64,000 nucleotides of DNA. Source: a virus. A model generated the notes under the pieces. It ran no database searches and was not told the DNA's origin. It saw only the letters and a program-made list of their open reading frames with translations. Location: IMG/VR virus record IMGVR_UViG_3300001041_000002, positions 37,420 through 101,419 of that record; one strand, 5' to 3'. A program made the position numbers and the translations under genes. Below are positions 1 through 64,000 of the stretch, one piece after another (positions within the stretch are counted from its first letter, which is position 1; every line of letters starts with the position of its first letter).

Positions 1-44
1 ACAGATAAAGACGAGTAAATCTTAATAATTAACAACTATAATCA

Positions 45-191
45 ATGGCACGAAAATTCCACAGTGTTGTCAGACTGTCAAACAGGACGGCAATAGAATT
101 CGATGTATTCGCTTCGAGTAAAATTGAAGCAAACAAAAGTATTGTAAGCCATTTCAATAATGGCAAGATTCAATCCATTAAAACCTATTAA
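45..191 (+). CDS. small hypothetical protein (48 aa)
   Basis: ATG45..TAA191 read by hand (MARKFHSVV...), with an A-rich leader; below the ORF-track cutoff. Confidence 0.55.
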   Translation: MARKFHSVVRLSNRTAIEFDVFASSKIEANKSIVSHFNNGKIQSIKTY

Positions 192-193
192 TC

Positions 194-346
194 ATGACAA
201 GTAAATTAAAATTATCCGTCATAATAGGGTTATTTCTCTCTGTATGTAGTATAATTTCAATTTACCATGAGTCTTATGTGGCAGCTTTCGTGCTGTTAAT
301 TATTCTTGTAGTATCAGTCGACACAATTTACAGAAGAATCAAATGA
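194..346 (+). CDS. small membrane protein
   Basis: ATG194..TGA346 with two hydrophobic stretches; ATGA overlap with the next ORF. Confidence 0.55.
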   Translation: MTSKLKLSVIIGLFLSVCSIISIYHESYVAAFVLLIILVVSVDTIYRRIK

Positions 347-516
347 CCCTATTAATCATCGTTATCAGTTGGATTGCCTTGGGTTGTTTCAATGTGTTCA
401 AGCTCTATCAATCAGAGAAATGTGCTGACATAATTGAAACACTCTTTGCAATGCTATTAGCGCCTTTTTACACTATTTTAGCGTTTATAATTATCTTCAT
501 CATTAAAAAGTGGTAG
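343..516 (+). CDS. small membrane protein
   Basis: ATG343..TAG516, hydrophobic, coupled by an ATGA overlap. Confidence 0.5.
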   Translation: MTLLIIVISWIALGCFNVFKLYQSEKCADIIETLFAMLLAPFYTILAFIIIFIIKKW

Positions 517-552
517 TTTATAAGTATTAACAAAAGCAAATAAATAAACAAA

Positions 553-1023
553 ATGAAAGCAAAATTAAGTAATTATTATCGTAAGCCAGGTGGAACTATG
601 GTTTTCGTGTACATCGTTATTGGTACAGACGTTGAATTGGCAAATTTCAAAGCCGCTAAAGAAAAAGAAGTTACCGGCAGTGGTAAATCAGCTTATGTTG
701 AAAACGAGGCCCGACAACCACTATTCTTCAGTACTCGTCCATTAAGCACCAATCGTGCAGAGTTAATACCATTGACCATCACTACCACTGGTAGGGTTGT
801 TGCCGACGATTTAACCAAAGTGTTGACGCAAGAGGCCAAGCTTGATGATTATATCATGCAAGAAAAAGCCAAAATTATGGCTAAAGCCGCATTGTCCGGT
901 GGGTTGAACAACTTAACCGATCTTACTTCAACTCGTCCGGTTGCCACAGAGCAAGAGGTTGAAGAGGTATTAAACGGCGCAATTGACACTCCGGTTGAGG
1001 TTGCTGACAATGTGCCATCATAA
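553..1023 (+). CDS. hypothetical early protein
   Basis: 156-aa ORF with an A-rich Bacteroidota-style leader. Confidence 0.75.
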   Translation: MKAKLSNYYRKPGGTMVFVYIVIGTDVELANFKAAKEKEVTGSGKSAYVENEARQPLFFSTRPLSTNRAELIPLTITTTGRVVADDLTKVLTQEAKLDDYIMQEKAKIMAKAALSGGLNNLTDLTSTRPVATEQEVEEVLNGAIDTPVEVADNVPS

Positions 1024-1031
1024 GAAGTAAA

Positions 1032-1084
1032 ATAATATGGGTGCCGCAAAGGATTAAATGGACAGCAAATCCAGCCCATATTAT
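1032..1084 (+). ncRNA. stem-closed structured element A
   Basis: ATAATATGGGT(1032-1042)/GCCCATATTAT(1074-1084) terminal stem; inner GGATT/AATCC hairpin; directly 5' of tRNA-Ile. Confidence 0.5.
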
Positions 1085-1090
1085 GATCAT

Positions 1091-1164
1091 TGCCAATTAA
1101 CTCAGTTGGTCAGAGTTCTAAGCTTATACCTTAGCGGTCACTGGTTCAAGTCCAGTATTGGCAA
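1091..1164 (+). tRNA. tRNA-Ile(UAU)
   Basis: Acceptor TGCCAAT/ATTGGCA, D stem ACTC/GAGT, anticodon arm CTAAG-CTTATAC-CTTAG, T arm ACTGG-TTCAAGT-CCAGT, discriminator A; CCA not encoded. Confidence 0.92.
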
Positions 1165-1288
1165 CAAATAATAACATTTTAAAACAATAACTATGAATAC
1201 AGAATTAATTGCATTTTTAATAGGTGTTGTTATAGGCATATTTATAGCAATATTATGGATATCGGAAAAAAAATAACACTCCAGCGGC

Positions 1289-1546
1289 ATGAAAGACTAT
1301 GAAAAGAAAATTAATGATTTTTCATTTAGCTATGCATCATCATTTAAAGAAAATAATGATCAAAGATTAGTTAGAGATGCAGTAAGGGCTGGGGCCAAGT
1401 CAGAAGCAGCTAAAGAATTTCATCAGCAAGGTATGCATACTGAAGAAAATATGTATTTGAATATGCAATACTACATGGAATATTGTGAAAGAAATGGATA
1501 TACAACTCCAATGGATTGGATTAAAAATCATAAACATTTTAAATGA
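1289..1546 (+). CDS. hypothetical protein
   Basis: 85-aa ORF. Confidence 0.65.
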   Translation: MKDYEKKINDFSFSYASSFKENNDQRLVRDAVRAGAKSEAAKEFHQQGMHTEENMYLNMQYYMEYCERNGYTTPMDWIKNHKHFK

Positions 1547-1869
1547 AAAAACTCTTCACCATAATAATTATGACATTGATATTATCATCATGTGCTAGTT
1601 TTAATAAAGCGGCTAAATACCCTAAAGGCACACAAGAAAACACGGATTGGAGGATTAATAAGTTATGAGTAAATTCAATCCATATTGCGGAGAAGAATAT
1701 GAATATCACTCAATATCAGATGATGAATGGTGAAGTTCGTATTTAGAATGGTGTGATGAAAATCTTAATGATGATTAACCATGAAATCATATACTTGCGC
1801 TATATGTAAATGTACATATACGGGGATAGTTTGTCCTAATTGCGGATCAATAGTAACATCAGAATAATT

Positions 1870-2517
1870 ATGAATAGAAAACATAAAGTAATACTGCTTT
1901 CAGACAATAGAAATGCAAGATATAAAGACATTGTAACATCTCCTAGATACAAGAATAAAATACAGCTATTTGGGACATTTGAAAATAGTTATGAAAACGA
2001 ATGTAAAACTCAACATCTTTACATTATTTCTGATAAAGAAATTAAAGAAGGTAATTGGTTTGTTTCAAGCAAAACAATACATAAATGTACATACATTATT
2101 GAAGATACTAACGAAATAATGTGTAATATATGTGATGGAACTGGTTTTATTCAACTTGGAATAAAAACGAATAAATGTCATAAAATTATAGCCTCGACCA
2201 ACACCTCACTTAACCTTCCACAACTTTCTCAATCATTTATTACTAAATATATTGAAGAATATAACAAAAGTAATATTATTACCGAAGTTATGGTTGAATA
2301 TGATGAAGAACCAACTATTGATGGTGATTCTGACAAGTACGCCGAGTTACATATCAACTCTAAAGACAATACTATAATCATTAAAGATGCCAAGACTAAT
2401 TGGAGTAAAGACGAAATAATTGTTTTAATTAACAAGTTTGCAGAAAGATTTATGCCACACACAGACAAGGTGTTTGTTAAAGAAGCAATAAATAATTGGA
2501 TTAATAGAAATACATAA
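1870..2517 (+). CDS. hypothetical protein with CxxCxGxG zinc-finger-like motif
   Basis: Likely ATG at 1870; CNICDGTG motif. Confidence 0.7.
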   Translation: MNRKHKVILLSDNRNARYKDIVTSPRYKNKIQLFGTFENSYENECKTQHLYIISDKEIKEGNWFVSSKTIHKCTYIIEDTNEIMCNICDGTGFIQLGIKTNKCHKIIASTNTSLNLPQLSQSFITKYIEEYNKSNIITEVMVEYDEEPTIDGDSDKYAELHINSKDNTIIIKDAKTNWSKDEIIVLINKFAERFMPHTDKVFVKEAINNWINRNT

Positions 2518-2520
2518 CAT

Positions 2521-2629
2521 AACTATCAGGAGCCTAGATTTTGAATTTTTACGGTTAGTTTTAGGTTTTTTAAGGTTTGTTCATAGATGTCAATAAGTAC
2601 TTCATGTGTTTTATTGGCTCCTGGTAGTT
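2521..2629 (+). ncRNA. stem-closed structured element B (U-rich loop)
   Basis: AACTATCAGGAGCC/GGCTCCTGGTAGTT, 14 bp with one G.U pair; no ORF. Confidence 0.6.
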
Positions 2630-2640
2630 TTTAAAAACAT

Positions 2641-2814
2641 AAGACATAAATATCTGCATAAGACTCAAATGCGAGTTGAAAGGAGTTGCATAATGATTAG
2701 AATTGATCACTATTTGAGGCTGCAAATTTTATGCGCAGAATCCTGCTCTAAGTTGCAAATTAACAGGTTGGCTTAAGTAACCATCTAAAATTCTCGCTTA
2801 GATATTTATGTTTT
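2641..2814 (+). ncRNA. stem-closed structured element C
   Basis: AAGACATAAATATCT/AGATATTTATGTTTT, 15 bp with one G.U pair; internal hairpins. Confidence 0.6.
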
Positions 2815-2823
2815 TAATAATAC

Positions 2824-2926
2824 AACAACTAATACTACTTAGTCTGTTTTTATTGAAGCTATCAATCTAAACTTAAAGTACTGTCTGGTAACTCAGTGAT
2901 CCTGTATAGTCAGACTATTAGTTGTT
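2824..2926 (+). ncRNA. stem-closed structured element D
   Basis: AACAACTAAT/ATTAGTTGTT plus AGTCTG/CAGACT after a bulge. Confidence 0.55.
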
Positions 2927-2934
2927 TATAAGAT

Positions 2935-3051
2935 AATAACAATAACACTGTTTACGTATGGTTCGATTCCACGGGGCTCAAAATAGTGAAATAGTAATAA
3001 AGTAACTATAAAAGGGCAGCGCAATAGCTAAGAGGATAGCTTATTGTTATT
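2935..3051 (+). ncRNA. stem-closed structured element E with tRNA-like T-loop
   Basis: AATAACAATAA/TTATTGTTATT stem; GGTTCGATTCC at 2960-2970; GCTA-AGAGGA-TAGC hairpin at 3027-3040. Confidence 0.55.
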
Positions 3052-3216
3052 TTTAAAGATAATAACGCTCGAAATCACGAGTGTTTCTGTAATAAAGATA
3101 TAAACCGGTCAGCATCTAGTATGGATTTATCCAGAAGTTTCAATCCCGTCAGATATTGTATAAAAGCAGTTTTGGAGTGATTAAATGACTTAATTTAACA
3201 ATTAAAATAAAACATC

Positions 3217-3489
3217 ATGAGAGTAAATCAAGAATTAAGAATTCGTTGGAATCACAGTAGAAGTACTCGTGAAACAGTGTGTCAGATTTTAGATAACGAT
3301 GATAATGTCGTTGCAGCCGGTATTGCAAGAGCGTTCGTTAAAGACCCATTTTGTAAGGCCAAAGGCAGAAATGCTTCATTAACTAAAGCCTTAAAAGCTG
3401 AGAATGCTCATGGAGTAAAAAAGCTTAATAAAGAGGCCAGAACTCAGGTGTGGGCTGTTTGCCGTGAAAACCGTGTAAAACTATACTAA
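3217..3489 (+). CDS. hypothetical phage protein
   Basis: 90-aa ORF with a D-x-F-x-K-x-x-G-R motif seen in small phage proteins. Confidence 0.7.
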   Translation: MRVNQELRIRWNHSRSTRETVCQILDNDDNVVAAGIARAFVKDPFCKAKGRNASLTKALKAENAHGVKKLNKEARTQVWAVCRENRVKLY

Positions 3490-3665
3490 TGTCACAGAGA
3501 ATTCAAAACATATTATCAGCTCCAGCCAAGGTGCCAGTAATGATAAAGAAAGGTCGCAAAATGGTTCAGTTGACTAAGACTACTAAGAGCGGTCAGGTTA
3601 AGAACGTGTGGGAAGATAACCCAGACAGTAAAATCGTTAAACAAGTTAAACATTGGAAAGTCTAA
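3489..3665 (+). CDS. small basic hypothetical protein (58 aa)
   Basis: TAATG overlap; MSQRIQNILSAPAK... Confidence 0.6.
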   Translation: MSQRIQNILSAPAKVPVMIKKGRKMVQLTKTTKSGQVKNVWEDNPDSKIVKQVKHWKV

Positions 3666-3748
3666 TCATGTACACAAAAGAAGAATTAACTAAAATTATA
3701 GATGCCAGGATCAGAGATGATCAGAGTATTTTATACACAGAATAATTA

Positions 3749-3868
3749 AATAAATATAGCAAGTAGGATTAGACTCAAATCCAATACACATCGCTGCACA
3801 ACAACACTGAAAAGTGGCGGATCGGTTGAGTAACCACCGTAAACCTATGTGTTCTTGCTATATTTATT
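3749..3868 (+). ncRNA. stem-closed structured element F
   Basis: Perfect 15-bp AATAAATATAGCAAG/CTTGCTATATTTATT stem; inner CACT-GAAA-AGTG GNRA hairpin and GGAT-TAGACTCAA-ATCC. Confidence 0.65.
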
Positions 3869-4008
3869 AATATAAAATAATTACAATTGCCAGAGAGTTG
3901 GAATGGCTGAAGCCCGCTAGTACCGAAACGGGGCTGTAACAATAGAGCTAGCTTGAGAGATTGAGCTAGCTTGTTTTAAAAACATTAGCAAATTATAAAA
4001 TAATAAAA

Positions 4009-4197
4009 ATGGGATCAAACAGTAACAGATCTTTCTCAAAAGAAGAGAAAATTGGATATTATGCCCAAAAAATTTCATCAACAAGAGATACATCAAGCTC
4101 ATCTTTTCAATTGTCTACTGGGGCTAAAATTCGTGGAGAAATGGGTGTTAAAAAAGGCAATGCATTCATAGCTGCAATAAAAAATGCAAGTAGATAA
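4009..4197 (+). CDS. hypothetical protein
   Basis: 62-aa ORF with an A-rich leader. Confidence 0.6.
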   Translation: MGSNSNRSFSKEEKIGYYAQKISSTRDTSSSSFQLSTGAKIRGEMGVKKGNAFIAAIKNASR

Positions 4198-4229
4198 AAC
4201 AATCATTAACAAATTATAAAACAAAACAA

Positions 4230-4709
4230 ATGAAAAAACTAATTATTGGGTTATTATTTCTCACAATATCTTAAGTAGGATATACAGAGAATAAAGTGGA
4301 CGATGCAATTACCGCTGTAGATAACACTACAGAGATAGTGAATAAATCCACAAAAGAAGTGAATGCAACAGTTGTTTATTTCACAGAGAAGCTTGAAGAA
4401 CTCGCTAAGTCACTAAAAGTGCCAGCAGAACATGTTTATCAAATATTAGTTAAACAACAAATAGTGCAAGCATATACATCATTATTTGCTTTCTTTGGAT
4501 TATTATTATTTTGTTTAATTATAACCTATTTTTTTATAAAAGCCGATGGATTTGAAGATGATTCTTTTATAAATATTAGTGGATTTATATTAATATTAAT
4601 ATCAGGGATATTGGTATTAACTTGTGGAGCCAATTTTATTTTTAATGGATTTAGCGGTATTATCAACCCAGAATATGGTGCTATTAAAGAGATAATGTCG
4701 TTGTTTTAA
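4230..4709 (+). pseudogene. membrane protein with an in-frame TAA in its signal peptide (or a sequencing error)
   Basis: ATG4230 MKKLIIGLLFLTIS* (TAA 4272-4274) VGYTENKVDD... is in frame with ORF 4296-4709, which has two TM segments. Confidence 0.55.
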
Positions 4710-4717
4710 TAATAACA

Positions 4718-4908
4718 TAAAATACCCGATGAAGATAAACAATAGGGAAGATCGGTGAATTAACACCCATACGGCGGAGGATACGAACAAACGCAACCTA
4801 TAGTCATGCTAAGATGACGATGTTTATTGTAATACAGCCAAGGAGATAGTTAAAACTTCCCATTATTGTCAATTAAGCTGTTCCACTTAGAAATGGACGG
4901 GTATTTTA
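4718..4908 (+). ncRNA. stem-closed structured element G
   Basis: TAAAATACCCG/CGGGTATTTTA stem; internal GGGAAG/CTTCCC, GGTG/CACC, GTCAT/ATGAC, ACAGC/GCTGT and TCCA/TGGA pairings; directly 5' of tRNA-Tyr. Confidence 0.6.
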
Positions 4909-4915
4909 AATAAAT

Positions 4916-4996
4916 GGATAGACTGGTAAGTGGGTGAAATCAGCAGACTGTAAATCTGTCGCTTCGGCTATGGGCGTTCAAATCGCTCTCTATCCA
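4916..4996 (+). tRNA. tRNA-Tyr(GUA)
   Basis: GGATAGA/TCTATCC acceptor, GCAGA-CTGTAAA-TCTGT anticodon arm, long variable arm with GC-TTCG-GC, T loop TTCAAAT, discriminator A. Confidence 0.92.
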
Positions 4997-5019
4997 CAAA
5001 TCAAATTTTATGTAATATA

Positions 5020-5436
5020 ATGATATTAAAAACGAAAAACCCAGCATATATGTGTTGGAAGATGATGAAAAATAGATGCTCTAATCCAAATGATCCAAAA
5101 TTTAAAAACCATGGAGGCAGAGGAATAACTGTATGTAAAGAGTGGGTTGAATCATTTGATAGATTTATCCAAGACATAGGAGAAAGACCCGAAGGATATA
5201 CTATAGACAGAATTGACAATAACTTAGGATATTGCAAGGAAAATTGTAAATGGTCATCATATACAGAACAAAACAATAATAAAAACAACAATATACGATT
5301 AACATATAACGGTGAATGTAAAACTGTTTCTGAGTGGGCAAAACACTTAAATATGAATGTACAAACACTATTTTGGAGGATAAATAATAATAAAACGGTC
5401 TCTGAAATATTATTTAATCATACCCAGAAACAATAA
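5020..5436 (+). CDS. HNH-family homing endonuclease
   Basis: GGRGITVCKEW...TIDRIDNNLGYCKENCKW...EQNNN motif; inserted between two RNA genes. Confidence 0.85.
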   Translation: MILKTKNPAYMCWKMMKNRCSNPNDPKFKNHGGRGITVCKEWVESFDRFIQDIGERPEGYTIDRIDNNLGYCKENCKWSSYTEQNNNKNNNIRLTYNGECKTVSEWAKHLNMNVQTLFWRINNNKTVSEILFNHTQKQ

Positions 5437-5461
5437 TAATATTAAAATATACAATTTTTGT

Positions 5462-5735
5462 TGACGCTTATCGAAAGACCGAGTGAGACTCGATGGCAGT
5501 AATCGACTCCTCCACTTACGCACACCAATTGAACGCTAACCGGTCGCGTTAGAACCGTTCGATGGCAACTATTGAGTTGTAAAATAAGGGGGAGAAATAG
5601 TATTGATCAGCGGAATGATTAAATAAGAAGAGAAAATTGTAGCTCTCAAAGGGCAAAACTGTTGAACTTTACCGTGAAGTTGCTATTGCAGCTTAATTAG
5701 GTACGTTTCCTAGGGTGTACGAAAACACCCTAATC
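5462..5735 (+). ncRNA. ssrA: circularly permuted (two-piece) tmRNA
   Basis: Acceptor piece first: T arm TCGAT-GGCAGTA-ATCGA then CTCCTCC-A (5490-5514). Intervening segment 5515-5587. Coding piece starts GGGGGAG (5588), giving a G3.U70 pair. Tag frame 5652-5696 GKTVELYREVAIAA*. Outer ends are approximate. Confidence 0.85.
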
Positions 5736-5751
5736 TTTGAATTCATATATT

Positions 5752-6138
5752 ATGAAATATACAGAATCCGAAATCAGTCTGACTGTGCAAACAGAGGGCT
5801 GTCTTGCTTTACGAGGCAAGTACGAATCACACCCAAAACTTGATGATCAGGGTAATCCAGTGTTCTCAATTGAGCGTAATGCTAAAAATGAGATCGAAAG
5901 AAACCCAGTATTTCAAGTAAAAACAGTTCAATTACCCAAGTATCACAACTGTTCTATCGGAACCAAACTGAACAATCATTTTGTGCAGTGGGCTTTAAGC
6001 AATGAAAGTAAGCCGAAGACTTTGTCTGCCGGTTATTGGAATAAGATGTCTGATCGTCAGAGGCTACATTTTCACGTGACCAAATATGTGTCAGATTTGT
6101 ATGGTGATGCAAAATTCAATTACACAATCTTGGAATAA
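5752..6138 (+). CDS. hypothetical protein
   Basis: ORF, likely ATG at 5752. Confidence 0.7.
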   Translation: MKYTESEISLTVQTEGCLALRGKYESHPKLDDQGNPVFSIERNAKNEIERNPVFQVKTVQLPKYHNCSIGTKLNNHFVQWALSNESKPKTLSAGYWNKMSDRQRLHFHVTKYVSDLYGDAKFNYTILE

Positions 6139-6139
6139 T

Positions 6140-6355
6140 ATGAATCGAATTTGGAAAACTAAGGTTGAAATTCAGGTTGATAAAATTGTTTATCCAATAA
6201 ACAGCCTTTTAATAGCAGAAGATGTTGAAGTTTTTTATTTATTACATAAAGATGATCAGCTCGAAGATGTAACTTATATTGATCTTCAGGATTTTTCTGA
6301 TGTAATGGATGAACTTGGTATTGACGGAATTGACTTAATCTATTCTAATGAATAA
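6140..6355 (+). CDS. small acidic hypothetical protein
   Basis: Likely ATG at 6140. Confidence 0.6.
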   Translation: MNRIWKTKVEIQVDKIVYPINSLLIAEDVEVFYLLHKDDQLEDVTYIDLQDFSDVMDELGIDGIDLIYSNE

Positions 6356-7016
6356 AAATTACACTCATGATTTTAGCTCGGCTTCGATTAAACACTTAAT
6401 TGAGGCTGAGTTTTATCAAAAAGCTGGGGAGATGCTTGGCAATGCTGCATCAACAGTCACAATAGTTACAGGGCCGGATTATCAAAGACATCTTGACAAT
6501 GTTAATAAATATATTAAATGTAATAAAACTCGTATTTGTGAGATTAATACTGATATATTTATACACATATATACAGGGTGTAAAGATAAACCTAAAGTAT
6601 CTGTTGTTAATAATTCAGTTGAGTTGTATGGCTCCAGATTCATTGATTGTGATCTAACATGCACTTCTGATCTAGCAGTAATTAGGAATACTTTGTTTAA
6701 ACAAATTGATGTCCAAGCTGGATTTTCATGTGTAAATAAGGCTTTTATATTAAGCATTGGACTCAGGGGTTCTGAAAAAATGAAATACACTGAAATATTT
6801 AATAATATAATTGGATTACTTGGTGCATCTATACAGTCGCCAACTCCGCTATCTCAAAAGCAAATCATTAAATGCGATTTTGCCAACACGAAAAGTCCTG
6901 TTTATCAAAATAGACTTAAATTTCAGATGCTTAAGGGTAGGATTAAAGAATATATTTGTTATTCTTATAATGCTGGAGGAGGCCCAATGTTAACATGTTT
7001 AATTATTTACAAATAA
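6348..7016 (+). CDS. hypothetical protein, possibly a degenerate class I SAM-methyltransferase fold
   Basis: TIVTGP...RICEIN...FIDCDLTC strand pattern; weak. Confidence 0.5.
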   Translation: MNKNYTHDFSSASIKHLIEAEFYQKAGEMLGNAASTVTIVTGPDYQRHLDNVNKYIKCNKTRICEINTDIFIHIYTGCKDKPKVSVVNNSVELYGSRFIDCDLTCTSDLAVIRNTLFKQIDVQAGFSCVNKAFILSIGLRGSEKMKYTEIFNNIIGLLGASIQSPTPLSQKQIIKCDFANTKSPVYQNRLKFQMLKGRIKEYICYSYNAGGGPMLTCLIIYK

Positions 7017-7019
7017 CAT

Positions 7020-7226
7020 ATGAGAACACGTAAATCACCAACAGTTATACAAGGACAGATAGTATGTGGTCAGAAAGTGATTAATTTCATTAATAAACCA
7101 CTACATATCGTTAGCCTTGAACTTATCAGAACAGTTATGCCAAATGTTGGTAAAGTTACTGTTCGCAAAGAAGAGGAAGTTATCTATCACACAAGGGCTA
7201 GAAGGCCACAATTAGCAACAGTATGA
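7020..7226 (+). CDS. hypothetical protein
   Basis: ORF in a tightly packed operon. Confidence 0.6.
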   Translation: MRTRKSPTVIQGQIVCGQKVINFINKPLHIVSLELIRTVMPNVGKVTVRKEEEVIYHTRARRPQLATV

Positions 7227-7537
7227 TAATACAAGTGTGTGGTCATTTAATTGAAACCAAGTACATTTATACAATATCTGAAGTTTATTCTGATACTGGT
7301 TATAATGCTATTATGGTTTATTTTGATGTAAAATTTCTTAATGACAAATCAACGCAAATATCAGTAGAAAAAGAAACTAATAATGTATATTACTGCGAAG
7401 AATATCAACAAGAAAAAGCTTTGATGATCAAAGAAATGCAGAAGATTAGAGATTGGCTTATTTGTAAATGGAAAGCTAGTCAATTAGTAATACCTAAAAT
7501 TGAATTTAATGAAAGCCAAACTACTAAAGAAATGTAG
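7223..7537 (+). CDS. hypothetical protein
   Basis: ATGA overlap. Confidence 0.65.
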   Translation: MIIQVCGHLIETKYIYTISEVYSDTGYNAIMVYFDVKFLNDKSTQISVEKETNNVYYCEEYQQEKALMIKEMQKIRDWLICKWKASQLVIPKIEFNESQTTKEM

Positions 7538-7760
7538 GTCGGTTATAGTTGTAATCAACATCTATGATCGACCTATTGAGCCTAATGATAAGAAGATAAT
7601 GGTTGCGAGAAAGAATGGTAATAGTTGTGATAAATTCATTAACTCTTGGAGGGGAGTTTATTATACTCCAGAGACAGCTATCGTTAAACGACGTAAGGAA
7701 ATTCTTAATCTAGCTCATGAAATATCAAATAAATGGTGGTATAAATTATTAACAATATAA
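7509..7760 (+). CDS. hypothetical protein
   Basis: Overlapping ORF, likely start MKAKLL. Confidence 0.6.
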   Translation: MKAKLLKKCRSVIVVINIYDRPIEPNDKKIMVARKNGNSCDKFINSWRGVYYTPETAIVKRRKEILNLAHEISNKWWYKLLTI

Positions 7761-8305
7761 TGAAAACAATTATAAACAACAAATTAATACGATCTTTTGG
7801 TTCATGTTATGACCCTAAATCAATTGGAATTCCGGATAGTGAATCATTATCAGTCAGAGAATGGATTGAAAAATATCGAAATAAAGTTAAATCAAAAAAT
7901 GACATTATTTGGCTAATCTGTAGAAATAATTTTCTATCAGATAGAGATTTAAGGTTATTTGCTGTATGGTGTGCCAGAGAATCTTTTAAGCTTCAATCTA
8001 ATGTCGATCCAAGAAGTATTAATGCAGTAAATGTTTCAGAACAGTTTGCAAACGGTAGTTCTACTAAAGAAGATTTACGGTCAGCAAAGTCAGCAGCAGA
8101 GTCAGCAGCAGAGTCAGCAGCATGGTCAGCAGCAGAGTCAGCAGCATGGTCAGCAGCAAAGTCAGCAGCAGAGTCAGCAGCATGGTCAGCAGCATGGTCA
8201 GCAGCAGAGTCAGCAGCAAAGTCAGCAGCAAAGTCAGCAGCAGAGTCAGCAGCAGAGTCAGCAAGGTTAGCTCAAATAGATAAACTTCTAACCTACTTTC
8301 TTTAA
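7760..8305 (+). CDS. Imm5-like domain plus SAA(E/W/K) repeat protein
   Basis: LRLFAVWCAR...DPRSINAV domain followed by tetrapeptide repeats. Confidence 0.7.
   Translation: MKTIINNKLIRSFGSCYDPKSIGIPDSESLSVREWIEKYRNKVKSKNDIIWLICRNNFLSDRDLRLFAVWCARESFKLQSNVDPRSINAVNVSEQFANGSSTKEDLRSAKSAAESAAESAAWSAAESAAWSAAKSAAESAAWSAAWSAAESAAKSAAKSAAESAAESARLAQIDKLLTYFL
8081..8263 (+). repeat. 12-bp coding tandem repeat TCAGCAGCA(GAG/TGG/AAG)
   Basis: About 15 units read directly. Confidence 0.95.
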
Positions 8306-8529
8306 TGTACTTCACTAAAATAAAGAAAACCAAAGATCAACTTGAAGTGATGATAGGTATTCTAACTAAAGAATATGGTGCGGTTGATGATGATAAATTG
8401 TCAGAATTAATAGCTAAGTATTTTGAGGTAAATATAGAAGATGCTGAATCATCGCTTAAAGCCTATAGGGCATTAGCTGGAGAAGATTATGAACAACAAT
8501 CTAAGAAAATAGAATATGCAGGATTATAA
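8305..8529 (+). CDS. hypothetical protein
   Basis: TAATG overlap. Confidence 0.65.
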   Translation: MYFTKIKKTKDQLEVMIGILTKEYGAVDDDKLSELIAKYFEVNIEDAESSLKAYRALAGEDYEQQSKKIEYAGL

Positions 8530-9421
8530 AATTGTAATACCAAGCGATATTATATCAAGGCAAGTTCAAGAAAAAGCTTTTACGCTTGGATATAAATGGG
8601 CTTCCGATGACAATATTATTAGATACACAGAGAGGAGATGGCTGGTTATTGGCAATGCTTGGGGTATTTATGCTCCAGACGAGTCGGTATTTAATAATGC
8701 TCCTGGAACATTAATATCATACCAAGATTTCCTTGCAATTGGAGAAGAAATAAACCTTAATAACAACAATATGCCAGATCAAAACGAAATTGAATTAAAA
8801 CTGATTAAACAGCCTAGAAGAGCTAAGAATTTAACAGTTGGTAACACCTATAAGGGAATTTTTGTTAATTCAGATGACAATCAGGTTGATTCTTATGACG
8901 ATGCAGAATATTTCCTTTGTACAAATAATAATGACAAAGAGGCTCGTTATGCCATTGAGCTTTTCGATAAACAAGATCTACCGGCACCAGTAATAACATA
9001 TGCAGAAGTAATTGGATCTCTTGAAGTTCAGGAAAATTGCGTTACAAGTGATATTATCAATGAAGATATTGTAAACCTTGGATGGGAGAACTTAAATCAG
9101 TGTAACAGTCCAATTTCATGCGGAATAGATGAGATAGATTGTCTTGAAGATTTATATGCAGACCTACAAGGCCAAATTGCCGCCAGTGAATTTCCATTTG
9201 CATTTGACCGTGAAACATTTGTAAAAGATTTGTTTAAGGCAATAGTAGAAAAAGCTATTGATGAATGTAGTGCGGCTTTTGTACTATTATCAACCAAAAC
9301 TTCAAGTAGAAATATCTGCAATTATGTCGATGAAATTACAGAATCTCGCGGTGGAGTATCTCGTAACAGAGTAAACCCAAATTCTCACAACGAAATTTGC
9401 TTGTGGGTAATTGATAAGTAA
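8516..9421 (+). CDS. hypothetical multidomain protein (C-terminal SCG...NPNS domain)
   Basis: 301-aa ORF; a second internal start is possible at MPDQNE. Confidence 0.7.
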   Translation: MQDYKIVIPSDIISRQVQEKAFTLGYKWASDDNIIRYTERRWLVIGNAWGIYAPDESVFNNAPGTLISYQDFLAIGEEINLNNNNMPDQNEIELKLIKQPRRAKNLTVGNTYKGIFVNSDDNQVDSYDDAEYFLCTNNNDKEARYAIELFDKQDLPAPVITYAEVIGSLEVQENCVTSDIINEDIVNLGWENLNQCNSPISCGIDEIDCLEDLYADLQGQIAASEFPFAFDRETFVKDLFKAIVEKAIDECSAAFVLLSTKTSSRNICNYVDEITESRGGVSRNRVNPNSHNEICLWVIDK

Positions 9422-9422
9422 T

Positions 9423-9971
9423 ATGCAGATAATTATTGACTTAGATAAGCTCAATAAAAACAAAATATCCATCAATGAATATATAACACTACTATCAGTT
9501 TATTACAAGACTAAGGATATTCAAATTGACTATACAGATAGAAAATCTGACTACTTCACTCTTAGAGATAAGGGATTTCTTGAAATAAATGGTAGTAGTG
9601 TTATTTTAACACCTCAATCTATAACTCTATTAGAAGGCCGTGGACGTGATTATGTTCAATTAGCAATATCTATTAGAGAATTATTTCCTAAAGGCTCTAA
9701 AGCCGGTAAATACCCATGGAAAGGCACAATAAAGTCTATCGTCGAGAAGCTTAAAAAACTTGATAAATCGCATGGGTTAAACGACTTCTCTGACGAAGAA
9801 ATTATTAGTGCTGTTGATAAATATATCAATAGGTTTTCGTTAGCTGATATGGATAGGGGAATGCAGATAGCACCGTTTTTTATTGAAAAGGAAGGCAACA
9901 GTAGTCTTATGGCATGGTTGTCTATGGAAGAGCAGAGTTTTGAAACTAAAAGTATGGAGATAAAATTATGA
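9423..9971 (+). CDS. putative replication initiation/helicase-loader protein (wHTH-like N-terminus)
   Basis: Position upstream of the helicase; pattern resembles the gene before dnaB in crAss-like phages. Confidence 0.5.
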   Translation: MQIIIDLDKLNKNKISINEYITLLSVYYKTKDIQIDYTDRKSDYFTLRDKGFLEINGSSVILTPQSITLLEGRGRDYVQLAISIRELFPKGSKAGKYPWKGTIKSIVEKLKKLDKSHGLNDFSDEEIISAVDKYINRFSLADMDRGMQIAPFFIEKEGNSSLMAWLSMEEQSFETKSMEIKL

Positions 9972-10201
9972 AGCCAAGATGGTATTTTGTCAAATCATCC
10001 ATATGGTCAGATTTACGAAATCCAACACAACAATTATTATACTTAACTTTTGAAGAATTAAATTCAAAAATTAAAAGTTGTAATATAATAATGTTAATTC
10101 CACTGTAATGATACAGTTTTTAGTTGCATTTGGAATAGTATTATGTGCTGCTTGTTTAGGAGTTGGATTGGGTTATCTGATTTGGATTACATTTTTCGAG
10201 G

Positions 10202-10411
10202 ATGATTAAACTAATCTTTGCAATACTAGCTATTACTGGATATATAACCAATATATCAGATCGTAAAACTTTATCCTACTTTATCTGGCTAGTATCAAAT
10301 TCAGGATGGGCTATATTGAGTTATTTAAATAATGAGTATGAACTAATGACTATGTTTATAGTCTATAATGCATTTTGCATATATGGAATTATCAGTGAAA
10401 GAAAAAAGTGA
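10202..10411 (+). CDS. small PnuC-like membrane protein
   Basis: Three short TM helices, YFIWLVSN...IYG pattern. Confidence 0.5.
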   Translation: MIKLIFAILAITGYITNISDRKTLSYFIWLVSNSGWAILSYLNNEYELMTMFIVYNAFCIYGIISERKK

Positions 10412-10859
10412 TATAGAGGGAGATACTATATATTTAAAAGAACAAAAGTCTCTATATAAAGATGTATCTGAATTATTATCAGATTATTCAAACAGAGAAC
10501 ATCCGTCAACTTACTGGAGATCAGACGACTCGTTGCAGTGTACTGAAGACAGAAATAGATCTTTTGATGATTTATTATTACTATGTAAAAATTACTTTCC
10601 AAATACAACAGTAAATGAAATTGTTAAATTTTATGTTAATGAATCAAAATCAGCTAAAAACGAAGACAAAATTGCATATTGTTCTTATTGTAGTGGGGTT
10701 CGGAAACCAGTAGTTCATCCTAAAAATGCAATTAAAAAAAACGTTAAGAACGTAAGTGCTATAAATGATTTCTTCTACTTTCCATCAATAAGATACGATA
10801 TTAAAGAAAATTCACAATTCTCTCCACAAGAACTAATTGATATGGTCGATGATGATTAA
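10395..10859 (+). CDS. Cys-rich hypothetical protein (paralog of 13236-13685)
   Basis: Shared C..RSF.DL..LC.NY.P and YCS.VRK motifs; start uncertain. Confidence 0.7.
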   Translation: MKEKSDIEGDTIYLKEQKSLYKDVSELLSDYSNREHPSTYWRSDDSLQCTEDRNRSFDDLLLLCKNYFPNTTVNEIVKFYVNESKSAKNEDKIAYCSYCSGVRKPVVHPKNAIKKNVKNVSAINDFFYFPSIRYDIKENSQFSPQELIDMVDDD

Positions 10860-11970
10860 TAGGGTAATAAAGCGGTTAGAAGAGAATAGAGAGCGCAGGT
10901 TAAATGGAGATATAATCGCTATACCTTGGAGTTTACCAAGATTATCTAGAGTATTACCTGGGATTATCCAAGGTCGCTTCAACTTAATATCGGCTAATGC
11001 AAAAGTTGGGAAAACTCAAATTACGGACTTTCTCTATGTATATCAGCCAATCGAGTGGTATATGAATAATCGCACTAAGGGTGTTAGTTTAAAGATACTC
11101 TATTTTTCCTTAGAAATGTCAAAAGAAGAGAAGATTATGGCTGTAATAAGCTATAAGTTATTTAAAGACCATGGTGTTATTATATCTCCAGAAAATTTAC
11201 AATCAATGTTTAATGGATATATTCTTGATGAAAAGATTTTACATATAATAAAATCAGCCACATTCCAAACTTGGCTTGCAGAATTTGAAAGTATTGTTAC
11301 ATACCATGATTCAACTAGGAATCCATTTGGTATTTACAACGCTGTAAAAACATATGCAGAGAATAATGGTCACTATGAGTATAAAGAAATGGATTGGCAA
11401 GATCCCACTACTGGAGTAGTTTCTAAAAAAAAAGTTATTGACTATTATGTGCCAAATGATCCAAATGAATACGTTATCATCATAGTTGATCATATATCAT
11501 TATTGGCCCCAGAGAAGGGCGAATCCTTGCGTGAGGCTATGGGTAGATTCAGTAGTGAATACTGTCTTAAAATGCGTGATAGATGGCGTTATATACCAAC
11601 TATAGTTCAACAGCAAGCTGCTGATTCTGAGAAGCAAGAGTTTACTAAATCTGGTGGAACTATTATTGATAAAATTAAACCTAGCGCTGATGGATTGGGA
11701 GACAACAAAGCTGTTGGTAGAGATGTAAACCTAATGCTTAGCTTATTTTGGCCTGCAAGATATAGTATTAAGGAGTATAATAATTGGGATTTATGTCGAA
11801 TTGGTCATAATCACCGAGAACTACTCATTAACCTTAATCGTAATGGTATTTCATCAGCATCTATTGATCTACTGTTCTTAGGCGCCTGTAATTATTTTGA
11901 AGAACTACCACGTGAGCCTGATGAAAAAACATATCAAAGAATACAATATTTGAACAATTTGACGGTATAG
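10849..11970 (+). CDS. dnaB: DnaB-like replicative helicase
   Basis: Walker A ANAKVGKT, FSLEMS, Walker B IIVDHI. Confidence 0.88.
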   Translation: MMINRVIKRLEENRERRLNGDIIAIPWSLPRLSRVLPGIIQGRFNLISANAKVGKTQITDFLYVYQPIEWYMNNRTKGVSLKILYFSLEMSKEEKIMAVISYKLFKDHGVIISPENLQSMFNGYILDEKILHIIKSATFQTWLAEFESIVTYHDSTRNPFGIYNAVKTYAENNGHYEYKEMDWQDPTTGVVSKKKVIDYYVPNDPNEYVIIIVDHISLLAPEKGESLREAMGRFSSEYCLKMRDRWRYIPTIVQQQAADSEKQEFTKSGGTIIDKIKPSADGLGDNKAVGRDVNLMLSLFWPARYSIKEYNNWDLCRIGHNHRELLINLNRNGISSASIDLLFLGACNYFEELPREPDEKTYQRIQYLNNLTV

Positions 11971-12540
11971 ATGGAAGGAATAGAGTTAATAGAATTAGTG
12001 GACGATATAGAAGAAGAGTGGAGGGCTATTCCTGGATTTGAAATGTATTTAGTTAGTAATTATGGAAGAGTTTATACAAAACATCGCAATAAACTTCTTT
12101 CCCCTGCAGATAATGGTCGTGGATACAAAATGGTGTCAATTAGTAAAAATAACATAGCAAAGTTGCATTTAGTACATAGATTAGTTGCAATGTTATTTAT
12201 ACCAAATCCATTAAATCTTCCAGAAGTTAATCATAAAGAAGGATTAAAATATAAAAATAGAGTTTTTGATCTGGAGTGGATGACAAAATCCGAGAATATG
12301 CAGCACGCTGTAGATAATAAATTGCTTTTGCCACACTGGAAGGGAGTATTTGGTAAAAACCATCATAATAGCATAAAAGTGGATCAGTTTTCTAAATCTG
12401 GAGAATTAATTGCTACTTATGATTGTGGAAAAGAAGCAGAAAGAAAAACTGGTATTTTACAGTCTAATACAAGCTCATGTTGTACTGGCAAATTAAAGTC
12501 TGCTGGAGGATTTATATGGAAACATTCTGTAATTAAATAA
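11971..12540 (+). CDS. NUMOD4-HNH-NUMOD1 homing endonuclease
   Basis: EEWRAIPGF..YLVSNYGRV, VHRLVA..FIPNP..VNH..N...LEW, C-terminal SAGGFIWK. Confidence 0.9.
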   Translation: MEGIELIELVDDIEEEWRAIPGFEMYLVSNYGRVYTKHRNKLLSPADNGRGYKMVSISKNNIAKLHLVHRLVAMLFIPNPLNLPEVNHKEGLKYKNRVFDLEWMTKSENMQHAVDNKLLLPHWKGVFGKNHHNSIKVDQFSKSGELIATYDCGKEAERKTGILQSNTSSCCTGKLKSAGGFIWKHSVIK

Positions 12541-12555
12541 AAAAACGATAACTAT

Positions 12556-13230
12556 ATGAACGAATTAGTTGATTTAACAAAAATATTAAAAGTTGGGGAT
12601 AAAGTTTATTCTGTGATTTTCGGTAAAAATATTGAAATACTTAAGATATCTAAAAATGGATCTTATTGTATTGATTCAACAGAAGGATTATTTACTGAAT
12701 TTGGCCAATATAAACCATTAGGAGAATGCTTAATTTTCCCATCCAAAACACAGCGTGACTGGAAAAAATATATCAAAGATCTTGAGAATGAAAAGAGGAG
12801 ATCTGAATTATTAGATAAGGCAATAAAAGATTATCCTATTGGAACTAAAATTAATACAATTACGTTTGTAGGGAAGGCAGAGGTAACAGGAATACCCGAA
12901 TTTTCCTATTCTGATGATAACAGTATTATTGAGGTCAAGTGCATTGGTGGGGTAAATAGATATCTTTATCATAACGAAAAATGGGCTGAAATCATTAAAG
13001 AACCGATGTTTATAACGGAGGATAGAGTTGAAATCTACGATATAATGACATTTGTATTTTATATTGACGGAGGCAAGGCAAAAGCACAACGAGCTAAATT
13101 ATGTGTCGATGGAGGACTTTATTTTTCATCCGAATCTGCCGCTGAAGACTATGTTTCTAAAAACAAGAAATTATCACTTACCCCAGAACAAAAGGCGGAG
13201 ATAATTGAATTAATAAAATTACATCGTTAA
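12556..13230 (+). CDS. modular hypothetical protein
   Basis: ECLIFPSK..RDW module plus FITEDxVEI module shared with 40492-41301. Confidence 0.7.
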   Translation: MNELVDLTKILKVGDKVYSVIFGKNIEILKISKNGSYCIDSTEGLFTEFGQYKPLGECLIFPSKTQRDWKKYIKDLENEKRRSELLDKAIKDYPIGTKINTITFVGKAEVTGIPEFSYSDDNSIIEVKCIGGVNRYLYHNEKWAEIIKEPMFITEDRVEIYDIMTFVFYIDGGKAKAQRAKLCVDGGLYFSSESAAEDYVSKNKKLSLTPEQKAEIIELIKLHR

Positions 13231-13235
13231 TCTAT

Positions 13236-13685
13236 ATGAAATTAAAGCATTCAAATAAAAAGATAGAAAACTCTAAATCATTAGTTGAATTTATTGAGAA
13301 TTATCTTAACGAAGGAAGCCCAGCTACTGTTGAGATAGAGTCTAAATTAGAATGTTCTGATGGTAAAAGACGTTCGTTCTCTGATCTAAAAATGTTGTGT
13401 AATAATTATTTACCAGAACTAAATGTTGAAATGGATGACATCATTAAGTGTCTTCCTGAGATAAAGGTTGAGAATGGAAAAATAATTGCAATAAGATATT
13501 GTAGTCAGGTTCGAAAATGTGTTGTAACGTTATTTCCGGTAAATCAATGGCATTGGGTTTATCTTGATGATTTTAATATAATACTTTGTGGTCTCAAATA
13601 TAACGAAAGAACAACAGATATAGGTTCAGATGGAATATCAGAGCAGTATATTATTGATTTATTGAGAGAAGAAAGAGTTAAATAG
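13236..13685 (+). CDS. Cys-rich hypothetical protein (paralog of 10395-10859)
   Basis: Motif sharing as above. Confidence 0.7.
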   Translation: MKLKHSNKKIENSKSLVEFIENYLNEGSPATVEIESKLECSDGKRRSFSDLKMLCNNYLPELNVEMDDIIKCLPEIKVENGKIIAIRYCSQVRKCVVTLFPVNQWHWVYLDDFNIILCGLKYNERTTDIGSDGISEQYIIDLLREERVK

Positions 13686-13709
13686 TAACTAAATATAGGA
13701 GGAAGATAA

Positions 13710-14486
13710 GTGAGTGAAGAAAAGATTGTGTTACCTACAGAAATTAGAAAGGCTACTGCCATAAACCCATCAGTACAGATGATCTATTCCGTAATTAAAG
13801 CGGGAAAGACTACAATTTGTGCTCAACTGCCAAATGCATTGCTGGTCGAGATTGGCCCAGAAAAGGCTGATTTTGTTGATGCAATGACAATTAAAGCCAA
13901 GAGTCCAAAAGAATTCGAGGACATTTGTAATGCCATAATCGCACAGGGATGTCCGTATGAATATGTTGTATACGATAGTGTTACTATTTTAGACGACTGG
14001 TCAGAAATAGTGGGTACATTTGATTATATGGATAAAACCCAAGGCAAACGATTTAATCGTGATGCTGCTGGCACTAAATTTACGGTTAAAGATCCAAGGT
14101 TTGAGACAGTTCACTCTTTTCGCGAAGGATATCAATATTCTCGCAATAAGATGAATGACTGGTATAATTTAATGGCAAGAACTGCTAAGCATGTCATCCT
14201 ATTGGCTCATGTTAAGGATAAATACATTGAGACTAAGACTGGAGATTCAGTTGAGGCTTTGGACATAAATCTTACAGGAAAAGTCAAGGCCAATTATTGC
14301 ATTAGAGTTGATGCTGTTGGACATTTTTACCGTAAGGGTAACCAAGGATTCATTAAGTATGACAATGAAAATTCTGTTGTGTGTGGTGGTAGATGTGATC
14401 ATTTAACTGGAGATATCTTAATTTCAGAAAAGAATGAAGATAAATCTATCTCTACATATTGGGATAAGATCTATTTAAAAGAATAG
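13710..14486 (+). CDS. AAA_24/Sak4-like ATPase (recombination/annealing)
   Basis: KAGKTT Walker A, VVYDSVT Walker B, ILLAH. Confidence 0.85.
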   Translation: MSEEKIVLPTEIRKATAINPSVQMIYSVIKAGKTTICAQLPNALLVEIGPEKADFVDAMTIKAKSPKEFEDICNAIIAQGCPYEYVVYDSVTILDDWSEIVGTFDYMDKTQGKRFNRDAAGTKFTVKDPRFETVHSFREGYQYSRNKMNDWYNLMARTAKHVILLAHVKDKYIETKTGDSVEALDINLTGKVKANYCIRVDAVGHFYRKGNQGFIKYDNENSVVCGGRCDHLTGDILISEKNEDKSISTYWDKIYLKE

Positions 14487-14488
14487 TT

Positions 14489-14740
14489 ATGATATTTGGA
14501 CTAATAAAACCTAATGATTGGATTGTTGTTTATAAAAATGGAGGAGGATATACTACCGCTGAAACCAGAAAGTATAACGCTCCATCAAAAAAATGGTACT
14601 GCTATTTGAATTACTCAAAAAGTAGAAATAAATATAAAATAAGTCATTCTTTAGATTATAATTACGATTGGATAAATGCATCTAATCCGTATCAAGCTTG
14701 TATGGATAGAATGATTAAATTACAAAGGAAAAATAATTAG
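14489..14740 (+). CDS. hypothetical protein
   Basis: ORF in operon. Confidence 0.6.
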   Translation: MIFGLIKPNDWIVVYKNGGGYTTAETRKYNAPSKKWYCYLNYSKSRNKYKISHSLDYNYDWINASNPYQACMDRMIKLQRKNN

Positions 14741-14763
14741 TAATAATTTAAATTTAAATATAT

Positions 14764-15408
14764 ATGGGATTTTCAACTAGAGGTGTGGTAGCAAATGATG
14801 GTAATGGTGGTGGTAGTAAATACCTTACCTATGGTGTACAGAAAGCTGCTATTATTGGATATGAGCTCAAAGAAGCTAAGTCTGGTAAGCAGCAGGTGGT
14901 TTTGTTAATGGAGTCTCCAAAAGTTACTGATGCTGGTTTTGAACCAGATGAGTCAGCTAAACTTGGTGGTCGTGTAGGTCGTGTTCAGTTTACAATTTAT
15001 TTTGGGCCTGCTGATAAAGAGCAGAATGACACTTTCATTGAGAGAGTTGCCCTGATTGCCAAGAAACTTAATGTTTCAGAAAAAGTTGATGCCGTTGAGG
15101 CTTCTGATCTAAAAGAATACTTGGATAAATTAATTCCAGTTGTTCGTGGTAAGTTCGCATGGTGGGCTATTAATGCCGAAGAGTATCAGAAGACTGATTC
15201 TGACAAAGTTGGTTATAGTCTTGGGTTGCGCCGCTATGGCTTCGTGGCATCATTGGATGAGATGGAAGCCAATCCTAATCATATCAAACCGTTTGACAAG
15301 ACGAATAAATATGATTACAAAGCCTTGGCTATTCCAAGTAAAGATCCTGATGTAGATCCAATTACTGAAGCTTTCGGTAGTGGAGACGAACTTCCTTGGG
15401 ATGTATAA
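14764..15408 (+). CDS. putative ssDNA-binding protein
   Basis: Follows the Sak4-like gene; acidic tail ending DELPWDV. Confidence 0.7.
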   Translation: MGFSTRGVVANDGNGGGSKYLTYGVQKAAIIGYELKEAKSGKQQVVLLMESPKVTDAGFEPDESAKLGGRVGRVQFTIYFGPADKEQNDTFIERVALIAKKLNVSEKVDAVEASDLKEYLDKLIPVVRGKFAWWAINAEEYQKTDSDKVGYSLGLRRYGFVASLDEMEANPNHIKPFDKTNKYDYKALAIPSKDPDVDPITEAFGSGDELPWDV

Positions 15409-15439
15409 TATTGTTGTTTTATAGTTGTTAAATTTGACT

Positions 15440-15465
15440 GGGCTGCCTACGGGTGGCCCTTTCTA
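15440..15465 (+). terminator. intrinsic terminator
   Basis: GGGCTGCC-TACG-GGTGGCCC followed by TTTCTATT. Confidence 0.8.
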
Positions 15466-15835
15466 TTATCTTTATATAATAATGAATTTCTATAATTACA
15501 AAATAGTTCTATGTAGAAAATTTAAAATTGGTGATTTAATTTGTCACAAACACAATTTAGATCGTGGGTTTGTATTCTTTTCAATAGCAACCGATTATGA
15601 TGTGGATAATTATTCTGGACGAAATGGTTATTATTACAGAATGACAAAAACTCAAATTAAAAAATAATGAGAGAACCTGGATATTACTTTGTAAAATGGT
15701 TCAAAGATGACGAATGGGAAATTGCATTTAATGATGGGCATAAAATATTTCCATGGTCAATGATTGGATCAGATGAGTCATTCAAAGAAGATGCTGTTAG
15801 GATAGTTGGAGATAAAATAGAAATACCAAAATAAT

Positions 15836-16861
15836 ATGTTTTCAACACGACTTATTCTTAACAAACAAAATCTTCTAGATAAAGTATCTACTTATCAAAT
15901 ATTTAGTACTTACGCTAGGAATTTTAAGCAGGTGGGTATAGCGTTCAAATCAGAGTTTAGAGATGAAAAGTCTCCTTCGTGCATGATAGAAATGATCGGT
16001 GGAGACCTTTTATACACAGATTTTGGGGAAGGCTCCTTCCGCGCAATAGAATTCGTCATGAGGAAGTTTGGTTATACGTTTAGAGATGCTATTAGGAAGA
16101 TAAACAGTGATTTTAATGTTGGACTAATTGACAACGGAGATTCAGTCATTACATCTTCAGAGGGATATATAGCTAATAGACTGTTTCAAAAGCAGGATTT
16201 TGTAGAAAAGTCAACAACCGAAATAGAAGTGAGATACGCTCCATATAGAGATGAAGATCTTGAATACTGGGGTCAGTTCGGTTGGACTGAAGAAATGCTT
16301 CAGAAGGCTTCTATTAGGCCAATAGACTTTTACTGGTTGACTATGGAACATAAGGATATTAATAGAATGCCATTTGCTGTACCACATGAATTGGCATATA
16401 CTTACGATTACTATCGTCACTCTGGTATTTACAGGAGGAAGTTATACTTCCCATTACGAGACGGCAAGCACAAGTGGATTTCTAACGTAGATAATACTGT
16501 AATACAAAACTGGGATTTACTTCCCAAAAATGGAGGAGATCTACTGTTTATAACTAGTAGCAAGAAGGATACTGGTGGATTCTTTAGAATATATAATCAA
16601 TGGAATGCTTGTGCACCAAATAATGAAGGTACGTTTATTCCGGAAAAAATATTTCTAACCAAAATTAAGCCACGATGGAAGAGAATTATTATTTGGTATG
16701 ACAATGATAATACTGGAATAATAAACTCGCTTAAATGGGCTAAAAAGCACCAAATTGAGGCCGTATGGAATCCATTAAGATGTCCTTATAAAGACCAGAG
16801 TGATTTAATCAAAGCTGATGGGCTTAGGGAATTTAATTATCAACTACAAAAACTAATATAA
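15836..16861 (+). CDS. DNA primase (crAss-type TOPRIM)
   Basis: RDEKSPS..TDFG N-terminal domain, FITSSKKD, WYDND, KDQSD. Confidence 0.85.
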   Translation: MFSTRLILNKQNLLDKVSTYQIFSTYARNFKQVGIAFKSEFRDEKSPSCMIEMIGGDLLYTDFGEGSFRAIEFVMRKFGYTFRDAIRKINSDFNVGLIDNGDSVITSSEGYIANRLFQKQDFVEKSTTEIEVRYAPYRDEDLEYWGQFGWTEEMLQKASIRPIDFYWLTMEHKDINRMPFAVPHELAYTYDYYRHSGIYRRKLYFPLRDGKHKWISNVDNTVIQNWDLLPKNGGDLLFITSSKKDTGGFFRIYNQWNACAPNNEGTFIPEKIFLTKIKPRWKRIIIWYDNDNTGIINSLKWAKKHQIEAVWNPLRCPYKDQSDLIKADGLREFNYQLQKLI

Positions 16862-16873
16862 TAATTAATTATT

Positions 16874-17071
16874 ATGGCGGTAGAGGCTAAAAACTTATTG
16901 AGAATTGGTGATCTTTATTTTCGTGGAAAGGCTAAGAACTCATCAATGCTAATTGGGACATGGGATGATCCATATCAAGAGATAGTAAAACTATCTGATT
17001 TAAAAATACTAAGGAAATTTATTAACGATTTAATAATGGATATTGAATCCACAACAAAACAAACAAAATGA
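16874..17071 (+). CDS. hypothetical protein
   Basis: ORF in operon. Confidence 0.6.
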   Translation: MAVEAKNLLRIGDLYFRGKAKNSSMLIGTWDDPYQEIVKLSDLKILRKFINDLIMDIESTTKQTK

Positions 17072-17301
17072 AATCTAAAAAACTTTCTGATTTAAAAGTT
17101 GGAGATAATGTGTGGCATGGCGGAGATTCTGGTTTTTGCCACAGTAGCATTGAAACAATTGTTAAAATTGAAACTAAATTTGACGAAAACACTGGAGTTT
17201 CATACAATATTGGAACAATTAATTCTGGACAAAAATTCGACATGCGAACAGGAAGACCAAAAACAACTCCATGGGCATATTATATTAAAACATTAAATTA
17301 A
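17068..17301 (+). CDS. hypothetical protein
   Basis: ATGA overlap. Confidence 0.6.
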   Translation: MKSKKLSDLKVGDNVWHGGDSGFCHSSIETIVKIETKFDENTGVSYNIGTINSGQKFDMRTGRPKTTPWAYYIKTLN

Positions 17302-17306
17302 TAACT

Positions 17307-18002
17307 ATGACAACTAAAAAAATAGGAATTTGTGCGTGGAAGACTGGAGAAAACTCTGTTGGAGTAACTCTATCTTACATATTATTCGCAGAACAGTTTG
17401 GTGAAGTAATAATGCTTATGCCAAATCATGAGTTTAGACCAGATCTAGATCTATTATTGCTCCCAGGTGGAGTTGATTGTGATCCTAGAACATATGGCGA
17501 AAAACCATCATTCATGACGCAAAAACCAGATATTCAAAAGGAATATTTCGATAGAGTGCATTTGCCTAAATACATTAATAATCAAACTCCTATTTACGGG
17601 ATTTGCCGCGGACAACAATCTGTGGCAATCGCCCTAGGAGGAAAACTAATTCAACATATGTATCATGAAACTAATAAACCTGATGATCCAAGTAAAGCTG
17701 TTCATAAAATAAGTATCGATACCACTAATTTCCCTAATTATAGGGATTTCTGTGATAATAATGTTGTTATGGAAGTTAACTCAAGACACCATCAGGCTGT
17801 TAGGGAAAAGTCATTACCAGATGATTTGGTTGTTATAGCTAGGCATAATAAAGATAATCATGTTGAAGCATTAGCTCACAGAACTCTTCCAATTGTTACA
17901 GTTCAGTTTCATTCTGAAGATCTCTATGAACCAGAGCCCTTTGACTTTGCCTATCGGACAATTATGCATTTGATAAATACTAGAACTTCAATATTAGGGT
18001 AA
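17307..18002 (+). CDS. class I glutamine amidotransferase / peptidase C26 (PuuD-like)
   Basis: LPGGVD, GICRGQQ, VNSRHHQAV, VQFHSE. Confidence 0.9.
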   Translation: MTTKKIGICAWKTGENSVGVTLSYILFAEQFGEVIMLMPNHEFRPDLDLLLLPGGVDCDPRTYGEKPSFMTQKPDIQKEYFDRVHLPKYINNQTPIYGICRGQQSVAIALGGKLIQHMYHETNKPDDPSKAVHKISIDTTNFPNYRDFCDNNVVMEVNSRHHQAVREKSLPDDLVVIARHNKDNHVEALAHRTLPIVTVQFHSEDLYEPEPFDFAYRTIMHLINTRTSILG

Positions 18003-18003
18003 T

Positions 18004-18696
18004 ATGGAATATTTAGCAGACTATGAATATGTTGTTAATGGTATTGTAAAAAAATGTAAATCAATATGTTTTAGTGAAATTTTTTATCGAAATAATAATA
18101 CAGACAAATTACCAATAGAGAGTCTCAAAATCAAAATGTATAGAAAATCATACACAGATCAACATAAATTAGAGTTTGATAAAGATGAGATTAAGTACGT
18201 TTTTGAGAGACTTAGCCATATAATAAATCCACCAACTATATCAGATAATTTACTAGAAGAAGATCCTGGGTTAACGTTAGATTTTGTATTTAACAAAAAC
18301 ACAGATGCTTACGTTAAGGTGGTGTGTACTATTTCTAGATATTTCTACGAAAGACAAAAGAATAGAAATAAAACATACGCAGGAATGATGAAGGATTCTA
18401 TTGAGTGTTCAAAATTAAATCCAGATGTACCTTTTATTGAAATACTTCAATTTATGCATTTCGATGTAGATAGTGGAGGCGGTCATTCTTTGGTTAATGT
18501 GTGTGACGATTGCTGTCTACAGATGATAACGTCTGATGAAACATTTAGGAAAAATATGTTTGACAAAAATGTCCTTAATGTTTACTCTACTTCATCTGGA
18601 TCAACAAGTAGTGTGTTTAATAATGGGAATTTAGTCAAAATAACAAATACCAACGAAGAGTATTTAAAAACAATTAACGAAATAACACGAATATGA
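18004..18696 (+). CDS. hypothetical protein of the ligase cluster
   Basis: 230-aa ORF, GGHSL motif. Confidence 0.7.
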   Translation: MEYLADYEYVVNGIVKKCKSICFSEIFYRNNNTDKLPIESLKIKMYRKSYTDQHKLEFDKDEIKYVFERLSHIINPPTISDNLLEEDPGLTLDFVFNKNTDAYVKVVCTISRYFYERQKNRNKTYAGMMKDSIECSKLNPDVPFIEILQFMHFDVDSGGGHSLVNVCDDCCLQMITSDETFRKNMFDKNVLNVYSTSSGSTSSVFNNGNLVKITNTNEEYLKTINEITRI

Positions 18697-19334
18697 AAAT
18701 ATTAGTAGTAGGCGGAGATGTGCATTATGCTTCATGGATAGATAGAGAAATTGAATTCTTAGATTCAAAGATTAAGAATGTGCAACAAGCCGACTTGGTA
18801 CTCCTAACAGGAGGCGCTGATTTTAGTCCTAAATATTATGGATGCACAGCAAATAAAAAAACACACTCAGATCCAACCAGAGATTCAGTAGAAATGGAGT
18901 TTTTTAGTGTAGCTAAGGGCTACGGTATACCGATGCTTGGGATTTGTAAAGGTGCTCAGGTTTTAACCGCCTTACAGCCTAATGGGTACTTAGTCCAACA
19001 TGTGAATGGGCACGCTGTTTTTTCTCCACATGAGATACAGTTTAATAATGGTAAAAAAATGCTAGCTACATCAACTCATCATCAGATGATGTATCCATGG
19101 AATACTAAAAATTATGAAATCATTGCGTGGGCTGCAACAAATTTATCGGATATTTATGAATTTTCAAGCGAAAAAGACAGCGTGCTTAGACTTCCTGATG
19201 GAATAGAGCCAGAGATAGTATATTACAATAATACCAGATGTCTAGCTATACAGCCACATCCTGAGAATATGTCCAAGAGTTCTCCATTAGTTAGGGAGCT
19301 TAATGAATTACTTAAAGAAAAGTTTAATCTATAA
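18693..19334 (+). CDS. second class I glutamine amidotransferase / peptidase C26
   Basis: LTGGAD, GICKGAQ, STHHQM, IQPHPE. Confidence 0.9.
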   Translation: MKILVVGGDVHYASWIDREIEFLDSKIKNVQQADLVLLTGGADFSPKYYGCTANKKTHSDPTRDSVEMEFFSVAKGYGIPMLGICKGAQVLTALQPNGYLVQHVNGHAVFSPHEIQFNNGKKMLATSTHHQMMYPWNTKNYEIIAWAATNLSDIYEFSSEKDSVLRLPDGIEPEIVYYNNTRCLAIQPHPENMSKSSPLVRELNELLKEKFNL

Positions 19335-19343
19335 AATACAACT

Positions 19344-19715
19344 ATGAGAAAGATAATTGTTTACGGTAGTCTTAGAAAAGGCCATGGTAACCACAGATAT
19401 TTGCTTAGTGACAGCCAGTTGTTATCTACTGAGGTAATTAATATACCATTCGCTATGATTTCGTTGGGCGGATTTCCTGGTTTGATTCCGTCGGAAGAAC
19501 ATCATGATATAACCGTAGAGGTGTATGAAGTGACAGATGAGGTTTACCGCAGCGTGGAATCACTGGAGGGCTATCCCCGCTTCTATCAAAAAGCTATAGT
19601 ACCAACATCTCTGGGAGACTATGAGATTTATGTATTGGAAGATCAGAGATATCAAACTGACGACATAATAGAACACGGCGATTGGAATAAACACTATACT
19701 CCTAGATATGCCTAA
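19344..19715 (+). CDS. gamma-glutamylcyclotransferase (AIG2-like)
   Basis: VYGSLRKG, EVYEV, LEGYP. Confidence 0.9.
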   Translation: MRKIIVYGSLRKGHGNHRYLLSDSQLLSTEVINIPFAMISLGGFPGLIPSEEHHDITVEVYEVTDEVYRSVESLEGYPRFYQKAIVPTSLGDYEIYVLEDQRYQTDDIIEHGDWNKHYTPRYA

Positions 19716-20079
19716 ATATAATGATATTTCTGTTAAGGCTAAACCTGGATTTGCTAGATTCACATATACAGTAAGAGTATCTAATAAGATAATTACTAAG
19801 TGGTTTTCTGAAAATAGTAGAGAAGGCGGGGAATATAAACTTAGAAAAGGTGAATTCCCAGAAGAAAGGTTAGCTAGTATATATTTATCATGCACTAAAA
19901 GCGATGGATTAAATTTTCTCGAAGAAGTTTGTTCTAAAACCAACATAAGACTTTTGGACATCAAGAGTATTATAAATAAAAGATATAGTGATGAACTCAA
20001 AAAGGTTAAAAATCAAGTTAATCGCATGAATACTATTTTTAAGAATAAAATAACACAACTTGAGAATGAGACTATTTAA
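19708..20079 (+). CDS. hypothetical protein
   Basis: ORF in operon. Confidence 0.65.
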   Translation: MPKYNDISVKAKPGFARFTYTVRVSNKIITKWFSENSREGGEYKLRKGEFPEERLASIYLSCTKSDGLNFLEEVCSKTNIRLLDIKSIINKRYSDELKKVKNQVNRMNTIFKNKITQLENETI

Positions 20080-20893
20080 GCCCCAGATTAGAACCAAAAA
20101 TTTCAGTGCTGATGATTTAAAAGCAAGAAATGCTGGTATTGGTGAATTTCCAATGAGAGCTATAGTTAGGTTTGGCAGTAGGACAACTACTGCTGAAGCC
20201 TATCCGAATGCTTACGGAGTCCGACCAATTATTGAAGTAAATACACCAGAGGCTTGTCATAATAGTGGGGATAAAATCCTCATGAAAGAATGTTTTGATA
20301 GAGCTGGAGTTAAGACTGCAAAATGGAAATTACTTATTTCAACAATAGGCAATATTGATGAATGGGATATCTATCCTGCAATAGTAAAGCACAAAAATTC
20401 ATGTAAGGGTAAGGGAATTTATCTTATTGAAAATAGAGAAGATTTGGTTGAGTTCAATAGGCTTAACAGACTTTCTGATTATATCATCGAGCAATATTTA
20501 CCTTATACTAAGGAGTATAGGCTGCATGTAACTAAAAATGGTTGTTTCTACACTTGCCGTAAAATGCTTAAATCTGATGCAGAAGAACGCTGGCATCGTC
20601 ATGACACTAATTCAGTTTGGATCATGGAAGAAAATCAAGCCTTTGATAAGCCGAAGAATTGGGATGATGTAGTCTCTGAATGTGTCAAGGCACTGAATGC
20701 AGTTGGATTGACAGTAGGTGCTTGTGATATTAAGATTCAGTCTGAGAAGGGTAAGCGTGCTGATTATGTTCCTGATTTTGTGATACTTGAGATCAACTCA
20801 GCACCCAGTTTTGGCACTGTAACATTAGAAAAATATCGTCAAGAATTACCTAAAATTATTAATGACAAAATAGCTAATTATGGGAAAGAGTAA
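20066..20893 (+). CDS. ATP-grasp ligase (RimK/YheC-like)
   Basis: GDKILMK, GKGIYL, EQYLP..KEYRLH, GACDI, LEINSAPS. Confidence 0.88.
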   Translation: MRLFKPQIRTKNFSADDLKARNAGIGEFPMRAIVRFGSRTTTAEAYPNAYGVRPIIEVNTPEACHNSGDKILMKECFDRAGVKTAKWKLLISTIGNIDEWDIYPAIVKHKNSCKGKGIYLIENREDLVEFNRLNRLSDYIIEQYLPYTKEYRLHVTKNGCFYTCRKMLKSDAEERWHRHDTNSVWIMEENQAFDKPKNWDDVVSECVKALNAVGLTVGACDIKIQSEKGKRADYVPDFVILEINSAPSFGTVTLEKYRQELPKIINDKIANYGKE

Positions 20894-22049
20894 TTTCACT
20901 ATATGGGAATTAATTAAAGATAAAAATCCAAAATACATGATTCAAGAGTGCATGATGCACATAGCAAATTGCACTTCAGATTTTAAAATAATCATACCAC
21001 ATGAATGGCTTAACGACAAATTAATAAAGGAAGATGTTTATAGGTGGCTAGAAATTGGCAATAAGACACTATTCCCAGCCAAAATAAGGGAAATAACAAT
21101 TTCAGAGAAAGACACGAAATTGTCTGTAGGAGCTTGTAGAATGAATGGAATTTACTATGGATTAAACGTTGAACCCAGAAAACTGAACCAAAGAGAAAAA
21201 TATAGATCTTCAGATGTTTTAAGTATGCCATTGGGGGCAATAAGATCTTTTAGTGTTTCAATAGAAGAACTAAAGAGTAGTTCTTATAGAAGCATAGGAT
21301 TTAATGTTTCATCTAACAGGCTAAAAGTTAGGTCTATTGGTGGATTAATAGACTTAAACAACTCAAGTGATACGTGGGGAGCACATGTCGATGATTTATG
21401 TGTGTATGGTACAGATGAATTACTTAAAGACTATGTACTTAGAACTTATGATGAACTATCGAACAGAGGGTGGAGGGCTCTTCCTGCATATGAAGTTACT
21501 ATTGACTGTAAAAATGTCATAAGTAAAACTCATAGGTTATCAATACTATCTTTCTACAGATATTTATATAGTAGCAGGTATCCAGATGTTGTATATAATG
21601 CATTAAGGTTGGTATCTATTGGTATCGATCCATGGGAGGCACTGTACGCATCATTAAGCAAAATCAATGGTAATTATTATAATTATTATTCACTACTTTC
21701 TGCTCCAGGATTCAAATCTATAGAAAAAGTTTCCAAAGATCTTAAAATATATGATTCAGTAAACAAATCTTTTTCAATAGATCGACATGATAAGCATTTG
21801 TATGTAGATTTAAGTGGATCGGAGGAGAATATTATTGAGAATGTTAATAATTTTGTTGAAAAGTCATTAACAGGAGCTAAAGCAGAAGATAAATTCAGGT
21901 TTATATGTATAAATGCATCCAAAACATTGACTAATAATAAAGTTTATACATCGGCGTGTTTATCATATGATAAGAAAAAAAATTTTTTGTGTGGTGATGA
22001 TTATAAATATAGATACTACTCATCAAGTAGATTTAAGCAAGTAAAATAA
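20880..22049 (+). CDS. hypothetical protein of the ligase cluster
   Basis: 389-aa ORF. Confidence 0.7.
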   Translation: MGKSNFTIWELIKDKNPKYMIQECMMHIANCTSDFKIIIPHEWLNDKLIKEDVYRWLEIGNKTLFPAKIREITISEKDTKLSVGACRMNGIYYGLNVEPRKLNQREKYRSSDVLSMPLGAIRSFSVSIEELKSSSYRSIGFNVSSNRLKVRSIGGLIDLNNSSDTWGAHVDDLCVYGTDELLKDYVLRTYDELSNRGWRALPAYEVTIDCKNVISKTHRLSILSFYRYLYSSRYPDVVYNALRLVSIGIDPWEALYASLSKINGNYYNYYSLLSAPGFKSIEKVSKDLKIYDSVNKSFSIDRHDKHLYVDLSGSEENIIENVNNFVEKSLTGAKAEDKFRFICINASKTLTNNKVYTSACLSYDKKKNFLCGDDYKYRYYSSSRFKQVK

Positions 22050-22064
22050 CAAAAGTTTAACAAA

Positions 22065-22913
22065 ATGAATTTAATTAACATAAACAACATTACGATTGGA
22101 TCTGATCCAGAGTTTTTTATTGTTACAAAAGATGGAGAAGCATATCCATCAACGGAGTTATTTAAGGGGACTAAAGAGAATCCTGAAGATCAAGGTGGCG
22201 GATATGCTTTACTTACTGATAATGTTCTTGTAGAAGGTAATATTCCACCAGCTAATAATGAGGCTGAATATGTTGAATATATGATTAATCTTCAGAATAT
22301 GATCAATAGTGTTCTAGAAATTCGTGGCATGAAACTATTCGCATCAGATTCAATGAAATATAAACCAAGATTTCTTGAGCATCCAGAAGCTAACGTTTTT
22401 GGCTGTAGTTCATACAAAAACGCTTGGGAGTACGGTTCATTTTCTGCTGAAAATATGAGTCATTTGCCTATTCGGGTAGCTGGTGATCACCAACATGTAG
22501 GATACCAATTACTTACAGATAAATACTCCAAGAAAGAAATGAATCGTTATATCGCAAGAGCTTTCGATTATTTCTGCGTATGGCCTTCAAGACAGCACTA
22601 TAATGATGACTTCAGGGCTAAGTATTACGGGCCATATGGGGTATACAGAGATTGTGACTACGGGCTCGAAGTTAGGGCTCTAGGTGGTCATTTTACGGCT
22701 CCTGAGCATCTGTCTTGGGTATATCAGCAAACTATTAAGGCCGTAGAATTTTGTTCTGTAGAGTCTAATTTGATGCTTTTAGAACGAGTTAATAATCCGA
22801 TAACTGAAGATATTGAGTCAACTGAACAATACTACAAAATACTAGGTATTGATTATAAAGAATTATTAATAACCGAAGAATTATGCAAGACGAGCTCATT
22901 GGTTTCGAAGTAG
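22065..22913 (+). CDS. phiEco32-like COOH-NH2 ligase type 2
   Basis: TIGSDPEFF, DNVLVEGN, FGC, HQHVG, YGLEVR. Confidence 0.88.
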   Translation: MNLININNITIGSDPEFFIVTKDGEAYPSTELFKGTKENPEDQGGGYALLTDNVLVEGNIPPANNEAEYVEYMINLQNMINSVLEIRGMKLFASDSMKYKPRFLEHPEANVFGCSSYKNAWEYGSFSAENMSHLPIRVAGDHQHVGYQLLTDKYSKKEMNRYIARAFDYFCVWPSRQHYNDDFRAKYYGPYGVYRDCDYGLEVRALGGHFTAPEHLSWVYQQTIKAVEFCSVESNLMLLERVNNPITEDIESTEQYYKILGIDYKELLITEELCKTSSLVSK

Positions 22914-23353
22914 CTAAACTAGCTAAGGAAAAAGGATTTAATGAAGAATGTATTTCTGGATATAGAAAGAAAAAAGATTTAATGACTATTGATAGAAGTG
23001 AAGAATCTTATTTTGCTGGAGCATCAAGGAAATTTAAAAATTCTGAATTAGAATCTTATAATAAAGATTTTCACGATGACTGGGTTGTTATATATACAGC
23101 ACCAACGCAATCCCTTCTTCAGAAATGGCTCAGAGAAGTTCATAAAATTTATATTGAAATAAGAAATTACCAAGAATACAAAAAGGATAATTATGCTCAT
23201 ACCTTAAATTTTACATATGATTCAAATTACAATGATGATAGTGGAAATAAAATTGGGCAGATTATATCTAGAAAGTATTATGATTATTACGAGCTTGCTC
23301 TTGAAGCTGGACTTTTAGATGCACTAAAATTAATTAAAACTAAAGAATGTTAG
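22883..23353 (+). CDS. hypothetical Bacteroidota-phage protein
   Basis: AKLAKEKGF...APTQSLLQKWLRE pattern. Confidence 0.7.
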   Translation: MQDELIGFEVAKLAKEKGFNEECISGYRKKKDLMTIDRSEESYFAGASRKFKNSELESYNKDFHDDWVVIYTAPTQSLLQKWLREVHKIYIEIRNYQEYKKDNYAHTLNFTYDSNYNDDSGNKIGQIISRKYYDYYELALEAGLLDALKLIKTKEC

Positions 23354-25320
23354 AATTATTCAATTCAATAATATTAATACTAATAATTCATACGGCTATA
23401 TATAGAACACTAGGATATAAAACACCTGGAATACTATTTTGTGGCCTTTTTGGATATATCGGAAAGCGTAATAATCATAATTTTAACTGGGATAAATTTA
23501 ATCATCTCGGCTTAGATAATGATGAGCGCGGCGGAGACTCCGTGGGAAGAGCTGTTGGAGATAATATTGTTAAGTTTGTAAATAACAATAAAGTTAAGAC
23601 AACATATCAAGAGTATGTTATAAATCATAAAAATGATGAGCCATCACACATAGCTATTGGACACACCAGAAAGGCTAGCGTTGGAGTTGTTAATGTTACT
23701 AATGCTCAACCCATAGTAATAGATCTTCCAAATAATCAAAAGTTTGTAATGGTTCATAATGGGACTATATATAACTGGGAGGATTTAGCTAAAAGTCATG
23801 GTGTAGAGAGCGAAGGTAAAACTGATAGCATGGTTCTCGCTGAGATAATAGTAAAAGATGGATATGATGTACTTAGAGAATACAATGGAGCTGCAGCTTT
23901 AATAATAAAAGACGATAGAGACGCAGATACATTAAAGGTGTTTAAGGGACAGTCAAAAAACTATTCGTCAAAACTTGAAGAAGAGAGACCATTGTTTTAT
24001 TATCAAGAGAACGAAACCAGTATGTATATTTCATCAAAAGAAGATGGACTATATTTTATTGGAGGACTTCCAGATAATATCGTTGACTTCAATTCAAATA
24101 TGCTATATACAATCTTTGAAGGACAAATAATCAATCAAGAAGAATACGATAGATCTGATTGTTCTTCATGTAGGATATGGCCTAAAACCAGTAACACGAA
24201 CTTCTACGGAACAAGATATAGCGCGTACGATGATTATGAAGATTTGAGAGGTCGTAACGAAGCCGTGCCATATACAAATAAGCCGAACATGAGGAAAGAT
24301 ACTATTCCGACATCAAGTGATGTTAGAAAGATCATTCAGGCTAAGCTTAGGTATTGGTTTTGTAAATCTGGAAGTAGCCCATACTATGCAAATGGTATAA
24401 TAACTCTCGATGAAGAAGGTCAGCTTTGGGGAAAAACCAGTAAATCTCTGGGTAAAGAATATTATTTTTACGCTGGGATAATGCTTAAAGACTCCAAATC
24501 ATATTATGAAGTAAAGGAGAAGTTTGGCAAGGCAAGGCACTTTATAGACAATGATGTTAATATCTCTGAAATGTGTAAGTATTCTGTATATCCAGTATGT
24601 ACGATTGACTCACAATTACCAGCATATGGGAATATTAAAAGTCACGAATACAAGCTTGGTATCAATGGACAAAAACCGTATTGGATAACATCTTTCTATA
24701 CTGGAACAATTGAACCATTATTTTCTTATAAACGATACCACGTGTATTCAGGGGATCTGGCTAGCACTTTTTTTAATAAAGATGCAAAGACACCAAACCA
24801 TTCAATAATTTCAACTCAAACACCGGCACTACAATCAGAGTTTAAGCCAATTGACATAAATTTAAAAGATGGTATTAGTTCTGATGTTTCAAGAGAACTA
24901 GCAGAAAAAGCAGTAAACAGTGCAATTGAAGTTGTAGGGTTTGCTGGGAATAACGATAAGTCCCCATTTAAAACTCCATACAAAAAAGCATTAGAGGAGA
25001 TCTATGAGGATATCGAAGATGCTGATTACGACTTGAAAAATGATTTCCCAGTAGAAGACGACGACACTATTGACGATGATGATATCGATGATTATGATGA
25101 TTGGGAATCATCAGATTATGTCAGTAAAGTAATCAGCCTTGGTATAGATCAAATATTAAAAAGTATCGATGAAGTAATTCAGGAGATCGAAATGCTTGGT
25201 GTTAGTGGAGAAAATGTTAGTAATGCGTTGTCTAACTTTTATAAACTTCAAGATCCATTTATGAATATAAAAGAATTTAAGAAAAAACCACTTATAATAT
25301 CTTACGATGATCAATTCTAA
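23347..25320 (+). CDS. class II (Ntn) glutamine amidotransferase with N-terminal leader and long C-terminal extension
   Basis: CGLFG at residue 32, RGGDS, GHTRKAS, HNGTI, TDS. Confidence 0.88.
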   Translation: MLELFNSIILILIIHTAIYRTLGYKTPGILFCGLFGYIGKRNNHNFNWDKFNHLGLDNDERGGDSVGRAVGDNIVKFVNNNKVKTTYQEYVINHKNDEPSHIAIGHTRKASVGVVNVTNAQPIVIDLPNNQKFVMVHNGTIYNWEDLAKSHGVESEGKTDSMVLAEIIVKDGYDVLREYNGAAALIIKDDRDADTLKVFKGQSKNYSSKLEEERPLFYYQENETSMYISSKEDGLYFIGGLPDNIVDFNSNMLYTIFEGQIINQEEYDRSDCSSCRIWPKTSNTNFYGTRYSAYDDYEDLRGRNEAVPYTNKPNMRKDTIPTSSDVRKIIQAKLRYWFCKSGSSPYYANGIITLDEEGQLWGKTSKSLGKEYYFYAGIMLKDSKSYYEVKEKFGKARHFIDNDVNISEMCKYSVYPVCTIDSQLPAYGNIKSHEYKLGINGQKPYWITSFYTGTIEPLFSYKRYHVYSGDLASTFFNKDAKTPNHSIISTQTPALQSEFKPIDINLKDGISSDVSRELAEKAVNSAIEVVGFAGNNDKSPFKTPYKKALEEIYEDIEDADYDLKNDFPVEDDDTIDDDDIDDYDDWESSDYVSKVISLGIDQILKSIDEVIQEIEMLGVSGENVSNALSNFYKLQDPFMNIKEFKKKPLIISYDDQF

Positions 25321-25870
25321 AGATTTTACTGTTACAAGTGTATCTGGAAAGCAACTTCCAAGAAACAGATGTAGATATATAAAAAAAGAATACTACGAAA
25401 TAAACGTAGATTGTTTTCTGATGCCAGATAATTGTTGGCACAGGGTCAATAATGGGAAGATAGCTTTTGATAATGAAATCAAACAGTATGTCATGATCGA
25501 AGGCTCTTCTTTAAGAGAGGGTATTATAGGCATTAAAGAAAATGGCGAATTTTTGTTTGGAATGTTTTCTAGTAATCCTGCTAAAAATACAGAAATAGAT
25601 AATATTCCATGTATTTCATATGAAATAGCAGAATCTTTAGGAGCGAAAGAAAGGATCGCCACCGGAACATTTTATACTGAAGAAAAAGCTAAAACTATCG
25701 CTGGATTTAATAATAGGGCCATTCTTAAAAAGTATTCCTTTCCACTAGATTATTCTGCTGGGCCAAGGATAAGAATGTTCTCGGAAGCATATAATCAACT
25801 CTATAAACCAAAAGATTACTATGGTTTAAAACCAGTTTTTGGTAAAGAGCTGGGTAATACTACTTTTGGT
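25307..25870 (+). CDS. amidoligase, exon 1
   Basis: Ends ...NTTFG at the 5' splice site (T25870). Confidence 0.8.
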
Positions 25871-25895
25871 TAAAATAAAAAACACTGCAATATAT

Positions 25896-25926
25896 TTTGT
25901 TTTCTGGGTTTAATATAGTATCTTTG
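25896..25926 (+). promoter_or_regulatory. Bacteroidota sigma-A-type promoter inside the intron
   Basis: TTTG-N19-TATCTTTG matches the -33/-7 consensus. Confidence 0.7.
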
Positions 25927-25954
25927 ATACTTATTAATTCATAAACCAGATTAC

Positions 25955-26788
25955 ATGACTTTAAAATTAAAAGAATTACGTGAATTTACCAATGATGTGT
26001 TATTAGATTTTAATGATGGACTTTTAAAAAAGGACATGGCAAAGAAACATAATACATCTATTGACATTATCTCAAAGTTAATAACAGAAAACGATCTGTC
26101 TTTTGCAAAAAGAAGGCAAATGGTCGACTGGAATCCATTCGAAAATCTGTCAGATCCTAATGTTATGTATTGGCTTGGAATATTGGCTTCAGATGGAGCT
26201 ATATTTGAAGATAGAGTTACTCTTCAGCTTGCAGAAGTTGATCGTGAGTTGGTAATAAAATACCATAAGTTCTTAAAAGAAAAGCCAACACTAAGACAAG
26301 TTGTCTGGAAGGTTGGTGGAAAAAATTTCAATGGATACATGGTTAGCTTTAGAAATAAAGATGTAGTCGAGTTTCTTGATAAGTTAGGAATAACTACAAG
26401 AAAGTCAAATACAATTAGCATGTCATTCCCAGTAAATTCCCATTTTCTTAGAGGACTAATAGATGGAGATGGAACTTTAGAGATTAGAAATATTGAAAAT
26501 AGATTGTTTTCTAGAATAAGATTTGCTACTGCATCTACAGAGATGGCATTAAGTGTAATGAAATTTTATTTGGATAATGATCTTTATTTGAGATATTATA
26601 AAGACTCCGGAGCTCATAGAAAAAGCGCAATTCACGAAATCGTTGTTTCAAGAAGCAGCGATGTTCTAAAGTTATTAGATATGTTGTATAACGACGCTGA
26701 TACTTATATGGAAAGAAAGTATCAAAAAGCCGTCCAAATCAGAAATGTATTGGATAATAACACCTTAAATTCAGGGAACCAGCGTTAG
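25955..26788 (+). CDS. two-motif LAGLIDADG homing endonuclease with N-terminal HTH
   Basis: YWLGILASDG and FLRGLIDGDG motifs; C-terminal YMERKY. Confidence 0.88.
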   Translation: MTLKLKELREFTNDVLLDFNDGLLKKDMAKKHNTSIDIISKLITENDLSFAKRRQMVDWNPFENLSDPNVMYWLGILASDGAIFEDRVTLQLAEVDRELVIKYHKFLKEKPTLRQVVWKVGGKNFNGYMVSFRNKDVVEFLDKLGITTRKSNTISMSFPVNSHFLRGLIDGDGTLEIRNIENRLFSRIRFATASTEMALSVMKFYLDNDLYLRYYKDSGAHRKSAIHEIVVSRSSDVLKLLDMLYNDADTYMERKYQKAVQIRNVLDNNTLNSGNQR

Positions 26789-26940
26789 GAATCCTGAGCG
26801 AAATCTATCCACCAGTAATGGTAATTGAAGTAATGAACTGCTTCTGACAAGTAGATAGAGACGTGCAGAGACTATAATAGGTGCTCCCAAACAGGTAATG
26901 CTGTGGGAGAATGGATAGTCCGAGTGGAGAGAACCACTTG

Positions 26941-27816
26941 TTTGAAATTGAGACCCAGGACGGGTCAATAGCAGAAAGACACCTCATCAGAAACGGTCTA
27001 ATTCCATTGAGAGATGGAAGTCTTAAGCATGACAATATTGAACCATACGAATACACAACTATCCCTCTATCTGGAGAGAAAGGTTTGTACACTATGATTG
27101 ATGTAATGGATTTAATCAAAAAATACACTACGATTGGTGATAGGTGCGCTCTGCATGTCCACATTGGCGGATATAAACCATCAAAGGAATTTGTTGTAGC
27201 ACTACATCGTGTTGTACTGAAAATCCAAGATGAAATATATAGTATGTTCCCAACGAACTATCAATTTACGTCTGACAATGGATGGAAGCAGAAAGATTAC
27301 TGTGCCCCAATTAACGACTTGCGATTATTGAAAAGAAATTCTGTTGAAGAAAACTTCAATGTCATTTTTAATCACTATAGTGGTGGTTATAGTAAGTTTG
27401 TTAACTTTGGTTATTGTAATCATCCTAAAGATGAGGGTAACCGTGCGAAATGGAGCATCCAGGAAAGATATAAAATTGTCAACATAATCCCGTTGATTTG
27501 GGGAAACTCTGGTACTGTAGAATTTCGCGTTCATCCGCCCACACAGTCGCCACAGAAAGTTCTTAATTGGTTGTACATCTGTAATGCAATATTAGCTTAT
27601 GCTTATAAAAATTCAGAAAAAATAGCCAATTTTGCACCATTAACAGACTTAAATTTGCAAACTATCTTCTTTGATGTTTACTCATCATTGTTAGCATCAA
27701 AATTGCTATCGTATGTTGAGTGGCGTAAGGAGTATATGCAAAATATGGACGCTACTGGCAAGAAAGAGCTTGTTGAAGATTTAACTAAAGTAATTCCTTA
27801 CAGCGTTTTATCATGA
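26941..27816 (+). CDS. amidoligase, exon 2 (Amidoligase_2-like)
   Basis: FEIET, DGSL, EYTT, CALHVHIG, TVEFR. Confidence 0.85.
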   Translation, partial: FEIETQDGSIAERHLIRNGLIPLRDGSLKHDNIEPYEYTTIPLSGEKGLYTMIDVMDLIKKYTTIGDRCALHVHIGGYKPSKEFVVALHRVVLKIQDEIYSMFPTNYQFTSDNGWKQKDYCAPINDLRLLKRNSVEENFNVIFNHYSGGYSKFVNFGYCNHPKDEGNRAKWSIQERYKIVNIIPLIWGNSGTVEFRVHPPTQSPQKVLNWLYICNAILAYAYKNSEKIANFAPLTDLNLQTIFFDVYSSLLASKLLSYVEWRKEYMQNMDATGKKELVEDLTKVIPYSVLS

Positions 27817-28049
27817 AAGAAGAACTGATAATTATTGCCAAACTATTGATGAAAGCAGCTTCTCGCCATAAGCGGGAGGTTGTTTCTCAATATATTCATT
27901 CACTGAATTCTGGAAATATTAATACTGCTAGAATTATTGCTGATGAACTTATGGACTTCTATATTGAAGAAGATACTGATACGAAAAAAATATTACTATC
28001 TTCAGAATTATATGATAAAACTATGGAATACTATGAACTTAACAGATAA
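27813..28049 (+). CDS. hypothetical protein
   Basis: ATGA overlap. Confidence 0.6.
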   Translation: MKEELIIIAKLLMKAASRHKREVVSQYIHSLNSGNINTARIIADELMDFYIEEDTDTKKILLSSELYDKTMEYYELNR

Positions 28050-28052
28050 TTT

Positions 28053-28418
28053 ATGAAATTAATACTATCAGATGCTCTAGATAGAAGAACTCGTAAAATT
28101 AAAATAGATGGTATTAATACTGGAGATGTGTATGTTACAAATAGCCCAGTAGGAAACTGCCAAACATTCAGTATTGCGTTAATATATAAATTATTTATAC
28201 TTACCAAGGAGCAATTTAAATTGTTACTATGTGAATTATATAAGGATATCGGCAGGAAACAATTACTTTCTGATGTTAGAGAATGTGATTCTCCTAAATT
28301 ATTAGAACTGTTTACTCCATTTTCAACAAACATAATTACTGCTCCATACATAAGCACAAATGGTAGCCATATGGTTATGCATTTAATACAATTAGACACA
28401 TCTAAATTTATGGAATGA
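28053..28418 (+). CDS. hypothetical protein
   Basis: SPVGNCQ...PYISTNGS motif. Confidence 0.7.
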   Translation: MKLILSDALDRRTRKIKIDGINTGDVYVTNSPVGNCQTFSIALIYKLFILTKEQFKLLLCELYKDIGRKQLLSDVRECDSPKLLELFTPFSTNIITAPYISTNGSHMVMHLIQLDTSKFME

Positions 28419-29407
28419 CAGAAAGACTTAATATAACTGAGAGTGAATATAGGGGGCTAACTATGCCCTCTTATTCATTACTCAAGAAACTTGATGATAG
28501 CGGGCCTCGATCTATCAATCGTAAGTATAAATTTGATTCAGAGGCCATAGATTTTGGCAGTCTCCTTGATTGTAAATTATTGTGTCCAGAAGAGTTTAAT
28601 AATAAATTCTATTTTGATGCCACAGAGAAGCCAACAGAACAGTTGTTAAAACTAGCCGATCATGTTAGTAATTTACACGATAATTTTGGTCAAATCTTAG
28701 ACAAAGAGGATATCTCTAGAATTTCTGAAGAGTTGAATCTATTTGGAAGCATTAAAGATCCAGACAAACGCATTGCTAAGTTTGATACAGATTTATTCTG
28801 GAACTACCTAAAAGCTAAGAGCGATGCTGTTGGAAAAACAGTGTTTACTCCAGACACATTATCAGAATGCTCTGAGGCCGAGCAAATACTTAAAACTCAT
28901 CCTAAAACAGCACATATATTTAATCCAACTAAAGATGAGGAAGTTATTAATCAATTAATGATTATCTCTGAGGTTAATGGGATAAAAGTTAAAATCATGA
29001 TTGATAAGCTAATTATTCGTCATAAGAAAAAAACTATAACTGCATACGATCTCAAGGCCACTGAATTTAGGCAGGTTAACTTTCCGTATCATTTCAAGAA
29101 GATGAAATATTATCTTCAAGGAGGATTATATAAAGCAGTTATAATTAACTATATTAAAGATGTACTTCAATTAGGATATGAATTAGAAGACTTTAAATTC
29201 ATTGTTTACTCAAGGAGTGATAGATATCCATTTATTTGGAATATGGGCTACAAATGGCATTTAAAGGCCATGGATGGCTTTATTAATGAGTATGGAGATA
29301 AAGTCAAAGGAATAAATGAACTTCTTGATGATTATAAGTACTACATAGAGAATGATTACTATGAAATTGATCGGAATATTATTGAAAACGAATCTTTAGA
29401 ACTATAA
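28415..29407 (+). CDS. PD-(D/E)XK exonuclease (RecE/ExoVIII-like)
   Basis: SYS, FGSLLD, KIMIDKL, YDLKAT, YYLQGGLY. Confidence 0.85.
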   Translation: MTERLNITESEYRGLTMPSYSLLKKLDDSGPRSINRKYKFDSEAIDFGSLLDCKLLCPEEFNNKFYFDATEKPTEQLLKLADHVSNLHDNFGQILDKEDISRISEELNLFGSIKDPDKRIAKFDTDLFWNYLKAKSDAVGKTVFTPDTLSECSEAEQILKTHPKTAHIFNPTKDEEVINQLMIISEVNGIKVKIMIDKLIIRHKKKTITAYDLKATEFRQVNFPYHFKKMKYYLQGGLYKAVIINYIKDVLQLGYELEDFKFIVYSRSDRYPFIWNMGYKWHLKAMDGFINEYGDKVKGINELLDDYKYYIENDYYEIDRNIIENESLEL

Positions 29408-29413
29408 TTTTAA

Positions 29414-30280
29414 ATGGAAGTTACTAAATCCATTCGCAAGTCAATGATTATTCGACCAAGTGGCAGGAGCACTGATTTTATTGCCCCATCATTTGGTCAT
29501 GGATGCCTTTTCTTCAATTGTGCATATTGTTACATGAAGCGTCATAAACCAGAAGGATTGGATGTTGCGACCAATATTAATGACATATTATCTGAAATAA
29601 ACAGTCATGCGTGGTTTGCATCCGTAGAAAAGCCTAATCAGACTCACGATAGATTTGTGAGCTACGACATTTCCTGTAACGAGGATTTTGCCGCACACTC
29701 TAAATTTTATGATGTAGAAAAGATTTTTAATTTCTTTAAAGATCATCCAATAGCTTTTGCATCTTTTGCAACTAAGAAGGTTAATAAATCTTTATTAAAG
29801 TTTAATCCAGATAAAAAAGTTAGGATTAGATTTAGCTTAATGCCATCTAAGTATTCTGATATACTAGAACCATACACTTCGGACATCTTAACTAGAGTGT
29901 CCGCTATAAATGATTTTTTAGAATCTGGATATGAAGTTCATGTTAATTTTAGTCCAGTTATCTATACTTTAGATTGGAAGGAAGAGTATGAAAGATTATT
30001 TTCTCTATTGAACTTAGTAGTTAAAGATGAATACAAAGAGCAAGTGAAGGCTGAGGTTATATTTTTAACACATAATCAAGATAGACATGAGTATAATTTA
30101 GCCAATAAAATTCCAGGTGAAGACTTATTGTGGCAGCCATTAATTCAAGAAGATAAGATTTCTCAATATGGTGGAAAGAATATCAGATATAAAAGAGATT
30201 TTAAAAGTCGATTTATAAATGAATTTACAGAACTACATGATAGGGTTATACCATGGAATAAAATAAGATACATTTTTTAG
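29414..30280 (+). CDS. spore photoproduct lyase-like radical SAM protein
   Basis: GHGCLFFNCAYCY (CX3CX2C), FATK, RIRFSL, VNFSPVI. Confidence 0.85.
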   Translation: MEVTKSIRKSMIIRPSGRSTDFIAPSFGHGCLFFNCAYCYMKRHKPEGLDVATNINDILSEINSHAWFASVEKPNQTHDRFVSYDISCNEDFAAHSKFYDVEKIFNFFKDHPIAFASFATKKVNKSLLKFNPDKKVRIRFSLMPSKYSDILEPYTSDILTRVSAINDFLESGYEVHVNFSPVIYTLDWKEEYERLFSLLNLVVKDEYKEQVKAEVIFLTHNQDRHEYNLANKIPGEDLLWQPLIQEDKISQYGGKNIRYKRDFKSRFINEFTELHDRVIPWNKIRYIF

Positions 30281-30295
30281 ATAAAAATATAAAAT

Positions 30296-30709
30296 ATGAG
30301 TAAAACCAAATATGTGCTTGGATTTTTATTTTCCAATAACAAAAAAGAAGTTGTTCTAATCAAAAAGAATAGACCTCTTTGGCAAAAGGGATTATATAAT
30401 GGTGTAGGTGGCCACGTTGAAGATGGAGAAACTCCGCTAAAAGCCATGAAGAGAGAATTTAACGAGGAAACTGGAGTTAAAATAACTAAATGGACTAAAT
30501 TTGCCGTCCTACGAGGAATGGATTTTGAAGTTTTTTGTTATAAATCGTTTTCTGATAAATCAAAAGACGTTGAAACAAGAACAGATGAGCAAGTTTCCCT
30601 CAAATATACAGATAGAGTAAAACTATTGCCTGTGATATCGAATATACCATGGTTGATTGAAATATGTTTAGATCCAGATAGTTTTGTAACAACCATAAAA
30701 TATAAATAA
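30296..30709 (+). CDS. NUDIX hydrolase
   Basis: GGHVEDGETPLKAMKREFNEETG Nudix box. Confidence 0.92.
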   Translation: MSKTKYVLGFLFSNNKKEVVLIKKNRPLWQKGLYNGVGGHVEDGETPLKAMKREFNEETGVKITKWTKFAVLRGMDFEVFCYKSFSDKSKDVETRTDEQVSLKYTDRVKLLPVISNIPWLIEICLDPDSFVTTIKYK

Positions 30710-30749
30710 TATATGACACATATTAAGCCAGTAGAAGATTGGAGGTGGA

Positions 30750-31280
30750 GTGATGCTTAATAAAAGTTATAGTTATTTGGTTCCTTTGCTTAACGAAAAG
30801 TGTTTTATAGATAGTGATTTTGTTATACTAATAAGCAATACTTTTGTGTATCATTACGACTATCCAGATGAAGAAATGATCACTATATGTTATGAAAATT
30901 CTGATACTGAGTTATTTCAACAATATCTAGAGATAATTAAAGAAAATGAATTATTTAAGGAAATAAAAGAATCTGAAGATAAGATATATATAACTCTATA
31001 CTTTCCAATAGAATTTATTAAAGAGTATCGATTATATAAACTTGGCAAATTCTCTAGATTTCCAGAATCATCAAAGAAAATAATTCTAAACTATATATTG
31101 GATATTCACAGTATTAATAGTGCTAATAAAGTACGAAGAGTTCTTTATCGAGATGAGAATTTAAGAAAAGAACTTGAACACAAGCTTGATCTTATTATAG
31201 ACGAAAAGCTTGAACTAAGTTCAAAACCCAATAGAGTAGATGAAACATTTATATTTATAGAAAATGAAGAGTGGAGATAA
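30750..31280 (+). CDS. hypothetical protein
   Basis: GKFSRF...ELSSKPN pattern. Confidence 0.7.
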   Translation: MMLNKSYSYLVPLLNEKCFIDSDFVILISNTFVYHYDYPDEEMITICYENSDTELFQQYLEIIKENELFKEIKESEDKIYITLYFPIEFIKEYRLYKLGKFSRFPESSKKIILNYILDIHSINSANKVRRVLYRDENLRKELEHKLDLIIDEKLELSSKPNRVDETFIFIENEEWR

Positions 31281-31554
31281 AGTCGTTGTAACCAGACCGG
31301 ATGGGAGTATTCTTTTTGGAACAATTAGTAGAATGGATGTTGCTACGTTTCATGGTAAGAATTACCATATAATTAAAAGTAATACTACCGGAATAGAGAG
31401 TTATATAGATTCTGAAACTATTACACTAGAATCTGATACAAAATTAGTTATTCCAGATGGATATTTTGAAAAAGAAGAATTACTTGAGATAGTAAATCAA
31501 GAAAAATCAGCAGAAGAAATATTATTAGATCTTAAAGATCATTTAACGAATTAA
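31264..31554 (+). CDS. hypothetical protein
   Basis: Overlapping ORF. Confidence 0.6.
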   Translation: MKSGDKVVVTRPDGSILFGTISRMDVATFHGKNYHIIKSNTTGIESYIDSETITLESDTKLVIPDGYFEKEELLEIVNQEKSAEEILLDLKDHLTN

Positions 31555-31563
31555 AATATAAAT

Positions 31564-33438
31564 ATGAATAGTAGTGAGAAGGATTTGAGTAGAGAGATAT
31601 TGAGTGAAATTACTATTTTTAATAAATACGCGAAGTATCTTCCCGATAAAAAACGTAGGGAGAGCTGGAAGGAACTCGTAGACAGAAATAAAGAAATGCA
31701 CATTGAGAAGTTTCCGAAGTTGATTGGAGATATAGAGTGGGCATATCAATTTGTCTATGATAAAAAAATATTACCATCAATGCGTAGCCTTCAATTTGCA
31801 GGTAAGGCAGCAAAGATAAACCCAGCTAGACTATATAATTGTAGTTATATGGCTGTTAATGACCTGCGATCTTTTCAGGAGGCAATGTACTTACTTTTAA
31901 GCGGTTGTGGAGTTGGATATTCGGTACAAAAACACCATATAGCACAACTTCCAGATATTAGAAAACCTAATCCTAATAGACGCAGAAGATATGTCATTGC
32001 CGATAGTGTTGTTGGGTGGGCTGATGCTATAAAAGTATTAGTCAAATCATACTTCGGGATATCCAGCTCAACGATTGATTTTGATTACCGTGATATTAGA
32101 CCAAAGGGCGCTCTATTGGTGACATCTGGTGGAAGGGCTCCTGGAAGTAAGCCGCTCAGAGAATGTCTGACAAAAATCCAATGTTTATTAGACGATAAAA
32201 ATGACGGAGATAGATTGACTACGTTAGAGGCGCATACAATTATGTGTTATATCGCAGACGCAGTACTTAGCGGTGGAATTAGACGAGCAGCATTAATATC
32301 GTTATTTAGTATTGATGACACAGACATGCTGTCATGCAAAGCTGGTAATTGGTGGGAATTACATCCAGAGAGAGGACGTGCGAATAATACAGTAGTTATA
32401 GTGAGATCTAAAGTTAAAAAGGATGATTTCTCTAAGATTTGGAATTACATTAAAGCATCTGGTTCTGGTGAACCTGGAATTATGTGGACAAATAATCCAG
32501 AGATTGGGGCTAATCCATGCTTCGAGATATCATTAAAGAACATGCAATTTTGTAACTTAGTGGAAATCAACGCATCAGACATATCGTCGCAACAAGATTT
32601 AAATGACAGAACCAGAGCTGCAACTATAATTGGAACTCTGCAGGCATCATACACAGATTTTCATTATCTAAGGGATAACTGGAGAACCAATTGTGAAAAA
32701 GATTCCCTTCTTGGAGTCTCAATGACCGGAATAGCTTCAATGGAATTGTTTAAATATAATACAGAAGAAGCTGCAAACGTATCGGTTCAGACAAATGATG
32801 AATACTCAAGTATTATTGGAATCAATAAAGCTGCAAGGATAACTGCCGTTAAACCAGCAGGAACGACTAGCTTAGTATTAGGAACCTCTAGTGGAGTACA
32901 TGCTTGGCATGATAAATTTTATTGGAGACGAATGCGAATTAATAAGAATGAAAGTATTTATGAATATTTGCTTAAAACAAACCCATTTTTACTTGAAGAT
33001 GATTACTTTCATCCAAATACCACCGCTATAATTAAAGTGCCTCAAAAGGCTCCTAATGAGGCTATATTAAGAGATGAGCCTGCCTTATCATTGTTAAATA
33101 GAGTTAAGTATATTACCGAGAAATGGATCAACCCAGGATTCAGAAGTGGATACAATCAGCACAATGTTAGCTGTACTGTATCTATTAAAGATAATGAGTG
33201 GGATGAAGTTGCTGAATGGATGTGGAATAATCGAAAGATATATACAGGAATATCCGTTCTACCATATGATAATCATTCATACGTGCAGGCTCCATTTGAA
33301 TCATGTACCGAAGAGGAATATTTATCAGCTATGGAAAATCTCAAAAATATTGACTTAACTCAAGTTATTGAAGATTTCGATGGAACTAATCTTTCTGGGG
33401 AAGTAGCGTGCGGAAATTCTGGATGTGAAATAACTTAG
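31564..33438 (+). CDS. nrdJ: class II (B12-dependent) ribonucleotide reductase
   Basis: YNC, GCGVG, GGIRRAA, NPCFEI, CNLVE, KPAGT, C-terminal CxxxC; no beta-subunit gene nearby. Confidence 0.88.
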   Translation: MNSSEKDLSREILSEITIFNKYAKYLPDKKRRESWKELVDRNKEMHIEKFPKLIGDIEWAYQFVYDKKILPSMRSLQFAGKAAKINPARLYNCSYMAVNDLRSFQEAMYLLLSGCGVGYSVQKHHIAQLPDIRKPNPNRRRRYVIADSVVGWADAIKVLVKSYFGISSSTIDFDYRDIRPKGALLVTSGGRAPGSKPLRECLTKIQCLLDDKNDGDRLTTLEAHTIMCYIADAVLSGGIRRAALISLFSIDDTDMLSCKAGNWWELHPERGRANNTVVIVRSKVKKDDFSKIWNYIKASGSGEPGIMWTNNPEIGANPCFEISLKNMQFCNLVEINASDISSQQDLNDRTRAATIIGTLQASYTDFHYLRDNWRTNCEKDSLLGVSMTGIASMELFKYNTEEAANVSVQTNDEYSSIIGINKAARITAVKPAGTTSLVLGTSSGVHAWHDKFYWRRMRINKNESIYEYLLKTNPFLLEDDYFHPNTTAIIKVPQKAPNEAILRDEPALSLLNRVKYITEKWINPGFRSGYNQHNVSCTVSIKDNEWDEVAEWMWNNRKIYTGISVLPYDNHSYVQAPFESCTEEEYLSAMENLKNIDLTQVIEDFDGTNLSGEVACGNSGCEIT

Positions 33439-33441
33439 CTT

Positions 33442-34194
33442 ATGGACGAACAAAATAATCCAAATAATAATTTTGCGTATTCTAGGTTTGATTTGGAACA
33501 ACTTGAGAGATCGATGGCTGATATATCTGGAAACCAAACACAAGCAAATAGTGCTTTAAGTTATTGGATAACTGAAGATTATGCAGACGGTAATTGTGCA
33601 ATAAAAATAAAAAGTAATAACGAAACTAATGAAATGAATTCAAATAATTTCAAATTAAATGTTGAATATACAAATAAGAGTTCAGCATATGGTCACTCTA
33701 GAACAATGAAAGCTTATAGAGTTGGCGACGATAGATCATCTGTATTTAGAGTTGATCAAATACCATTTCCAGAATGCTGTGGAATAACTATACTTAAAAA
33801 TATAGGCGTATCAGACAGAATTTCTAGAATTGAATTCAAAGAAGTGATTGGTCTTGTTATTGATCATTTAATGGATGAAGATCAATACAGTAAAATCATC
33901 ATTTACACTACAGATAATTCAACTTTAGCTAAACAGTTGGCTAGGTTTGACGGAGCATTAATGACTGGATCATTCAGAAATCGTCGTAGCGGAAATATTC
34001 TCGTTGGATTTGAAATTGATATCAATCCAAGCGACATGAATATTAACGAAGACGAACATGATGATGAATTTGATTTAGAGGAATTAGATGAAGAAGATAT
34101 TGATCAAGATGATCTTCATGAGGAAGAAGTTGAACAAGAAAATGCTCGGTCTATCTTTGATTTAATGTCCGCTAAAGATAAAGATTTTCTTTAG
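33442..34194 (+). CDS. hypothetical protein (CCG...FRNRRSGN domain, acidic tail)
   Basis: 250-aa ORF. Confidence 0.7.
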   Translation: MDEQNNPNNNFAYSRFDLEQLERSMADISGNQTQANSALSYWITEDYADGNCAIKIKSNNETNEMNSNNFKLNVEYTNKSSAYGHSRTMKAYRVGDDRSSVFRVDQIPFPECCGITILKNIGVSDRISRIEFKEVIGLVIDHLMDEDQYSKIIIYTTDNSTLAKQLARFDGALMTGSFRNRRSGNILVGFEIDINPSDMNINEDEHDDEFDLEELDEEDIDQDDLHEEEVEQENARSIFDLMSAKDKDFL

Positions 34195-34203
34195 CATACT
34201 CTA

Positions 34204-34983
34204 ATGAACAATCAAATAAGAGATGTGCTTTCAAATAGAGTTACAATTGTTGAGAATATAGATAACTTAGTTAAATATGGTAATGATTTTAAGAAAAATC
34301 TACAACAATTGTCTCTATTTGGAAATTCTATTGAAGCAAAACCAAAGCTGTCAGAAATAAATAATATTAATTATTATGAGGCCGTAACCAAAGAGAAAAA
34401 TATTTTAGGAATATGTTTAACATACAATATCTTTGACAAATATTTTCTAATAAAAAAACGATTTTGCAATAATACAATAAGTTCATTGAATGAGATGACA
34501 GAAGACTGTCCATCTGGAATAATATTACTATCATCAATAAATGATATTGAATACAGAACATCTCTTGCTGGAAATAAATACGCTAAATTACAGTTACAAG
34601 ATTATGACAGCTCGTGTGGTGTGTACTTATGGGGATCTGCGTATCAAAAGAACATAAGCAAGATCTTTAAAGATAGAATTTATCTCATAGAACTTGGTTA
34701 TAATAAAGATAATGAAAGCGTTTTTATCATAAATATAAGGCCTGTTGATGATATAAACCCACAAGAATATATATCTACAATAATTCTAGGTATTGATAAA
34801 TCAAATACTGTTAAAACCAGAGAATATGTTTTCAAAAATATGTTTATGGGCACAACCGGAGATTATAACCTTATATTTAGATATTCAGAAGTAGATTATG
34901 CCGCTCCATACAAAATTATATTTAACGAAGAACATTATCTTTATTTAAAAGATTTAAACATTAATATAGAAATACAAAAATGA
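34204..34983 (+). CDS. stand-alone DNA polymerase III alpha (DnaE) C-terminal fragment
   Basis: QLSLF clamp motif, EKNILGICLT (cf. EKE.LG.Y.S), OB-fold GNKYAKLQLQDYDSS. Confidence 0.7.
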   Translation: MNNQIRDVLSNRVTIVENIDNLVKYGNDFKKNLQQLSLFGNSIEAKPKLSEINNINYYEAVTKEKNILGICLTYNIFDKYFLIKKRFCNNTISSLNEMTEDCPSGIILLSSINDIEYRTSLAGNKYAKLQLQDYDSSCGVYLWGSAYQKNISKIFKDRIYLIELGYNKDNESVFIINIRPVDDINPQEYISTIILGIDKSNTVKTREYVFKNMFMGTTGDYNLIFRYSEVDYAAPYKIIFNEEHYLYLKDLNINIEIQK

Positions 34984-35264
34984 CAGATAAAAATACATCT
35001 TGGAAGATACAAAAGATTACTGAAAGTTTAAATAGTTTACTTCAGTATAAAAACTTAAACTATGGTGATTCAGCGCTAAATCCAATCAAGGTTTTTAGTA
35101 AGTCAGACGCAACGGATAGTATTACTATTAGGCTTGATGATAAAATCAGTAGAATACAGAATTCCAAGGAGTTACGTAAGAATGACGTCGCTGATATTTT
35201 TGGCTATATAGTATTATTATGTGCATCTAAAGATTGGATCTCATTTGAAGAATTTAAAGATTAA
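34980..35264 (+). CDS. DUF1599 / nucleotide-modification-associated domain protein
   Basis: KN..YGDS, RLDDKISRI, DIFGYIVL. Confidence 0.75.
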   Translation: MTDKNTSWKIQKITESLNSLLQYKNLNYGDSALNPIKVFSKSDATDSITIRLDDKISRIQNSKELRKNDVADIFGYIVLLCASKDWISFEEFKD

Positions 35265-35269
35265 TAATT

Positions 35270-36124
35270 ATGAGCGAATTACAACAAGAAGGCAAGATAG
35301 TTGGAACCAATGTTAAGAATAATTCTATAGAAGAAGAGATTGATCAGTATCTTGGTGAATCTGGTAAAATACTTGAGGCTGCTTTTAGGCAAACCTCTGC
35401 ATCTAGTCAGTGGACATCAATTGTTCAATCAGCACCTATTCCATATTATATTCCAGACTCTAGATATAAAGTAGGAGTAGATCCTGGTGATCGTCCTAAA
35501 TCCACTAGAAATGATTACTTTGACATTCCAGTAATAAAACCAGGATCAGGACTTCGTGCTAGTATGGAGACGGTAAATGTTGACAACACAGGTAAATACA
35601 ATTGGTCTTCTGAGTACGAAAGAATGGCTGATTCAATAAAGAAAAAGTCGCCTAAATATATGTCACAACCTATTCCTAAATATAAAGATCAAATTAACAT
35701 TAAAGATGCATTATCATCATTTAGAGATCTTAATGAAAAAGATGTTAATAAATTTATATTAACGGGATCAGTAGCTTTATTTGTTCAAAATAAGATAACT
35801 AGAAATCGATTCAAAGATGTTGACATTATCTCCATGTCTGATTTTGAGATGGATGATGACATGGTTGTTTATCCGAGATTAAAATATGAGATTATAGATG
35901 GTGGTGGAGAAATGAGATCTATAGTATTTAATAATGTTTTATTCGACATATTCAGCTATAATCCAGAAAAAGAGATTGATGTTATTGAAGTTAAGTTTGG
36001 TAAAGAAACTTATTTATGTCAAGACTGGAAACAAATAATTATGGCAAAAATGAGGATGATAATTCCAAAGATGAAAGATCATGAAGAGATATTCAACAAT
36101 TGCATAGAGATTAATTTTAAATAA
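35270..36124 (+). CDS. hypothetical protein with C-terminal nucleotidyltransferase-like domain
   Basis: LTGSVAL...KDVDII (GS, DxD) with a third Asp in LFDIF. Confidence 0.6.
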   Translation: MSELQQEGKIVGTNVKNNSIEEEIDQYLGESGKILEAAFRQTSASSQWTSIVQSAPIPYYIPDSRYKVGVDPGDRPKSTRNDYFDIPVIKPGSGLRASMETVNVDNTGKYNWSSEYERMADSIKKKSPKYMSQPIPKYKDQINIKDALSSFRDLNEKDVNKFILTGSVALFVQNKITRNRFKDVDIISMSDFEMDDDMVVYPRLKYEIIDGGGEMRSIVFNNVLFDIFSYNPEKEIDVIEVKFGKETYLCQDWKQIIMAKMRMIIPKMKDHEEIFNNCIEINFK

Positions 36125-36125
36125 T

Positions 36126-36611
36126 ATGAGAAGCAAGCTAAGAATACCTATATTTTTGAATCTTATTGATGGAATCTATACCGATGTATTTACACAGTCT
36201 TTTGGGTTTAATTATGATGATGAAACCATAGATCAATATGTAGACTCAATATATGAAAATTTATTTGAAATTACTGAATATTGGACGGAGAATCCAGACC
36301 TAAGATTTAGCCAAGTTTTAATTAATATTGGCATAATTCCGAATGTCCCTGGAGTATGGTACTATAAGGAAGAACATGAAATCCTTCAAGACCTAGGAGT
36401 ACAAACCAGAGAATTTCTTTTATGGGGTCAGAATTTTGATAAAGATATGAATAGGCTTCCAGAAACTATCTATAAGCCAGTGAAAGATCTAAGTACTGAT
36501 CATATAAAGGCAATACTAGATGGAGGATGGTGTCGTTCTGAACCGTATTTACAGTGTTTTAAAGATGAATTAATACTGAGAGAGGGCAATGAAGTTCCTG
36601 AAAATATTTAA
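36126..36611 (+). CDS. hypothetical protein
   Basis: W..NPDLRFSQ motif. Confidence 0.7.
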   Translation: MRSKLRIPIFLNLIDGIYTDVFTQSFGFNYDDETIDQYVDSIYENLFEITEYWTENPDLRFSQVLINIGIIPNVPGVWYYKEEHEILQDLGVQTREFLLWGQNFDKDMNRLPETIYKPVKDLSTDHIKAILDGGWCRSEPYLQCFKDELILREGNEVPENI

Positions 36612-37164
36612 AGAAATAAAGGGGGTGTTTGTGCCCCCTAAAAAGCGTTATTATATTGGCAAGATTGCTCATGGCACTCCATATTTTAATCCATGGAATT
36701 TTGTATCGACGATTATTGCATTCAGGAGATTAAAACTTAAAACTCCAGAACAATTGGCTGAATATAAAGCTAAATATCCACATGCAGGTACAAAAAACAA
36801 TAACTATTTATTTACAAATATGCCAATGGTTCACAGAGCCAAAGAGTGGACATTTCAGTTATTTGATAATTGGTATTGGGTACAAATTGGATGGCCTATA
36901 TATATTTATTGGCATAACTTAGGATGGAAAGATAAGTGGGGGTCGCCACGCTATGAATGGTCTCCAGCATTTTATATATTTTTCTTCAAGTGGCAATTCT
37001 GCATATGGTGGGGAGCTCCAGATAGAGAAAATGATAAGTATTACGAAATGATTTTATGGTACTTAAAATATTCTGAAAATGATATCATTAAAGCTGAGAA
37101 AACTTGGGGATGGGTTGATTACGAAACTAAGAAGTCAACGTGGAATAAAAAATATTTATTATGA
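36589..37164 (+). CDS. Trp-rich hypothetical protein
   Basis: LGWKDKWGSPRYEW motif. Confidence 0.7.
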   Translation: MKFLKIFKEIKGVFVPPKKRYYIGKIAHGTPYFNPWNFVSTIIAFRRLKLKTPEQLAEYKAKYPHAGTKNNNYLFTNMPMVHRAKEWTFQLFDNWYWVQIGWPIYIYWHNLGWKDKWGSPRYEWSPAFYIFFFKWQFCIWWGAPDRENDKYYEMILWYLKYSENDIIKAEKTWGWVDYETKKSTWNKKYLL

Positions 37165-37415
37165 GTGAACTGGATCAATTTAAATTGAAATCCAAAACCT
37201 CAGTCGTTCAAATTAACGGCTTAGGTCAAGGAGGTTGGATGGGCTGCTTATGTCAAGTTGATGAAGTAAAACCATGGGGAGTTCAGGCTTGGGTAGAAAT
37301 TCCAATGCAGGGATCTGCATATATTAGACTACGATGGGAGCAATTTGATTACATTGGAGAAGCTAGAATGATAGGAGGAGATTATGAGGAGAAATTGGCA
37401 GAAAATAATTCATGA
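37161..37415 (+). CDS. hypothetical protein
   Basis: ATGA overlap. Confidence 0.65.
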   Translation: MSELDQFKLKSKTSVVQINGLGQGGWMGCLCQVDEVKPWGVQAWVEIPMQGSAYIRLRWEQFDYIGEARMIGGDYEEKLAENNS

Positions 37416-37662
37416 CACATATAAAGAACTGTATTTGCACGCAGAACCATCGGCAGATTTTGATGAACTCGTGGCAAATGCAGTTCTTAATAATCGTGGA
37501 GAGAAAGTAATTAACTATCTGGATTATGAGATTTCAGCAAGTTTAATGGATTCCATTGTTAGTAGTTTTGAGAAAAGATATAAAATGTCAACTCACGATA
37601 TCAAAGGGTACAGATTTGCAATATATCTAGGATGTAGCCCCAAAACGAAAGTAAATGGATAA
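37384..37662 (+). CDS. hypothetical protein
   Basis: Overlapping ORF ending YLGCSP. Confidence 0.65.
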   Translation: MRRNWQKIIHDTYKELYLHAEPSADFDELVANAVLNNRGEKVINYLDYEISASLMDSIVSSFEKRYKMSTHDIKGYRFAIYLGCSPKTKVNG

Positions 37663-37888
37663 ATTAATAAACGAACTTAAAGATGCTGTTATTTCATATT
37701 TAGAGAAGAAACCTCAAGGCGAACCTTACCTAATTTATAGAAATAACAGATATACTGCCCAAGATTGTATTGATTCTATTGCAAACAATGAAGAATTTGG
37801 ATTATCATTAATAAGAAATTCAATTTTACTTTCAATAGATAGATTTGATAGACTGAAAGATAATTTCCAAGATTTTACAAAACTCTAA
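37655..37888 (+). CDS. hypothetical protein
   Basis: ORF in operon. Confidence 0.6.
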   Translation: MDKLINELKDAVISYLEKKPQGEPYLIYRNNRYTAQDCIDSIANNEEFGLSLIRNSILLSIDRFDRLKDNFQDFTKL

Positions 37889-37898
37889 ATTAATTATC

Positions 37899-37908
37899 TA
37901 TCTTTGCA
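37899..37908 (+). promoter_or_regulatory. Bacteroidota -7 promoter element
   Basis: TATCTTTGCA upstream of ATG 37929; the -33 element is imperfect. Confidence 0.55.
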
Positions 37909-37928
37909 TCATAATTAAATATATTATT

Positions 37929-38405
37929 ATGGGCGAAGGCAAAATAAAGAATGCATCCAAATGTTCTTATGATGGAGTTGATTTTAAAAGTAAGCTTGAG
38001 TTATTTTGTTACAAAAAACTTCAAGAAGCTGGTATCGAATTTATATATCAGCCACCTACTGTAGAATTAATTCCATCATTCGAACTAGATTTTAAGTGTT
38101 ACGAAGATATTGGCAGGATAGTTCGAGATGAGAACAAGAAGGTTAAATATTCAACAAAGAGATTTGACGTAACTAGTAAAATTAGAAATATATCATACAC
38201 ACCAGATTTTGCATGTTGCGATGGATTATACGTCATAGAAACGAAAGGCTACTCCAACGATGCCTTCCCGTTAAGATGGAAACTCTATAAGCAATATCTG
38301 ATGAATATTGGATTTAAGGGTATCTTAATGATGCCAGAGAATCAATCAGAAATACTTCAATGTGTAGAAATAATTAAAGAAAATCAATCTATTCAACACC
38401 CGTAA
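37929..38405 (+). CDS. DUF1064-like PD-(D/E)XK endonuclease (resolvase-like)
   Basis: DGVDFKSKLE, YTPDF, VIETKG. Confidence 0.82.
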   Translation: MGEGKIKNASKCSYDGVDFKSKLELFCYKKLQEAGIEFIYQPPTVELIPSFELDFKCYEDIGRIVRDENKKVKYSTKRFDVTSKIRNISYTPDFACCDGLYVIETKGYSNDAFPLRWKLYKQYLMNIGFKGILMMPENQSEILQCVEIIKENQSIQHP

Positions 38406-38487
38406 AGTTCAGCTCTAGATATCGTATAATACAAGCAAAAAAGGGTTTATAGTAGCACGATATATGAGAAACCCTGCGAATAGATTG
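38385..38487 (+). ncRNA. stem-closed pseudoknotted element H
   Basis: CAATCTATTC/GAATAGATTG stem enclosing crossed ATATCGT/ACGATAT and AGGGTTT/AAACCCT. Confidence 0.55.
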
Positions 38488-38502
38488 TTTAAAAATAAAA
38501 GT

Positions 38503-38625
38503 AATCACTCCCCCTCTCGACACATAAAATTGAAGGGCGCTCAGAGTGGTTCGTATCTGTAATCAAGCCTTATATGGGCAAGATAAGACGATAAGGCAAA
38601 GACCGCTGATCACGGACACTGGCCT
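38503..38625 (+). ncRNA. structured intergenic element I
   Basis: AATCACTC/GAGTGGTT hairpin, then crossed TATCT/AGATA and GCCTTAT/ATAAGGC. Confidence 0.45.
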
Positions 38626-38641
38626 TTAAAAATTTTAAATT

Positions 38642-39633
38642 ATGAGCGTAAATAATTCAAAACAAAAAGAACTAACAAAGTGTGAATTATTAAATATGGA
38701 TATTCATGAACTCATTGCAGTATATGATTTTCCATATTTTCAGATATTAAGAGTTTCAAATGGATGGATATATTCATACTGGAATCAAGTTAATCAAGAT
38801 TACACAAGAGACATATTTGTAAAAGAATAAATTATGGAGAAATATTACTTAATAGAAAGAGCTTTTTCTAATGGATTTTGGGATGATGATAATGGTAGGT
38901 TCGTGCCGCAATCTTTTGCTACTAAATACGAGTCGAATAGTAACTTTAAAATCATCAATGCAATAATGAGTGTGACTAGATTTTATCCAGTCAATATAAC
39001 CGAGATATATAATAAAATTTAAAATTATGAAATATTTAATAATCACAAAAAATAACAATCCATTTTATACTGAATGGTTTGACTATGAAAACCTTTATGT
39101 TCCCGAACTGATGGTATGTATTTTCAACATTAAATCAGGAAAACATACTTTTGATGGGCAAACGTGGATTAAAACAGTAGTAGATCACTTATGAAAGAAC
39201 CGATTGAATATCTAGGACACGTAAGTAGCTTTACAAATAGAGAAGAATTATACAATATTGGAAGACAGATGCAAACTGACGTAATGGACGAAATGACTGA
39301 TCTTGCCATAAATTTTGCAATGTATTGTTCGGGAAGAGCATGGGATATGATTGGATATAAATATGGAGCAAACACATATGATCTCTGGGAAGAATATATG
39401 GTTGAAATAAATAAAGACAAAAATCAATCAAAATGACAGAAATTAACGAATCTGAAATAACAGCTAAAGGTGAAGAATACGCTGAATCTAAATCAGTCCA
39501 TTTTAGGCCATTTTTAGGCTCATATATGAAGTCTATTTCAAATGCATATATTGATGGCTACATAGCTGGATTGTTGGCTCACGACCGCAAAATGACTGAA
39601 TTTTTAAATACTAACGAGATAATTAAAGAATGA
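38642..39633 (+). other. run of small hypothetical ORFs (38642-38830, 38834-39022, 39191-39436, 39433-39633)
   Basis: Tightly packed ORFs with A-rich leaders. Confidence 0.65.
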
Positions 39634-39637
39634 TAAA

Positions 39638-40072
39638 ATGAGTGGAAGAAATAAAATTGCAGTATATCAATATGACCGGAATGGTAAATTTATTGAAAAA
39701 TACGATAGCTTAGCTGTTGTTAGAGGAAAGTACTATGGAAATTATATAGGAAAGTTTCCAATATTTGGTAGAATAAAGGATTACCATTTATTGCCAGATG
39801 GCACGATTTTATTTAAAGAAAGGATATATAGAGATAATGTTATCACTATATTCAATAGAATTGAAAATCCATTAGTAGAAAACAATAACATTATTAATCC
39901 AATCGAAGTTTTAAATATGAATGGAGACATTGTTGCTACATTTAAGAATGAGAATACGTTATCAATTCTTACCGGCATTTCAAAGAAGCATATATGGGGA
40001 TTTTTAAATAGAAATGCTCATAAAAATATACCAAGAAATAAACTTAAAATAAGTCTTAGATATGCCGAGTAA
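39638..40072 (+). CDS. NUMOD1-like repeat protein with no obvious nuclease domain
   Basis: VYQYDRNGKFIEKYDS and IEVLNMNGDIVATFKN repeats. Confidence 0.65.
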   Translation: MSGRNKIAVYQYDRNGKFIEKYDSLAVVRGKYYGNYIGKFPIFGRIKDYHLLPDGTILFKERIYRDNVITIFNRIENPLVENNNIINPIEVLNMNGDIVATFKNENTLSILTGISKKHIWGFLNRNAHKNIPRNKLKISLRYAE

Positions 40073-40490
40073 TGTAAAAATTTCATTTGACTTTGATGGA
40101 ACGATTGGACATCAAAAATCTATTCAAGAATATGCTAGGCAATTAATTGACGATGGTCACGAGGTATGGATTGTGACACGACGTTATGCAAATCCAGACG
40201 ACTATGGACAATTATTTTGTCAAGCCTATGGAATTAAAGATATAGTCAAGGAGCATAAACAGTTATTTGACGTTGCTAAAGAATGCGGAATTACAATCGA
40301 TCACATCCACTTTATGAATATGGTTGACAAATATGAATTCTTTGCTCGAAATAAGGGCTTTTTATGGCATTTAGACGACGATCAGTTTGAAATTGATGAC
40401 ATTAATCAATATACAGAAACTATCGGTATATCGTGCTCTAATAGGTCAAATTGGAAGAGTAAATGTGAGCGACTAATTAAAAAGAAATAA
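40062..40490 (+). CDS. HAD-superfamily phosphatase
   Basis: SFDFDGT, IVTRR, K, HLDDD. Confidence 0.85.
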   Translation: MPSNVKISFDFDGTIGHQKSIQEYARQLIDDGHEVWIVTRRYANPDDYGQLFCQAYGIKDIVKEHKQLFDVAKECGITIDHIHFMNMVDKYEFFARNKGFLWHLDDDQFEIDDINQYTETIGISCSNRSNWKSKCERLIKKK

Positions 40491-40491
40491 C

Positions 40492-41301
40492 ATGAGTGAT
40501 TATAAATGCAAAGCAAAATATCCTGGCGGGCCATGTGTTGGCTATATATCTAAACCACATGTTGCTCAAGATGACTGGCATTATTCCGATGGATTATGGT
40601 TTCATCCAGAAGAATTTCCTGAGTTTTGGGAGAAGGTAGTTGAGAAAGATTGGGAAGTTCAGTCTTTAAAATTCAAATTTAGCGATGAACAAGTATTATT
40701 TGCAACGATTCAGGGTAATGGGAAATACGCTATAGCTGCAAATAGATTTTATGGAATTGATTATACTGGAGGTTCAACGCTAAAGGCGTGTTTAGATTCA
40801 GGATGGGGCGTGGTTTCTGTTAAACGTCTATCTGATGGTCAAATTTTTACTGTCGGGGATAAAGTAGATAATGTGATTCGAAAAAATATTGAAATAACAA
40901 AATTAACGTTATCTGATGATGGAAAATATTTGCAAGTCTGGGGTAATTTTATTTTAGGAATGAATGGATGGAATCATTTAAATACAATAACTCATTCAAA
41001 GAAACCACTTCTAATTACTGAAGATGGAGTTGAGATATTTGAAGGAGATTTTTATTCATTTATATATGAAGATAAAGTTCAAACATCAATTGCAATGGCG
41101 AGCGCTAAATATGCAAAGATTGATGGATATTACTTTTCAACAATTGACGCTGCCTGTAAGTATTTAGAAGAAAATAAGCCTCAATATTCAAAGAAAGATT
41201 TATTAAGCTTTAGTGGGTATGCCAGAGGTATAAATGATTGCGAAACTGACAACTATTGTTATGATGCGTGGTCTAAATCATGTTATAATACAAAGAAATA
41301 A
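40492..41301 (+). CDS. modular hypothetical protein
   Basis: SVKRLSDGQIFTVGD and LITEDGVEI modules. Confidence 0.7.
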   Translation: MSDYKCKAKYPGGPCVGYISKPHVAQDDWHYSDGLWFHPEEFPEFWEKVVEKDWEVQSLKFKFSDEQVLFATIQGNGKYAIAANRFYGIDYTGGSTLKACLDSGWGVVSVKRLSDGQIFTVGDKVDNVIRKNIEITKLTLSDDGKYLQVWGNFILGMNGWNHLNTITHSKKPLLITEDGVEIFEGDFYSFIYEDKVQTSIAMASAKYAKIDGYYFSTIDAACKYLEENKPQYSKKDLLSFSGYARGINDCETDNYCYDAWSKSCYNTKK

Positions 41302-41303
41302 TC

Positions 41304-41510
41304 ATGGCAATGTTCGGAAGTTCATGGAATGATAATTCTGATGACAGGCCAATTGGGCCTATGTCTAGTTGGGTCAATGATGAAATTGAAAAAATTGAAG
41401 AAAAAGATGATAATATATCATTATTTTCTAAATGGAAAGAACCCAAATTAAAAATTAGATCTAAAAAAGACGCCTATAATATTAGTTTCTTTGATAGATG
41501 GAAAAAATAA
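41304..41510 (+). CDS. hypothetical protein
   Basis: Last ORF of the + strand arm. Confidence 0.6.
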   Translation: MAMFGSSWNDNSDDRPIGPMSSWVNDEIEKIEEKDDNISLFSKWKEPKLKIRSKKDAYNISFFDRWKK

Positions 41511-41537
41511 TTCGTTTTGTTTTGTTTTTGTTAAAAG

Positions 41538-41572
41538 AAAGCCCAGTCACCTACTATTAGGAGCTGGGCTTT
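41538..41572. terminator. bidirectional terminator between the convergent arms
   Basis: AAAGCCCAG...CTGGGCTTT with A/T tails on both sides. Confidence 0.8.
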
Positions 41573-41614
41573 TAATTTAATTATTCTCTTCAATTTTTTT
41601 TAACAACATTGTAA

Positions 41615-44600
41615 CTACTTGTTCTGCAGCGTAAAGAATACTAATTTCGTTTCTGGACTTTGCCAATCAGTGATAGTTTTGACTAACGGGATCGTACCAA
41701 TAGATGCTTTATGAATGCGTGTATACCCTTCCCAGCGGCCTCTAGTTATCTCTTCTATAGCATATGACGGCTTAGTTGCCATTGACAATAAGTTCAGTAC
41801 ATTATTGAGCTGATTTATGCCTGCTGCGGGGGACTGAAGAATTTTAAGGGTCTCTCTTGGATCTATGAAGAATTTTAACTCAGTATTGAGCCTATTGGCT
41901 TGATATGCAGCCATTTGACCCTTCCAATCGTCCTCATCGTCTCCGCCAATCATTGGTAACACAAACTGTAAGAATAATGCAACTGATAGCATATACCCAG
42001 CCTCAGTGGCAGTCCTCATAATATTCTGCTTTTCACTATCGGTTAATTCATTCCAGTGTGCCGCCAATAAAAATTGTCCATGCTTTAGATCTTTAGCTAA
42101 TATTGATGCAAATCTACCGAATGTTCTGTAATATCCCTCAACATCAAATTGACCTTCATAATTATAATATTTCTTTCTAAAGCGTCTGTTAAAACCAGGT
42201 CTCATAAACTTTCTAAATATTAAAGCTTGTCTGAGTAGTCCGTATTGCTGTATTGCAAGAAGATCTTGATCATTGTAAATACCGTGTAGGGAATTATTAA
42301 TTGCATTTTGTTTGCGCTTAAATACCCTTAAATCAGCCTCTGTAAATGCAGTACCATCAGATTTCTTCAATCCAGATTTTAATACAAATTTATTACCAAC
42401 AGTATCAAAAGCATCTAGTAGGGTAATTGATTTTCCATCCTTATCGGTAAGTTTCATTTCATAAGCTAGGGCTAAAGATGTTCTATTCTGCATTTGATGT
42501 TCGCCACTTTTTGACATAAAATATAGCGCGCTTTGATGAAATAGTTTTGATATTAATGTTTTGCGATCCATATTCAGCTCCTTAGCATTTCTAGAGAAGT
42601 CTTGCATTACCTCCATCTTTTCCATCCACAAACTGAGCCAATCTTTAGGATTCCTAGAGCCTACATTTGCCATGTTTTGAGCCAAATGCGAGTAGTATTT
42701 TTTATCAGCCTCTAGTAATGATTTATTGCTAAAAAACTGCCCTGCAATCGCCTCTAATCGTATAGCAGCGTTACCTACTAATGGGTTCTGAATTCCTGCA
42801 TATATATTCAAAGCTAGATTTGTCAATGAAGTGTATCTCCCTAATAAGTCCAAGGCTTTCTCACTATTGATTTTATACCCAAGAATATCCCAATCCTTAC
42901 CTTCAACTCTAGTCTTGCCGTAAATATTCATTACAAAATAATCGTCAAGTCTAGCTTTTAAATTTGAAGCTTCTGGATCTTTCTTTATCTGCTTGGCTAT
43001 CTTTTTACCTAAGATATTAATACCTTCTTTAAGAATATTGCCTTTAGAATCAGTTTCTATCAATGATCTATTAGAGATAATATCTCTACCAAGCTCTAAC
43101 ATATCAACTATTTTACTCATCTTTTCATAATCAGTAGCCATAGTTGTAAATGCAGATAATGCCTCAGCAAAATCTGTGGATAAATCCTTCATGTCATTAA
43201 GCTTACCAGTGAAATATATTGGAAGGAAGTTAACTGGTCTTCCATTCTCATCAGTAACTTTAAATCTATCTCCAAGCTCATCTTCGTCCTCTACGTTCTG
43301 AAATTGCTCTCTAATCGTTTCTTTGGCGTTTCTAACCAATTCTGAGACGTTTTGAGAGGCTTTTAGCTTTTCAATGAAGTCTTTCCTAAGCTGCGGACTA
43401 AGTCTCCCTAATCGCCTATTTTCAGGCAATTTCGAGTCTAGGTCATCCTTTAGTTGCATAGAGTACTCATAAAACTCTTTCTTAGCTGGATTTGACATTA
43501 TATCAGAGTACTGTTTATTACGATATTTCTCAGCAGGTGCAGATAGGTCGCCTTTATAGTAAACAGCTCCAGTGAATTCATCTACGCTCGTATTTTCAGC
43601 ATACCATTCATCATATAATTTTTCTGACAAATTAGCTTTTCGCGTTGCCATTATTGCTGGGGCATTTGGATTATCCTGAGAGTTGTTTTTATACCAATTA
43701 TTCATCAGTTTACCATATTGATCTCTCAATACATCGTCACTAAATATTTCATCAAGAAGCTCTCTGTTACTATCTGGGAATGATCTATTCTTATTAGACG
43801 TTTTAATTCTTTTTATCGTATCATCAATAGCTTTATCTTTAGCATCAGCCCAATCACCATAATTCCATTCATAGACATTGTTTCCAGAAAACGTACCGTC
43901 AGATTTTCTTTCATATATCCAATTAGTATCTTTAATGCCAGACTCTTCAAGTTTCATCCTAGCGGATATAAGATCTTTCATAATTTCATACGATTCGTCC
44001 CTCGCTTCTTGCTTGGCATCTTTAACGACCACATCAATAATCTGAAGCATCGGTTCGCCTGAATTGGCCAATGAGTCAATCCATCTTTGAAAAAATGTAA
44101 TATCCTCACCACCTTCTTCAAGTAGTTTCTGTAAGTCTTCAATCGGGCCATTGCCAATGAATGGAGTTATAAACTTCTGATAGATAGGTCTAGCCATCTT
44201 AAAATACTCATCTTCTAGAAGTTCGGCTTTATCAATAGTCTCAGTTAATATTTGTGATATAACTTTAACTTCCTGATTTTCTGCATCTTCGATAAGCATC
44301 TTAGTCATCTCAAGTTTAATCTCTTTCATCATTGGTAGATACGAATTGGTAAATCCCTTCATATCCCTCAATGTAGATGCTAATGATAACAATCCTTCAT
44401 TGCCAACTAACGACAAATTTTCTATTGATTTTTCAAGAGCAACGATTCTTTTGTTTACAGCCTTGAATCTATCTCTAGCTGATTCCGCAACATTAAGCGC
44501 ACCAACAAGATAATTCTTATCATCTAAATCCTCTACCAGTTTTTGTAACGATTCTTCTTCCCTTAGTGCAAGCTTTTTGAGGTCTTTTCTTTTGTAAACA

Positions 44601-45763
44601 TTGATGCGCTTAGCTATTGCTTCCTTAGATTTCTCTAATTTATCTTTGAGATTATTTAATGATTTATCTGATATCTGAAACATCGTTAACTCCCTAGTTA
44701 GATTTTTTCTATCTAATCCAGATAATCGACCTTTCAGAAATTGATCAGCAGTTATTCCGTAGGCATTAGAAACGTCTTTATTAAATCTCTGCTTGGTTAT
44801 CTTATTGAATAGAGTCTTGGTGTATTTCCATAGACGTTGCATTAAGTTTAACTGTTCGGCTGGTATAGCTGAATTCTGTTCGTTAAATTTAGATACTAAA
44901 GCCTGAGATAACAGTTTCCCAGCGGCTTCTCTAACTAACGAATCTTTATTGCCAGAATACAACTCACTATATACAGATAATTCATCACCGAGAATCTCTT
45001 TGTAATAATCATTAGCCTCAACTAAAGCTAACAGCCGCTTAGCTAAAGGTGAATCTCCTAGTAACTCTATAATAAAATGTGAAGTCTCTTCTGGTAATGT
45101 TAGTAGATTAGATTCATCTTCGTTGATGTAAATTATGCCATTAATAATATCAGATACGCCAACTGGATCAACATTATATTTATCTTTGAACTTTTCGATT
45201 GATTCAATAGTAATACCAAGCTCAGTTAATTGCTGAATTAATTTATCGTTAAGATCCTTATTAACTTCTTCGATTGGCTTCTCTGATGGTAGCTGGAATA
45301 ACATATCATTTTTTGGAGATATATAGATATGGTATTTGCCAAAGTTATCTTGTTTTAATGAGAAATTATACTTAGCGTGTTCATTATTAAAGTCTACCCA
45401 ATCAAAGATTTCATTGCCTTTGAGATCATCTTTAGTAAAAGTCTTAATTTTACCATTCTCGTCAATAAGATTATAATGTTTATATAACTCTTCATTGCCT
45501 GATAAGGATATTACAGATTTATCTTTAAACAATCTTGGATATGGTATTGACTTATCTAATCTTTTCTTTGCTTTAGGTACAACATCTCCCCACAGAGCCT
45601 CTTCTTGAGCGATCTCTTTGGATAAATTACCACGACCTTCGTAGAATCTATCTGGCACATATCCATCGAAATGAACCCATAAAGCTGTAGCCTCGTTGTC
45701 CCCAACTACATTAGCTAGGTCAACAAAGGCTTTAAGTTTTTTGTTCGGGCAAGTTATTGCCAT
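41615..45763 (-). CDS. large virion cargo protein of the crAss RNAP cluster
   Basis: 1382 aa; MAITCPN start; degenerate zincin-like LPEETSH; position next to the RNAP gene. Confidence 0.75.
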   Translation of the reverse strand: MAITCPNKKLKAFVDLANVVGDNEATALWVHFDGYVPDRFYEGRGNLSKEIAQEEALWGDVVPKAKKRLDKSIPYPRLFKDKSVISLSGNEELYKHYNLIDENGKIKTFTKDDLKGNEIFDWVDFNNEHAKYNFSLKQDNFGKYHIYISPKNDMLFQLPSEKPIEEVNKDLNDKLIQQLTELGITIESIEKFKDKYNVDPVGVSDIINGIIYINEDESNLLTLPEETSHFIIELLGDSPLAKRLLALVEANDYYKEILGDELSVYSELYSGNKDSLVREAAGKLLSQALVSKFNEQNSAIPAEQLNLMQRLWKYTKTLFNKITKQRFNKDVSNAYGITADQFLKGRLSGLDRKNLTRELTMFQISDKSLNNLKDKLEKSKEAIAKRINVYKRKDLKKLALREEESLQKLVEDLDDKNYLVGALNVAESARDRFKAVNKRIVALEKSIENLSLVGNEGLLSLASTLRDMKGFTNSYLPMMKEIKLEMTKMLIEDAENQEVKVISQILTETIDKAELLEDEYFKMARPIYQKFITPFIGNGPIEDLQKLLEEGGEDITFFQRWIDSLANSGEPMLQIIDVVVKDAKQEARDESYEIMKDLISARMKLEESGIKDTNWIYERKSDGTFSGNNVYEWNYGDWADAKDKAIDDTIKRIKTSNKNRSFPDSNRELLDEIFSDDVLRDQYGKLMNNWYKNNSQDNPNAPAIMATRKANLSEKLYDEWYAENTSVDEFTGAVYYKGDLSAPAEKYRNKQYSDIMSNPAKKEFYEYSMQLKDDLDSKLPENRRLGRLSPQLRKDFIEKLKASQNVSELVRNAKETIREQFQNVEDEDELGDRFKVTDENGRPVNFLPIYFTGKLNDMKDLSTDFAEALSAFTTMATDYEKMSKIVDMLELGRDIISNRSLIETDSKGNILKEGINILGKKIAKQIKKDPEASNLKARLDDYFVMNIYGKTRVEGKDWDILGYKINSEKALDLLGRYTSLTNLALNIYAGIQNPLVGNAAIRLEAIAGQFFSNKSLLEADKKYYSHLAQNMANVGSRNPKDWLSLWMEKMEVMQDFSRNAKELNMDRKTLISKLFHQSALYFMSKSGEHQMQNRTSLALAYEMKLTDKDGKSITLLDAFDTVGNKFVLKSGLKKSDGTAFTEADLRVFKRKQNAINNSLHGIYNDQDLLAIQQYGLLRQALIFRKFMRPGFNRRFRKKYYNYEGQFDVEGYYRTFGRFASILAKDLKHGQFLLAAHWNELTDSEKQNIMRTATEAGYMLSVALFLQFVLPMIGGDDEDDWKGQMAAYQANRLNTELKFFIDPRETLKILQSPAAGINQLNNVLNLLSMATKPSYAIEEITRGRWEGYTRIHKASIGTIPLVKTITDWQSPETKLVFFTLQNK

Positions 45764-45765
45764 AT

Positions 45766-46257
45766 TTAGTTATAGTTTTCGCCTACATAGTGATCAAAGA
45801 AAAGATCGCAAGTAGATAGTTTGTATGAGCTTATTAAGTCATAAGATTTTTTCAATTCTTCGATTTGTTCGGTGCAGTATTTTTGTCCTAAGCTAAATAA
45901 GGTCATTTCCCCGCGCTTTAAGGCACCCTGAGCTAAAGACTGACATTCATTAGTTACTAATATTTCGTGGTCTCTAGTGGCCTCTAATACGTCTAAACAA
46001 GATGAATACTCAGCTTCTGGAGATTGCAACACCTTCAAGCATGGTTTTAAGTTATATGACAACAAGAAATCCTTGGCAAATTTAGCATGAGACATCTCTT
46101 CGGCACTATGCTTAGAATATAGTTTTGCTAGATTGACGTAGCCTTTATCTTCAAACCATAAAGACATGTCTTCGTATAATCTGCTTGAAAATTCCTCAGA
46201 TTGAATTCTCTTTTCAAGATCTGAGATTGCCTCCTTACTTAGTAATTGTTTTTCCAT
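45766..46257 (-). CDS. ferritin-like protein
   Basis: E..SS.LY, EEMSHA, HE..VT, EQIEE ferroxidase pattern. Confidence 0.85.
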   Translation of the reverse strand: MEKQLLSKEAISDLEKRIQSEEFSSRLYEDMSLWFEDKGYVNLAKLYSKHSAEEMSHAKFAKDFLLSYNLKPCLKVLQSPEAEYSSCLDVLEATRDHEILVTNECQSLAQGALKRGEMTLFSLGQKYCTEQIEELKKSYDLISSYKLSTCDLFFDHYVGENYN

Positions 46258-46263
46258 AATTTA

Positions 46264-49200
46264 TTATCTATTACAAAATTTTCTATATAATTCACCTAAT
46301 TCTTCAATATTCTTATTATTAATATCAGTAACTGTTACTTCTAAATATTCACCTAGAGTGTCATCGTTGTTCAATTCGTTAATCAACTTGGATCTAAGTG
46401 ACGCTTCTATTCCTGTATATGCCTCTAAAGCTGGTTTTGTTTCAGCCCAATTATATTTATTTATCAAATAATCCAAAGCAGTTGCATGTGATGGTTCGCC
46501 AAGTTCCTTATAGTAAAGTATTGGTTTGCCTTTTAGCTTACCAGACTTCAGTTGTTCGCGAATCCACTGAGCACGAATGTCTTTTGAATTAATAACCCAA
46601 TCAGTAAATTTTTCAACAGCTTCTCTAACGGTTTCAGTCTTAATTAACCCATAAGCCTTTCCTTCTGGGTCGTGACTAAATGGATTGCCAAAATGTTCAT
46701 TAGAGCTAGGTATCCTAGTTGCAACTATATTACCATTAGTTATAGCAGATTTCGCTCCTTTTAAATCTCCCCAAGTCTTAATAACTACATTTTCAGATTT
46801 AGTTCTACTCCCAAGCTTATTATATATCTCAGAAGACTCACTAACAACTATTGGTTCTTTAACTTTAGCAACTTCTTCAGTCTCGTCAGCTTCTACATCT
46901 TTAATATTAGCCTGATCTAAAATTGACGCTCTAGTGAACTTGCCTTTAAATGGAATATTACCTTGAATAACACTATCTAAAAACATCTCATTCTTTTCAT
47001 ACTCTAGAGCTGCGTTAGGAATACCAAGTTTGCTAGTCAAAACATAAGTAGCTTGATTCCATGCTCTAGACATATTCTGATATAAATAGATTTGACCTTT
47101 CTCTCTAAATGATACGAATGGACTGAATAACTTTTTCTTACCATTCTCGGTAGTACCCACAATAAAGTCTTTGCGCAGTTTTTTATCTTTAGCATTGACT
47201 TGGAATATTGATGGAACTCCATTTATATAAGTTATCTGTCCAGTGATATTGCCGAATCCATCAGAATCAACTGCTGGCACCAAACTTAAATCATCGCTAT
47301 TATTTCTAAAGAACTGATCAATAAATTCATCAAATGCATTCTCATTCTCAGCTTCTTCAATCGTCTTAATCAAATAATCATTGAAAGATTGACCATCGCT
47401 ATCTACTAGATTTGAATAGAAATCTACTGGGATTAAATGACTGAATGAATTTGGTGTCAACTGAAATCCTGCTGTATAGAATGCATACTTAACAAGATCT
47501 TTTGCAAAGCTACTAAATTCTTTATCAACAGCCAAATCTGAGTCTTCCATTAATGACATCCAGTGTTCTTTAATCTGCTGTTTGTCAAGCTCAGTAAGGC
47601 TTCCAGTGTTTTTAAACTGAATTCTCTCTGGTAGATAAGATTTCTTTTCGTCCTTCTTGAACACTAATTTGTTGACAAAGAAGTTCTCTTCGTACTTTTT
47701 AGGATATTTAGTTTTGAATGCACGAACTTTCTTTGACATATTATTAATGATCTCAGTCTTATCTGAACCATCAAAGAATTCAAATCCAGTTGCAGTAAAT
47801 CCAAGTAGTTCATAATTAATCTGCTCTATCTGTTTAACAGTAAGAGTATTGGCTTTTATTGATTTAGTAATACGTTCTTTTACGTGTGAGAACGCAGGTG
47901 AAAACCATGGGAAATATTTAGATAATAGTTCTGTTGGCTTAGAAACCCCATACTCCATGAAGGCATTCTCCATTGGATAGACCATTCCAGTAAGCAATTC
48001 TTCCTGACCAATCAACTCTGGATTATCCAAAACATCTTTACGCAATTGAATAAGCTTTTCGTTCTCAGATAATGTTGGGCCAGCACCTTTAGTGTCAGCT
48101 CTGGTAGCTCTAACTAAATCAGCCAAAGCTGTAGCCTGCTTTTTAATCATCAAAAATGTATTATATACAGCCAATTGATTATCGGAGATTATATCACCTT
48201 TAGCTATCTCAGCGTACAACTCTTCTGAAGTAAATTTAAATTCCTTACCAGCCTCGGTCTGAACCTTAGCTTCTGATAATGAGAATTTGTTACTCAATTC
48301 AGACATTACTTTGGATTCAGCTTGTTTATCTGCACCTAAATTAAAATACAGTCTACTAAACTCTTTGAGTACTGGCTGTGATAAAAATCCAACAACAGTA
48401 TCCAATGGATATCCAAGTCTAGTTAATAAAGCTGCGATATCAGCAGTATATGTGTTTACATTAATAAATGAACTCAATGGGTTCTTAGCATTATCCACAA
48501 CTGCAGCCAGCCATTCAGCTACATTTCTAGATATGTAATCACCATTAGCATTTTTAATTTCGTGTAATGATGCTAGCGGTTTCCCATCAAGATTAACTGA
48601 ATTAGCTAAACTTACGTTAGTGAACTGCATAATAGCGTGGTTAGTATTGTGATTAGCGAATATACCAATCAACTGCTTACCTGTCATATTACGTTTAAAT
48701 AATTCAGTCTGCGTACTTGGCAATGCTATTGATAACATTTCATCAGCTTTCCCTTCGAGTCCGAGAACCCTCTTTGCAAGCGATTCTAGCGTTGGAAATC
48801 CACCAGGCTTAATTATCTTACTAAATGTATCTTCGTGCGTTAAAATGGCTCTAATAATGTCTATTTTAGCATTATTACGCGCTTGCTTCGACTGGCTGGA
48901 TATATCTCCATTGTATTCGTACTCAACTTTACGTATATCCTTGCCATCCATGGAAGTCTCCCATTCTGGCATCATGATATACATCTTATCAATATCGAAG
49001 TCACTACCAGAGATTGTTGTGATTTCCATTGGCAACATTACGGCTCCACCAGCACTTGCAGGTAAAAATCCAGTTACTATTAATGGTAGCATCGAATATT
49101 TATCCTCAGTAGGAATCCTATAACCAATCATCTCACGTAGATTCTGTGGAACTTTATTGATATCTAATTGTCCATTAGAGTCCAACAGTGGCTCAAAATA

Positions 49201-52200
49201 CTTCTTAGACCACCAGGGCAATTTAACCTCAGCGCCTACAAGTCTTTTGCCGTCCATAATCAGATTAAGCTCATCACTAAATCCAAATGCACTAACCTGA
49301 ACAAAAGCACCACCCTTGATTTTCTGCTTAGTAACATTATTTTTAAATACAGAGTTAAGTAAACTTTCATTAGACTTAGCGTGATATGGATGATATAATG
49401 GTAAATTAAATTGTTCTTCTAACTGACCATTCTCTCTATTAAGTCTCTTCTTAATCTCAATAGCGATCTCTCTTTCTTCACCAAGATCTCTATCTAAAAT
49501 CTCACCAAGAAGTAGATCGTGTATGCTAGATATGTTATCAAATCTATCAACTACTGATTCATAATCTTGCTTTAAGTCTTCAGAGATGATATCCTGATAT
49601 AAAGATACTAATTGATCTTTAGTAAATTCGTGACCATTAATATTAAATACTGCATCTGCAGAGATGTCTGATAAAATCAACTTTCTAATCTGACTACCAA
49701 ACAAACTCCTTGAATCAATATGATGTTCTGGAGTTTCTTGCTGTAATCCATAGTCTTCATTATTAAGTTCATGGATAGATGTCTGCTCAATATTTTCAAG
49801 ACTCTGGGCTCCAAATTCCCCAGCCTTAACAGCAGAGTTGAAGTTAGCAGATGAAATGTTATTGTTAATCATGTAATCATACAGTTTAGTCAACTCTTTA
49901 GATTGCTTAACTAACTGTGGTAACAACAAGTACTCTGAGTTTTTATTTTGTGTTGGAATAATTAAATTACCAACTTTTGTATGTCCAAAATAGAATGGTT
50001 TAATTGGTTGCATTACTAATTGCAAATCCTTACCAGAAGCTGTTCCATTGAATAATCGTGGATAAACTTCTTGTAAATCTGCATCCCAACGACCAAGACC
50101 AATCATAATATCTCTATATCTAGGAAGTGTTATATATGCTTGAGCATCTGTAACATTGATCTTACTAGAACTGTTATAACCATAAGCTCCAGCAATATCC
50201 CCAGCCTGATCAACTGGCATACCACTCTCAACCAAAGTGTCAAAGATTGTTTCAGCATGTTCTGATGGAATCTCTAAATCCTTAATATAAATACTATTAT
50301 ATAATGGGCTAATCTCTAATACAGATTTACCTTCAATTTCAGCTTGCTCTTGAGTTAATTCAAATACAGCATGAATATCCATAGTTGTCTTAGGAGATAC
50401 ATTTTGTTTATTCCTCTTCTGATAGTCAACTGTTCTACTGTAAATAGACTGAGCTGATTTATCTGGCTTGTAGAACGCTGGATCACCAGAGAACAAAGCC
50501 ATCATCTGAGTATTAGCTAAGAAGCTATTAAAAAAGTAGTCCTTATGGAATGCTTCAGTATTACCCCAACGTTTATCAATTCTATCATCATAATGAGATA
50601 TGCCTTTAGCATCCTTACCAAATACTTCTAATTTAGTAAGCCTATCATAATCTAATTTAGCTTCATTGTCCAACCAATCACTGATAGCTTTCTTTATTGC
50701 AACTTCATTACCAGAACCTACAGCCTTACGCGCATTACCAGAGTTTAAGAACGATAAAAATAAAAATCTTCTAGACTTATCAGTGTCATAATGTTTAGTT
50801 TCTTTAAGTTCATCTGGAATAGCTAATCCCTGCTTAGTCAATTCTTCTCTAGCGGCCTGACGAGCTTTAATTTGCTCTATACGGGCATTCTCTTGCTTGT
50901 AGACCTCAAATAATTTATCGACAGTCTCTTTGGTTGAATATCGTCTAAACTTAATAAATGGCATCTTAGGAGCATCTGAGACTACTGGAAATTTATAATA
51001 AACGTAATCTTTGGCTCCATTGTTAAAATACATATTAATAGCAGTATTCTCAAAATCTTTCTCAGACATAGATGTATAGCGAACGCCTTTCTCAGTGCGA
51101 TCATATTTAATTGCATCTATCTCTATATATTCAAAATTATTACGACTATCATTCTCCATCAGCTCTTTCAGCCATGGTGAATTCCTATAGAATGGAGTGT
51201 CCTGATAATATTTGATTTTATCAATAGCATTTTTCCCAGAGAATTGTGCTATTGCTCTAGATAAAAATGTAGGTACTTGATGTGCATATACTGTGTTATT
51301 TTCAGCATTTTTGAATGAAGATTCCATTAACTCAAATCTAAACTTAGATATGGTTTTAGACATTGCATCAATAGCCTCTGATTCTAAGCTAGTTGCACCA
51401 AATGGATTAACTCCAGTGGTTAACTTGCTGATAATATTATCTACATGAGCTTTAAATTCGTTAACCTTTGACTTACCTGATTTAACATATCCAGAAGTAG
51501 ATGTGACGCCTTTATTGAGCATCTCCATATCTTCAACTGTGATAGTAATACCAATGTAGTTAAGAATTCTAGATAGATCGCTCATATCTTTAGAATCATA
51601 TCTATCTTTAGCTTTTAGTCTAGAGTTTAAACTAAACCACGCTGACTTAACTTTATCAAGGTTTTCTGAAACATATTGACCATCTTTGTCTATTGTTTTG
51701 TTAAACATCGGGTCGGTAGAATTATCCTTCCATTCATCAATGAGGATATTTTTCACACCCATACGATTAGCAGACATAACTCTATACTCAGTATTTTTAG
51801 TCTCACGATCTTTAGACTGTATAACTATCTTATAATCAACGTGTGATCTATTAAAGTTAACAAACATCTTAGTCTTAAATAGATTATCTATCTGTACTTT
51901 CTCAAGTAAAGGTTTTAAGAACGGTCTAGTTACAACCATTTCAGACAACCTTTCAATCATCTCTTCTGAGTCAACTATGTTAGCTAATTCGCGCTGGATA
52001 TCAGCATATATCGTATTAAAATCTTGGTAAATTGTAAAGCCGAGGTCATCAGATATATTATCGCCTTTAGAGTCAACTTTAGGTATGTAACTAAGTTCCT
52101 TACGTACTTCATTTGATAATGATTCCTTTCCAGATAATTGTTCTGTCTTAATCTGCCATCCTTCATTTTGTGATTCTTCCTCAAAAAAGTCCATCAAAGG

Positions 52201-55200
52201 TTCCCCTTCGGCTGAATCAACAGATGACGATATTTCTTTAGTGTTAATTTTAATCCTAAGGCCTTCAGTTCTCGCAAACTGTAACAATGCTTTTCTACCT
52301 AGCGACTCAAACACAACCTTCCCGTCAGAGTCCATTTTAATGAATTTATTAAGCATTATAGCGACGTTCTTTTTTTGCTCATCAGTTACACTAGAATTGG
52401 CCTTAAAGTTGCTTAAAATGACTGCACGTGCGCTTAAAGCAAGCATATCTATACCTTTGTAGTCTACGCCAGTTTTACCCTTAGCGGTCATTCTAGAGAG
52501 AACTTGTCTTCTAGTTAAATTATTATATTCTGGATTATTGGCTATATATGAATCCAATGCCATACGCATGAAATCCACTAATGCAACAGTGCGGCGTTCT
52601 TCTTCGTATGGAGTTTTAAAATTTTTATCTCTATAACGAGTGACTTTAAAGTTATCTACGCTTCTGCTGAATGGACTAGTTTTATACATGCTATGTTGAG
52701 CACGATAGAAAACGTCATTAATAGTTACGTCATTAGTTAACTTTGATTTGATTAACTGATATAGATGATGGAAGAACTCTTTAATTTTTGATCCAAGAGT
52801 TTTAGTAGTAGATTCTTCTGTCTGGACATACTCCATAAATTCATCTGCAATTCTTTCTTCAATTGCAATGCCTTTAGTTATATCCATCTTGTATTTCTTA
52901 GCACCTTCAGCTAGTAATCTATCTTGTTGCTTAGGTGTTAAATATAGATGAAATACAACGTGAAATGCCTCGTGATAGACAGTTCCAGTCTGTGCTGCAC
53001 CGCTAATATAGGCAATAGCATTCTTAAACATACCCCAAGCTTGGATTCCACCATTCCTAGATACGTTAATCAAACCGTCTCTAAATGTATCTACATCTAT
53101 AAGATTGACTGGAAATCTATCATTAAACCATTGAGTCTCTTTGAGTTCATCCCACTTTTGATATAATTCTTTATTAGATACTTTAGCTTTATCAACTAAT
53201 CTAAACATAGTTCCAAGAGGATTGTCAAAATCTTCTAAGTCATCTATATTGTCACCAACTGTTGGTTCTTCTGATGCTATAGTTTCTATCTTTGGTTCGA
53301 CTGTAACAACGGGCTCAGTGCTCATAATATCACCAACAATATCGTCAGCTTCTTTTGGTAGAACTGTTACTGAAGTTTTCTCTACAGCGGCATTATAGTC
53401 TAATGAGAACTCAAAGTTAGCATTAGCTATGTTTTTGACTCGATTTAAATCAGTTTTTAGTCTACCTTCCTTAGATATACTTTCATTATAGTTACCTCTG
53501 TTTATTTCAGAAGAAGCAATCTGAACAATCTTATCTTTAAGTAAAGCATCAATCTGTTCCTTAGTATAGGTGTTAACCTTACCACCTTTTAGATATACTT
53601 CAAAAGAGTCAGTCTTGGCTATATAGTTATAGTCAAAGAATACAATCTTTCTCAACTGCTCTCTATTGGCAGCCCAGTTGTCTTTATTTGAATCTAACAG
53701 CAGTGCCTTAGCTTGTGATAATAACTTTGGAAATGAAGTTAATTTCTGAGTAAAGCATCTAGCTGGAATAATCCTACCGTTAGCTCCTCTAGTTAATATA
53801 AATACACCACCATCATTCTTGCCATCTACAACGATTCCAGAATACTCAGGACTAACATTCTTGCCTGCATTTATAGTGACAACGCCATTTATACTCCTTG
53901 CAATACCAAAGATTAATGGTTGTCCACTAACTACTTCATGCGGAGCGTTCTTGGCTTTAGATATCAATAATCTACCAGCATATTTTTTAGTGACCTTAGT
54001 CTTAATGCCAGAATTGTACATCCCAGTTTTCTGACCAGAAGCCTTCATATTCTGCCAAACTTGGTCTCTCAGGGATTTCAGTTTAAGTCCAGCCTCGCTA
54101 CCATCATTGGTGTTATATATAGGAATAGCATTGACAATATGTTCTTTACCATCTTTATCTCTCTGAGCAATTAAGATCTGAGATTTATTAATAAAATCCT
54201 CGCCTTTAAGCGATTTATGATATTCAGTTTTTTTGGTACTAACAGTATCATCTAGATTAATAACAAAGTATATCTCTGAACCTAACAACAACGACTCCGG
54301 ACTATTAACATAACTCCAATCTATAGGCATTGTCTTAGCTACAAAGTCTTTCTCTGGCACCCCATTGACTCTCTTAATGTTGCCGCCAGTCATCGTGTAT
54401 TCTCTTATAACAGCCCTATTCTGAGCTGGAGTCTGAGCTACCTTCTCATCAGGATGAACAAATCCAATGTCAGAGCTCTTAGAGTCTGTTGCGTAGAATT
54501 CAGATATCATATCATCTAGAGAATCGTCAGAATATTCAGCGACTGGCTTTTCTGAGTGATCAATAACAGTTGAATCTTCTACAGTCTCATCAGCGTTCCT
54601 CCCAATGTTTTCAAAGAATCGCATTACTGAATCATACAGCTTAGCATGAGTAGCGCTAGTTTTGGCTAGATTACTCAACATTCTAAGGTTCTTTGTAAAC
54701 TCTTCAGCGTTAGGCGATAATATTAATGCAGCCAATTCACTATCAGTAGTTGGATCTAATGCAGCATTATATTCTGCGAGAACGTGACCTTCAATTTGAT
54801 CCATCTCTTTAATGAAAAGATTTGGTTTACCTATATAACGTAAGTCAGGTTTATCTGATGCATCAACAGCTTCTTCAGTAGCCTTTTTTGATACAATTTT
54901 ATCTACATCTTCAATATCTTCTTCTGGGACAGCCTCAGCTATATCGCTAATATCTTCAACGGTAGAAGCCTGCTCAGTAGATTCTTTAGCTGAATCTTTC
55001 TGTGCTTTGGCTCTAGTCTCTTTGATTTTAGTGTCAGACTCTTCAATGTGAGGAATTTCTTCGTATGCTTCAAGCTTCTTTTTAACGACCTCATTTTGAA
55101 CAGTGTGAATCTCAAGTAATTTATTATATTTGTCAGAGATATTATCGTCCAATGACGTTTTGAGCAATATGCCTAAGTCATCGCCAGGATTATTGGCTGT

Positions 55201-57066
55201 ATATGTTTCGTTAAGTGCATTAAATTTACTTTGAAGTACATCTATTTTTAGATCTGTATTTTTAATTACCTTGGTTTTGAGCTCTGAGTTTTTCTTAAAT
55301 GATGGAATCTTACTAAGATTAGACTTTAGATTTTTAAATCCTTCGATCTGATCTTGTAATTTCTTCATACTAAGAAGTTCTGGTGTCAACTCATTCCCTT
55401 CTGTAATCTTGTTGTAAAGTCCAGTTATAGATTTATCAATAGAACCAATTAACTTAGCGTTATTCTTAGCAACTAACTTAGTCTTTAGAAAATCTAACTT
55501 AGCTTCATCTTTACCATTAAATCTTTTATCAACATCTAACTTAGCTTTCTCAGCTTTTATAAAGGCAATATCTTTCTGCATTGACTTGACTGTTTGAGTA
55601 GCCTCATCTTTAGTCATGCCAATCTCAGCCCAATCTTTATCTTCTAAAGTACCGGTCAATACATCTATATCTTGGCTTAATTTATCTAGGCTATTACGTC
55701 TTAGGTGCTTTGATATTAAGTCTACTTTTGCATCGTCAGAAAGCTTTGTAAATGCCTCAATATTGCCTGTACGAGAAGCTTTGTTCTTCCATAAGTCTAT
55801 ATCTATATATGCATCCATGGCATTCTTAGCTAAAGGTGCTGCAGCAGCGAATACTCCTCCACCTAATGCGCCCCAGAATACAGATTGCTTCATCTCATTA
55901 CTATCAAGATATTCTCCAAACCTTTCAGAGAATCCTGGGCCAAACATATCGACTCCAGCTTTTATAGAACCATAAGCCTCTGATTGCGATCCAGATTGGA
56001 AAAATTCCTCTCCAGCCTCAGAGCCCATCTGCAGCCCAATTTCTAAAGTTTTGCTACCAGATTTTTCACCTATAGCACCGAGACCTCTAAATATTGGCAT
56101 GTATTGTAGTACATCAACTACAGCTAGAGCGCCGTTAGCTTTAAACACTTTATTGGCACCATCAACAGCCATCTTATTTGCTTCTGCGTCGATCTGAGCT
56201 TTGTATTTATCTAAAATGCGCTGTTCTTCAACTTTACGCTGCTCTGGACTGTATGGACTAAAACCATATTCATTTGGAGGCATAACCATTGGAAGATTAT
56301 TGATTTCTTCCATAGCTTTGCTCTCATATTTTTTCATAAGATCAGTTTTGTTCTGATCAGTATATTGTTTTAAATATTGCTGAGCTTCCATAGTGGATTC
56401 AGCAGCCCTACTTGCGAGACCGGCATTGATAGCTTCGGTTAGCTGCAATGTTTTAGCACCCATACCAACCATCTTACCAGCAATATTGATACCCCTAGCA
56501 ATTCCAAGTGCAGGAAACATTAGGGATAAACTTGTGGCTATATTTTTAACCCCACCGGCTAATGCTGTTCTATCTAAAAGAGTACCTTCCTGTGCAGCGT
56601 GTGTTTGATACACTGGAATGTATTTTTCGTCAATAGATTCTTTTGCGTCTCTAAATAGTTTAGAAAACCAGTTGTCGAATTCTCCTTCATTCCCAGCAAT
56701 AGAACTAGCTAAACCTGGAAAGTCAAGCAAGTATCCAGATGACTCTAAAGTACCTAGGATCATTTCATTAACAGACTGACCTAGGGCCTTGCCAATTAAT
56801 TCAAGCCCAGTCTGAGCGTTTGCCCTAGCTTCTGGAATATCATATAAATCACCAGCATTCAATCTTTCATCAATACCCTTAACTCCGCCAAATGGCTGAA
56901 ATAGCGTGCCAACATTTTCAACAACTGGCGTTTCGGATACATTTCTTATTCTAAAATCATCAAAACTAAATGGTGATTTCTTTTTATTTAAATTATAATA
57001 AGATGGAGTTCCGGTTTGTGGATTTATTTCCTCACCGTCGCTATATTGAAAATTAGATTTTGCCAT
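46264..57066 (-). CDS. virion-encapsidated two-barrel RNA polymerase (crAss/phi14:2 gp66-like)
   Basis: GYRIPT...GSDFDIDK (48985-49002), VDNAKNP; HEAFH zincin motif (~52960-52974); 3600 aa. Confidence 0.9.
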   Translation of the reverse strand: MAKSNFQYSDGEEINPQTGTPSYYNLNKKKSPFSFDDFRIRNVSETPVVENVGTLFQPFGGVKGIDERLNAGDLYDIPEARANAQTGLELIGKALGQSVNEMILGTLESSGYLLDFPGLASSIAGNEGEFDNWFSKLFRDAKESIDEKYIPVYQTHAAQEGTLLDRTALAGGVKNIATSLSLMFPALGIARGINIAGKMVGMGAKTLQLTEAINAGLASRAAESTMEAQQYLKQYTDQNKTDLMKKYESKAMEEINNLPMVMPPNEYGFSPYSPEQRKVEEQRILDKYKAQIDAEANKMAVDGANKVFKANGALAVVDVLQYMPIFRGLGAIGEKSGSKTLEIGLQMGSEAGEEFFQSGSQSEAYGSIKAGVDMFGPGFSERFGEYLDSNEMKQSVFWGALGGGVFAAAAPLAKNAMDAYIDIDLWKNKASRTGNIEAFTKLSDDAKVDLISKHLRRNSLDKLSQDIDVLTGTLEDKDWAEIGMTKDEATQTVKSMQKDIAFIKAEKAKLDVDKRFNGKDEAKLDFLKTKLVAKNNAKLIGSIDKSITGLYNKITEGNELTPELLSMKKLQDQIEGFKNLKSNLSKIPSFKKNSELKTKVIKNTDLKIDVLQSKFNALNETYTANNPGDDLGILLKTSLDDNISDKYNKLLEIHTVQNEVVKKKLEAYEEIPHIEESDTKIKETRAKAQKDSAKESTEQASTVEDISDIAEAVPEEDIEDVDKIVSKKATEEAVDASDKPDLRYIGKPNLFIKEMDQIEGHVLAEYNAALDPTTDSELAALILSPNAEEFTKNLRMLSNLAKTSATHAKLYDSVMRFFENIGRNADETVEDSTVIDHSEKPVAEYSDDSLDDMISEFYATDSKSSDIGFVHPDEKVAQTPAQNRAVIREYTMTGGNIKRVNGVPEKDFVAKTMPIDWSYVNSPESLLLGSEIYFVINLDDTVSTKKTEYHKSLKGEDFINKSQILIAQRDKDGKEHIVNAIPIYNTNDGSEAGLKLKSLRDQVWQNMKASGQKTGMYNSGIKTKVTKKYAGRLLISKAKNAPHEVVSGQPLIFGIARSINGVVTINAGKNVSPEYSGIVVDGKNDGGVFILTRGANGRIIPARCFTQKLTSFPKLLSQAKALLLDSNKDNWAANREQLRKIVFFDYNYIAKTDSFEVYLKGGKVNTYTKEQIDALLKDKIVQIASSEINRGNYNESISKEGRLKTDLNRVKNIANANFEFSLDYNAAVEKTSVTVLPKEADDIVGDIMSTEPVVTVEPKIETIASEEPTVGDNIDDLEDFDNPLGTMFRLVDKAKVSNKELYQKWDELKETQWFNDRFPVNLIDVDTFRDGLINVSRNGGIQAWGMFKNAIAYISGAAQTGTVYHEAFHVVFHLYLTPKQQDRLLAEGAKKYKMDITKGIAIEERIADEFMEYVQTEESTTKTLGSKIKEFFHHLYQLIKSKLTNDVTINDVFYRAQHSMYKTSPFSRSVDNFKVTRYRDKNFKTPYEEERRTVALVDFMRMALDSYIANNPEYNNLTRRQVLSRMTAKGKTGVDYKGIDMLALSARAVILSNFKANSSVTDEQKKNVAIMLNKFIKMDSDGKVVFESLGRKALLQFARTEGLRIKINTKEISSSVDSAEGEPLMDFFEEESQNEGWQIKTEQLSGKESLSNEVRKELSYIPKVDSKGDNISDDLGFTIYQDFNTIYADIQRELANIVDSEEMIERLSEMVVTRPFLKPLLEKVQIDNLFKTKMFVNFNRSHVDYKIVIQSKDRETKNTEYRVMSANRMGVKNILIDEWKDNSTDPMFNKTIDKDGQYVSENLDKVKSAWFSLNSRLKAKDRYDSKDMSDLSRILNYIGITITVEDMEMLNKGVTSTSGYVKSGKSKVNEFKAHVDNIISKLTTGVNPFGATSLESEAIDAMSKTISKFRFELMESSFKNAENNTVYAHQVPTFLSRAIAQFSGKNAIDKIKYYQDTPFYRNSPWLKELMENDSRNNFEYIEIDAIKYDRTEKGVRYTSMSEKDFENTAINMYFNNGAKDYVYYKFPVVSDAPKMPFIKFRRYSTKETVDKLFEVYKQENARIEQIKARQAAREELTKQGLAIPDELKETKHYDTDKSRRFLFLSFLNSGNARKAVGSGNEVAIKKAISDWLDNEAKLDYDRLTKLEVFGKDAKGISHYDDRIDKRWGNTEAFHKDYFFNSFLANTQMMALFSGDPAFYKPDKSAQSIYSRTVDYQKRNKQNVSPKTTMDIHAVFELTQEQAEIEGKSVLEISPLYNSIYIKDLEIPSEHAETIFDTLVESGMPVDQAGDIAGAYGYNSSSKINVTDAQAYITLPRYRDIMIGLGRWDADLQEVYPRLFNGTASGKDLQLVMQPIKPFYFGHTKVGNLIIPTQNKNSEYLLLPQLVKQSKELTKLYDYMINNNISSANFNSAVKAGEFGAQSLENIEQTSIHELNNEDYGLQQETPEHHIDSRSLFGSQIRKLILSDISADAVFNINGHEFTKDQLVSLYQDIISEDLKQDYESVVDRFDNISSIHDLLLGEILDRDLGEEREIAIEIKKRLNRENGQLEEQFNLPLYHPYHAKSNESLLNSVFKNNVTKQKIKGGAFVQVSAFGFSDELNLIMDGKRLVGAEVKLPWWSKKYFEPLLDSNGQLDINKVPQNLREMIGYRIPTEDKYSMLPLIVTGFLPASAGGAVMLPMEITTISGSDFDIDKMYIMMPEWETSMDGKDIRKVEYEYNGDISSQSKQARNNAKIDIIRAILTHEDTFSKIIKPGGFPTLESLAKRVLGLEGKADEMLSIALPSTQTELFKRNMTGKQLIGIFANHNTNHAIMQFTNVSLANSVNLDGKPLASLHEIKNANGDYISRNVAEWLAAVVDNAKNPLSSFINVNTYTADIAALLTRLGYPLDTVVGFLSQPVLKEFSRLYFNLGADKQAESKVMSELSNKFSLSEAKVQTEAGKEFKFTSEELYAEIAKGDIISDNQLAVYNTFLMIKKQATALADLVRATRADTKGAGPTLSENEKLIQLRKDVLDNPELIGQEELLTGMVYPMENAFMEYGVSKPTELLSKYFPWFSPAFSHVKERITKSIKANTLTVKQIEQINYELLGFTATGFEFFDGSDKTEIINNMSKKVRAFKTKYPKKYEENFFVNKLVFKKDEKKSYLPERIQFKNTGSLTELDKQQIKEHWMSLMEDSDLAVDKEFSSFAKDLVKYAFYTAGFQLTPNSFSHLIPVDFYSNLVDSDGQSFNDYLIKTIEEAENENAFDEFIDQFFRNNSDDLSLVPAVDSDGFGNITGQITYINGVPSIFQVNAKDKKLRKDFIVGTTENGKKKLFSPFVSFREKGQIYLYQNMSRAWNQATYVLTSKLGIPNAALEYEKNEMFLDSVIQGNIPFKGKFTRASILDQANIKDVEADETEEVAKVKEPIVVSESSEIYNKLGSRTKSENVVIKTWGDLKGAKSAITNGNIVATRIPSSNEHFGNPFSHDPEGKAYGLIKTETVREAVEKFTDWVINSKDIRAQWIREQLKSGKLKGKPILYYKELGEPSHATALDYLINKYNWAETKPALEAYTGIEASLRSKLINELNNDDTLGEYLEVTVTDINNKNIEELGELYRKFCNR

Positions 57067-57074
57067 AATTATTT

Positions 57075-58901
57075 TTAAAATTGTACGCTTTTGAATCCAG
57101 AAAATATTCCCTTTGTTATAAATTGCATTGCATCGCTAGGAGTCATTTTGACTGCTGAATTTATATCTGGTATTGGCATTCCATATTCATCTCTACCTAT
57201 TATATCGTAGACAACAATTTTTCTGTCTGCAATATCGTATTTATTACTAGGATTAGTCAACACATCTATAGCTTTATTCATATTTGGAATTTCTATTGGG
57301 TCAAAGCTATCGTTCTCTCCAAGCTGAGGGTCATTTATTTGCTTTAATAATGGAGTTAATACCTCATTCTTAAGTTTCAAAGTATTAACATCAAGCGCAT
57401 TATCATTTAGGGTGTATTTTTCACCCTTTGGGCCGGTCAATTGAATTTCTCCAGTTCTAGATACTGATGGAATAGATTCTTTCCATGCAGACTCTTTGTC
57501 CCATAATTTAGAAAAGTCTTCTTTTGTTTTGATATCACCATCTTTATCTATTGAAATTTTCTTTTCCTTACTTGGAAATACATAGTCATTAATAATAGCC
57601 TCAGTCATCGTTTTATTTCCAAAAGATTTTGGATCTGCAACGATATGCACTTGCTGAGAAACTGTAGCTGCATTGTTTTTTTCGTAATAAATAGCTTTTG
57701 CAACAGCATCTTCCTCAGACAAAGCATTGCCAGTGACTGGATCTATCTCGTTAAACAAACCACCATATTTAGATTTATATTTAGAAATAGTTTTGGCTCT
57801 ATTATCATTCCAGTCTTTAAGTCTTTTATTATATGACTTAGTTGCATCTTGTATGCCTTGCTCTAAATAGCCAGCAGCTCTTGGATCTTTTATGGTCTTT
57901 TTAATTTCATTAATCCTTGTTATTCCAGCATTTACATCATCTAAATTTGGTTTAGGTGTTGACATTATTTCAACATCCTTATCGGCCTCTTTTTGTAGTT
58001 TTTTATTAACTTCTAAATCTTGAGTTATTGGAAGTGGTCTTTCTGATGGCTGGCTTTTATTCTCACCAAATCCACCATAATTAGTGTTTAATAATGGCGC
58101 CTCCTTTTTATAAGATGTTTTTGCAGTACCAATCTGATCCACAACTTCATCTATATACGATGGATCAAACTTAGATATCTTAGCAAATAAACCACGATCA
58201 GTTTTTTCATTACCATACTCAGCCTTTAGGTATTGTTTTATTGCTTCAACCTGATCTGAATTTTTAGTTATAGATCCATTTCTAGAGAAATCCTTGGTAA
58301 TATAATATGAAGATCCATCTGGATTAACAATTCTCTCTATACTCGCATTACCGCCAACAATAGGAGTCTCGGTTGATCCAAGGTTAGACATTAATTTAGT
58401 CGCATCTTCGCCAATATCGTAATATCCAGAAGTCCTACCTGCAGTAAATTCATTCTTAAATTTACCTTCAGGATCATAACCACCTTGATAAGCAGAGAAG
58501 AATTGTTCTTTCTGTCTATTGATGTCATCGCCAGGCCTACCCTCTTGAATCATTCTCTTACGAGTTTCATCCCATTGAGACATAGCGTCGCTATACTGTT
58601 TTTTATAGTGACGAATCTTATCGTCTCCAATATATCGTTGACGAAGACCCAAAACCTTACTTTTAAGATCCTGAGAAAATCCATTCCTTGCTATTTCATT
58701 ACTAACATCTTCTATGTCGGTATTATACTTCTGCAGTAACGGCTCTAATCCGGGAGCATCTTGTTTTAAGTAATCAAACTTCATTGCTTCAGATAATTCC
58801 ATCTGTTTAGCAATAGCATCATCATGCTGCTGTCTCATTAGAGCTGGAGCATATGACATCTCGCTAAGTGAAAGCTTATTGAATTGTGGTATATATGGCA
58901 T
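57075..58901 (-). CDS. virion cargo/internal protein
   Basis: 608 aa, helical, upstream of RNAP as in the crAss-like layout. Confidence 0.7.
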   Translation of the reverse strand: MPYIPQFNKLSLSEMSYAPALMRQQHDDAIAKQMELSEAMKFDYLKQDAPGLEPLLQKYNTDIEDVSNEIARNGFSQDLKSKVLGLRQRYIGDDKIRHYKKQYSDAMSQWDETRKRMIQEGRPGDDINRQKEQFFSAYQGGYDPEGKFKNEFTAGRTSGYYDIGEDATKLMSNLGSTETPIVGGNASIERIVNPDGSSYYITKDFSRNGSITKNSDQVEAIKQYLKAEYGNEKTDRGLFAKISKFDPSYIDEVVDQIGTAKTSYKKEAPLLNTNYGGFGENKSQPSERPLPITQDLEVNKKLQKEADKDVEIMSTPKPNLDDVNAGITRINEIKKTIKDPRAAGYLEQGIQDATKSYNKRLKDWNDNRAKTISKYKSKYGGLFNEIDPVTGNALSEEDAVAKAIYYEKNNAATVSQQVHIVADPKSFGNKTMTEAIINDYVFPSKEKKISIDKDGDIKTKEDFSKLWDKESAWKESIPSVSRTGEIQLTGPKGEKYTLNDNALDVNTLKLKNEVLTPLLKQINDPQLGENDSFDPIEIPNMNKAIDVLTNPSNKYDIADRKIVVYDIIGRDEYGMPIPDINSAVKMTPSDAMQFITKGIFSGFKSVQF

Positions 58902-58923
58902 TTTAGTATATTAATATTTGCAA

Positions 58924-58954
58924 CAAAGTTAATTATTTTTTATGATTTTTCAAC
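58924..58954 (-). promoter_or_regulatory. Bacteroidota-type promoter for the cargo/RNAP genes
   Basis: On the - strand GTTG-N19-TAACTTTG, upstream of ATG 58901. Confidence 0.55.
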
Positions 58955-60627
58955 CTAAGCCGTCCGCCTTGAGATTTTTTCAATGGAGCAACATAATTCC
59001 CATAATCATCATATCCATATAGTTTTGGCATGATCTCACGAAGTCTTTCTTCATAGCCAATATCTCCAATACCCTCTGCAGCTTTTCCAAGATAAGACAT
59101 GCGATCTTCATACGCTTTTATCCTAGCTGAATTAGAAGCATTTGTATTATACAAGTTAGCTTGATTCATCATCTGAGCATTTTGAGAAGCAACATTTCCC
59201 TCAGTAGTTAAATTAATTTGATCGGCAGCCATTTTAGAGGCATTATTAACCGCATTAGCGTCCGCATAAGATTTTCCTATACCTGACATATAATCTTTAT
59301 TTAAACCGCTTAAATTAGCTCTAAGTACGCTTCCTGAGCCCCCAGATGCTTCTGATAATCCAGATATACCTGTTTGATATGCAGCATCAACTGCATTACG
59401 CATTTGCATCTCATCAATCTGTGCTGGAGTTAATTTCCCTTGCTGTCCTATCAATGATGGATTATACTTCTCTGGACTTGGAGATTTCCCAAATAATCCA
59501 GTTGCAGCTAATGCATCAAAAGCTATTGGAGCATAACGAAGATTCTTTGAATCCTTTAGCGCACTTAGGTCTCCGGTGAATCCAAGTCTTGTTTTTGGAT
59601 TAAGATTCATAGCAGATATGTCAGATATCTTTTTATTTAATTTAGTCATTTCTAATCCAGACGTTAACACAGGACTTCTATCTAGCGACTTAAAATCTAT
59701 TGAATTTATATTCTCTATTGGATTCAAGTATCTATCAAGAATTCTAGGGTCTTCTAAATTTAGAAATCCAGTATCTTGACTTAGTCCATCGTATAATCTT
59801 CCACCACCAGCCATCATATTAGATTGTTCAATCTCTCTAGTTTTATCATTAGCAGATATTAATTGCTTCATATAGTCCCTGTGAGTGTTCTTACTTATGG
59901 GATCGTTCGGACGTTCTTTGATTAACTTAGATAGTTTTTTAGATGCATCTGCAAATGTTTTACCTTCCATGGATTTTGGGAGATTATGTTCTTCGACCAT
60001 GTTTTTATCTAAAAGCAATCTATCTGAAAAGATATAATCCTGCCATTTAGTTTCTCCTTGTTCGACTAGATTAGGCTCTCCGTCTTCGCCAATACCCTGT
60101 CTTACTCCGTTATATGGGTTTAATTCGTGACTAGATCCAGCGTCGAATTCAGTAAGGCCTCCGCCATTCTCATACAGAGAGTTCATATTCGGAGACACAC
60201 CCATTGGTACGATTATTTTTCCACCATTTGCTTTTATACCTAACATATTATTTCTTTCTGATATTGATGAATTAAATTGTTTTGTGTCTTCTTCTCTATT
60301 TGTCATTTGTTTTGCAAATATACTATTAGCTATAACTCCAGCTGGGCCAAGTAAAGATGTTGCGGATAATGCTTTCTTCCCAAAGTTGGTTTGGTCATCA
60401 CCTAAAACTGTTTTTAAGTTTCCTAAATTTCCCATGGCGTATTTCATTCCACCACTTACAATTGCCCCTGGATTACCTGTTAAAACACCAGCTCCAAGTT
60501 CTGCTGCACCACCAACAACTTGCATATTGTTATTGTTTGCATTACCAGTATTTCCACCCATAAAGAACAGATTATCTCTAGTTATAATATCGTCAAGTTC
60601 GTGCTTTGATTTAATTTTCTTTGCCAT
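58933..60627 (-). CDS. virion cargo protein with recurrent xxGG motifs
   Basis: GSSHELNPYNGV...NLVEQGET...YIFSDRL block typical of crAss-like cargo proteins. Confidence 0.75.
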   Translation of the reverse strand: MAKKIKSKHELDDIITRDNLFFMGGNTGNANNNNMQVVGGAAELGAGVLTGNPGAIVSGGMKYAMGNLGNLKTVLGDDQTNFGKKALSATSLLGPAGVIANSIFAKQMTNREEDTKQFNSSISERNNMLGIKANGGKIIVPMGVSPNMNSLYENGGGLTEFDAGSSHELNPYNGVRQGIGEDGEPNLVEQGETKWQDYIFSDRLLLDKNMVEEHNLPKSMEGKTFADASKKLSKLIKERPNDPISKNTHRDYMKQLISANDKTREIEQSNMMAGGGRLYDGLSQDTGFLNLEDPRILDRYLNPIENINSIDFKSLDRSPVLTSGLEMTKLNKKISDISAMNLNPKTRLGFTGDLSALKDSKNLRYAPIAFDALAATGLFGKSPSPEKYNPSLIGQQGKLTPAQIDEMQMRNAVDAAYQTGISGLSEASGGSGSVLRANLSGLNKDYMSGIGKSYADANAVNNASKMAADQINLTTEGNVASQNAQMMNQANLYNTNASNSARIKAYEDRMSYLGKAAEGIGDIGYEERLREIMPKLYGYDDYGNYVAPLKKSQGGRLRLKNHKK

Positions 60628-63600
60628 TATATTTTTATTATAGAATCATATCCAATTATCATGTCGTGTAAAACCAGTCTTTCACCCAGTGAATTATCAA
60701 AACCAAGTTTCATATACATCCACTGACCCCTCATTCTCTGTAATACGTTCGCACTATTTCTGGGTATGAAGAAATTCCAATCTCTGAACTTTCTTTTAAT
60801 ATTGCTCCCAACAACTAAATCTACTTCTCCAGTCGATTGATATTCATTCCAGCAGTTTATTGTATCTATAGTTCTAGTACTGACATCACTACTTCCTGTA
60901 TATACCTCAGACTTAAATTCTCCATTATTAAAGACACAATCAGCGTCTGGCTCTGGAGCAACCAGTAATGTTATATAACTTGGGTAGATTGTTCCATAAT
61001 AAGAACCATATTCACCATCGCCATGCTTCCATAGATTCAGTCCATCATTGCTGGAAAATAATCCATTATGTGTATATATATATCTTTTAGGTTTAAATGA
61101 ATACTGCGACGTAAATGTTTCTGATTGCTCATTGAAAGCTATAGTTAACCCAGTTATGGATTCGCTTATATTTGGTATTGTAAAATATGCATCATTAGTA
61201 ATCTGATCAAAACACCCAGTAACCAAATTGCTACCAGTATAAGTCAATCCATCAAGCTTTCTAGTCATTAAACTATGAAGTCCAAATCTATCGCTTAACC
61301 CAATAAGTTGATCTCCTGATATTCTATTAATAGATTTATTTGAAACGTCTATGTAATACACAGAACTCTGAGATTTAAAAACTGATTGCTGATTAGTACA
61401 GCCAGAGTTAGTATTTATATATTTATAATTATATAATACAGAGCCCCTACCAAGCTCTATAGCTGTTCCATTAGTGGCCACTGTTTGAACTCTAGGCTCA
61501 ATCTCAAGTGTAGATACCGCTTGTTCCTGAAGACAATAAACAATGTCATTGTTTTGAATAACCTTTGTTATCGCTCCATATTTGCCATCTAAATAGAGCT
61601 CTTCGTTTAGCAGTAGATCTGTCCAGCTATCAACAATCTCTCCATTAACCTTTACTTTAGTAGCATTAATTCTATTGTTGAAAATCTTACGCTCTTGAAA
61701 TGTAAATGGTGTTGCTGTTGTTCTATTGAATATTGGTTGCTGTGAATATACTCTATTATAATTATGATACTCGTCGAACGTTGGCATAAAAACTGAATCC
61801 CAACTAGACGAAGCATCTGATCTATTATTTATATCAATAGAAGTTTCAACTGGAAACTCTACAATTTCAGTCATATCATAATACTTAGAATTTTGAACAG
61901 ACACACTACTACCAAGTATTCTAGCAAACCTGAACTGTCCTACAAAAGTATCACCAGCGTTATCTATCTGCTCCGACGTTACACCAATCAAATTATATTT
62001 ACCTATCCTAAGATAACTATTACGACTCCTGGATTCATAAGTGTTGCCACCATATTGATTTGTAAGAGTTCTTATTAATTCAAATATCCCATTAGAATTT
62101 GACGGTAGTGATGCAGCCGTTAATATATCCTCATATTTATTCTGATCAGAAAAAACGAAAGTAATATTTTTATTTGCAATACTATTGACGGATATAATAC
62201 CATCGTCACCTCCATCATTATTTGAACTTTTGTCGTTCTTATCGGTTAGAATTGTTCCAAGTAAATTTGTAAATCCATATTTAGAATCATTGTTGTATCT
62301 AAGACCAGACTGTCCCTCTCCAACTAAAATTGGCGACCCAAGTACATCATATAATAAGTTTGATACAAATTTACCAAATCTGTATTTTCTATAATATTGA
62401 TATTTATTTTTTAAATTATGATCTCCAGTTCCACCGATCCTAGCGTATTGATTGAAGGCACTAAATCTACTACCACTGTCTTTCCATAGTGATAACAATG
62501 AATTTCTCTTAAGCTCTGCTTCAATAAAAGACGTATCTGTATTATATTGTTTAGCCCACTCTGAGCTATCATATATGGTGTTTACTCCGGAATGATTAAA
62601 CTTTATTTTAAGTCCTTCAGATAAACTTATATCAGTAAAAATAACCTCAGGAGAATATAACTGTAATAATCTAGTCTCCTCAAAAGACAGGTGCCTCTCT
62701 GTTCCAGAGGCATACACTCTATATATTTCTTGCCTAGGATCATCTATCTCTCCACTAGATGATTCTTCTCCAATGCACACCCCATGTTTTGTCTCGTAGA
62801 TAAATGGAGCAACTGAGTCTGCTGGTTTGCGCTTCCATAACTCATATAATTTTGTGTTATTTCTAATGAATGGAGATGAAATTTTAAGTATATCTAAGTC
62901 AGCATATGTAGTCCCATTAACCATGTTGGCTTCTGCTACATCATCGTACTTCTGAAATACCATTGAACTAACTATACCCTGACATAAAATAGTTTTATCG
63001 GCATCCGTTCTTTCAACTCTAAGAACTCTCCAACCAACAACACCAAGAGCTTCTAATACCGATGTGTTTCTAATAGTAACCTTTAAGGTATTATAACTAC
63101 TATTTACGTTCCCTTGTGGAATTTTAATATCTGCAATCCACTTTGGCTCTGTTGTTTGACCTCTCTTGTTGTAAAATTCTATACCAAATCTATATATCTC
63201 ATTTGATTTTAATAGATTCCTTGGATTTTCAACTGATTGTTGAATTATCTGTATTGTGATATTTGTTCCAGATGCTCCAATAGCAGGTGAATTCTTTATA
63301 TAATTATATGTAGAATAATCAGTATTTATTGCATCATGATCACTCGGAACTATTTCATTCCCAACAGATAAACGGATGCTGTCTGTTCCAGTATCCCAAA
63401 TTATATCTTCATTAGATAAACCATTGTTATTTATGTGTGAAGTTCCGCTATATATTGGAAATCTATAGGCCCTAGTGTCATAATCTTCGGTTGATACATC
63501 AAAGTATAACTCCTTGATATTACCGAGAATTAACCTATTATATTTAGAAGTAATTGTGCCTGGAATAAATGCCGTTCCACCAAGAAATGTAAATTGATCT

Positions 63601-64000
63601 GGACTTACTGACCGAATTACTCTGCCGTCGTCAGAAAAATTAAAAACAGTATTTCCACCAATAGTTTCTTCTGCTATAACATTTATTGATGGCTGTTCAT
63701 TGTATGACGTATATTTTATAGCGTATAGTCTGATGATATCATATTTTGTATCAACGGAATCTATTGTTACGTTTAATATTTTACCAACATACTCATTAAC
63801 CTTACCACCACTATTAGATTTATTTAATGGATAAAGTTCACTTACTGGGCTTATTGATGATTGAGAACCGTTCTGTTTTATTAGATTGTAGGCATATTGA
63901 ATCATCCCGGCAGTGTGAATGCCACCATAGTCAATTGAACTCACGTATGGCGATGAGAACGACACCTCTGGAACAGCATCAAATAAGGTAGCGTCTTGAT
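60627..64000 (-). CDS. tail/stabilisation (muzzle-like) structural protein, 5' end outside the window
   Basis: More than 1100 aa, beta-rich C-terminus ending RKFRDW...RMRGQW; frame open to the window edge. Confidence 0.72.
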   Translation of the reverse strand, partial: QDATLFDAVPEVSFSSPYVSSIDYGGIHTAGMIQYAYNLIKQNGSQSSISPVSELYPLNKSNSGGKVNEYVGKILNVTIDSVDTKYDIIRLYAIKYTSYNEQPSINVIAEETIGGNTVFNFSDDGRVIRSVSPDQFTFLGGTAFIPGTITSKYNRLILGNIKELYFDVSTEDYDTRAYRFPIYSGTSHINNNGLSNEDIIWDTGTDSIRLSVGNEIVPSDHDAINTDYSTYNYIKNSPAIGASGTNITIQIIQQSVENPRNLLKSNEIYRFGIEFYNKRGQTTEPKWIADIKIPQGNVNSSYNTLKVTIRNTSVLEALGVVGWRVLRVERTDADKTILCQGIVSSMVFQKYDDVAEANMVNGTTYADLDILKISSPFIRNNTKLYELWKRKPADSVAPFIYETKHGVCIGEESSSGEIDDPRQEIYRVYASGTERHLSFEETRLLQLYSPEVIFTDISLSEGLKIKFNHSGVNTIYDSSEWAKQYNTDTSFIEAELKRNSLLSLWKDSGSRFSAFNQYARIGGTGDHNLKNKYQYYRKYRFGKFVSNLLYDVLGSPILVGEGQSGLRYNNDSKYGFTNLLGTILTDKNDKSSNNDGGDDGIISVNSIANKNITFVFSDQNKYEDILTAASLPSNSNGIFELIRTLTNQYGGNTYESRSRNSYLRIGKYNLIGVTSEQIDNAGDTFVGQFRFARILGSSVSVQNSKYYDMTEIVEFPVETSIDINNRSDASSSWDSVFMPTFDEYHNYNRVYSQQPIFNRTTATPFTFQERKIFNNRINATKVKVNGEIVDSWTDLLLNEELYLDGKYGAITKVIQNNDIVYCLQEQAVSTLEIEPRVQTVATNGTAIELGRGSVLYNYKYINTNSGCTNQQSVFKSQSSVYYIDVSNKSINRISGDQLIGLSDRFGLHSLMTRKLDGLTYTGSNLVTGCFDQITNDAYFTIPNISESITGLTIAFNEQSETFTSQYSFKPKRYIYTHNGLFSSNDGLNLWKHGDGEYGSYYGTIYPSYITLLVAPEPDADCVFNNGEFKSEVYTGSSDVSTRTIDTINCWNEYQSTGEVDLVVGSNIKRKFRDWNFFIPRNSANVLQRMRGQWMYMKLGFDNSLGERLVLHDMIIGYDSIIKI

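What the first reader, a model, noticed from the sequence alone, without database searches (positions are those of the whole stretch)
1032..4908. Array of unrelated RNA modules, each closed by a 10-15 bp terminal stem and interleaved with tRNA genes
Seen: at least seven non-coding elements (1032-1084, 2521-2629, 2641-2814, 2824-2926, 2935-3051, 3749-3868, 4718-4908) have long AT-rich inverted repeats joining their two ends. Four are packed head to tail with about 10-nt spacers. The interiors differ in sequence but are mostly structured. G.U pairs in the stems of A, B and C favour + strand RNA rather than DNA palindromes. Two elements sit directly 5' of tRNA genes. Inference: a cassette-like small-RNA operon in which the shared terminal stem serves as an excision or protection signal (e.g. 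RNase III or a phage nuclease), releasing a panel of different ncRNAs such as decoys, anti-defence RNAs or regulators. This is my strongest candidate for an undescribed system.
Basis: partly seen in the sequence, partly recalled or inferred. Interest (0 to 1): 0.85.

Follow-up and report, generated by a model that had tools for sequence, protein, structure and literature searches.

The report
Phage island of stem-closed small RNAs
Next to its two tRNA genes and a tmRNA gene, a groundwater phage has at least seven gene-free stretches that each fold into an RNA clamped shut by a long end-to-end helix; one belongs to a widespread phage RNA family normally wedged between tRNA genes, so the clamps probably mark RNAs that are cut out and stabilised like tRNAs, but their functions are unknown.

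Summary
All seven closing stems exist (11-16 bp). They bracket ORF-free segments and are far more frequent than in dinucleotide shuffles: 4 non-overlapping stems in 2518-3216 against 0.66 expected, 0/500 shuffles.

Element C (2641-2814) is not an orphan. It is a divergent member of a roughly 180-200-nt phage RNA family. A model built without it scores it 62 bits. The family's 3' third is the Rfam motif freshwater-1. I found the family in 63 IMG/VR contigs, and its helices covary strongly. It sits inside tRNA arrays: 26 of 37 copies start 0-3 nt after a tRNA and 13 end 3-8 nt before one. A and G show the same downstream spacing, 6 and 7 nt before tRNA-Ile and tRNA-Tyr.

The best reading is therefore a tRNA/tmRNA island in which non-tRNA RNAs occupy tRNA-like slots. 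Closing helices define and protect their ends. RNase III excision is unlikely.

A, B, D, E, F and G have no detectable homologues, so for them only folding and stem statistics apply. No RNA data exist and function is unknown.

Earlier notes of this scan report similar arrays and the full-length freshwater-1 RNA in other phages. Precedents are T4 RNAC/RNAD and GOLLD/ROOL. Verdict: real, and a new variant of a known kind.

The parts
1032..1084 (+). Element A: 53-nt hairpin module with an 11-bp closing stem (1 G.U), 6 nt upstream of tRNA-Ile
   Evidence: Fold (z -1.98); stem listed. Contains CCGCAA and CAGCAA motifs. No homologue found.
1091..1165 (+). tRNA-Ile (anticodon UAU)
   Evidence: ARAGORN; Rfam tRNA 65.7 bits
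2521..2629 (+). Element B: 109 nt, 14-bp closing stem (1 G.U), U-rich interior
   Evidence: Fold (z -3.09); shuffle test. No homologue.
2641..2814 (+). Element C: 174 nt, 16-bp closing stem (2 G.U). Divergent member of the full-length freshwater-1-type phage tRNA-array RNA family (core 2653-2792).
   Evidence: Rfam RF02979 29.8 bits, E 3e-4, below gathering score 72. Leave-one-out model R2 62.1 bits, E 8e-12, over all 155 positions. Family covariation.
2824..2926 (+). Element D: 103 nt, 11-bp closing stem extended by a second 6-bp helix
   Evidence: Fold (z -2.33). No homologue.
2935..3051 (+). Element E: 117 nt, 11-bp closing stem, interior with a T-loop-like GGUUCGAUUCC segment; the weakest fold
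   Evidence: Fold (z -1.26). No tRNA or YrlA match at E<=10. No homologue.
3749..3868 (+). Element F: 120 nt, 15-bp perfect closing stem; the strongest fold
   Evidence: Fold (z -4.57, 0/200 shuffles). A >=14-bp stem in 3746-4008 is reached by 2/500 shuffles. Not detected by R1 or R2.
3881..3939 (+).
   Evidence: Fold (whole stretch 3869-3985, z -2.86)
3945..3984 (+). Terminator-like 12-bp hairpin followed by UGUUUU; likely end of the F transcription unit
   Evidence: Fold; missed by the consensus scan
4718..4908 (+). Element G: 191 nt, 11-bp closing stem, multi-branched, 7 nt upstream of tRNA-Tyr
   Evidence: Fold (z -2.47); stem test on 4710-4915 reached by 13/500 shuffles. No homologue.
4916..4997 (+). 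tRNA-Tyr (anticodon GUA)
   Evidence: ARAGORN; Rfam 45.2 bits
5020..5436 (+). HNH homing-endonuclease gene inserted between tRNA-Tyr and the tmRNA
   Evidence: PHROG phrog_3377, E 1.8e-48
5454..5696 (+). Circularly permuted (two-piece) tmRNA closing the RNA island
   Evidence: Rfam RF04321 52.4 bits, above gathering score 47

Best explanation
Window 1030-5700 is the RNA island of a complete 101-kb phage. It holds two tRNAs, a permuted tmRNA and at least seven non-tRNA structured RNAs on the + strand, interleaved with a few small ORFs.

Each non-tRNA module is a separate folding unit whose 5' and 3' ends pair in a long closing helix.

Inferred steps:
1. The modules are transcribed together with their neighbours.
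2. They are released by host enzymes: RNase P at the 5' end of the tRNA that follows A and G, the tRNA 3'-end machinery where a tRNA precedes, and a single-strand A/U-specific endonuclease (RNase E/G or Y type) in the 8-11-nt A/U linkers between B, C, D and E.
3. They are trimmed back to the closing helix, which blocks exonucleases and keeps neighbouring modules from misfolding.
4. The released RNAs act in trans as independent stable RNAs.

Shown: the stems, their excess over chance, and C's membership of a phage-restricted family that occupies tRNA-like slots with a closing helix whose sequence varies between lineages.

Not shown: transcription, the cuts, stability, or any function.
For: - Stems are real and enriched.
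- G.U pairs in A, B and C fit the + strand, which carries all neighbouring genes and tRNAs.
- C matches model R2, built without it, at 62.1 bits over its full length.
- The family has 32 consensus pairs, 25 with compensatory changes. It is 95.4% paired, with covariation score 0.554 against 0.171 in shuffles (0/500) and 0.04-0.10 in slid controls.
- All 63 IMG/VR pattern hits match R2. In 185,579 cellular genomes 15 pattern hits were found, about the roughly 17 I estimate for chance, and only one matches the model.
- Family copies are flush with tRNAs on the same strand: 26/37 have the upstream gap at -1 to 3 nt and 13/37 have the downstream gap at 3-8 nt.
- The family's closing helices average 11.5 bp against 6.9 bp in shuffled flanks, and differ in sequence between lineages.
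- A and G lie 6 and 7 nt before tRNAs, the same spacing.
- Phages related through the adjacent 225-aa gene also have ORF-free gaps enriched in closing stems. For example L004 3925-4682 has 5 against 1.19 (0/300), and L001 has two modules directly before its tmRNA.
Against: - No RNA data exist: no RNA run is listed for this phage.
- A, B, D, E, F and G have no homologues, so neither conservation nor covariation supports them. E's fold is no better than shuffles (z -1.26).
- In this phage C is flanked by B and D, not by tRNAs, so the tRNA-punctuation logic is transferred by analogy.
- No NCCA or other known RNase P determinant follows the stems.
- Strand assignment for D to G rests only on context.
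- The training set for the family was collected with a motif taken from C's own Rfam hit, so the 3' part of the match is partly circular.
Confidence: 0.6

Rival explanations
1. RNase III (or phage nuclease) cassette excision. Each closing stem is itself the cleavage site, as in the T7 early-mRNA processing hairpins.
For: The stems are long and regular and are separated by short linkers. D's stem can stack on a second 6-bp helix to give about 17 bp.
Against: The stems are 11-16 bp, shorter than the roughly 20 bp of classical RNase III substrates (my knowledge, not tested). In C's family the closing helix ends within 0-3 nt of a tRNA 3' end and 3-8 nt from a tRNA 5' end. tRNA processing therefore already sets both ends without a cut inside the helix. 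Cutting inside the helix would also remove the protection.
Confidence: 0.1
2. Cis-acting mRNA elements: intercistronic stabiliser, insulator or regulatory structures that act on the flanking small ORFs rather than released RNAs.
For: The modules lie between small ORFs on the same strand. A 16-bp helix (3075-3090 with 3257-3272) would enclose the start codon of ORF 3217. F is followed by a terminator-like hairpin.
Against: C's family sits between tRNAs with no adjacent ORF in most phages. Four modules in a row (B to E) over 530 nt are more than a single downstream ORF would need. Interiors are large and multi-branched.
Confidence: 0.15
3. Decayed tRNA or tmRNA genes: the modules are pseudogene remnants of a former tRNA array whose acceptor stems survive as inverted repeats.
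For: E has a T-loop-like GGUUCGAUUCC followed by a sequence resembling an acceptor 3' strand. The island holds only two intact tRNAs, whereas other phages that carry C's RNA family have up to 28.
Against: No tRNA, tmRNA or YrlA match at E<=10 for any module. C is a conserved non-tRNA family. Stems of 11-16 bp are longer than a 7-bp acceptor stem. Pseudogenes would not keep perfect 15-bp helices, as F does.
Confidence: 0.07
4. DNA-level features: replication-origin or recombination palindromes, or miniature inverted-repeat mobile elements.
For: The region is A/T-rich with many inverted repeats. The cumulative GC-skew minimum lies about 2.5 kb upstream. A homing endonuclease lies in the island.
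Against: G.U pairs in three stems are mismatches at the DNA level. The arms are 30-170 nt apart, not hairpin-like. The modules share no sequence with each other or with other parts of the genome, so they are not repeated mobile elements. C is an RNA family with covariation. The skew switch is not at the array.
Confidence: 0.05

Closest known systems
freshwater-1 RNA motif (Rfam RF02979; I attribute it to the 224-motif survey PMC5737381, whose main text does not mention it) and the full-length ~180-200-nt RNA that contains it
   Same: Element C has the CCUGCUCU-stem-UGCA-stem-AACAGG helix, the following hairpin and the UAAAA tail. Upstream it has the P2/P3 helices and the UGAAAG junction of the full-length family. 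It is closed by a long terminal helix like the other members.
   Different: C scores only 29.8 bits against Rfam's gathering score of 72. Its central P4-P6 domain is rearranged. It is flanked by other stem-closed modules rather than by tRNAs. The Rfam entry covers only 62 nt of the RNA. The function of the family is unknown.
[quoted passage not shown]
   Same: Non-tRNA small RNAs encoded among phage tRNA genes, of unknown role.
   Different: T4 has two such RNAs among eight tRNAs (the count is from my knowledge). Here there are at least seven with two tRNAs and a tmRNA. I made no sequence comparison, and expression here is unproven.
GOLLD (RF02032) and ROOL RNAs, encoded in phages and prophages often near tRNA islands (PMC5737381, PMC12286853)
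   Same: Phage-borne structured RNAs of unknown function linked to tRNA islands. One phage that carries C's family also carries GOLLD (L022).
   Different: GOLLD and ROOL are 400-800 nt and form homo-oligomeric cages. The modules here are 53-191 nt and match neither family.
Bacterial and phage Y RNAs (YrlA), partners of Ro60
   Same: A long helix formed by the two RNA ends closes a module with tRNA-like pieces. This resembles E, and loosely A.
   Different: There is no YrlA match at E<=10. The complete phage genome has no TROVE or DUF2828 gene.
tRNA punctuation of polycistronic transcripts (mitochondria) and tRNA-like 3'-end formation (from my knowledge)
   Same: RNA ends are set by RNase P and the tRNA 3'-end machinery cutting at adjacent tRNAs. 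This is what the 0-8-nt gaps in the family imply.
   Different: Here tRNAs would delimit non-coding RNAs in a phage, and most modules in this window abut each other rather than tRNAs.

Membership tests
Rfam freshwater-1 (RF02979) | Covariance-model score at or above the curated gathering score (72 bits) | tested here: not met
   C scores 29.8 bits, E 3e-4 to 9e-4. Canonical members score 72.6-87.7.
Rfam freshwater-1 (RF02979) | CCUGCUCU...UGCA...AACAGG helix with internal loop, then a hairpin and a UAAAA tail | tested here: met
   Alignment to the model; an exact match to the 18-base pattern used.
   R2 62.1 bits, E 8e-12, positions 1-155. This is comparable to the most divergent IMG/VR members, L023 at 66.2 and L055 at 50.5. 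Caveat: the training set was collected with C's own 3' motif.
Full-length freshwater-1-type tRNA-array RNA | 5' domain: P2 helix, P3 hairpin, UGAAAG junction | tested here: met
   Aligned. C shares the variant P3 loop with L016.
Full-length freshwater-1-type tRNA-array RNA | Central P4-P6 domain with a conserved apical loop | tested here: inconclusive
   In C, P4 has a non-canonical pair and the P5/P6 region is replaced by a different hairpin.
Full-length freshwater-1-type tRNA-array RNA | Long closing helix joining the two ends | tested here: met
   16 bp in C. Best closing stems in family flanks are 7-19 bp, mean 11.5 against 6.9 in shuffles.
Full-length freshwater-1-type tRNA-array RNA | Flush position between tRNA genes on the same strand | tested here: not met
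   C is flanked by B (11-nt spacer) and D (9-nt spacer). In the family, 27/37 copies have a tRNA within 10 nt.
tRNA | Cloverleaf recognised by ARAGORN or Rfam RF00005 | tested here: not met
   Only 1091-1165 and 4916-4997 are called. No module matches even at E<=10.
Y RNA / YrlA with Ro60 | Match to the YrlA model, and a Ro60 (TROVE) or DUF2828 gene | tested here: not met
   No Rfam match at E<=10. PF05731 and PF11443 are absent from the complete phage genome. A host-encoded partner cannot be excluded.
CAGCAA-handle RNAs (described only in earlier notes of this scan) | 7-bp closing stem, about 3 bases, then CNGCAA | tested here: inconclusive
   A fits with stem AAUAUGG, GUG, CCGCAA, and has a second CAGCAA. 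The loose pattern has 141 matches in the genome, and the partner protein is absent.
RNase III processing hairpins (T7 type) | About two turns (~20 bp) of mostly continuous double helix (from my knowledge) | tested here: not met
   Closing stems are 11-16 bp.
Miniature inverted-repeat mobile elements | Several similar copies in the genome bounded by the same terminal repeats | tested here: not met
   No similarity between modules or elsewhere in the genome.
T4 RNAC/RNAD | Sequence or structure homology to the T4 RNAs; stable RNA detected in infection | not tested
   No reference sequence was compared. No RNA data exist for this phage.

The most novel reading that the evidence does not exclude
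The closing helix plus a short A/U linker may be a portable packaging format. It would let phages insert arbitrary effector RNAs into the tRNA-processing pathway and exchange them horizontally as cassettes. In this phage most tRNA slots of an ancestral array would now hold a panel of at least seven unrelated trans-acting RNAs. Six of these would be new RNA classes.
Probability: 0.3. Interest if true: 0.7.

Novelty: new variant of a known kind. Interest (0 to 1): 0.5.

Why it matters
Phage tRNA islands are usually read as codon-usage helpers. This window adds evidence that they are also landing pads for structured non-coding RNAs that use the host's tRNA-processing route.

It also shows that the catalogued 62-nt freshwater-1 motif is only a third of a larger RNA. 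Its end helix varies in sequence between lineages, and it occupies a tRNA-like slot.

If the six orphan modules are real RNAs, a 101-kb phage devotes about 1 kb to RNA effectors of unknown function. That would be a compact system in which to ask what such RNAs do.

Tried and rejected
**Homologue searches for A, B, D, E, F and G: nothing significant**
- blastn against INPHARED phages matched only the tRNA and coding parts.
- Sensitive blastn and nhmmer against 88 fetched loci found nothing.
- Exact-core scans of IMG/VR for G and F gave 0 hits.
- A scan for C's variant P3 in IMG/VR and in the metagenome collection returned only L016 and its duplicate.

**Closer relatives of the phage**
- Relatives exist as proteins: P0002 and P0003 are 77% and 73% identical to ORF 3217-3489.
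- Scans with ORF 553-1023 and ORF 6348-7016 also found nothing.

**Other negative or uninformative results**
- No RNA holder is listed among public runs. Only four DNA runs from one groundwater study hold the stretch.
- F as a paralogue of C: rejected. The shared 10-mer and 3' hairpin are not enough, and R1 and R2 do not detect F.
- E as YrlA or a permuted tRNA: no model match and no Ro60-type gene.
- Alternative genetic codes hiding ORFs in the gaps: rejected.
- Strand choice from folding energy: uninformative, because both strands fold similarly.
- The sigma-70 promoter scan was no better than shuffles.
- Pfam found nothing for ten neighbouring ORFs. PHROGs named only an HNH endonuclease and a membrane protein.
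- The main text of the 224-motif paper does not mention freshwater-1, and no supplement is held.

Full report
**Context**

The window is the right-hand 64 kb of a complete 101,419-bp virus record with direct terminal repeats. It is 34% G+C and uses the standard code: 87% is covered by ORFs of >=80 aa and alternative codes add nothing. Public runs that hold the stretch are DNA runs from one groundwater metagenome study.

Genes in the first 41 kb of the window are on the + strand. The cumulative GC-skew minimum lies about 2.5 kb upstream of the array. The island contains:
- tRNA-Ile(UAU) at 1091-1165 and tRNA-Tyr at 4916-4997;
- an HNH endonuclease gene at 5020-5436;
- a circularly permuted tmRNA at 5454-5696 (RF04321, 52.4 bits against a gathering score of 47).

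**The observation**

Each of the seven elements folds with its two ends paired as the outermost helix.

| Element | Coordinates | Closing stem | G.U pairs |
|---|---|---|---|
| A | 1032-1084 | 11 bp | 1 |
| B | 2521-2629 | 14 bp | 1 |
| C | 2641-2814 | 16 bp | 2 |
| D | 2824-2926 | 11 bp | 0 |
| E | 2935-3051 | 11 bp | 0 |
| F | 3749-3868 | 15 bp | 0 |
| G | 4718-4908 | 11 bp | 0 |

Fold z-scores range from -1.26 (E) to -4.57 (F).

Stems of this kind do occur elsewhere in this A/T-rich genome: 201 of >=10 bp in 101 kb. A control was therefore needed. Dinucleotide-preserving shuffles gave these results:
- The ORF-free block 2518-3216 has 4 non-overlapping stems of >=11 bp against a mean of 0.66 (0/500 shuffles reach 4).
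- Region 1000-5000 has 12 against 3.26 (0/500).
- For stems of >=14 bp, region 1000-5000 has 4 against 0.3 (0/500).

B to E are separated by A/U-rich spacers of 11, 9 and 8 nt. A ends 6 nt before tRNA-Ile and G ends 7 nt before tRNA-Tyr. The G.U pairs in A, B and C fit a + strand RNA. For D to G the stems are perfect, and both strands fold about equally well, so their strand is inferred from context only.

I found one further small stem-closed module at 3881-3939. A terminator-like hairpin follows it at 3945-3984.

**What element C is**

A permissive Rfam scan gave one sub-threshold hit inside C: freshwater-1 (RF02979), 29.8 bits, E about 3e-4. I turned the conserved letters of that match into an 18-base pattern and scanned IMG/VR. 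It returned 63 contigs.

In every one the pattern lies in a much larger conserved unit of about 180-200 nt. Its layout, 5' to 3', is:
1. a terminal helix;
2. ACAG, pairing with a distal CUGU;
3. a hairpin;
4. an invariant UGAAAG junction;
5. a long helix carrying two further hairpins;
6. the freshwater-1 part;
7. often one more hairpin;
8. the return strand of the terminal helix.

Thirty-one non-redundant sequences gave an RNAalifold consensus of 32 pairs, 25 of them with compensatory changes. On the core alignment 95.4% of cells are paired. The covariation score is 0.554, against 0.171 in column shuffles (0/500) and 0.04-0.10 when partners are slid.

Canonical members reach Rfam's gathering score, but only over the 62-nt 3' domain. 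The catalogued motif is therefore a fragment of this RNA.

A model built without the window's sequence (R2) scores C at 62.1 bits, E 8e-12, over all 155 positions. That places C at the divergent end of the family, near L023 (66.2) and L055 (50.5). C's nearest relative is L016, which shares its unusual P3 loop.

One caveat applies. The family was collected with C's own 3' motif, so only the 5' half of the match is fully independent.

**Where the family lives**

ARAGORN on the 60 loci scanned shows the RNA embedded in tRNA arrays on the same strand. Of 37 non-redundant copies with an identified closing helix:
- 26 begin -1 to 3 nt after the 3' end of a tRNA;
- 13 end 3-8 nt before the next tRNA.

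The closing helices differ in sequence between lineages. They average 11.5 bp, against 6.9 bp in shuffled flanks.

The same pattern scanned over 185,579 bacterial and archaeal genomes gave 15 hits. I estimate about 17 by chance for 596 Gb. Only one hit, a 2.9-kb contig of a lake MAG, matches the model. In the collections searched, the family therefore turned up almost only in phage contigs.

Five phages related to this one through the neighbouring 225-aa gene lack the family entirely. C was thus probably acquired as a cassette.

**What this says about the array**

In the family, the two ends of the RNA coincide with the ends that tRNA processing would leave. The only constant feature of the terminal helix is that it pairs. 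This is the signature of an end-defining, end-protecting helix, not of a specific recognition site.

A and G sit before tRNAs at the same 6-7-nt distance as family members sit before theirs. B to E abut each other across short A/U-only linkers, which are the kind of single-stranded site cut by RNase E/G or Y-type enzymes (inference).

Relatives of this phage also show ORF-free gaps enriched in closing stems:
- L004 3925-4682: 5 against 1.19 (0/300);
- L002 7566-8032: 4 against 0.93 (0/300);
- L003 6110-6684: 3 against 0.65 (2/300);
- L001: two modules directly before its tmRNA.

One module family is shared between L003 and L004. The architecture therefore recurs in the lineage although the sequences do not.

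**What remains unsupported**

A, B, D, E, F and G have no homologue in any collection I could reach (see Tried and rejected). They rest on folding, stem statistics and absence of ORFs.
- E is the weakest. Its fold is not better than shuffles, and its T-loop-like segment matches no tRNA, tmRNA or YrlA model.
- The phage has no Ro60-type gene.
- A contains CCGCAA and CAGCAA motifs that resemble a 'handle' described in earlier notes of this scan. The pattern is unspecific here, with 141 loose matches in the genome.
- No RNA data exist, so transcription, cuts and stability are all inferred.

**Function**

Nothing measured bears on function. In 17 of the 31 aligned family members the P6 loop carries one of three different palindromic cores (UAGCUA, UAAUUA, UGGCCA). 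The P7 loop is an invariant UGCA.

This partly agrees with earlier notes of this scan that propose self-association. In C itself the P6 region is replaced, so the point does not transfer cleanly.

**Comparison with the known**

The closest precedents are:
- GOLLD and ROOL, encoded in phages and prophages 'often near tRNA islands' (PMC12286853; PMC5737381);
- the freshwater-1 motif itself.

Earlier notes of this scan, unverified except where I tested them, report the full-length freshwater-1 RNA and similar stem-closed arrays in other lake phages. I reached the same reading of C independently before seeing those notes.

The new element here is the degree. A mid-sized phage has an RNA island with at least seven non-tRNA modules against two tRNAs, four of them tiled head to tail without intervening tRNAs.

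**Verdict**

The feature is real. I class it as a new variant of a known kind, with moderate interest.

Noticed in passing
window 5454-5696: The permuted tmRNA passes Rfam's gathering score (52.4 against 47) in a 5-kb scan. The whole-window gathering scan did not report it, presumably because of filter settings.
   Followed up: partly
window 3075-3090 with 3257-3272: A 16-bp helix (with G.U pairs) would enclose about 165 nt including the start codon of ORF 3217-3489. It could be an eighth module or a translational control element. The whole-stretch fold z-score is only -1.23.
   Followed up: partly
window 3945-3984: A strong 12-bp hairpin followed by UGUUUU looks like an intrinsic terminator ending the F unit. 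The consensus terminator scan missed it.
   Followed up: partly
window 1665-1779 and 4231-4275: Two short reading frames continue in frame past a stop codon: TGA after ...DDEW, and TAA after a signal-peptide-like start. Genome-wide statistics give no support for stop-codon reassignment.
   Followed up: partly
L013 (two copies), L020 (two copies), L064: A small module of about 60 nt lies next to tRNAs: a 7-bp stem, UUA or a similar triplet, then CAGCAAA, with the stem covarying between phages. It matches the 'CAGCAA handle' described in earlier notes of this scan.
   Followed up: partly
L003 6439-6501 and L004 3933-4037: Two distant relatives share a stem-closed module ending in AAGGUGCAACCUUGUA plus the closing strand (77% identity over 57 nt).
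   Followed up: no
L016 10950-11370 (minus strand): C's closest relative sits after unusually long tRNA-like genes (96-98 nt, ARAGORN tRNA-Thr and tRNA-Ser) and a further tRNA-like sequence that was not called. These may be tRNAs with insertions.
   Followed up: no
L022 11836-12243: A phage that carries the full-length freshwater-1 RNA in its tRNA array also carries a GOLLD RNA (317 bits) and a tmRNA.
   Followed up: no
window 3190-3216, 3976-4008, 4199-4230 and many loci: A recurring A-rich leader of the form TTAACAAATTATAAAA... precedes start codons here and in distant relatives. It is probably a shared promoter or leader motif.
   Followed up: no

Follow-up and report, generated by a model that had tools for sequence, protein, structure and literature searches.

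Two-piece tmRNAs encoded by phages have been published for the OM43 phage Melnitz, for pelagimyophages and for cyanophages, and they make up 53 of 133 unique phage tmRNAs (PMC9004378). RF04321 (tmRNA_permuted), the Rfam model used below for genes of this order, is a merged alpha/beta/cyano model (PMC11915505). For the Bacteroidota, the counts are 24,380 standard tmRNAs vs 48 permuted ones (Table S2, PMC11915505), such that the statement in a preliminary description of this DNA that tmRNAs of this phylum are one-piece is overwhelmingly true. Within Crassvirales, Table S1 of PMC9004378 enters CrAssphage cr10_1, cr50_1, cr114_1, cr115_1, cr130_1, cr131_1, cr272_1 and cr273_1 as 'Permuted' and cr106_1 as 'linear'. 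Additionally, RefSeq annotates a gene of cr7_1 as 'transfer-messenger RNA, SsrA', and the one-piece gene of cr106_1 is annotated likewise. Our literature search found no paper that discusses the tmRNA of crAss-like phages in its text. A two-piece tmRNA in Crassvirales is already public, although undescribed, and the gene presented here is no first. The preliminary description had proposed an independent permutation or a cross-phylum acquisition in a crAss-like phage; the crAss-like identity of the phage stands, but the case is not a singular one, as permuted genes are found in Suoliviridae.

The gene lies in a stretch of 64,000 nt (hereafter the window), which corresponds to positions 37420–101419 of a complete virus record of 101,419 bp with direct terminal repeats, originating from groundwater metagenomes. 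The MCP of this phage is 54–56 % identical to those of Steigviridae crAss-like phages (cr108_1, cr106_1 and crAss001), whilst its portal and TerL fall to the PHROG families for portal protein and large terminase subunit, respectively; judged by these three matches, the phage is crAss-like. Hosts named in related records are Bacteroides, Flavobacterium, Cellulophaga and Azobacteroides, and the host phylum is presumably Bacteroidota. MCP relatives of ≥ 90 % identity were fragments, with the tmRNA region outside their span. ARAGORN identified two tRNAs only in the window, tRNA-Ile(UAU) and tRNA-Tyr(GUA), and CCA is encoded by none of the tRNA genes of the phage. The preliminary description had observed that no smpB is present in the window, and this extends to the entire record, with no SmpB domain found in six frames of the whole 101-kb genome. 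When the ORF downstream of the tmRNA gene (5752–6135) was used as bait in viral contigs no relative was recovered, and a protein homology search with the same ORF returned three relatives.

Using permissive filters, RF04321 matched 5454–5696 over its full length (model positions 1–213 of 213) with 52.4 bits, the gathering score being 47 bits. The corresponding E-values were 1.7e-9 on a 501-nt stretch (5350–5850) and 8.1e-11 on the whole 101-kb genome, and the cut-off was passed in just one of 14 control genomes. The alphaproteobacterial model, RF01849, reached 43.4 bits, below its gathering score of 50 bits, and aligned at positions 82–172 of 355, covering the tRNA-like domain only; RF00023, the model for one-piece tmRNAs, had no match in the genome. 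With the Rfam default filters in gathering mode, the full 64-kb window yielded only the two tRNAs and no tmRNA. Infernal with the Rfam models and ARAGORN had both been suggested in the preliminary description as checks; ARAGORN did not call a tmRNA gene in the window. In the unconstrained MFE fold of 5445–5740, the T arm and the 7-bp acceptor stem with its G3.U70 pair both form, and the two pieces are closed by a long helix. A blastn search of GenBank phages with the tmRNA gene returned no match, none of the public RNA sequencing runs checked contained the stretch, and consensus sigma-70 promoters and intrinsic terminators around the gene did not occur beyond chance. By the RF04321 score, the MFE fold and a covarying homologue (L374, see below), 5450–5735 (+ strand) is confirmed at the level of sequence as a genuine circularly permuted, two-piece tmRNA gene of a crAss-like phage, which is what the preliminary description had claimed.

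In the window, the gene begins with the 3' strands of P2 and of the acceptor stem, between which the T arm lies; a spacer comes next, and after it the 5' strand of the acceptor stem, the D-loop, the 5' strand of P2 and the tag (Table 1). The T arm, both strands of the acceptor stem with its G3.U70 pair, and the tag frame with a hairpin after it were all found where they had previously been placed. The 7-bp acceptor stem, with G3.U70 and A73, presents the alanine identity elements. A G53–C61 closing pair is near-universal in T stems. P2 is long and interrupted, and its distal helix joins the 5' end of the acceptor piece with the coding piece. The resume codon, GGC, starts 10 nt past this helix (12 nt in L374), a distance in which no room was seen for pseudoknot 1, with the qualification that the folding tools are blind to pseudoknots. 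One element of the preliminary description did not hold: the two pieces had been joined by pairing CGCTTATC (5465–5472) with GATCAGCG (5605–5612), a helix that, when paired by hand, leaves two mismatches in L374. The fold of the alignment gives these strands different partners, and the conserved helices are the proximal and distal parts of P2.

Table 1. Features of the two-piece tmRNA gene and its upstream neighbour in the window, with pair changes between the window and L374
Feature	Coordinates	Strand	Partner, basis or remark	Pair changes vs L374
HNH endonuclease gene	5020-5436		Between tRNA-Tyr and the tmRNA gene	
Acceptor piece	5450..5514	+	RF04321 alignment, MFE fold and L374 alignment; 5' end approximate, 3' end = discriminator A5514	
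P2 distal, 5' strand	5450..5462	+	Partner 5629-5641; 12 pairs	5 compensatory, none broken
P2 proximal strand CCG-AG-UGA	5479..5486	+	Partner UCA-G-CGG at 5607-5613; 6 pairs	2 compensatory (UG to CA, partner CA to UG)
T arm, stem UCGAU/AUCGA, loop GGCAGUA	5490..5506	+	5-bp stem, 7-nt loop; U53-A61 replaces G53-C61	3 of 5 pairs compensatory
Acceptor-stem 3' strand CUCCUCC and discriminator A73	5507..5514	+	Next letters CUU, not CCA	2 compensatory (5-68, 6-67), in 5507-5513 / 5588-5594
Intervening segment, 73 nt, presumed excised	5515..5587	+	Alignment with L374	
Acceptor-stem 5' strand GGGGGAG	5588..5594	+	7 pairs with 5507-5513; presumed RNase P site and coding-piece 5' end	
D-loop analogue AAAUAGUAUUGA	5595..5606	+	RF01849 partial alignment; resembles alpha consensus AAAUAGGAUCGA	
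P2 strands of the coding piece	5607..5641	+	Proximal 5607-5613, internal loop, distal 5629-5641	
Tag frame GGC...UAA, reading GKTVELYREVAIAA and stop	5652..5696	+	Frame kept in L374, freshwater and brine contigs	
Hairpin around tag end and stop codon (helix-5-like)	5664..5708	+	15 pairs	2 compensatory, none broken
3'-terminal hairpin of the coding piece	5711..5732	+	8 bp; U-tract not conserved; no consensus terminator	1 compensatory

We compared the gene with three groups of known tmRNAs. The Suoliviridae crAss-like gut phages belong to the same virus order and have the same succession of acceptor piece, spacer and coding piece; all five records tested (cr7_1, cr10_1, cr50_1, cr114_1 and cr130_1) passed RF04321, with 49.6–66.4 bits. 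As in the window, these five genes combine G3.U70 and A73 with the lack of an encoded CCA, and three of them (cr10_1, cr50_1 and cr114_1) use a GGC (Gly) resume codon and specify tags of 13–14 residues. Unlike the window, they possess G53–C61 T stems and UUCGA-type loops, and ARAGORN, which misses both the window and L374, calls the genes of cr7_1, cr114_1 and cr10_1. Their spacers span 70–214 nt, with a tRNA gene located inside that of cr114_1. An HMM of the Suoliviridae P2 strands does not find the window or L374, and the MCP of these phages is only ∼25 % identical to that of the window phage.

By capsid protein, the closest relatives are Steigviridae-like crAss phages such as cr106_1 (RefSeq tmRNA 29657–29960), which possess one-piece tmRNAs that lie among tRNA genes and, again, do not encode CCA. 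These genes have the standard order, score 54–97 bits with RF00023 and contain a UUCGA-type T-loop; they carry 130 to ∼300 nt from the tag stop to the T arm, a stretch without counterpart in the window. The RF00023 cut-off was passed in seven of 24 crAss-like relatives of the phage; together with the five Suoliviridae records, this makes a tmRNA gene a routine possession of crAss-like relatives. No significant sequence similarity was found between the window and the Steigviridae-like one-piece tmRNAs; one of the latter (G022) has a tag that starts with GKTV, as in the window, a match that is not significant on its own.

The third group, the alpha-type two-piece tmRNAs (RF01849), includes those of marine and aquatic phages such as Melnitz and the pelagimyophages (PMC9004378), and has the permuted order also seen in the window. 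Further points of likeness are the GGCRGUA T-loop, the AAAUAG-type D-loop and the A-I/L-A-A end of the tag; the window D-loop, AAAUAGUA, matches the AAAUAGG type of RF01849, whilst the sister gene in L374 has neither the alpha T-loop nor the alpha D-loop. All 120 viral alpha-type genes retrieved have G53–C61 and NNGGG/CCCNN stems, as compared with UCGAU/AUCGA in the window. For 119 of them the sequence reached far enough to show the 3' end, and with one exception (L058) these encode CCACCA where the window has CUU. The window additionally differs in its Gly resume codon, in a tag that starts with GKTV rather than ANDN, and in a presumed host phylum of Bacteroidota. Of the alphaproteobacterial-type T-loop that the preliminary description had reported, the GGCAGUA loop itself is present, but RF01849 falls short of its cut-off and the sister genes have ordinary UUCGA-type loops.

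The homologue L374, a viral contig of 22.9 kb, was found by searching IMG/VR viral contigs with a spacer pattern; a T-loop/acceptor pattern returned no close copy from IMG/VR, and exact-pattern scans of viral, metagenome and genome contigs were otherwise uninformative, one of them giving chance hits only. Its gene, at 624–912, scores 49.1 bits with RF04321, which is above the cut-off, and is 80 % identical overall to that of the window; it too was not called by ARAGORN. A tRNA-Ile lies directly upstream of it, and a frame downstream of it resembles, by eye and unaligned, the window ORF 5752–6135. The tRNA-like domain of L374 has a UUCGAAU T-loop, an A53–U61 T stem and the D-loop ACAGGUAUUGA. 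Its tag reads GKTINLFREVAIAA followed by a stop, with no indels relative to the window, and the C-terminal half, REVAIAA, is kept with two synonymous changes (CGT > CGC and GAA > GAG). The literature searched yielded no entry for the tag typical of Bacteroidota.

Covariation, which had been put forward as a check in the preliminary description, bears out the structure: of 54 pairs compared between the window and L374, 15 have changed on both sides and none is broken. P2 alone, with its proximal and distal parts, contributes 19 pairs, with compensatory change in seven and disruption in none. Both genes have G3.U70 and A73, and the tag frame of 14 codons is retained. The basis for these counts is two full sequences together with partial contig data.

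Further variants were obtained from contigs of four other public runs that were aligned to the stretch. A brine contig, from the metagenome of another study, spans 5447–5643 and leaves the GGCAGUA arm unchanged. It has seven differences in all; five of the six listed are in the spacer, outside the core or in a loop, and the remaining one, G5483A, is the sole listed difference in the mature part and sits in the bulge between the pair runs of proximal P2. In a microbial-mat contig the permuted order recurs, both spacer and tag are homologous, and the T-loop is GGGUUCGAUUCCC; its tRNA-like domain is fully canonical (GGAC-GCGGG-UUCGAUU-CCCGC-CAGCUCCA, then GGGGCUGACUGGUUUUGAC). The tags of freshwater contigs are GKTINLYREVAIAA and GKTVS..., and across the freshwater and brine contigs the tag starts are GKTINLY.., GKTVS.. 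and GKTVNLY... In one run, an identical tag is preceded by upstream sequence of the L374 kind. The tag frame is free of indels across at least five variants. Taken together, these comparisons show that the gene is under selection as a two-piece tmRNA and belongs to a small family in aquatic crAss-like phages.

From sequence and comparison it is likely that 5450–5735 encodes a functional two-piece tmRNA (ssrA) of the crAss-like phage that would be run on host factors. A single precursor would be transcribed from the tRNA and small-RNA island of the phage and cleaved by host RNase P before G5588, where the coding piece would then start. Another host enzyme, one for 3' processing, would cut after A5514, and the host CCA-adding enzyme would supply the CCA, whilst the 73-nt spacer would be discarded. 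The lack of smpB and of an encoded CCA in the genome implies that host enzymes are needed; the preliminary description had also called for the CCA-adding enzyme of the host, and CCA is indeed absent after A5514. As the tRNA genes of the phage equally lack CCA, the tmRNA gene fits the processing style of its own genome. The upstream tRNA of L374 ends two bases before the distal helix, and processing of that tRNA could therefore make the 5' end of the acceptor piece.

The acceptor piece (∼5450–5514) and the coding piece (5588 to ∼5735) would then be held together by the acceptor stem and the long P2, composed of its proximal part (CCG..UGA with UCA.CGG) and the 12-bp distal helix. The distal helix between the pieces may occupy the place of pseudoknot 1, 10 nt before the resume codon. 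Host AlaRS would charge the RNA via G3.U70 and A73, and host SmpB and EF-Tu would deliver it to stalled ribosomes. Translation would resume at GGC 5652, append (A)GKTVELYREVAIAA as a C-terminal degron and end with release at UAA. The benefit to the phage would be that host ribosomes stay available during infection. Transcription, processing, charging, tagging and phage benefit are all steps that we infer, and a fit with host SmpB is assumed, given that there is no phage smpB. Weighing against a functional tmRNA are the U53–A61 pair, a T-loop unusual for the presumed host phylum, the failure of ARAGORN to call the gene, the lack of an evident pseudoknot 1 and the lack of a promoter or terminator of consensus type.

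Several of these same features would suit an RNA whose synthesis and processing proceed as above but whose chief role, in place of plain rescue, is to compete with or modulate the trans-translation of the host, by soaking up SmpB, AlaRS or EF-Tu, or by re-routing tagging. There is a precedent in mycobacteriophage DS6A, whose tmRNA-like RNA has no CDS and is cited as inhibiting the endogenous tmRNA in E. coli (PMC11915505). The absence of a phage smpB, the unusual T arm (U53–A61 and GGCAGUA), the lack of an evident pseudoknot 1 and the speed with which the tRNA-like domain changes between sister genes are consistent with such a role. Unlike in DS6A, however, the tag frame, stop and hairpin are conserved, and a frame conserved with synonymous changes argues for one that is translated; we therefore regard a role chiefly as competitor as improbable. 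That the gene is instead decaying, a recent pseudogene in which the odd T arm and loop represent damage after disuse, is very improbable, for although U53–A61, the non-standard T-loop, the ARAGORN miss and an RF04321 score just 5 bits above the cut-off would suit it, all changed pairs are compensated (0 of 54 broken), the identical GGCAGUA form exists in the brine metagenome of another study, the T-loop and D-loop have shifted in concert to a pair that is functional in alphaproteobacteria, and the tag frame is intact in all variants.

Two accounts of the origin of this tmRNA were weighed. Descent from the tmRNAs of crAss-like phages, with the alpha-like loops either convergent or exchanged as patches, comes close to an even chance. 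Consistent with this, a 14-mer at the resume site, GCCAUAACUGGCAA, is common to L374 and cr114_1; a Gly resume codon is common to the window, L374 and Suoliviridae tags; CCA is absent, unlike in viral alpha-type genes; and L374 and the mat variant have standard loops. Furthermore, a single recombination patch is excluded, because the two alpha-like patches of the window are separated by a spacer identical to that of L374. The sister L374, with its UUCGAAU loop, and the mat variant with standard loops both have the same order and a homologous spacer; GGCAGUA alone is thus no proof of alphaproteobacterial ancestry.

The second account, to which we give somewhat less than an even chance, is that the sub-family of the window and L374 was taken up from the two-piece tmRNAs of alpha type that are common in aquatic phages, the window having kept the ancestral T- and D-loops. 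Both loops of the window, GGCAGUA (T-loop) and AAAUAG (D-loop), agree with RF01849, and an HMM trained on the 45 nt that lead into the T arm in 111 alpha-type viral genes scored 10.5 bits for the window and 8.7 bits for L374 against a maximum of 5.2 in 3000 shuffles; the same HMM placed the Suoliviridae genes and the one-piece (standard) crAss genes at noise level. Local alignments of the parts outside the tRNA-like domain to crAss one-piece and to alpha-type phage tmRNAs remained at shuffle level, and an HMM of the tag end does not discriminate, the tag end being generic. Both accounts are judged on two full sequences of the sub-family. The remaining probability goes to an origin that is mosaic or unknown.

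The spacer is 73 nt long in the window and 121 nt in L374, and contains a core of 37 nt (5516–5552) that is identical in L374 and constitutes the most conserved block of the whole gene. Yet the core belongs to a segment that, on the proposed pathway, would be thrown away. Most of it also persists in the brine and mat contigs, in one case with a different upstream context. A repeat or mobile element within the genome was ruled out, since the spacer is present in a single copy in each genome, as was a tRNA or known RNA, with no Rfam match up to an E-value of 10. The fold of the spacer is not significant (z −1.6).

A further, tentative reading, which we consider rather unlikely when taken as a whole, is that one lineage of crAss-like two-piece tmRNAs has rebuilt its tRNA-like domain at least three times, that the window independently reached the T-loop/D-loop pair so far taken as the alphaproteobacterial signature, and that the 37-nt spacer core is a functional element, either a processing signal or a separate small RNA. 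The three rebuilt forms, as part of the same reading, would be the canonical GGGGCUG with GGUUCGAUUCC, A53–U61 with UUCGAAU, and U53–A61 with GGCAGUA.

In practice the gene is a modest addition, as the mechanism is known and crAss-like two-piece tmRNAs are already present in public tables. What is new here is a sub-family missed by ARAGORN, with T stems other than G53–C61, an alpha-like T-loop/D-loop pair in the window copy and an invariant spacer core. To our knowledge, phage tmRNAs are annotated almost only with ARAGORN; as this program misses the sub-family, ribosome-rescue RNAs in crAss-like and other Bacteroidota phages are probably underestimated. Crassvirales contain one-piece tmRNAs in the closest capsid relatives of this phage, two-piece tmRNAs in Suoliviridae, and here two-piece tmRNAs with a fast-changing tRNA-like domain, a mix that suits them well to the study of how tmRNA genes come to be permuted, and with what frequency. 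The gene family can further be used to decide whether the alpha-type T-loop marks a lineage or represents a structural solution that can be re-invented. Were the tRNA-like domain indeed rebuilt within one lineage, the family would represent a natural experiment on the T-loop/D-loop combinations that are tolerated by the SmpB, EF-Tu and AlaRS of a non-alphaproteobacterial host.

The spacer between the acceptor and coding pieces of the window tmRNA is supposedly discarded, yet a block of 37 nt inside it was more conserved between the window and L374, a viral contig with a homologous two-piece gene, than every part of the mature tmRNA. The two copies, each the only one in its genome, are 100 % identical. 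The block was also found in brine and microbial-mat contigs, in one case with different sequence upstream, and it matches no Rfam family.

Positions of features in the window and related phage sequences
Feature	Sequence	Position	Strand	Remark
37-nt spacer block	window	5516-5552
37-nt spacer block	L374	708-744
tRNA-Tyr	window	4916-4997
HNH endonuclease gene	window	5020-5436	+	PHROG 3377, E 2e-48
CAAAT trailer	window	1165-1170
CAAAT trailer	window	4997-5002
CAAAT trailer	L374	617-622
Two-piece tmRNA gene	cr114_1 (L387)	1410-1852
Two-piece tmRNA gene	cr7_1 (L384)	1471-1834
Lone alpha-type T arm and acceptor 3' strand	L058 (IMGVR_UViG_3300030333_008666)			No CCA

Among the Suoliviridae two-piece genes, ARAGORN placed a tRNA-His gene within the spacer of cr114_1; in cr7_1 the two-piece gene has a tRNA-Cys at its 3' end, again as called by ARAGORN. 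T-arm-like GGTTCGACTCC motifs are present in the spacers of cr10_1, cr50_1 and cr130_1. The spacer in this family seems to be a slot for tRNA genes. In the viral contig L058, the lone T arm and acceptor strand are followed by apparently coding sequence instead of a tmRNA coding piece, and may represent an integration-site remnant.

Four one-piece tmRNAs from Steigviridae-like relatives (L223 and L224, from G013 and G017; L229, from G022; L226, from G018), with lengths between 305 and 488 nt, apparently specify unusually long tags of ~30-39 residues, as read by hand from the frame before the stop; one example starts GKTVKNSIES and ends MLVAA. The G016 copy (L230) has a seemingly broken T arm and scored 46.6 bits, just below the RF00023 cut-off.

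All three tRNA genes of the window and L374 lack an encoded CCA and carry CAAAT directly after the discriminator, a common trailer that may act as a shared 3' processing signal. In the window the tRNA-Tyr is followed by the HNH endonuclease gene and then the tmRNA, whereas L374 lacks the endonuclease gene at this place and has a tRNA-Ile immediately adjacent to the tmRNA. This difference looks like a homing-endonuclease insertion polymorphism within the stable-RNA island.

Follow-up and report, generated by a model that had tools for sequence, protein, structure and literature searches.

Phages usually copy their genomes either with a replicase of their own or with that of the host, which they borrow through contacts made by a helicase or an initiator. 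In the alpha subunit of bacterial DNA polymerase III (DnaE), an internal motif binds the cleft of the beta clamp and an OB domain contacts the template ssDNA. The C-terminal domain of the subunit binds domain V of tau, tying the polymerase to the clamp loader and so to the helicase. A polymerase homologue can also act as an adaptor: ImuB, of the ImuA'-ImuB-DnaE2 mutasome, is catalytically dead and carries a clamp motif. Phage SPP1 is linked to the host machine by its helicase, which contacts host tau and primase. In the available text of two studies, SPP1 replicates in Bacillus subtilis with the host Pol III holoenzyme via its own helicase system (PMC3561973, PMC5737612). Furthermore, crAss-like phages without a DNA polymerase gene have been described (Yutin et al., 2021, PMC7886860). 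DnaE goes unmentioned in the available text of that study, which accordingly describes no DnaE-derived gene in these phages (PMC7886860).

Here we describe a protein of a crAss-like phage, hereafter the DnaE tail, that is truly homologous to the DnaE C-terminal region, from just past the HhH domain to the C-terminus. The homology is assigned because of sequence searches and a structural model with a pLDDT of 90. The tail is a domain-level DnaE derivative that appears to serve as an accessory replication protein of the phage. Its likeness to ImuB is that of a polymerase-derived, non-catalytic protein that would link another polymerase to the beta clamp via a QL[SD]LF-type motif. However, ImuB belongs to the Y family and is bacterial, whereas the tail belongs to the C family, is viral and carries OB and tau-binding-type domains. 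The phage also resembles SPP1, as far as the available text on SPP1 goes, in providing the helicase and the initiation or priming functions and leaving polymerase, clamp and clamp loader to the host (PMC3561973, PMC5737612). It differs in having a dedicated copy of the polymerase's docking module, which the same text does not report for SPP1 (PMC3561973, PMC5737612). A limited search of the open-access literature for stand-alone DnaE tails, phage tau-binding domains and crAss sliding clamps returned nothing relevant.

The window, by which we mean the whole stretch of 64,000 nucleotides that was analysed, comprises bases 37420–101419 of a complete 101,419-bp record with direct terminal repeats and a CheckV completeness of 100%. 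The portal, TerL and major head protein match crAss-type PHROGs, as expected of a crAss-like phage, and the lack of a polymerase gene fits the available description of such phages by Yutin et al. (PMC7886860). The minus arm holds ORFs of 3600 and 1382 aa, and a plus-strand arm of ~41 kb carries the genes for replication and nucleotide metabolism. Pfam and PHROG scans, which took in most plus-arm ORFs of at least 100 aa, identified a DnaB-type helicase, an AAA_24 ATPase, a primase, an exonuclease VIII-like nuclease, a Holliday-junction resolvase-like nuclease, a class II-like ribonucleotide reductase (RNR) and a Nudix hydrolase. The arm also encodes a spore-photoproduct-lyase-like radical SAM enzyme, homing endonucleases and a glutamine-amidotransferase/ligase module. 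The genes that would drive the phage fork are the following (coordinates here and below are window positions):

10837..11970, plus strand: DnaB-type replicative helicase (Pfam DnaB_C; orthologues in the related genomes G001, G002 and G008)
15836..16861, plus strand: DNA primase (phrog_12622, E 2.9e-36)

The replication arm had been noted earlier to have no recognisable PolA, PolB or DnaE catalytic gene, and this holds for the complete genome. Whole-genome searches gave no match to DNA_pol3_alpha, PHP, DNA_pol_A or DNA_pol_B, nor to SSB (PF00436), the beta-clamp C-terminal domain or the clamp-loader delta' family. No homologue of the PolB and PolA enzymes of related phages was found in this genome either. 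With no detectable polymerase of its own, the phage must rely on a host replicase. The largest plus-arm ORF without any match has 389 aa (20880–22049). It lies inside the glutamine-amidotransferase/ligase module and is without a match in Pfam, PHROG, PDB or Atlas, and G001 alone has a conserved copy (33% identity). We considered this ORFan as a hidden sliding clamp and rejected it because no match supported the assignment.

The replication arm also bears marks of mobile elements. An amidoligase gene (25307–27816) appears split by an insertion with a LAGLIDADG homing endonuclease: the ORFs at 25307–25873 and 26911–27816 both match one 479-aa ORF of G001, and the ORF between them (25955–26788) has a LAGLIDADG_3 domain. 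Most likely, this insertion represents a group I intron or a comparable mobile element. There are also two genes for HNH homing endonucleases, at 11971–12540 and 5020–5436. In G001, the closest homologue of the copy right behind dnaB neighbours the primase gene, so this copy appears mobile within the replication arm. We rejected the idea that an HNH gene splits dnaB, as the 377-aa DnaB is full length compared to those of G001 and G004.

The DnaE tail is encoded in the plus-strand arm and has the following parts:

34204..34983, plus strand: stand-alone DnaE C-terminal module (DnaE tail), 259 aa, ATG start, TAA stop
34210..34302, plus strand: N-terminal helical hairpin, residues 3–33 (secondary structure of the model, alignment with full-length DnaE, invariant columns)
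34306..34320, plus strand: predicted clamp-binding motif QLSLF, residues 35–39 (family conservation, DnaE alignment)
34372..34491, plus strand: helical region, residues 57–96, with conserved KE..LG...TY (E64 and G69 invariant; family alignment, model, DnaE alignment)
34507..34743, plus strand: OB fold, residues 102–180, with the conserved loop S-K-x-G-N-x-Y-A-K (weak PF01336 match, structural matches)
34756..34980, plus strand: C-terminal domain, residues 185–259, beta-alpha-beta-beta-alpha-beta (fold of the Pol III alpha tau-binding domain in a domain-only model)

An AF2 model built from a 36-sequence alignment (pLDDT 90.4) places these elements in the order two helices, a low-confidence motif loop, three helices, the OB barrel (102–180) and the C-terminal domain (185–259). 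The hairpin is the counterpart of the post-HhH helices of the DnaE beta-binding domain and contains R12, invariant in the family. The QLSLF peptide sits between helices in a flexible loop (residues 34–56, pLDDT 56–70). It is an exact clamp-client consensus of the QL[SD]LF type in an exposed flexible segment, which predicts clamp binding. Structural matches of the OB fold include the OB domains of DnaE1, PolC, RPA and SSB, and two of its residues (G123 and Y126) are near-invariant. The protein ends in NIEIQK, without the acidic tip of SSB proteins. An earlier note had described this ORF as 259 aa with a clamp motif, an OB fold and a C-terminal domain but no catalytic part, and the sequence and fold matches bear this out. 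The same note had the ORF start just before QLSLF, whereas the start codon lies 34 residues ahead of the motif.

Sequence searches link the tail to genuine replicases. A phmmer search of the PDB aligned tail residues 7–168 with residues 945–1106 of Thermus aquaticus (Taq) Pol III alpha (E 0.008). An exhaustive HMMER search of 1.84 billion representatives returned 124 matches at E<=1e-3, about 50 of which are proteins of 220–290 aa that align from their own residue 1–10. The long matches are genuine DnaE proteins with PHP, DNA_pol3_alpha, finger, HHH_6 and OB domains, in which the part matching the tail starts right behind HHH_6 and extends to the C-terminus. For example, residues 1225–1443 of a full-length DnaE of 1482 aa (P0058) match the tail with an E of 3e-8. 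Conversely, a profile of four full-length DnaE proteins, run at maximum sensitivity against the six frames of the genome, had the tail ORF as its sole match (E 2.4e-22), over profile positions 899–1114 only. The QLSLF of the tail aligns with the internal clamp motif of full-length DnaE proteins (QMSLF, QVSMF, QISMF, QLSLF and QNSLF; Q[MVILN]S[LM]F).

The fold of the tail points to the same source. A Foldseek comparison with DnaE, which had been proposed as a check, gave Taq Pol III alpha as the best matches of the model (E 9e-9 to 2e-7 over ~260 columns). VIA-align matched the model to residues 919–1099 of Mycobacterium tuberculosis DnaE1 (Z 13.5) and 948–1201 of Taq alpha (Z 10.2), and the OB domains of SSB and RPA were weaker structural matches than DnaE. 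The last 77 residues, modelled alone, reached a pLDDT of 92.5, and the top five Foldseek matches of this domain were all Taq alpha. The C-terminal domain superimposed on residues 1122–1200 of Taq alpha (Z 6.0, rmsd 3.5, 69 aligned) and 1070–1155 of E. coli alpha (Z 5.5, rmsd 2.7, 72 aligned), which are the tau-binding C-terminal domains of these proteins. In a Foldseek-independent search of 48,161 PDB representatives, these two C-terminal domains were the only matches of the lone domain at Z>=5.

The tail thus shares its order of elements (post-HhH helices, Qx[SD][LM]F, OB fold and tau-binding-type domain) with the C-terminal region of DnaE1-type alpha subunits (Taq ~945–1220; E. coli ~900–1160; M. 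tuberculosis DnaE1 919–1099). Unlike DnaE, it lacks the PHP, palm, thumb, fingers and HhH domains, is a separate 259-aa phage gene and has an identity to DnaE of ~12–30%. The PHP domain (PF02811) is absent from both the tail protein and the whole genome, and the palm, thumb and fingers families (PF07733, PF17657) are unmatched in either. The HhH domain (PF14579) is absent from the tail, which begins where the HHH_6 domain of full-length DnaE ends. The tail protein is therefore derived from DnaE by homology, but it is not a polymerase.

A TerL search yielded 180 related IMG/VR contigs that allowed us to compare the presence of the tail and of polymerase genes. G001 (77 kb, TerL 74% identical) encodes a 254-aa tail orthologue (45% identity) in a block with the same arrangement as in this genome: a 292-aa ORF, the tail, a 94-aa ORF overlapping it by 4 nt, and a 261-aa nucleotidyltransferase (NTase). 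The replication arm of G001 lies wholly on the contig, is collinear with that of this genome and has no polymerase. The tail is absent from the complete genomes of more distant relatives (TerL 57–60% identical), three of which (G002, G003 and G004) encode a PolB of 660–690 aa (phrog_1252, E 6e-141) and a fourth (G008) a PolA. In all four, the polymerase gene is upstream of DnaB, AAA_24 and primase. The tail block of this phage (G000) and G001 is downstream of RNR, ~24 kb further along, and has no counterpart in G002 or G008. These different positions indicate that the tail is not an in-situ replacement of the polymerase. As a separate observation, an ORF of ~315 aa in G002 (G002:C1:53022-53966) is the best match to the 624-aa RNR (59% identity), and the RNR may be interrupted or split in that phage.

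Clamp-type peptides follow the same division. We ran the pattern Q[LMIVF][SDNTE][LMI]F on four proteomes (G000, G001, G002 and G008) and found one such peptide in a replication protein of each, against a chance expectation, estimated from residue frequencies, of ~1 per proteome: in the tail of G000 and G001, in the PolB of G002 and in the PolA of G008. Two further matches in the four proteomes are in ORFs that are not replication proteins. The PolB of G002 (L167:820-2841) and those of G003 and G004 (L168, L169) carry QMNIF or QINIF ~55 residues from the C-terminus, with QMNIF in G002 and QINIF and QMNIF at the same place in G003 and G004. The PolA of G008 (L166) has QLDLF at residue 264. We considered whether the relatives' PolB ends in a DnaE-like C-terminal domain and rejected this, as only the motif is similar (hhalign probability 3%). 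This distribution fits a lineage without a clamp of its own and suggests that all of it relies on that of the host, the genome searched for clamp families being that of G000. The clamp hook would then reside on the polymerase where the phage has one and on the tail where it has none.

The tail belongs to a family of ~50 clusters of proteins of ~250–290 aa with a common N-terminus and start position. The clamp motif is the best-conserved feature of the family. In an alignment of 36 members (21–69% identity to the query), the invariant columns are R12, Q35, F39, E64 and G69, and the near-invariant ones are S37 and L38 (both >=90%), Y74, G123 and Y126. The dN/dS values against two orthologues, at ~0.36 and ~0.17 with dS saturated, indicate that selection on the tail is purifying. 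Together, the conservation of the family, its common length and start, the invariant motif and the dN/dS values exclude the pseudogene decay that the earlier note had named as a check. The hairpin, motif and OB fold are retained in a sister subfamily of ~227-aa proteins (at least 11 clusters at 50% identity), which lacks the C-terminal domain, its proteins stopping ~30 residues past the OB fold. This means that tau binding cannot be universal to the family and that motif and OB fold suffice for the core function.

We also looked for the genomic setting of more distant members of the family, two of which, P0013 and P0029, come from a 95-kb ENA contig and an 88-kb NCBI contig. Scans of viral contigs seeded with family alignments and proteins (A1, A3, P0012, P0013 and P0029) recovered only the full-length DnaE of a 208-kb phage, or nothing. 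A metagenome scan for the tail returned only a 1.2-kb contig, and a scan of genome contigs for the family had no match. Two weak partial matches to the tail (H1 and H2, in unannotated records) and none to P0029 were found in the GenBank phage collection. The tail was also absent from 80 loci reached via the neighbouring RNR, from 4 reached via a 191-aa neighbour and from 40 further TerL-related fragments. The genomic context of the tail is that of two genomes, this phage and G001.

Immediately downstream of the tail is a small gene:

34980..35264, plus strand: 94-aa gene, phrog_1485 (function unknown), start overlapping the tail stop by 4 nt

The overlap is also present in G001 and makes translational coupling of the two genes possible; a functional link between them is only suggested. 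The 94-aa protein is much better conserved than the tail (72% versus 45% identity to the G001 copies). Two genes downstream of the tail is a 284-aa ORF (35270–36124), conserved in G001, whose C-terminal half resembles minimal nucleotidyltransferases of the Pol-beta superfamily (DUF6036, AbiEii, aminoglycoside NTase). It has the signature GS...DxD (LTGS...DVDI), and its N-terminal 140 residues have no match. Directly upstream of the tail, a 250-aa ORF of unknown function (33442–34194) carries two strongly conserved motifs, DQIPFPECCGI and FRNxRSGNxLxGFEID, along with an extended poly-acidic stretch at the C-terminus, and ends in a TAG 9 nt 5' of the tail ATG in the same frame. We rejected this ORF as a DnaE piece or tail paralogue (hhalign probability 0.3%). 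Readthrough of the TAG into the tail is unlikely, as the corresponding genes of G001 are in different frames with a 1-nt overlap and a suppressor tRNA is missing from the phage. Scans for promoters and terminators gave no informative result.

We propose, with about an even chance of being right, that the tail serves to dock the clamp and the clamp loader/Pol III of the host onto phage forks. It would be the free-standing, non-catalytic docking end of a replicase alpha subunit. The QLSLF motif would hook host beta clamps, the OB fold may contact the template ssDNA and, in this subfamily, the C-terminal domain could hold host tau and thereby the clamp loader and the Pol III cores. In this manner, the protein would draw the host replicase to forks that the phage helicase and primase drive and would hold it there, an effect of recruitment rather than of inhibition. 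A coupling factor is the most economical reading because the phage supplies a helicase and a primase and no detectable replicase, clamp or loader. In favor of docking, the tail is homologous along its whole length to the C-terminal region of DnaE, in sequence and fold. Its clamp motif is the most conserved feature, lies in a disordered loop and aligns with the genuine DnaE motif. Furthermore, the tail is present in two polymerase-less phages and absent from the relatives with PolB or PolA.

Several points weigh against docking. A true adaptor needs an interface with a phage protein, such as the helicase or primase, and none is evident. On its face, a free alpha tail and host alpha should be competitors for tau and the beta cleft, and the tail should, therefore, inhibit Pol III. 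The sister subfamily manages without the C-terminal domain, the tail is not at the site of the relatives' polymerase, and a clamp-type peptide is expected about once per proteome by chance.

The competition with host alpha is the premise of the best-surviving alternative, an unlikely one in our judgment, in which the tail is a dominant-negative decoy that fills the clamp cleft and the alpha-binding site of tau, strips host alpha and stops replication of the host chromosome. Its domain content equals the part of alpha that contacts beta and tau, and no interface on the phage side is evident. Clamp-binding proteins of small size that block host replication have been reported from staphylococcal phages. 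However, a phage with no detectable polymerase, clamp or loader would also be blocked by a stoichiometric poison of the Pol III holoenzyme. There is no obvious need for a decoy to keep the OB fold, and the gene resides among replication and nucleotide-metabolism genes, outside the early host-takeover region. The earlier note had offered a hijacker of the host replisome and a decoy side by side. The context favors the hijacker or adaptor, because a phage without its own replicase needs the enzyme that a pure decoy would poison.

The sister subfamily, which keeps only the hairpin, motif and OB fold, lends itself to another explanation that we regard as quite unlikely: a clamp-tethered ssDNA-binding factor in which the motif and OB core act in an SSB-like or primer-hand-off role and the C-terminal domain is optional. 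One setting for such a factor would be recombination-dependent replication, together with the phage exonuclease and AAA_24 ATPase. The exonuclease VIII-like and AAA_24 genes are indeed present, the genome has no match to an SSB family, and the OB loop S-K-x-G-N-x-Y-A-K is conserved. Yet the OB domain of DnaE is reported to bind ssDNA only weakly, and the tail shows no sign of oligomerisation and no SSB-type acidic C-terminal tip. The fold of the C-terminal domain is also well conserved in the subfamily of the tail.

The nearby nucleotidyltransferase raises the prospect, very unlikely in our view, that the tail is an accessory or processivity subunit of an unrecognised phage polymerase, such as the NTase at 35270–36124 or another ORFan. 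The C-terminal half of this NTase is minimal-nucleotidyltransferase-like with the GS...DxD signature, the gene block is conserved in G001, and the DnaE palm is in the Pol-beta-type nucleotidyltransferase superfamily (PMC11348598). Because the palm belongs to the same superfamily, the NTase is also the obvious partner candidate in a narrower version, highly improbable, in which the tail is the clamp/tau-docking subunit of a split minimal replicase with a phage-encoded catalytic partner. However, the NTase matches small MNT-type enzymes rather than polymerases, has no fingers or thumb, and its Atlas model is poor (pLDDT 0.55). The two genomes are collinear throughout, which makes the adjacency uninformative, and the replication-arm ORFs of unknown function are all of 389 aa or less.

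That the tail is half of a split DnaE, with the rest outside the window as once suggested, or the decaying remnant of a complete phage dnaE is refuted at the level of sequence: only the tail is present and the genome does contain homing endonucleases and a split gene elsewhere, but six-frame searches of the complete 101,419-bp genome revealed no other DnaE piece or PHP domain in any frame, the upstream ORF is unrelated to DnaE, the start and length of the family are conserved under purifying selection, and, in agreement with the earlier failure to see an intein motif, no intein-like arrangement was found in the genome and the tail starts directly with DnaE-homologous helices.

In this lineage, which has no detectable polymerase, the phage has kept or captured only the docking end of a host-type replicase, as a conserved separate protein. 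If the tail is instead a decoy, it would represent a new class of replication shut-off protein. If recruitment is true, docking by the tail would be a route of replisome takeover for which we found no published description, and nature would have supplied, in the tail, a compact scaffold for probes or inhibitors of the interfaces of beta clamp and tau in Bacteroidota. Recruitment would also explain how some crAss-like phages manage without the PolA and PolB genes that their relatives often swap.
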